Source: a virus (Duplodnaviria; Heunggongvirae; Uroviricota; Caudoviricetes). Taken from it: a stretch of 4,887 nucleotides of DNA. The stretch is taken from IMG/VR virus record IMGVR_UViG_2693429508_000001, positions 1-4,887 of that record. One strand, 5' to 3'. A program made the position numbers and the translations under genes. The notes under the pieces are model-generated. The model was not told where the DNA came from. It did no database searches and saw only the letters and a list, made by a program, of their open reading frames with translations. Numbering within the stretch: the stretch's first letter is position 1; the number at the start of each line of letters is the position of its first letter. Of this stretch, positions 1-4,887 are shown in pieces.

Positions 1-34
1 CCTCAAAAACACCATCATACACTAAATCAGTAAG

Positions 35-63
35 TTGGCAGCATCACCAAAATTGGTTATGCT
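35..63 (+). promoter_or_regulatory. Possible late promoter (pR'-like): TTGGCA, 17-nt spacer, TATGCT, upstream of the lysis cassette
   Basis: -35-like TTGGCA at 35-40 and -10-like TATGCT at 58-63 with a 17-nt spacer, placed where lambdoid phages carry pR'/qut ahead of S. Motif match only; no Q gene is visible in the window. Confidence 0.25.
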
Positions 64-93
64 GTTAAGAGTGGTTACTTCGTCACACAGCTT

Positions 94-126
94 AAACCCG
101 CCGTCGAGCGGGTTTTTCCATTTTTT
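94..126 (+). terminator. Intrinsic terminator hairpin in the late leader (tR'-like)
   Basis: Perfect 8-bp GC-rich stem AAACCCGC (94-101) / GCGGGTTT (108-115) with loop CGTCGA, followed by TT-CCA-TTTTTT (116-126). It lies about 110 bp upstream of the holin start, as expected for a Q-antiterminated late leader. Confidence 0.45.
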
Positions 127-238
127 GAGTCTCGATATTAGCTGATAACCCAATACCTGAGTTATTCACTGACTCCGAGTCTGTTACGTTTCGTAGTATT
201 CCCTCAATTTACACCCGCTTTGTCTGCGAGGTGGGGTT

Positions 239-454
239 ATGAAATCCATGGATAAGTTAACAACGGGTGTCGCCTATGGCACCTCAGCAGGTAGTGCCGG
301 GTACTGGTTTTTACAGCTGCTAGATAAAGTCACGCCCTCACAGTGGGCGGCAATTGGAGTGCTGGGTAGCCTGGTATTTGGCCTGCTGACGTACCTGACA
401 AACCTTTATTTCAAGATTAAAGAAGATAAGCGCAAGGCTGCGAGAGGTGGATAA
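239..454 (+). CDS. S: Class II holin / pinholin (phage 21 S-like) with dual-start motif
   Basis: 71-aa ORF starting MKSMDK (Met1 at 239, Met4 at 248), the dual-start arrangement that gives antiholin and holin in S21-type pinholins. It has a Gly/Ala/Ser-rich first transmembrane segment ([16 protein letters not shown]), a second hydrophobic segment ([18 protein letters not shown]) and a basic C-terminus. GAGGTGGGG Shine-Dalgarno at 225-235. Stop TAA at 452-454 overlaps the next start. Confidence 0.9.
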
Positions 455-951
455 TGCCTCCATCATTACGAAAAGCTGTTGCTGCTGCTATTGGTGGCGG
501 GGCTATTGCTATAGCATCTGTGTTAATCACTGGCCCAGGTGGTAACGATGGTCTGGAAGGTGTGAGACATAATCCTTACAAAGAAATAGTTGGTGTATGG
601 ACTGTATGTTACGGGCATACAGGAAAAGACATCATTCCCGGTAAAACGTATACCGAAGCAGAGTGCAAAGCCCTCCTGAATAAAGACCTTGCCACTGTCG
701 CCAGACAAATTAACCCGTACATCAAAGTCGATATACCGGAAACAACGCGCGGCGCTCTTTACTCGTTCGTCTACAACGTGGGTGCTGGCAATTTCAGAAC
801 ATCGACGCTTCTTCGCAAAATAAACCAGGGTGATATTAAAGGCGCATGTGATCAGCTACGGCGCTGGACATACGCTGGCGGTAATCAATGGAAAGGACTG
901 ATGACTCGCCGTGAGATTGAGCGTGAAGTCTGTTTGTGGGGGAAACAATGA
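454..951 (+). CDS. R: SAR endolysin (T4-lysozyme-like muramidase with N-terminal signal-anchor-release domain; R21 / RrrD-like)
   Basis: 165-aa ORF whose ATG overlaps the holin stop (TAATG). The N-terminus [21 protein letters not shown] is a weakly hydrophobic Gly/Ala-rich SAR segment. It is followed by a lysozyme-like core with Glu35 and Thr50 in the E-8-X-5-T spacing and conserved blocks [18 protein letters not shown] and [10 protein letters not shown]. Classic pinholin plus SAR-endolysin pairing. Confidence 0.9.
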
Positions 952-1406
952 GCAGAGTAACCGCGATTATCTCCGCTCTGGTTATCTGCATCATCGTCCG
1001 CCTGTCATTGGCTGTTAATCATTACCGTGATAACGCAATCGCCTACAAAGAGCAGCGCGATAACAAGGCCAGTGAACTGGAGAAGGCGAACGCCACCATC
1101 GCTGACATGCGGAAGCGTCAACGTGATGTAGCAGAACTCGACGCAAGATACATAAAGGAGCTTGCTGATGCTAACGCGACTATCGAAAGTCTCCGTGCTG
1201 ATGTTTCTGCTGGGCGTAAGCGCCTGCAAGTCGCCGCCACCTGTGCAAAGTCAACGACCGGAGCCAGCGGCATGGGCGATGGAGAAAGCCCAGGACTTAC
1301 AGCAGATGCTGAACTCAATTATTACCGTCTCCGAAGTGGAATCGACAAGATAACCGCGCAGGTTAACTACCTGCAGGAATACATCAGGACGCAATGCCTG
1401 AAATAA
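948..1406 (+). CDS. Rz: Rz i-spanin (inner-membrane spanin subunit)
   Basis: ATG at 948 overlaps the endolysin stop (ATGA at 948-951). The six-frame track's 936 start is a GTG extension and less likely. N-terminal transmembrane segment [14 protein letters not shown], coiled-coil-like charged middle, and a C-terminus LQEYIRTQC resembling lambda Rz. Third position in the lysis cassette. Confidence 0.85.
1168..1353 (+). CDS. Rz1: Rz1 o-spanin lipoprotein, embedded in the +1 frame of Rz
   Basis: ORF wholly inside Rz in another frame. AAGGAG at 1155-1160 sits 7 nt upstream of ATG 1168. Signal peptide [19 protein letters not shown] with lipobox-like VSAC (Cys21), then a proline-rich mature region [16 protein letters not shown] typical of Rz1. 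The track's 1162 start is TTG; ATG 1168 is preferred. Confidence 0.7.
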
Positions 1407-1436
1407 TTTTTTTGCAAATCACAAAGTCCATTTAAT

Positions 1437-1460
1437 GAGCCTCGCGATGCGGGGCTTTTT
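1437..1460 (+). terminator. Intrinsic terminator downstream of Rz
   Basis: Stem GCCTCGC (1439-1445) / GCGGGGC (1449-1455) with one U-G wobble, loop GAT, followed by TTTTT (1456-1460). Begins 31 nt after the Rz stop. Confidence 0.5.
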
Positions 1461-1467
1461 GCAATAA

Positions 1468-1492
1468 ATGCGTACCGCAACGCATGTTTTTT
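1468..1492 (+). terminator. Second tandem intrinsic terminator
   Basis: Perfect 6-bp stem ATGCGT (1468-1473) / ACGCAT (1480-1485), loop ACCGCA, then G plus TTTTTT (1487-1492). Confidence 0.45.
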
Positions 1493-1607
1493 ACACCGAA
1501 CCTGCCCCTTTGGAATGGGCCTTTGAGGATACCAGTTAGTGCTGGCGAGCCTCGGTGGGCTGGTTTCCTGTGCGGCAAAGGTTCATTTCAAAGAGTAGGT
1601 ACACGCT

Positions 1608-2105
1608 ATGAAATCATTAACCCTCTTCAATCAACCAATTCGTATCGGTGAAGATGGCATGATCTGCCTCACTGATATGTGGAAAGCCAGTGGTAAAAGT
1701 GAATCTGAATCGCCTTACCACTACCTGCGAAACAAGCAGACCAAAGAGTTCTTAGCCGAGCTGGAGAAAAACCACGAATCTGTGGTTTTTACTGAGCGCG
1801 GTGTACACGGTGGAACATATGGCGGGAAGTTTGTTGCTTACGATTATGCGGCTTGGTTAAACCCCGGGTTCAAGTACGCGGCCTATAAAGTCCTCGATGA
1901 CTACTTCACCGGAGAACTTCAGCATCGCAACAGCTTAAGTGCGCAGCTCAACATGAAATGTCATGAATTTGACCAGAAGAAAGACATGGCGAGCTTCTGC
2001 GGACAAGGGCTGGCAGCATGGCGCTATACGAAGCCAGTGTTGGTCGCTGAGATTAACTCCCTGGCTAACCAGCTGCAGATTACGATCCCCGGGCTTCCGG
2101 GATGA
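1608..2105 (+). CDS. KilA-N-domain protein (APSES-like DNA-binding fold; putative antirepressor / regulator)
   Basis: 165-aa ORF. The N-terminal 100 residues carry KilA-N-type blocks as I recall the family: MICLTDMWKASGK, YLRNKQTKEFLAEL, GGTYGGKFVAYDYAAWLNPGFKYAAY. The C-terminal 60 aa have no recognisable motif. Weak Shine-Dalgarno (AGAGTAGG). The stop overlaps the next ORF. Confidence 0.65.
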   Translation: MKSLTLFNQPIRIGEDGMICLTDMWKASGKSESESPYHYLRNKQTKEFLAELEKNHESVVFTERGVHGGTYGGKFVAYDYAAWLNPGFKYAAYKVLDDYFTGELQHRNSLSAQLNMKCHEFDQKKDMASFCGQGLAAWRYTKPVLVAEINSLANQLQITIPGLPG

Positions 2106-2359
2106 GTGATCATGTTATTGAATGCGCCTCCAGAGCGGGGCGCGACTTCTCAGAGTTCATGAAAGGCGAGAAGGGCATGATGGAAGCATTGGCCTCGGTG
2201 GATGAGTTTGGCGAGCAGCTGCGCCTCAACGGCTGTGTCAATCATCACTTTGTTAGCTACATGATGCGGAACTCGATCATGCAGGCATTCATGGACATGG
2301 CAAAAGCCGAGAGGAAAGAAGAGCGCCGGCGTAAGCGAGCGGAAGCAAAAGCGAAGTAG
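2102..2359 (+). CDS. Hypothetical 85-aa protein with Lys/Arg-rich C-terminal tail, translationally coupled to the KilA-N gene
   Basis: ATG 2102 overlaps the TGA of the upstream ORF (ATGA). The 85 codons are not interrupted. C-terminus KAERKEERRRKRAEAKAK is strongly basic. No recognisable family; internal Met codons (M20, M26/27) are alternative starts. Confidence 0.45.
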   Translation: MSDHVIECASRAGRDFSEFMKGEKGMMEALASVDEFGEQLRLNGCVNHHFVSYMMRNSIMQAFMDMAKAERKEERRRKRAEAKAK

Positions 2360-2583
2360 CCATTACAAAGCCCATTTACGGGTGGGCTTGATAATGAAAC
2401 CGGAATTTATTCTGGGCCACCAGTTAACGGCAGTACCACGAAACAACCCAAGCCAGTAAGTGGGGAAATAACACCGGCAGCCACTGAAAGATGAACCTCC
2501 TGCCTTATGGCAAAAAAGATTCTTTGTGGTGGCGGACTGATGGAAAGACATCCCAATTTCAGCCAAACATTGAAGGAGTTGTT

Positions 2584-2655
2584 ATGTCAGCAGAAGGTTT
2601 CAATAACCCATCAAAATTCCGGGATGAGTGGGATAGCAGCGTAAAGAGTAAGTGA
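2584..2655 (+). CDS. Candidate micro-ORF (23 aa, MSAEGFNNPSKFRDEWDSSVKSK) with strong Shine-Dalgarno; in-frame upstream ATG at 2491 would give 54 aa
   Basis: Consensus AAGGAG at 2573-2578 sits 5 nt upstream of ATG 2584. The ORF ends at TGA 2653-2655, immediately before the hairpin motif. Below the six-frame track's length cut-off. No homology recognised. Confidence 0.25.
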   Translation: MSAEGFNNPSKFRDEWDSSVKSK

Positions 2656-2656
2656 T

Positions 2657-2784
2657 GCCATCACAAAAGCCATTCCCTACAGAGTGGCTTTGATAATGGC
2701 TTATACCCTACACGGGATAACTTAACTGATATCCCTTTTAAAGGATAAAGGTATTCAAGCCTGACACATCATGCGCTGTATCGT
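2657..2784. repeat. 128-bp segment, copy 1 of a near-identical direct repeat (copy 2 at 3391-3518); begins with a 9-bp-stem hairpin
   Basis: 2657-2784 and 3391-3518 differ at only about 3 positions, all within the hairpin arm and loop. Copy 1 is cut off by the IS2 end at 2785; copy 2 continues into the pre-cos sequence. Confidence 0.9.
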
Positions 2785-3057
2785 TAGACTGGCCCCCTGA
2801 ATCTCCAGACAACCAGTATCACTTAAATAAGTGATAGTCTTAATACTAGTTTTTAGACTAGTCATTGGAGTACAGATGATTGATGTCTTAGGGCCGGAGA
2901 AACGCAGACGGCGTACCACACAGGAAAAGATCGCAATTGTTCAGCAGAGCTTTGAACCGGGGATGACGGTCTCCCTCGTTGCCCGGCAACATGGTGTAGC
3001 AGCCAGCCAGTTATTTCTCTGGCGTAAGCAATACCAGGAAGGAAGTCTTACTGCTGT
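2785..3057 (+). mobile_element. IS2 (IS3 family) left end: terminal inverted repeat plus 5' part of orfA, truncated by the N gap
   Basis: Sequence from 2785, TAGACTGGCCCCCTGAATCTCCAGACAACCAGTATCACTTAAATAAGTGATAGTCTTAATACTAGTTTTTAGACTAGTCATTGGAG, matches the IS2 left terminus as I recall it, followed by the InsC reading frame. Only the left 273 bp of the element are present. Confidence 0.85.
2876..3057 (+). CDS. insC: IS2 transposase OrfA (InsC), N-terminal 60 codons; 3' end lost in the assembly gap
   Basis: Translation [60 protein letters not shown] is the recognisable IS2 InsC N-terminus with its helix-turn-helix. GGAG sits 5 nt upstream of ATG 2876. The track's 2831 start is an artefactual upstream extension. 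Confidence 0.85.
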
Positions 3058-3088
3058 NNNNNNNNNNNNNNNNNNNNNNNNNNNNNNN
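3058..3088. other. Run of 31 N: assembly or scaffold gap
   Basis: 31 consecutive ambiguous bases. Sequence before the gap is IS2; sequence after it is the 3' end of an Rz-like gene. The junction is not biological sequence. Confidence 0.95.
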
Positions 3089-3190
3089 GTTGCTGGACGA
3101 AACGTTCTCGGTATCCGGGACGGAATTATCCGCGACCAAACAGCACTGAGAACGCTTCAGGAATACATCAGGACGCAATGCCTTCGATGA
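3089..3190 (+). pseudogene. 3' fragment (33 codons) of a second, divergent Rz-like spanin gene
   Basis: Translation ends [11 protein letters not shown]-stop against [11 protein letters not shown]-stop for the intact Rz at 948-1406. The last 30 nt are near-identical to 1370-1399, but upstream residues and downstream DNA differ, so this is a different allele or locus copy. Confidence 0.6.
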
Positions 3191-3364
3191 TAGCGATAAT
3201 TTTACTCATCATCCTTCACATCTGGCTCTGTAGACAGGGTGGTGCTCACTTCTGGAGTGAATCCAGATTAAACATCTCATTGCTGATGCTTGATATTGAG
3301 CATTTTGCGCGCGGTAAGGGGCTGCGTTGAGATAAGAGCCAGTCATTACAAATACCAGGATTTA

Positions 3365-3387
3365 GCCTCGCATTCGCGGGGCTTTTT
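3365..3387 (+). terminator. Intrinsic terminator, paralogous to the one at 1437-1460
   Basis: Same stem GCCTCGC (3365-3371) / GCGGGGC (3376-3382) with loop ATTC, followed by TTTTT (3383-3387). Confidence 0.5.
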
Positions 3388-3390
3388 ATT

Positions 3391-3518
3391 GCCATTACAA
3401 AAGCCACTTCCTACAGAGTGGCTTTGATAATGGCTTATACCCTACACGGGATAACTTAACTGATATCCCTTTTAAAGGATAAAGGTATTCAAGCCTGACA
3501 CATCATGCGCTGTATCGT
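3391..3518. repeat. 128-bp segment, copy 2 of the direct repeat; perfect 9-bp hairpin AAAGCCACT / AGTGGCTTT at 3400-3425
   Basis: Near-identical to 2657-2784. Here it continues uninterrupted into the pre-cos segment (CGCCGTATTCCC...). Confidence 0.9.
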
Positions 3519-3812
3519 CGCCGTATTCCCGTATTAACCATGACCGTAGCCCGACGGGGAACTCCTTCTGCGCGAGTGTGCGGGAATAATCAAAAACGAT
3601 GCACACCGGGTTTTTACCGCGTTTATGGTTCGCGGGTTTGTCCCTCATGCTCGCCAGTCCTGTGCGGGGGTGGAAGAAACAGGACACTTACACTGATTCT
3701 TGTGGGTACGATGCTATTCCTTTCTGGATTATCCCGATGTCATTCATGCAGGGCGCTGTATCAGACGTTCGTCATGGCTGTCAGGCTGACGGGTCCTCCC
3801 GGTGGGGTGGCC

Positions 3813-3835
3813 TGCCACGGGGCGGGAGCGGCGCG
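3813..3835. promoter_or_regulatory. Possible degenerate cos-like site, about 185 bp upstream of the terminase small subunit
   Basis: CACGGGGCGGGAGCGGCGCGG resembles the lambda end junction ACG-GGGCGGCGACCT-CGCGG as I recall it, and is followed by an AT-rich stretch with TTCGTCATCAC (3862) and TTCATCACTAAC (3939) elements at a cosB-like distance. The exact GGGCGGCGACCT 12-mer is not present. Confidence 0.25.
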
Positions 3836-4005
3836 GAAAAAGGCTAGTTTTTGAAATTTCATTCGTCATCACCACTACTGTAATGGATTGATATTACAGT
3901 GGTTTTATTTTTATGGTGTCGATTTTGATTGTTTTTTGTTCATCACTAACACCGTTTGCCTAAAGTTGTTCGCAAGATGCATGTTTAAAACATTCTGGAG
4001 CGGGT

Positions 4006-4500
4006 ATGGATCGAGAGTTAAAAAATCTGACGCTGAATATCAGTCAACTGGCGGCACTGTCAGGTGTACATCGCCAGACTGCTGCGGCAAGGCTGCAAAA
4101 TCTACCCGTTGCAGGGGGGCATGAAAGCAACCTCAAGCTTTATCGGGTGGTTGATATTGTGTCGGCATTTCTGGCATTACCACCGCCGGTTGCAGAAGGC
4201 GAAATGGACGCGCATGAGCGCAAAGCCTGGTATCAGTCTGAACGTGAGCGTCTTAAGTTCGAACAGGAAACGGCACAACTCATTCCGGCCAGTGATGTCA
4301 GACGGGAGTTTGCCATCTGGGCAAAAGCGGTCGTGCAGGTGCTGGAGACATTACCGGATATTCTTGAACGTGACTGCGGTCTGCAGCCTGCCGCTGTGAG
4401 CCGTGTTCAGTCCATTATTGATGATCTGCGCGATCAGATAGCCCTGCGGGTGACTGAAGCAGGTGCGGATGATGAGGAGGAATTACAGCAGGAGGAGTAA
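4006..4500 (+). CDS. Terminase small subunit (Nu1-like DNA-packaging protein)
   Basis: 164-aa ORF with GGAG 5 nt upstream of the ATG. N-terminal helix-turn-helix-like LNISQLAALSGVHRQTAAARL and the pattern PVxxGG...Y...V parallel lambda Nu1 residues 5-50. Acidic C-terminus. The stop overlaps the start of a gpA-like ORF (TAATG). Confidence 0.8.
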   Translation: MDRELKNLTLNISQLAALSGVHRQTAAARLQNLPVAGGHESNLKLYRVVDIVSAFLALPPPVAEGEMDAHERKAWYQSERERLKFEQETAQLIPASDVRREFAIWAKAVVQVLETLPDILERDCGLQPAAVSRVQSIIDDLRDQIALRVTEAGADDEEELQQEE

Positions 4501-4865
4501 TGCTGAATCAGGAAACCGCAAAGGCAGCACGAACCGATTCAGGTTATATCCTTCGCGCACCGAGACGAATGCGGGTTGCTGATGCCGTTGCTCAGTATAT
4601 GCGGGTGCCCATGGGGGCAGGGAACTCAGTCCCGTGGGATCCGCTGGTGGCACCGTATGTTATTGAGCCGATGAACTGCCTGGCCTCGCGTGAATACGAC
4701 GCAGTGATATTTGTTGGCCCGGCACGAACCGGCAAGACTATCGGCCTGATTGACGGCTGGGTGATTTACAACGTGATTTGCGATCCTGCTGATATGCTGA
4801 TTATTCAGATGACGGAGGAAAAAGCCCGCGAACACTCCAAAAAACGACTCGCCAGAATGAGGTAG
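4500..4865 (+). pseudogene. Terminase large subunit (gpA family) N-terminal 121 codons, ending at an in-frame TAG
   Basis: Translation aligns by eye with lambda gpA residues about 30-135 (window PYVIEPMNCLA against lambda PFQRAIMNAMG; window VGPARTGKTIGLIDGWVIY against lambda VKSARVGYSKMLLGVYAYF). Intact gpA proteins are about 640 aa. A TAG at 4863-4865 ends the frame, and the frame stays open for the 7 remaining codons before the window edge. Confidence 0.65.
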
Positions 4866-4887
4866 CCTGAGTTTAACGGACACTCCT

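Follow-up and report, generated by a model that had tools for sequence, protein, structure and literature searches.

What is the role of the extra DNA, roughly 1.2 kb long, that follows the Rz gene in this phage locus? The window, by which we mean the whole stretch of 4,887 nucleotides that was analysed, comes from a virus of the Caudoviricetes. An earlier note had taken the interval as a candidate uncharacterised accessory system, in which a KilA-N protein and a small basic partner are expressed independently behind two terminators and act as an antirepressor, in superinfection exclusion or in anti-phage defence. We consider it rather probable that the interval holds a copy of a very common, movable and self-contained phage gene cassette, which belongs to the late operon and to the "Bro network" and whose translation is gated by an RNA leader. 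The features of the locus are collected in Table 1.

Table 1. Features of the locus, in window coordinates
Feature	Position	Strand	Remarks
Terminator 1 (GAGCCTCGC GAT GCGGGGCTTTTT)	1437..1460	+	downstream of Rz; read from the sequence
Hairpin 2 (ATGCGTACCGCAACGCAT and, here, a T-run)	1468..1492	+	terminator-like; read from the sequence and from a scan
Structured 5' leader RNA	1489..1611	+	ends at the ATG of ORF A; covariance model and covariation
Pseudoknot strand a5' (CACCGA)	1494..1499	+	pairs with 1552-1557
Long interrupted hairpin	1501..1599	+	per-sequence MFE folds; model-aligned pairs
Basal helix	1501-1505/1595-1599	+	CCUGC pairs with GUAGG of the Shine-Dalgarno region
Pseudoknot strand a3' (UCGGUG)	1552..1557	+	apical loop, beside small hairpin 1540-1551
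Shine-Dalgarno-like GAGUAGG	1593..1599	+	8 nt upstream of the ATG, within the basal helix
ORF A, 165 aa	1608..2105	+	KilA-N 9-101, ORF11CD3 two-helix hairpin 109-161
ORF B, 85 aa	2102..2359	+	three helices, basic tail, ATGA overlap with ORF A
Linker hairpin H1 (GCCATTACAAAGCCCATTTACGGGTGGGCTTGATAATG)	2359..2396	+	right edge of the A-B module; repeat family D2
Conserved spacer	2397..2552	+	common to P22, HK97 and HK620; 92-96% identity
103-nt insertion relative to P22, HK97 and HK620	2553..2655	+	alignment; carries the 23-aa ORF
Tiny ORF, 23 aa	2584-2655	+	strong ribosome-binding site, GAAGGAG upstream
129-nt segment, begins with linker hairpin H2	2656..2784	+	repeated at 3390-3518
Post-gap 50-aa ORF	3178-3330		phrog_11822; after a different Rz allele

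The cassette begins immediately 3' of the T-run of terminator 1. Two terminator-like hairpins were observed, in keeping with the tandem terminators described before, and the second was also recovered by a terminator scan. The hairpin of terminator 1 (GCCTCGC..GCGGGGCTTTTT) is found upstream of nearly all leader variants, and the GCGCA..TGCGC hairpin (hairpin 2) is kept in all of them, with a T-run in only some. The pairs of hairpin 2 are nearly invariant and covariation therefore speaks neither for nor against it. Position 1470, which lies within this hairpin, is a frequent mosaic joint, and the commonest joint of all fuses 2396 straight to 2657. The region from 2397 to 2655 matched no known RNA family, a tRNA search found none, and the IHF-site consensus had no match within 38-3880. 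The tiny ORF with its strong ribosome-binding site is present as described. It is identical in 21 of 91 loci and matched no protein family in Pfam, PHROG and NCBIfam profile searches; because it lies within the 103-nt indel and is identical wherever it is present, it offers no variation for a coding test.

The repeated segment, previously given as 128 bp, measures 129 nt, with 98% identity between its two copies, and IS DNA begins directly after the first copy at 2785. The distances reported for the two copies of the locus were also reproduced, with about 1,164 bp between the terminators and the segment in the intact copy and 200 bp between the Rz stop (3190) and the segment (3390) in the post-gap copy. 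In the latter, the terminator equivalent is located at 3364-3388 and the linker follows directly at 3390. However, the post-gap stretch, which is separated from the intact copy by an N gap and IS DNA (2785-3057), is not the same locus minus its cargo, as had been supposed, but carries a different Rz allele and a 50-aa ORF of its own instead.

The N-terminus of ORF A was confirmed as a KilA-N domain (PF04383, residues 9-101, 57.6 bits against a cut-off of 23.8). Its last 60 residues had been considered unassigned but they hold an ORF11CD3 domain (PF10549, residues 109-161, E 2.4e-13, 50.5 bits against a Pfam cut-off of 25) and are 35% identical to the C-terminus of P22 Rha. ORF11CD3 is one of the domains of the Bro network (PMC10111431). 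ORF A is thus predicted to fuse ORF11CD3 to a Bro-network DNA-binding domain, KilA-N, and judged by their domains the cassette genes belong to this antirepressor-related network. The protein falls into PHROG 129, labelled "transcriptional regulator", and is 100% identical in phages ECP1 and PhiR49_1_star. The suggestion of an antirepressor was upheld in part: the relation to the Bro network stands (PHROG 129 and ORF11CD3), but domains of the strict P22 Ant type were not found. At E<=0.1 neither protein had a Pfam match to P22_AR_N/P22_AR_C, ANT or AntA, and the only hits of this kind are weak PHROG matches labelled "anti-repressor" (E 6e-4 and E 2e-3). The AlphaFold model of ORF A (pLDDT 84.5) contains helices at residues 86-130 and 132-156 and beta strands at 2-6 and 9-13. 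A Foldseek search of the PDB returned no match at E<0.79; the top matches include the APSES domain of Mbp1, at E 0.79 and a probability of 0.16. A sequence search of the PDB with ORF A found nothing.

ORF B overlaps ORF A by a shared ATGA at 2102-2105, as was noted before, and this arrangement suggests that the two genes are translationally coupled. The product was described as a protein with a poly-Lys/Arg tail and no recognisable fold. We likewise observed the Lys/Arg-rich tail and found no Pfam family, and Foldseek yielded nothing in the PDB at E<1.3, for a model that is confident (pLDDT 92) and consists of three helices. ORF B belongs to PHROG 875, labelled function unknown, and is represented by just 21 representative clusters among 1.84 billion proteins. 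Residues C8 and C45 are invariant and H48 and H49 near-invariant. Domains similar to ORF B also occur fused to T5orf172 (hhalign probability 94.6%, E 6.5e-8). One such fusion gene adjoins a gene for a KilA-N+P63C protein and another is located between lysis genes and the terminase.

The segment 1493-1607 had been treated as plain upstream DNA, but it corresponds to a conserved structured RNA leader. Per-sequence folds of the leader converge on one hairpin, and a covariance model (R1) matches the window leader over its full length with 55.6 bits (E 3e-13). As the covariation alignment was fitted to the model structure and the pseudoknot register was picked per sequence, the pairing figures are inflated, but the shuffled and slid controls still lie far lower: in the leader pairs 94.2% of cells are paired compared with 74.5% after shuffling and 38-51% in the slid controls, and for the pseudoknot 95.8% are paired compared with 57.6% after shuffling. 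The leader has a covariation score of 0.512 against 0.182 for shuffled alignments, with 0 of 500 shuffles reaching it, and compensatory (double) changes were observed in 30 of its 31 pairs. The AAAGG equivalent to the Shine-Dalgarno sequence (helices 1-2) is paired in 96-99% of cells, with double changes in 5/5 pairs. For the pseudoknot, the score is 1.04 against 0.27 and all seven pairs (7/7) show double changes. Only 10 pairs emerged when RNAalifold was applied to a plain MAFFT alignment; this low yield results from misaligned variants, and a covariance-model alignment is therefore needed. The presence of G-U pairs and the far weaker scores of the covariance model on the minus strand (34 versus 138 bits) indicate an RNA on the plus strand. 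Taken at the level of the alignment, the leader appears to be a conserved 5' structure that sequesters the Shine-Dalgarno sequence, and the folding models predict that it hides the ribosome-binding site of ORF A. At a threshold of E<=1, Rfam 15 had no family that matched the window leader or seven other loci (ten leader copies), and a literature search found no RNA-motif study of this leader.

The leader is not restricted to KilA-N genes. Plus-strand matches of the covariance model (E 1e-8 to 1e-37) each end at an ATG, and the genes that follow encode KilA-N, Rha, P22_AR_N, Bro-N and T5orf172/GIY-YIG proteins. Among 36 distinct downstream proteins we found 15 with KilA-N, 9 Rha, 11 with ORF11CD3 and 3 with T5orf172, as well as one each with P22_AR_N, ANT, Bro-N and HNH_3; RefSeq annotation independently agrees on these gene types. 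One leader variant alone is present in 917 of 5,426 complete E. coli genomes (17%), including many O157:H7 and other Shiga-toxin strains. The upstream neighbours of the leader cassettes are mostly Rz, LysC and endolysins, and otherwise tail genes or Q. We tentatively propose, as a reading that could well prove wrong, that the leader is the first member of a cis-regulatory RNA class not described before, a pseudoknotted switch that sequesters the Shine-Dalgarno sequence and gates the translation of the whole superfamily of Bro-network genes (KilA-N, Rha, Bro-N, P22_AR_N, T5orf172/GIY-YIG). The class would extend over temperate enterobacterial phages including P22, HK97 and HK620, and its signal would be RNase III, a phage or host protein, a small RNA or a ligand. 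As part of the same tentative proposal, ORF B would represent a new Bro-network domain whose partners are KilA-N proteins.

The mobility of these cassettes raises the alternative of a selfish element of the homing type, in which the leader and linker hairpins serve as DNA targets for recombination or homing and the phage gains little. Nuclease-bearing relatives (T5orf172/GIY-YIG, HNH_3) would then spread together with nuclease-less derivatives such as the KilA-N gene. Genes of both nuclease types do stand behind the same leader, and in some T5orf172 proteins the N-terminal domain is a homologue of ORF B. The T5orf172 group has homing endonucleases among its relatives (PMC8096241), and members such as the homing-endonuclease genes of ICP1 and CapR of PLE share a domain-shuffling network with the genes described here. 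Furthermore, the cassettes occupy at least three genome slots, form tandem arrays of up to four copies (locus L100), and have mosaic joints that coincide precisely with the ATG, with position 1470 and with the linker hairpins. However, the window genes differ from these relatives in that Pfam finds no T5orf172 or other nuclease domain in ORF A or ORF B, and the compensatory changes, G-U pairs among them, together with the strand asymmetry show that selection has acted on an RNA structure and not on DNA homology alone. Across many backgrounds, identity between the A-B coding sequences is also 94-100%, which fits a function but does not prove one. On balance, we regard a purely selfish cassette as improbable.

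The A-B pair was observed in 389 of the 5,426 complete E. coli genomes. Orthologues or close paralogues occupy the same slot in HK620 (hkbK/hkbL), HK97 (HK97p60/p61) and the Stx phages 1717 and 2851, where they are annotated as "KilA-N domain-containing protein" and "hypothetical protein"; the versions in HK97, HK022 and mEp235 differ in having P63C instead of ORF11CD3. The pair was thus already on record, but it is uncharacterised in the sense that a literature search found no functional study of the HK620, HK97 or Stx-phage pairs. ORF B lies immediately 3' of a KilA-N gene in all 91 loci examined, with a partner that ends in either ORF11CD3 or P63C, and the same arrangement is seen in Klebsiella phages. 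This survey shows that the pair travels as a unit, whatever the lysis and terminase genes, and it bears out the earlier view of a discrete accessory module in the Rz-to-terminase slot, with co-conserved genes and variable flanks. As an example, the flanking Rz proteins range from 54% to 99% identity across loci. Remoter KilA-N+ORF11CD3 homologues in this slot lack ORF B, which is therefore not essential to the family.

In HK97 an HNH protein cooperates with the terminase, and the pair considered here might similarly be a packaging or lysis factor that sits beside the terminase because it works with it. In most loci it immediately precedes the small terminase region, and the basic tail of ORF B could bind nucleic acid. 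However, the packaging modules found with the identical pair are of at least four unrelated kinds (Nu1, DUF1441, HNH-associated and P22-like), the lysis genes beside it vary, and in Klebsiella phages it is found after the tail genes and far from the terminase, beside Arc/Arc/Bro-N and an immI-like region. Such a role is very improbable in our view.

A further alternative is a moron with a promoter of its own, insulated by the terminators and expressed from the prophage for superinfection exclusion or abortive infection. The bor gene of lambda, which occupies the same slot as other Rz-to-cos morons, encodes a lipoprotein, lies on the opposite strand and is expressed in lysogens from its own promoter. 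The Rz-to-terminase slot of other lambdoid phages carries lysogen-expressed genes, and in related phages the DUF1398/ybcV genes are found there on the opposite strand. The position immediately downstream of terminators would also suit a moron. In prophage BTP1 the bstA gene is located close to the immunity region, and lysogens express it. Its product, a prophage defence protein acting by abortive infection, has an N-terminal KilA-N-like DNA-binding domain (PMC8585504) as does ORF A, but BstA is 307 aa long with another C-terminal domain, whereas ORF A has 165 aa and ends in the ORF11CD3 hairpin. Searches of PADLOC-DB v2 and NCBIfam gave no convincing support for anti-phage defence as proposed earlier: the sole hit of ORF A is to the candidate model PDC-S22, weak and limited to the KilA-N part (E 1.2e-8), that of ORF B is to QatB (E 0.022), with no match to an established defence model, and NCBIfam returned nothing for a defence assignment.

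The expression signals also differ from those of bor and argue against independently expressed cargo, and so against a moron as defined by Juhala et al., with its own promoter and terminator and expression from the prophage. Genes A and B are on the late-operon strand, co-oriented with S-R-Rz, whereas the lysogen-type genes DUF1398/ybcV and ylcI in this slot of related phages are on the opposite strand. A simple consensus scan, which is a weak test and could miss a weak or non-sigma-70 promoter between terminator and leader, found no sigma-70-like site on the plus strand of 1400-1607, and the ribosome-binding site is predicted to be sequestered within the conserved hairpin, which would block translation. 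The analogy with lysogen-expressed genes is further weakened by P22 rha, a homologue in the same slot that is fronted by the same leader and is described as a late-operon gene (PMC4936722). The positions of leader-bearing cassettes after lysis genes, tail genes and Q are all late-operon. We therefore think a lysogen-expressed moron unlikely, if less so than a homing element.

The Rha genes of P22 (orf201) and phi80 are among the closest parallels to the cassette described here. They share the slot directly 3' of Rz/Rz1, the upstream terminator and the leader. The P22 leader is matched by the covariance model with 52.7 bits at 1532-1648 of the P22 locus (L092), and P22 DNA is 84% identical to the window up to the ATG. 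The similarity continues in the C-terminal ORF11CD3, as Rha consists of Phage_pRha and ORF11CD3, but the N-terminal DNA-binding domain is Phage_pRha and not KilA-N. There is also no ORF B in P22; the small gene further on (orf80) was tried as a counterpart but shows no similarity, being an unrelated DUF2560 protein. The product of rha harms phage growth in IHF-deficient hosts (PMC4936722).

A precedent for translational gating after read-through is provided by IsrK-orf45-anrP of Salmonella Gifsy-1, where an antirepressor-like gene also lies behind a terminator, the read-through mRNA is translationally inactive and alternative RNA structures decide on translation (PMC4825925). The two systems have no sequence or Rfam relation, as the isrK family has no match here. 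IsrK works through a short RNA that acts in trans and through an upstream, coupled ORF of 45 codons, whereas the window leader has just one hairpin, with a pseudoknot, placed directly on the ribosome-binding site of the gene itself.

The late-operon cassette that we favour would thus read, 5' to 3', as one or two terminator hairpins, a leader of about 110 nt whose long hairpin pairs with the Shine-Dalgarno sequence and whose apical loop is joined to the 5' flank by a pseudoknot, a Bro, KilA-N or Rha gene and, here, the coupled ORF B. It would have no promoter of its own and would be transcribed within the late operon by Q-antiterminated polymerase reading through the terminators. The leader would gate the translation of A and, through coupling, that of B. 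Because the basal helix (the OFF state) and the pseudoknot are directly adjacent or share 1 nt, they are probably alternatives; otherwise the hairpin might be opened by RNase III or a trans-acting factor. The A and B proteins may act on DNA late in infection as an antirepressor-like or regulatory pair, and would not be a conversion or defence function expressed in the lysogen.

Among the genes of phages and prophages that have no known role, those for Bro, KilA-N and Rha proteins rank with the commonest. KilA of P1 is toxic or phage-inhibiting when expressed. Such effects are often seen when proteins of this group are expressed (Rha, PMC4936722; AnrP, PMC4825925). The annotated A-B pair of HK620, HK97 and the Stx phages was already known, and what is new is an RNA leader with no Rfam family. 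A shared, covarying leader in front of otherwise unrelated DNA-binding genes suggests one common post-transcriptional control, which would explain how these cassettes reside inside the late operon without constant expression. The leader also marks the true start codon of the Bro-network genes behind it, and the annotated start of P22 rha is probably wrong. Furthermore, such cassettes could be searched for by means of the leader, which also offers a direct experimental handle on Bro-network genes. As one leader variant occurs in 17% of complete E. coli genomes, Shiga-toxin strains included, the leader is relevant to the biology of Stx phages.

The DNA on the 5' side of KilA-N genes, when aligned across divergent phages, was found to have a conserved architecture with compensating differences. 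In the window, the 115 nt that separate ORF A (the 165-aa KilA-N and ORF11CD3 gene) from the terminators are a structured leader RNA and not plain spacer. Each leader variant, folded as a single sequence, gives the same long interrupted hairpin, at the foot of which CCUUU (CCUGC in the window) is base-paired with the Shine-Dalgarno sequence, and positions 1430-1625, a stretch that includes both terminator hairpins, fold with a z of -3.8. A covariance model built from nine variants matches the leader at full length, on the plus strand and ending at an ATG, ahead of every KilA-N gene tested (best match 138 bits, against 34 on the minus strand). It also matches ahead of P22 rha, a P22_AR_N+ORF11CD3 gene and others. 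Standard pairs form 94.2% of the cells in 37 distinct sequences, compared with 74.5% after shuffling and 38-51% when the partners are slid. The alignment was fitted to the model, which biases these figures towards the structure; the differences from the controls are nevertheless large, and the single-sequence folds, made independently, give the same picture. Changes on both sides were observed in 30 of 31 pairs, and the covariation score of 0.512 (against 0.182) was reached by none of 500 shuffles. None of eleven leader copies matches an Rfam 15 family at E<=1, and our literature searches found no published description of this RNA.

A further helix of the leader is a pseudoknot formed between the 5' flank (CACCGA, 1494-1499) and the apical loop (UCGGUG, 1552-1557). 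A contiguous complement of 6-8 bp occurs at the same two places in 37 of 37 variants and in many sequence versions, among them CCCCGAG/CUCGGGG, CGAGAG/CUCUCG, CACAGA/UCUGUG, CGUCGA/UCGACG, CCAAGAG/CUCUUGG and CUCAGAA/UUCUGAG. In a register-aligned test, 95.8% of the cells were paired compared with 57.6% after shuffling, with scores of 1.04 and 0.27; the result should be judged against the shuffled sequences, because the register was picked for each sequence and an artificial spacer served as alignment anchor. The 3' strand is located at the far tip of the hairpin, and the 5' strand lies 0-1 nt from the basal helix that sequesters the Shine-Dalgarno sequence, sometimes overlapping it by one base. 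This arrangement suggests that the pseudoknot and the basal helix may be alternatives which form an ON/OFF switch. The hairpin might also be opened by RNase III cleavage of its long stem or by a trans-acting factor. A second hairpin (1468-1485; GCGCA..N5-6..TGCGC), located between the terminator and the leader, is kept almost invariant in all variants and could be either a hairpin of the RNA or, on the DNA, a palindrome to which a protein binds; the T-run after it is found only in some variants, including the window.

The genes that follow the leader belong largely to the Bro network of shuffled domains, which includes ORF11CD3, KilA-N, Rha, P22_AR_N and others (PMC10111431). Among 36 distinct proteins encoded directly 3' of it, we observed KilA-N in 15, ORF11CD3 in 11, Phage_pRha in 9, T5orf172/MUG113 and P63C in 3 each, and P22_AR_N, ANT, Bro-N and HNH_3 in 1 each. 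Few of the genes behind a leader fall outside the network; one of them encodes 297 aa with a weak Phage_Tail_Tip match and follows a short-loop leader in a comparison locus (L102:4435-4533, 48 bits). A single leader variant is present in 917 of 5,426 complete E. coli genomes, where RefSeq annotates "Rha family transcriptional regulator", "GIY-YIG nuclease family protein" or "KilA-N domain-containing protein" at its 3' end and no RNA feature at the variant itself. The 5' neighbours are mainly Rz, LysC or endolysins, and otherwise tail genes, Q or another cassette; the 3' neighbours are DUF2560 (P22 orf80), small terminases of three kinds and HNH genes. One Salmonella locus carries four cassettes in tandem, and Rfam STnc100 scores 70.7 bits, above threshold, just 5' of the first (L100:126-345). 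In P22, the leader (L092:1532-1648; NC_002371 39531-39647) contains the GTG at L092:1576 that is annotated as the start of rha, while an ATG at L092:1646 matches the position of the ORF A ATG exactly. The Rha Pfam domain begins at residue 48 of the annotated protein, and its first 23 residues are probably not translated.

A Pfam profile search confirmed the KilA-N domain of ORF A and assigned its C-terminal 60 residues, previously described as unassigned, to ORF11CD3 (PF10549, E 2.4e-13). The predicted structure (pLDDT 84.5) has an alpha/beta KilA-N domain followed by long helices at 86-130 and 132-156; a search of solved structures returned nothing significant, with Mbp1, the APSES prototype, at only E 0.79. 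P22 Rha consists of Phage_pRha and ORF11CD3 (Pfam), and its C-terminus is 35% identical to the ORF11CD3 part of ORF A. Recombination at the domain boundary can be seen in homologues of ORF A whose KilA-N parts are divergent and whose ORF11CD3 parts are near-identical. The C-terminal end QLQI(T)IPGL (2073-2102) is conserved across the ORF11CD3 family, including P22 Rha (..VIPGL), and may be loosely likened to a short linear docking motif.

ORF B, the 85-aa partner, is modelled confidently as three helices (pLDDT 92), and in agreement with the earlier view that it lacks a recognisable fold, neither a fold match nor a Pfam family was found. It is PHROG 875, listed as function unknown. The family is very small, with 137 clusters at 90% identity, all in Enterobacterales; a set of 1.84 billion proteins contains only 21 representatives. 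Residues C8 and C45 are among the invariant ones and H48 and H49 are nearly invariant (ECASR ... GCVNHH), a pattern that suggests a possible metal-binding site. Distant relatives form the N-terminal domains of T5orf172/MUG113 (GIY-YIG-like) proteins (hhalign probability 94.6%). One such T5orf172 gene adjoins a KilA-N+P63C gene, another was found between lysis genes and terminase, and the leader model matches ahead of a B-like T5orf172 gene in a phage of 38% G+C. Because of its linkage to KilA-N and these fusions, ORF B is a Bro-network module that had not been named before.

The A-B pair does travel as a unit: a KilA-N gene lies directly 5' of ORF B in 91 of 91 loci, which between them have at least four kinds of packaging genes and a neighbouring Rz of 54-99% identity. 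Its DNA was found in 231 phage records, including HK620 (hkbK/hkbL), Stx phages 1717 and 2851, ECP1 and PhiR49_1 (annotated "KilA-N-ORF11CD3"), and in 389 of 5,426 complete E. coli genomes (coverage >= 80%). ORF B is linked to the KilA-N part and not to the C-terminal domain, since its partner in HK97, HK022, mEp235 and Klebsiella phages carries P63C instead of ORF11CD3. In the Klebsiella phages the pair lies 3' of tail genes and adjoins an Arc/Arc/Bro-N region, which is immI-like because of a sar-like Rfam signal there (L006:4170-4234, minus strand; 37.6 bits, under the 43-bit threshold). The same Rz-to-terminase slot also contains more distant KilA-N+ORF11CD3 homologues, of 51-63% identity, that lack ORF B, and one Salmonella locus retains just the first 14 codons of ORF B.

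The window is the late region of a lambdoid prophage, interrupted by insertion sequences and an assembly gap, and all coordinates in the earlier note were found to hold. Mosaic joints cluster at 1470 (between the hairpins), 1535, the ATG (1608) and, at the right-hand edge, 2396; the commonest recombinant joins this last position directly to 2657. P22 shares DNA with the window as far as the ATG and has rha thereafter. A linker hairpin (GCCATTACAAA...GATAATG, or GCCATTACAAA[A]GCC..GGCTTGATAATG) is present in two copies; it recurs after the gap and, more weakly, near the end of Rz, and marks module boundaries. The 155-nt stretch between the two copies has counterparts of 92-96% identity in P22, HK97, HK620 and many prophages, lies 3' of whatever Bro-network gene is present and matches no protein or Rfam family. 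The segment beyond it is an indel, and nothing was found to show that its 23-aa ORF is a real gene. An exact 14-nt repeat, TTCCGGGATGAGTG, is shared by the A/B junction and this ORF; chance alone would give about 0.04 such repeats in a window of this size (a rough estimate), and the repeat may have been left by another cassette junction. After the gap, the terminator is followed at once by the linker (3388/3390), an empty-site configuration; the post-gap stretch, earlier read as an empty allele of the same locus, is actually another phage's arrangement. In HK620 the equivalent of 3178-3330 is found between Rz and the cassette. Of the insertion-sequence DNA, the first segment is presumably an IS1 end, the second looks like the left end of IS2 together with its first ORF, and a further IS end may make up the last ~28 nt. 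So many copies suggest a Shigella-like or IS-rich E. coli source genome.

Features of the window and their positions
Feature	Position	Remarks
Insertion-sequence DNA	1-48	bounds window
Holin S, P21-type	239-454	
Lysozyme R	454-951	
Rz	948-1406	with embedded Rz1 frame
Linker hairpin, weaker	1415-1433	
Terminator-like hairpins (two)	1437-1460, 1468-1492	3' of Rz, ahead of cassette interval
ORF A	1608-2105	
ORF B	2102-2359	ATGA overlap 2102-2105
14-nt repeat	2095-2108, 2617-2630	
Linker hairpin	2359-2396, 2657-2694	
155-nt stretch	2397-2552	
Indel	2553-2655	
23-aa ORF	2584-2655	preceded by GAAGGAG
129-nt segment	2656-2784, 3390-3518	98% identical
Insertion-sequence DNA	from 2785 (2785-3057)	interrupts window; matches in 5,409/5,426 E. 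coli genomes; IS3-family transposase annotated (RefSeq, hit H40)
N run	3058-3088	
3' end of a different Rz allele		directly after gap
50-aa hydrophobic ORF	3178-3330	phrog_11822, E 1.8e-36; overlaps stop of post-gap Rz allele
Post-gap terminator	3364-3388	then second copy of 129-nt segment
Linker hairpin	3391-3428	
Small terminase, DUF1441	4006-4500	then large terminase
Possible insertion-sequence end	about 4860-4887	bounds window

A consensus scan found no promoter-like site ahead of ORF A (1400-1607, plus strand). This result, together with the late-operon strand and positions and the description of P22 rha, which also follows a leader, as a late-operon gene (PMC4936722), argues that transcription of A and B would start at the late promoter, the Q-modified polymerase then passing through the terminators. 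The earlier note had suggested moron or defence genes, among other roles; this reading is less likely, since positive evidence for it was not found and the strand and the absence of a promoter-like site speak against it. Under late transcription, the leader would hold off translation of A until the hairpin opens, and B would likewise be held off through its ATGA coupling to A. Such gating has its nearest well-studied parallel in IsrK-orf45-anrP of Gifsy-1, which is unrelated in sequence: there, the mRNA for an antirepressor-like protein arises by read-through of a terminator and is translationally inactive, and alternative RNA structures determine whether it is translated (PMC4825925). Once made, A and B may act on DNA during lytic growth as a regulator or antirepressor-like pair. 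As proteins, A and B are not unusual: the pair is widely annotated and comes from a family that is known but functionally obscure. The leader RNA, which lies within the coordinates of the earlier finding, looks to be the part that is new and testable.

Follow-up and report, generated by a model that had tools for sequence, protein, structure and literature searches.

A short hairpin stands three times in the late region of a lambdoid prophage, in the 4,887-nucleotide stretch of viral DNA analysed here (the window). The question raised by this locus is what such a repeated structure does there, and whether it belongs to the DNA or to the message. The features of the window are listed below with their coordinates and, where relevant, their strand.

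239-454: P21-type holin
454-951: lysozyme
936-1406: Rz
1608-2105: KilA-N/ORF11CD3 gene
2102-2359, + strand: 85-aa ORF, phrog_875 (function unknown), following the KilA-N gene; its stop abuts copy A
2356-2400, + strand: copy A, a two-tier hairpin; covariance model R1 63.8 bits, R2 56 bits, on the + strand only
2397-2656, + strand: cassette between copies A and B
2584-2655, + strand: 23-aa micro-ORF with a strong Shine-Dalgarno sequence, GAAGGAG, at 2572-2578; stop at 2653-2655
2654-2702, + strand: copy B, with the same architecture as A; R1 54.3 bits, R2 53.9 bits
2656-2784, + strand: first unit of a 129-nucleotide direct repeat (copy B and R0), ended by IS2 at 2785
2701-2750, + strand: right flank R0 with two small hairpins (TTATACCC..GGGATAA and TATCCC..GGATA); repeated at 3435-3484
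2785-3057, + strand: left end of IS2, within the R0 flank of copy B and not part of the element
3058-3088: N-run after the IS2 end
3089-3190: second Rz allele, 3' end only
3178-3330: 50-aa ORF
3341-3383, + strand: half motif TCATTACAAA at 3344-3353, 11 nt, and canonical terminator at 3364-3383 (tail TTTTTATTG)
3388-3436, + strand: copy C, a duplicate lineage of B; R2 58.5 bits, -24.9 kcal/mol, z -7.2
3390-3518, + strand: second unit of the 129-nucleotide direct repeat (copy C and R0), 98% identical to the first
right of copy C, + strand: 82-aa ORF matching phrog_17397
4006-4500: DUF1441 protein, taken as the small terminase subunit from its position
4500 onward: gpA-type large terminase, start only

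A search with the pattern CCATYACAAA-N10-35-TTGATAATG returned exact matches at 2360-2396, 2658-2698, and 3392-3432, all on the + strand, and none in the 200 dinucleotide shuffles that served as the control. A sequence-only reading had reported three copies at these places. The copies are real, although B and C form one lineage because both sit in the 129-nucleotide direct repeat, which leaves two independent versions. Every copy folds into a hairpin of -17 to -25 kcal/mol (z -3.5 to -7.2).

Copy A, at -17 kcal/mol, has a lower stem CCATTA/TAATG(a), an internal loop CA/GA, an upper stem AAGCCCATT/GGTGGGCTT, and the loop TACG. The upper stem of copy B is AAAGCCATTC/GAGTGGCTTT with one U.G pair, and its lower stem carries a T to C change (CCATCA). 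That of copy C is AAAGCCACT(T)/(G)AGTGGCTTT, and a canonical terminator directly precedes this copy. These stems are as they had been described, except that copy B has 10 pairs with one U.G and not 9. The sequences that had been taken as conserved flanks around the hairpin are indeed conserved, but they are an inverted repeat, CCATTA/TAATGG, that pairs as the lower stem of the hairpin itself. Copy A starts at the next base after 2359 and copy B begins 2-3 nucleotides past 2653-2655, so both were rightly said to abut the stops of the 85-aa ORF and the micro-ORF, respectively.

The middle of the window is rearranged, with the IS2 end, the N-run, and the 3' end of a second Rz lying between copies B and C. 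The IS2 insertion, with its neighbours, explains why B and C are duplicates. None of the complete E. coli genomes searched holds at least 80% of window 2300-3600 in one place, and this arrangement is absent from them. Minus-strand ORFs right of copy C were considered as convergent genes and rejected; they are without family support, and the 82-aa ORF on the + strand has its phrog_17397 match. At the same gene-65 homologue in Sf6, a complete type-A motif is present where the window has the half motif and the terminator.

Since copies B and C are not independent, covariation within the window is a single comparison, that of A with B/C. The claim of covariation is solid because sequences from outside the window were added. 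The pair counts use an alignment of 27 diverse members (A4), with slid partners and 500 shuffles as controls; an alignment from the model search (A3) mixed both strands and was left out of the counts. Across the family, the element is about 45 nucleotides long and is composed of a lower stem of 6-8 bp, a 2x2 internal loop, an upper stem of 9-10 bp, and a loop of 3-8 nucleotides. The upper stem is GC-rich, with 4-7 G-C pairs, and fold energies across variants range from -13 to -25 kcal/mol. The internal loop reads 5'-CA/GA-3' in 26 of the 27 members of A4, the sole exception being AA/GA in a member recorded as Aeromonas phage AsXd-1.

Standard pairing fills 94.4% of the A4 cells, against 34-51% with slid partners. 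Changes on both sides of a pair occur at 13 of 16 pairs (81 cells), and 0 of the 500 shuffles equal these values. RNAalifold, run independently, gives the same two tiers. One pair changes stepwise from G-C in P22 through G.U in HK620 to A-U in epsilon34, and a second shows the series C-G, U.G, and U-A. Selection on structure, which had been proposed from the three copies, is strongly supported once relatives are added, with both stems covarying.

The strand that folds can also be distinguished. On the + strand, wobbles in the 14 inner pairs number 46 G.U against 4 A.C, and in many variants the + strand folds better by 5-7 kcal/mol. The broader covariance model, R2, matches on the + strand only. 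The wobble asymmetry, the + strand fold, and the strandedness of R2 together indicate that selection acts on a single-stranded molecule of the same sense as late mRNA. Strand asymmetry is by itself no proof of RNA, as single-stranded DNA also tolerates G.T wobbles.

The search pattern behind most of the members prescribes their flanks, which is an ascertainment bias; the model matches and the orthologous sites lessen this concern. The bias was removed in two ways, by the covariance model R1 and by following the orthologous site in other phages. R1 returned members with divergent flanks, including TTATTG...CAATGG (HK620 and HK022), TTATTG...TAATGG (epsilon34), and GCATTA...TAATGC (several contigs). 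The orthologous site separates the major tail protein gene from the gene that follows, and the fold is kept there in phages of five other genera: Cronobacter (ES2), Erwinia (Eho49 and Midgardsormr38), Morganella (IME1369_01), Providencia (PSTNGR2lys), and Klebsiella (phage 2). The lower stems at these sites include CATTT/AAATG, ATATTA/TAATGT, TATTA/TAATA, and ATAGTA/TACTGT, while CA/GA is unchanged. A covariance-model search had been proposed as a check, and it places the motif well beyond the window, in many temperate enterobacterial phages.

The region surrounding the motif is common, by BLAST, to HK620, HK022, Sf6, epsilon34, mEp460, Stx-converting phages, and many Salmonella P22-like phages. 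P22 has one copy, and HK022, HK620, and Sf6 have two each. The copies located in the P22 and Sf6 records are as follows.

NC_002371, 40306-40351: P22 copy
Sf6, 37830-37874: first copy, without annotation
Sf6, 38494-38542: second copy, without annotation

A pattern scan of IMG/VR found at least 120 loci, and about 110 fold among the matches listed. At least five unrelated upper stems stand between identical flanks in those listed matches. The upper-stem types are GCCCAyy/GGTGGGC, AGCCAyT/AGTGGCT, GCGTCTC/GGGGCGC, GGGCGGT/ACTGCCC, and GCGTCC/GGGCGC. Among 50,697 phage records, 117 carry a type A-like copy and 31 a type C-like copy. Such copies are also present in 13 of 72,556 plasmid records, mostly of phage size. 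A pattern scan of genome contigs gave mainly non-folding chance matches in AT-rich genomes, with five real Enterobacterales copies among the matches listed. Lambda and the K-12 prophages DLP12 and Qin were searched and contain no motif, so that the published Term-seq and RNase III maps of K-12 do not bear on it.

The hairpin family is located at cistron 3' ends, 0-8 nucleotides past stop codons, in the late operons of temperate Enterobacterales phages. Of the 20 left-flank families for which an upstream ORF was called, 19 have the motif 0-7 nucleotides past the stop of that co-oriented ORF, and one has it 13 nucleotides past. The upstream genes are mutually unrelated and include the 85-aa ORF, Rha/KilA-type genes, a major tail protein gene, a gene for a decoration-like protein, and several genes for small proteins of unknown function. 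The next gene often begins 14-30 nucleotides downstream; small terminase subunits, a tail-completion protein, and phrog_791 occur in this position. A canonical terminator ending in TTTTATTG lies directly before the motif in at least five contexts.

The sequences on the two sides of the motif were compared pairwise across 97 unique contexts (4656 pairs). In 3495 pairs (75%) the motif alone is in common, and homology stops 0-1 nucleotides outside the pattern on both sides. Flank families reassort: left flank L0 is found with right flanks R0, R1, R2, R8, and R33, and R0, which stands after the motif in many unrelated contexts, is found with ten left families. The hairpin class differs in 0 of 103 pairs with a common left flank and in 215 of 375 pairs with only the right flank in common. 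As the class follows the left flank, what is exchanged is a gene together with the hairpin behind it, joined to its new surroundings at the hairpin's 3' edge.

Indels in relatives of the window are nested and bounded by the motif. In PhiR49_1 a segment of the window is absent whose ends fall exactly at the 3' flanks of A and B. From HK022, HK620, and P22 only 2553-2655, the micro-ORF segment, is missing, and another hairpin variant stands there. In ECP1, the 85-aa ORF leads by way of yet another variant of the hairpin into an unrelated right flank. The 85-aa ORF is accompanied by a type-A hairpin in HK022, HK620, ECP1, PhiR49_1, Dewey, and Stx phages. The suggestion that the motif is a module boundary sequence is borne out as a description by the reassorting flank families and by the segment losses in PhiR49_1 and HK022. 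The coincidence of cargo boundaries with the motif in related phages, a check set beforehand, is seen in PhiR49_1, HK022, and ECP1.

The reading favoured here, at a probability of about 45%, takes the motif for an RNA element working in cis at cistron 3' ends, as a mark or as protection, and in a second role as a recombination patch. On the late mRNA the hairpin would punctuate the polycistronic transcript, so that the message of the upstream cistron has its 3' end defined or protected. The hairpin may be a barrier to 3' exonucleases, or a host double-strand-specific nuclease may cut at the conserved lower stem and internal loop; the two could also operate together. A punctuation role fits because the lower stem is conserved, the loop invariant, and the upper stem variable. 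That unrelated phage types keep the same loop suggests a factor of the host and not of the phage. The roughly 20 nearly invariant nucleotides could in addition serve as a homology patch for phage recombinases, through which units of a gene and its 3' hairpin would be exchanged between unrelated genomes. Most simply, the role in mosaicism is a by-product of about 40 nucleotides of near-identical sequence.

Two known systems resemble this proposed role. REP elements, as in malE-malF, are stable hairpins that block 3' exonucleases after a cistron and set differential expression. The motif is likewise a stable, repeated, portable, palindromic hairpin following a cistron, but the REP consensus is unrelated, and REP elements are chromosomal and present in hundreds of copies. 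RNase III sites of T7 (R1.1 class) are intercistronic hairpins conserved around an internal loop with a variable upper stem, and after cleavage the upstream message ends in a hairpin that protects its 3' end. The motif has the same combination of conserved lower stem, invariant loop, and variable upper stem. It differs in that its helix is shorter than about 22 bp and its symmetric 2x2 CA/GA loop is unlike the T7 loop. The helix of the motif has 15-19 pairs in addition to the 2x2 loop; for an RNase III processing site, a helix of about 20-22 bp, which may hold an internal loop, is usually quoted (PMC6212723).

The strongest competing explanation is an intrinsic, possibly bidirectional, terminator. 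Such a terminator would, in the prophage, end transcription of accessory 'moron' genes and antisense transcription from leftward morons, and Q-modified RNA polymerase would read through it in lytic growth. This is unlikely, though several properties of the motif agree with it. The stem-loop is GC-rich, with an A-rich 5' flank and a U-rich 3' flank that make canonical copies look like a degenerate bidirectional terminator, and the hairpin travels with its upstream gene as a moron terminator would. Leftward genes (ybcV-like) lie right of the motif in PhiR49_1, and the record of phage Ayreon, the only one to annotate the motif, labels its copy 'terminator'. At the gene-65 site, the canonical terminator with the tail TTTTTATTG aligns with the motif, which makes a relationship to terminators plausible.

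The U content of the tails is where this explanation falls short. An intrinsic terminator has a U-rich tract of about 5 or more U in 8 nucleotides, and on the + strand this tract is lacking in 27 of 27 members. In the 8 nucleotides after the last G-C pair, these members have 1-4 U on the + strand and 2-6 on the minus strand. The copies in the window are the most terminator-like of the family, with 4 U in 8 in the + tails (UUGAUAAU and UUUGAUAA) and the minus tail UUUUGUAA. Canonical copies reach 5 U in 8 in the minus-strand tail, UUU(U)GUAAU, which favours a terminator in that direction, but 10 other members have 2-4. In 9-10 members, among them HK620b, epsilon34b, and those of Erwinia and of the GCAGGC-type, there is no U run on either strand, and the fold is kept.

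Further evidence runs the same way. The covarying feature of the flanks is pairing and not U content, and minus-strand stems contain A.C mismatches that cost them 5-7 kcal/mol. The motif is often right behind a canonical terminator, or 14-20 nucleotides ahead of essential genes. A scan with a terminator consensus lists the neighbouring canonical terminators and not the motif, on either strand, and the authors of the HK620 sequence annotated many terminators, none of them at the motif. Intrinsic termination as the conserved property is not supported. The bidirectional terminator, a candidate of the sequence-only reading, is not supported as a conserved function either: U-tracts are not present on both strands, and the wobbles contradict a minus-strand reading. 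A weak or ancestral terminator role is possible for copies of the window type, including a weak one on the minus strand; canonical variants might terminate weakly at most.

Moron and intra-operon terminators of lambdoid and P22-like late operons share with the motif a GC-rich hairpin that follows a stop codon and travels with the upstream gene. The motif differs from them in having no family-wide U-tract, in having flanks selected for pairing, and in often lying behind a true terminator. For P22-like phages, terminators inside operons have been described without an assigned role (PMC8022706).

A DNA-level recombination site or miniature mobile element is the next alternative. Here a hairpin in single-stranded DNA of one strand would be recognised by a phage or host recombinase that inserts and excises cassettes of an ORF and a hairpin, by analogy with integron attC sites or IS200/IS605-type hairpin ends. 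The discreteness of the unit, about 40 nucleotides in contexts otherwise without homology, is what such a site would produce, and identical 37-mers stand between unrelated flanks in 90 pairs. The motif also bounds indels, exists as a half motif at 3344-3353, lies at ORF 3' ends, folds on one strand, and has outer arms that are conserved around a centre that varies. A target-site duplication was not seen in 60 contexts, however, and no recombinase gene is consistently adjacent, the neighbours being ordinary late genes. There are only 1-3 copies per genome, and at orthologous sites the motif has diverged as fast as what lies around it, which is the behaviour of a resident functional element. The connected graph of left-right reassortment is the expectation of ordinary homologous recombination at a conserved patch. 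Taken with arms that by reading are unlike attC core sites, these observations make such an element rather improbable.

Integron attC sites are like the motif in being imperfect palindromes at ORF 3' ends, in folding strand-specifically, and in having conserved arms on the outside and a centre that varies. The arms of the motif are CCATTAC and GATAATGG, without the RYYYAAC/GTTRRRY cores of attC. The motif is also much shorter, there is no cassette array beyond two or three, and no integrase is nearby; the genes around it encode lysis, KilA-N, terminase, and tail proteins.

Among described systems, the nearest is the promoter-early stem-loop (PeSL) cassette known from T4-type phages (Arbiol et al. 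2010, PMC2839356; Comeau et al. 2014, PMC4122927). These short, conserved stem-loop cassettes flank non-essential ORFs, and recombination between copies leads to insertions, deletions, and replacements among related phages (PMC2839356). The motif likewise bounds indels and reassorting flanks. PeSL differ in combining a strong, sigma-70-like early promoter with an effective terminator, in lytic T4-type myoviruses. The motif has no U-tract, is two-tiered with a conserved loop, and occurs in late operons of temperate phages in 1-3 copies per genome, and a scan found no promoter-like site at or beside the three copies.

A dedicated cassette-exchange site of this general kind, folding in one DNA strand or acting through RNA, might be recognised by a phage or host enzyme that moves a small ORF and its hairpin between late operons. 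We regard this as very improbable. If true, it would be a phage counterpart of attC or of the T4 PeSL mini-circles and would provide a mechanistic basis for lambdoid mosaic junctions.

The motif also has to be set against the boundary sequences (bsq) of lambdoid phages, a concept that reportedly originates with Clark et al. 2001, on HK620. Boundary sequences are proposed to support homologous recombination, and the motif resembles them as a short conserved sequence at the junctions of exchangeable modules. They are not defined by a covarying, RNA-type fold, and the annotation of Sf6 does not equate the two: bsq7, the sole bsq in the region of both Sf6 copies, is at 37312-37359, inside Rz. Boundary sequences are also cited as short conserved sequences in PMC3029335.

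Least probable is an operator-like site in duplex DNA, at which a dimeric protein would bind CCATTA(N)AAG in its two inverted copies: the outer arms do form an inverted repeat of conserved sequence, but they lie 33-39 nucleotides apart and their distance varies by 4-6 bp, the compensatory changes keep pairing and not arm sequence, and a strand-specific wobble pattern has no meaning for duplex DNA, so that the protein-binding site proposed earlier is unlikely.

Other functions of the flanks were considered and rejected. TAATGG could supply an ATG as a coupled-translation start, but it is lost where the lower stem covaries (TAATA in Providencia, TACTG in Klebsiella), and the Shine-Dalgarno-like GGTGGG is missing from the other stem types. 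An IHF site or a sigma-70 promoter in the flanks did not fit by reading, and the scan showed none.

The motif is apparently unannotated across public phage records save that of Ayreon, and its kind is that of an intercistronic hairpin and boundary element. The HK620 record, although richly annotated, has no feature at its two copies. A literature search that covered the literal sequence and the topics of boundary sequences, morons, RNase III, and PeSL found the motif undescribed; Clark 2001 and Casjens 2004 may mention it. In Rfam 15, no family reaches its gathering threshold in the window, the values being 24.7 bits against 59 for mir-458 and 19.9 against 55 for STnc560. The mir-458 hit is a chance hairpin match. 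STnc560, which we take to be MgrR, belongs to the Salmonella chromosomal ydeI/ydeE intergenic region, is listed beside the yneM ORF, and is not of prophage origin.

If the cis-acting RNA reading is true, the long-studied model phages P22, HK022, HK620, and Sf6 and the Stx phages carry an unannotated structured element with a nearly invariant internal loop, which provides punctuation in their late mRNAs and coincides exactly with the points at which accessory-gene cassettes are swapped. The conserved CA/GA loop suggests that a specific factor of the host, perhaps a nuclease, acts on the late messages of the phages. For the question of whether mosaicism arises from conserved linkers or from illegitimate recombination, the motif offers a testable case in which the patch is a defined 40 nucleotides, the partner genomes are known, and the nested indels are bounded by it. 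With the covariance model, the limits of cassettes around prophage cargo genes can be annotated, Stx phages included.

Two minor observations concern the window itself. Rfam also places a Trp_leader match at 30-121, which is a chance match; this segment presumably is a lambda-type pR'/tR' leader. The peptide NPSKFR(D/E)EWD of the micro-ORF recurs in a 27-aa ORF of an unrelated contig (L089), and the motif follows both ORFs.

Two small hairpins, TTATCCCC-N4-6-GGATAA and TATCCC-N4-5-GGG, lie immediately 3' of the two-tier motif in many unrelated contexts. The relevant features of the window are as follows.

2584-2655, micro-ORF of 23 codons with a strong Shine-Dalgarno site
2701-2750 and 3435-3484, small hairpin pair, present also at many other loci (right-flank families R0, R4, R8, R9, R13, and R21-26)
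2785-3057, plus strand, IS2 left end, with the InsC start at 2876
3341-3383, and weakly also 1415-1433, lone 5' flank of the motif (TCATTACAAA), ahead of a canonical terminator

A fixed 7-codon frame, ATG GTT ATC CCC NNN NNN GGA TAA (MVIPxxG*), begins at the ATG of TAATGG, the 3' arm of the motif's lower stem, and is in register with the small hairpins. This frame is found in most of the families listed for the hairpin pair, excluding R0. In R0, the window's own flank to the right of copies B and C, the TAA is out of frame with this ATG. A composite of four hairpins is present in ECP1 and in two of the compared loci (L046 and L066), where a second motif variant lies 3' of the small hairpins.

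The micro-ORF upstream of copy B shares the peptide core NPSKFR(D/E)EWD with a 27-amino-acid ORF of another compared locus, L089 (11 of 21 residues identical), which is likewise followed by the motif. Because this core is kept in a second motif-followed ORF, the micro-ORF is probably a real small gene.

The terminator tail TTTTTATTG at 3341-3383 aligns with TTGATAATG of a complete motif located at the equivalent place in Sf6. The canonical terminator may be an evolutionary alternative to the motif, or else 3341-3383 may be a junction within the motif. The annotated HK620 terminator tGP5 (L128, 25827-25853), 3' of the major capsid gene, shares the ACAA lead-in with the two-tier motif. It does not belong to the two-tier family; its structure is that of a plain hairpin (ACAAGGGGC..GCCCCTTTTATGTTTT) carrying a U-tract.

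An Escherichia-type motif copy, 95% identical and with an AA/GA internal loop, is located at 1500-1544 of L257 (MH178096, recorded as Aeromonas phage AsXd-1). The genome belongs to Hendrixvirinae, and its recorded host is Aeromonas salmonicida. Either this phage has an unusual host range or its host assignment is wrong.

The prophage region in the window is rearranged or composite. The IS2 left end interrupts the right flank of copy B. Beyond it lie an N-run of 31 bases and, up to 3190, a 3'-terminal piece of a second Rz allele, which duplicates window 1371-1399. Among complete E. coli genomes, none matched at least 80% of window 2300-3600 at a single place. At the left end of the window, we take positions 30-121 to be a short leader of the lambda pR' type, whose tR'-like terminator lies at 94-115. 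The Rfam Trp_leader match at 30-121 is sub-threshold and spurious, arising from this pR'-type leader.

Follow-up and report, generated by a model that had tools for sequence, protein, structure and literature searches.

A covarying non-coding RNA element of about 180 nt downstream of the lysis genes in lambda-like phages and prophages

Three open reading frames, 3540–3854 (+), 3599–3847 (+) and 3472–3687 (−), are called mechanically over one short segment of a viral DNA stretch of 4,887 nt (positions 1 to 4,887 of IMG/VR record IMGVR_UViG_2693429508_000001; this whole stretch is referred to here as the window). A first-pass annotation, made from the letters alone, had proposed that positions 3519–3812 were instead a GC-rich, pre-cos, structured and non-coding element, conserved with lambda at the nucleotide level, and had listed a packaging-related site, a regulatory RNA and a recombination hotspot as its possible roles. 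The question raised by this locus was what is conserved there: a protein, a DNA site or an RNA. The analysis described below indicated that window positions 3507–3686 (+) are one copy of a non-coding, folded RNA element of about 180 nt, which is common in lambda-like phages and prophages.

The window corresponded to the late region of a lambdoid prophage. It carried a phage-21-type holin gene (239–454), an endolysin gene (454–951), Rz (948–1406) and a KilA-N/ORF11CD3 gene (1608–2105), and a truncated second copy of the element (2771–2784, +), of which an insertion sequence starting at 2785 left only the first 14 nt, with the 5′ strand of helix P1 among them. An insertion-sequence orfA fragment (2876–3056; HTH_Tnp_1, 1.4e-16) was followed by a run of N, and then by the 3′-terminal part of a second Rz allele (up to 3190), a 50-codon ORF (3178–3330) and, downstream of the latter, an intrinsic-terminator-like hairpin with a T run (3364–3383, +). 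This hairpin was located upstream of the element and outside it, and a terminator is annotated at the equivalent place in the Ayreon record. A “pre-element” segment (3390–3506, +), with a hairpin at about 3385–3427, was repeated at 2656–2770 within a direct repeat (2656–2784 and 3390–3518, 98%), and was not conserved in lambda, BP-4795 or Stx2 II. On the other side of the element, a terminase small subunit gene of the DUF1441 type (4006–4500, +; Pfam DUF1441, 2.7e-41), so annotated in vB_EcoS-569R4, followed cos as the first gene, and a large terminase gene of the gpA type began at 4500. cosN was placed at about 3980/3981, since the base aligned with 3980 is the last one in the linear records of Ayreon and mEp460_ev081. 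The closest complete phages were mEp460, Ayreon and vB_EcoS-569R4 (96–97% over 3340–4010).

The similarity to the lambda interval between bor and the next ORF, which the first-pass annotation had put forward, was confirmed by alignment. In a blastn search, window positions 3523–3613 matched lambda NC_001416 46885–46974 with 85.9% identity (E 4e-18), and the lambda stretch under this match, bounded by bor (46459–46752, −) and lambdap78 (47042–47575, −), carries no annotated feature. In the MAFFT and covariance-model alignments the homology reached lambda 46867–47040, the common parts being 3507–3613 and 3655–3686 and a shorter, unrelated middle replacing window ~3614–3654 in lambda; no lambda counterpart was found in these alignments downstream of window position 3686. 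The 2-nt gap after ATGCACAC(C/A)GGG was present as described, and a further 1-nt gap was seen in AATAAT(C/T)-AAAAC. These homology limits delimited a whole element of three domains at 3507–3686 (+), to which covariance model R1 gave a hit at 3505–3692 with 216 bits and an E-value of 7.5e-56.

Only part of the extent first proposed (3519–3812) stood. The real unit was 3507–3686, and 3687–3812 belonged to a separate, lineage-specific pre-cos spacer of the mEp460 type (3687–3980, +), which lay outside the element, was shared only with mEp460-type phages and was covered by only seven phage records. Compared with mEp460_ev081, the spacer showed ~78–85% identity, 1-nt and 3-nt indels and an internal duplication; over 3690–3850, in the comparison with this phage alone, substitutions were distributed as 9/14/8 by codon position and a 1-nt indel was found near 3745. 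In Ayreon the spacer carried an insertion of ~140 bp, and the “late gene regulator” ORF of this phage was pieced together from two fragments, one Q-like and the other small-terminase-like. The description as GC-rich was likewise true of part of the spacer and not of the element: the composition profile gave 53–55% G+C for the element, and only 3750–3849, with 67%, was truly G+C-rich. A terminator scan also detected a terminator-like hairpin with a T run in the spacer (3874–3903, +).

The conservation was at the level of nucleic acid, as had been suspected. In a 24-sequence alignment the variable sites were distributed as 44/39/39 over the three codon positions, without codon periodicity, and the indels among homologs had lengths of 1, 2, 8, 10 and 16 nt. 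No reading frame was open across the homologs on either strand: two frames per strand held conserved or near-conserved stops, and the third, which is the frame of the long ORF in the window, was interrupted in many homologs. The 82-codon ORF 3599–3847 found 21 protein clusters among 5.8 billion proteins, all of them from Escherichia/Shigella, 46–129 aa long and mostly covering a third to half of the query; conserved non-coding DNA on which ORFs are called sporadically gives such a pattern, and the three overlapping ORFs of the window were artefacts of this kind. The annotators of related phages disagreed on strand and frame, with a + ORF further downstream in Ayreon, two − ORFs in 569R4 and a + ORF named “Rz-like spanin” in Stx2 II. 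Matches in PHROG (phrog_6954, E 3.7e-60, to Stx2 II ORF C87; phrog_17397, E 1.5e-50, to window 3599–3847) simply mirror the ORFs called in close relatives. A possible leader peptide of 10 codons, with its start at 3505, was also considered and was rejected, as the start was absent or the frame was stopped in lambda-type and S107 sequences.

Seven helices, P1 to P7, were derived by RNAalifold and inspection. Domain 1 was a 91-nt rod (3512–3602, +) formed by P1 (3512–3518/3596–3602, 7 bp), P2 (3524–3534/3578–3588 plus 3537–3538/3576–3577, 11+2 bp), P3 (3545–3549/3568–3572) and P4 (3550–3552/3557–3559), with an internal loop of 5 nt on one side and 7 nt on the other between P1 and P2. The inverted repeat reported in the first-pass annotation, TATTCCCG (3524–3531) and CGGGAATA (3581–3588), was exact and extended into the covarying helix P2. 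An 8-nt inverted repeat per 200–300 nt is about what chance provides, and the significance of this one comes from covariation and not from the repeat itself. Domain 2 (3608–3644, +) was composed of P5 (3608–3610/3642–3644) enclosing the hairpin P6 (3617–3621/3631–3635), and its sequence was highly variable while its pairing was kept. The last part was the hairpin P7 (3657–3663/3679–3685, spanning 3657–3685, +), whose inverted repeat was confirmed in a separate check; its stem varied, and its loop carried the invariant GGAAGAAA (3672–3679).

Domain 1 was the part kept by lambda, DLP12 and the iss plasmids. In lambda-type phages domain 2 was replaced or shortened, and lambda and DLP12 had no recognisable domain 2. 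P7 was the only part of the element kept in mEp460_ev081, and the P4 hairpin was cleanly deleted as a unit in Stx2_EH0337 and P14437.

The pairing was evaluated in three sets of sequences, with a covariance model built from the 23-sequence MAFFT alignment to which the larger alignments (A5, A6) were fitted. In the 23 sequences, 95.2% of the pair cells held standard pairs, compared with 34–62% when the 3′ partners were slid by 1–3 columns, and 14 pairs had changed on both sides, compared with 5.6 ± 1.6 in shuffles (0/500). With 31 distinct sequences, 96.0% of the cells were paired and 19 pairs were compensatory (6.2 in shuffles). When metagenome variants were included, giving 72 distinct sequences, 95.4% of the cells were paired (33–60% slid) and 17 pairs were compensatory (8.0 in shuffles; 0/500). 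Taken together, the slid controls spanned 33–63%. The sequences behind these counts are closely related, mostly from Escherichia and with 73–97% identity, and the compensatory events are few and phylogenetically clustered.

Several helices contributed to this signal. Five pairs of P2 showed compensatory changes in the 72 sequences; one of them was C-G in 43, U-G in 15 and G-C in 12 sequences, and another was C-G in 64, U-A in 5 and A-U in 1. The pair of strands TATTCCCG/CGGGAATA became TATCATCG/CAATGATA in S107 and TATTTCCG/CGGAAATA in L198. P6, with 92.9% of its cells paired, had compensatory changes in four of its five pairs and occurred as CCGCG/CGCGG, CTCAT/ATGGG, CAGC/GCTG and CTGTG/CGCAG. 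All seven pairs of P7 had compensatory changes, one of them being G-C in 45 and U-A in 12 sequences. Base pairs were thus kept through compensatory substitutions beyond the slid and shuffled controls, and the element is a structured RNA, as the structured character proposed earlier had anticipated. Furthermore, 94 cells were G.U and 17 were A.C, and the pairing reached 95.2% when read on the + strand as opposed to 86.9% if on the − strand. This excess of G.U over A.C placed the RNA on the + strand, which is the sense strand of the late operon.

The evidence from folding energy was confined to domain 1, which alone had a consensus fold equal to its minimum-free-energy structure (−31.0 kcal/mol). 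The full-length segment 3507–3690 was not more stable than its shuffles (z = −0.20 on the + strand and +0.29 on the − strand), and its minimum-free-energy fold (−60.8 to −61.3 kcal/mol) differed from the consensus fold (−53.1 kcal/mol). Three other pairings showed no covariation and were dropped: GCGAG/CTCGC, used by the single-sequence fold; CACCGG/CCGGTG, a competitor of P7; and a kissing interaction of the P7 loop with the P3/P4 bulge.

Additionally, some blocks were conserved in sequence. ATTAAC, TCTGCG.GAGTGT, ATAAT.AA.AACGAT.CA.AC.GGG and GGAAGAA (in the P7 loop) were invariant or nearly so, and the longest invariant unpaired block was GAAGAA (3673–3678). In the same sequences the P6 loop and the linkers of domain 2 were saturated with substitutions. 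Invariant blocks standing beside saturated loops point to a protein or nucleic-acid partner that recognises them, and not merely to a stable hairpin.

The element was found in ~440 phage records, among them lambda and its laboratory relatives, many Stx1/Stx2 converting phages, BP-4795, the mEp460-type phages and Salmonella phage S107. It was present in 4635 of 5426 complete E. coli genomes (85%), with a median of two copies and up to 11 places, and when 40 E. coli matches were taken from throughout the ranking, 39 had no RefSeq feature under them. The K-12 copy belongs to prophage DLP12 and is situated between borD and ybcV, which are 290 bp apart. In Escherichia and Shigella the majority of lambdoid phages and prophages carry the element, and it also occurs in at least one Salmonella phage and one Raoultella genome. 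The plasmid copies sampled matched the first half only, and the one inspected lay at an iss locus and was what remains of a phage Rz-bor segment. When species-representative genomes were scanned, most of the 42 matches were lambda DNA contaminating assemblies (contigs of ~3.5 kb and ~48 kb), and the genuine loci were only a few, in Escherichia, E. albertii and Raoultella. A repeat search of the phage collection, with the Raoultella variant as the query, yielded no additional genera, and a pattern scan of viral contigs gave 29 loci that were all due to chance, none of them aligning to the element.

The genomic position was highly regular. The covariance model gave exactly one full match in each of the 35 late regions searched, and two full matches in five of the metagenome contigs searched. 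In every case inspected the element lay 3′ of the lysis cassette, either directly, as in BP-4795, Sakai Sp9 and Stx2_499, where it begins 17 nt after Rz, or after a moron (bor; KilA-N plus an 85-codon ORF; or a small ORF). Its downstream neighbours were unrelated to each other: lambdap78, opposite-strand ybcV/ylcI-like genes, a TonB-like fragment, an HNH gene, or terS directly. It adjoined at least five packaging modules (lambda Nu1/A, 933W-type, HNH plus HK97-like, DUF1441-type and others), at a distance from terS of ~106 nt to 1.65 kb. A constant position after lysis combined with varied packaging modules indicates that the element is tied to the lysis module, on its 3′ side, and not to cos, so that the pre-cos framing given at first did not hold and the link to cos is incidental. 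The upstream flanks were unrelated between phages, as were the sequences after P7.

None of the known RNAs compared accounted for the element. A search of the whole window against Rfam 15 returned no family at E ≤ 1 within 3507–3686, and with lax filters over 3495–3700 it returned only microRNA and lncRNA noise (E 0.31–3.4); no Rfam model, including AgvB, AsxR, STnc100, IsrK, DicF, Sok and the ribozymes, matched it. Several small RNAs of lambdoid phages were rejected as its identity because their loci differ: PreS/LPR1, LPR2 and 6S (early left operon and pR′ leader), svsR (3′ end of cI), AgvB/AsxR (the moron site at pR′), and the Pas sRNAs and STnc100 (Pas near Q and the holin gene). The Hfq peaks EcOnc10-12, which lie just after Rz in Sakai prophages, were also set aside. 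They are 15–60 nt beyond the element, on the opposite strand, and cover the terminator CTGCTGTGACTCCAACACGGCAGTTTTTTT of a convergent ylcI-like gene, a placement that corrects for a shift of 137 bp between genome versions, as estimated from a single landmark. The scan for transcription signals detected terminator-like sites only at 3364–3383 and 3874–3903, and neither a promoter-like nor a terminator-like site inside the element; a −10-like (G/A)ATAAT was rejected as a promoter, there being no usable −35. The element was described in no RNA family library, genome annotation or paper found on the borD-ybcV gap, lambda late-transcript maps or lambdoid boundary sequences, a literature in which subscription journals were mostly outside the scope and an older description is possible.

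Its position and the lack of transcription signals of its own suggest that the element is made within the Q-antiterminated late transcript. The explanation that we consider the best overall, and that stands about an even chance of being right, is that it constitutes a structured RNA module of the late operon, internal to this transcript, with a processing or stability signal in cis as the best, though less secure, guess at its function. Beyond a structured RNA on the + strand, the individual steps are what we infer. The element would lie at the junction between the lysis-gene mRNA and a long untranslated or moron-bearing stretch that leads toward the packaging genes. The rod formed by P1, the internal loop and P2 would be an endonuclease substrate of the kind seen in the RNase III sites of T7. 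After cleavage, a protective 3′ hairpin would cap the lysis message upstream of the cut, and this message would no longer share the fate of the largely untranslated stretch before the packaging genes. The bases that are invariant and unpaired would serve as the recognition site for a protein or for another RNA.

Phage RNase III signals offered the closest model for these steps. In such systems, the message upstream of the cut is stabilised by the 3′ hairpin that remains after cleavage. The geometry of the rod (P1 of 7 bp, the 5/7-nt internal loop, P2 of 11+2 bp) corresponds to that of an RNase III signal, namely a coaxial duplex of roughly two helical turns that contains an internal loop. The T7 R1.1-type sites and the sib and N-leader sites of lambda are, like the element, irregular rods with two stems of ~10 bp and an asymmetric internal loop, and phage RNase III signals are also found between cistrons of a long transcript and without a promoter or terminator of their own. 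Nevertheless, the element shares no sequence similarity with these sites and possesses two more domains and invariant unpaired bases, and its cleavage is a prediction. The known RNase III sites of lambda are located elsewhere. REP-type and other stabiliser hairpins resemble the element in being structured untranslated segments after a cistron that could block 3′-to-5′ decay; REP elements differ in being simple short palindromes, chromosomal and not of phage, without a multi-domain architecture or invariant loops.

Two parts of this explanation have to be graded on their own. That the element is a cis processing or stability signal within the late mRNA, taken by itself, is doubtful: RNase III needs no invariant loop sequence, so a simple cleavage site does not explain the strong conservation of primary sequence. 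Plasmid-borne lambda lysis cassettes function without the region of the element, so it is not required for lysis itself. A more ambitious proposal, which we put forward tentatively as a possibility somewhat short of an even one, is that the element represents a new sequence-specific family of functional RNAs of the lambdoid late operon, doing more than passive stabilisation. It would be a dedicated regulator of the balance or timing of lysis and packaging (a protein-binding, ligand-sensing or RNA-sensing switch) or a processed RNA that acts on the host. A covarying RNA structure in this position would give the late operon, whose transcript also carries the Shiga toxin and lysis genes, one more point of post-transcriptional control.

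Action in trans was the alternative that survived best, and we regard it as unlikely. Here the element or a piece of it (domain 1 or P7) would be cut from the late transcript or weakly promoted by itself, would persist as a stable RNA, and would act on host or phage mRNAs or proteins through the invariant single-stranded AAUCAAAAAC and GGAAGAAA. Invariant unpaired bases beside freely varying loops suit such an RNA, as do a self-contained unit with unrelated flanks on both sides and its persistence in 85% of E. coli genomes and in defective prophages, DLP12 among them. Other lambdoid regions also yield processed small RNAs (PreS, LPR2 and 6S; StxS and AgvB/AsxR). The small RNAs of lambdoid prophages (AgvB/AsxR, StxS, PreS/LPR2/6S, svsR, Pas, DicF, IsrK) are, like the element, non-coding and carried by the same phages, and some are processed from operons; the element differs from them in being at another locus, longer and without a terminator. 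The lack of a conserved promoter and of a Rho-independent terminator speaks against an independent RNA. The EHEC Hfq-CRAC table had no peak on the Sp9 copy, the sole copy that was placed, which is weak evidence because the late operon is silent in those cells.

A purely DNA-level role in recombination, close to the hotspot suggested in the first-pass annotation, was judged quite improbable. The idea of conserved boundary “linker” sequences between lambdoid modules comes from comparative phage genomics. By this account the element would be a patch of shared homology at the boundary between lysis and packaging genes that serves the exchange of modules and morons, with the RNA fold being incidental. 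Like the proposed linkers, it is a short conserved block with unrelated modules on both sides, situated at mosaic junctions and at a site of moron insertion, and the homology between phages begins and ends at its edges. Relaxed homologous recombination between temperate phages and defective prophages does lead to an exchange of DNA (PMC3945230), which fits this account. Mosaicism was also seen inside the element, since the middle differs in lambda, part was lost in Perceval and only P7 is kept in mEp460_ev081, and in several contigs two copies flanked an inserted ORF, with domain 1 being 100% identical between the copies. The hotspot suggestion is consistent with this mosaic pattern, but cannot explain the compensatory changes or the asymmetry of G.U between strands. 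Linkers have been proposed as DNA homology only, and a homology patch needs no base pairing, yet the element showed 17–19 compensatory pairs, in excess of the shuffled and slid controls, together with the RNA-type excess of G.U on one strand (94 against 17 A.C) and the clean deletion of a whole hairpin in some phages. Selection for “recombinability” is, moreover, a weak, group-level force.

A hairpin signal acting in the + strand as single-stranded DNA, for priming or primosome assembly during late rolling-circle replication or as a recombination substrate, appeared very improbable. Single-strand initiation signals are typically rod-like hairpins of ~100 nt, and compensatory changes with tolerance of G.T would also fit a folded DNA strand. 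G.T pairs are, however, much less favourable in DNA, and the element tracks the lysis genes and not ori or cos.

The packaging-related site, understood as an extension of cosQ or cosB, was hardly credible in spite of the proximity of the element end to the genome end at about 3980 in the window (295 nt). The packaging modules associated with the element are unrelated and include headful-type ones, genes stand between it and terS, and fragments of it persist at plasmid iss loci without cos. Finally, that any of the overlapping ORFs represents a genuine small gene (the “Rz-like spanin” of PHROG 6954, that is, Stx2 II ORF C87, or phrog_17397) can practically be dismissed, for although PHROG families exist for these ORF calls and some phage records annotate CDSs over the element, the homologs share no open frame, are shifted by indels and have no excess of third-position changes, the annotated strands and frames differ, the overlapping ORFs gave no Pfam match, and the 21 clusters are of inconsistent length in spite of the DNA occurring in over 4600 genomes. 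Phage records and the PHROGs should be cleared of the spurious “Rz-like spanin” and “hypothetical protein” calls made over the element.

The preferred reading, a structured RNA module of the late operon, concerns a region of one of the most thoroughly mapped genomes, in which the right arm from bor to cos has been regarded as dispensable filler. The covarying structure is common to Stx-converting phages, the cryptic prophages of K-12 and the iss loci of virulence plasmids. For the analysis of prophage mosaicism, the element also offers a clean single-copy marker of the point where the lysis module meets the packaging module.

The late region in the window was found to be composite. Directly after the run of Ns lay the 3' end of a second, distinct Rz allele (window 3058-3190), and the two alleles share a direct repeat over their last 29 nt (1371-1399 and 3155-3183). 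The presence of this second allele, together with the shared 3' ends, indicated that two late regions are joined in the window, either because they derive from two prophages or because of a scaffold gap at a copy of an insertion sequence (IS). Both window ends resembled IS termini: the left one (1-48) resembles an IS1 inverted repeat, and the right one (about 4860-4887) an IS3-family end. The gene for the large terminase was truncated after 121 codons by this apparent IS end. The IS-like termini at both ends and an ORF product from Shigella flexneri (P0001) that was 100% identical suggest that the window is a defective Shigella prophage riddled with insertion sequences.

The segment upstream of the structured RNA element was also duplicated. 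A direct repeat of 129 nt (98% identity) was detected between window positions 2656-2784 and 3390-3518, so that the window contains a second copy of the pre-element followed by 14 nt from the start of the element (2771-2784). An insertion sequence that begins with TAGACTGG at 2785 interrupts this partial copy directly after the 5' strand of helix P1; its orfA product matched HTH_Tnp_1, and it resembles IS2. At a plasmid iss locus, an IS2-family transposase was located about 300 bp from a remnant of the element.

At about 2360-2400, 2656-2700 and 3384-3427, successive cassettes of the late region were each followed by a long hairpin; the three are related, share the form CCATTACAAA(A)GCC...GGCTTTGATAATGG, and may be terminators or repeats at moron boundaries. 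A microRNA match obtained in Rfam from one of them was spurious. Additionally, a 50-codon ORF (3178-3330), overlapping the end of Rz and hydrophobic in the N-terminal half of its product, was conserved as phrog_11822 (E 1.8e-36) and annotated in phages Ayreon and 569R4 and in several E. coli genomes; nothing in Pfam was matched by it. A weak full-length match in Rfam to STnc560, an Hfq-binding RNA of Salmonella (3262-3453; 19.9 bits, threshold 55, E 0.53), ran from the end of this ORF across the terminator at 3364-3383 and through the hairpin that follows. This match could reflect a distant sRNA derived from a 3' UTR, or chance.

Within the element itself, GTGTGC in the 3' strand of P2 (3576-3581) was able to pair with GCACAC (3601-3606), just 3' of P1. 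Such a pairing, whose two arms are nearly invariant, would compete with P1 as well as with P2 and may amount to a conformational switch.

The complete element occurred twice, at a spacing of 0.95-1.8 kb, in five gut-metagenome contigs (L198, L110, L112, L129 and L158), one copy on either side of an ORF of about 200 codons that is inserted between Rz and terS. The copies in L198 (10204-10390 and 11154-11340) were 100% identical in domain 1 and differed in domain 2 and P7.

In phage Ayreon, a product annotated as a putative late gene regulator (L001 2872-3156) lay in an insertion of about 140 bp that is absent from the window. Residues 8-66 matched a Q-antiterminator family and residues 64-87 small-terminase families, so that the product resembles a composite of gene fragments rather than a real regulator.

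In prophage Sp9 of E. coli O157 Sakai, a ylcI/DUF3950-like gene was convergent with the element, and its 3' end and terminator (L090 6140-6215) corresponded to EcOnc10, 11 and 12, which are abundant Hfq-bound RNAs (Tree et al., 2014). Relative to NC_002695.2, the published coordinates are offset by +137 bp at this locus.

Finally, the scan of species-representative genomes returned about 30 assemblies from unrelated bacteria, including Pseudomonas, Cohnella, Flavobacterium, Vibrio and various MAGs, in which the segment under study, identical or nearly so to that of lambda, was carried on contigs with a length of about 3.5 or about 48 kb. These contigs are almost certainly contaminating lambda control DNA.
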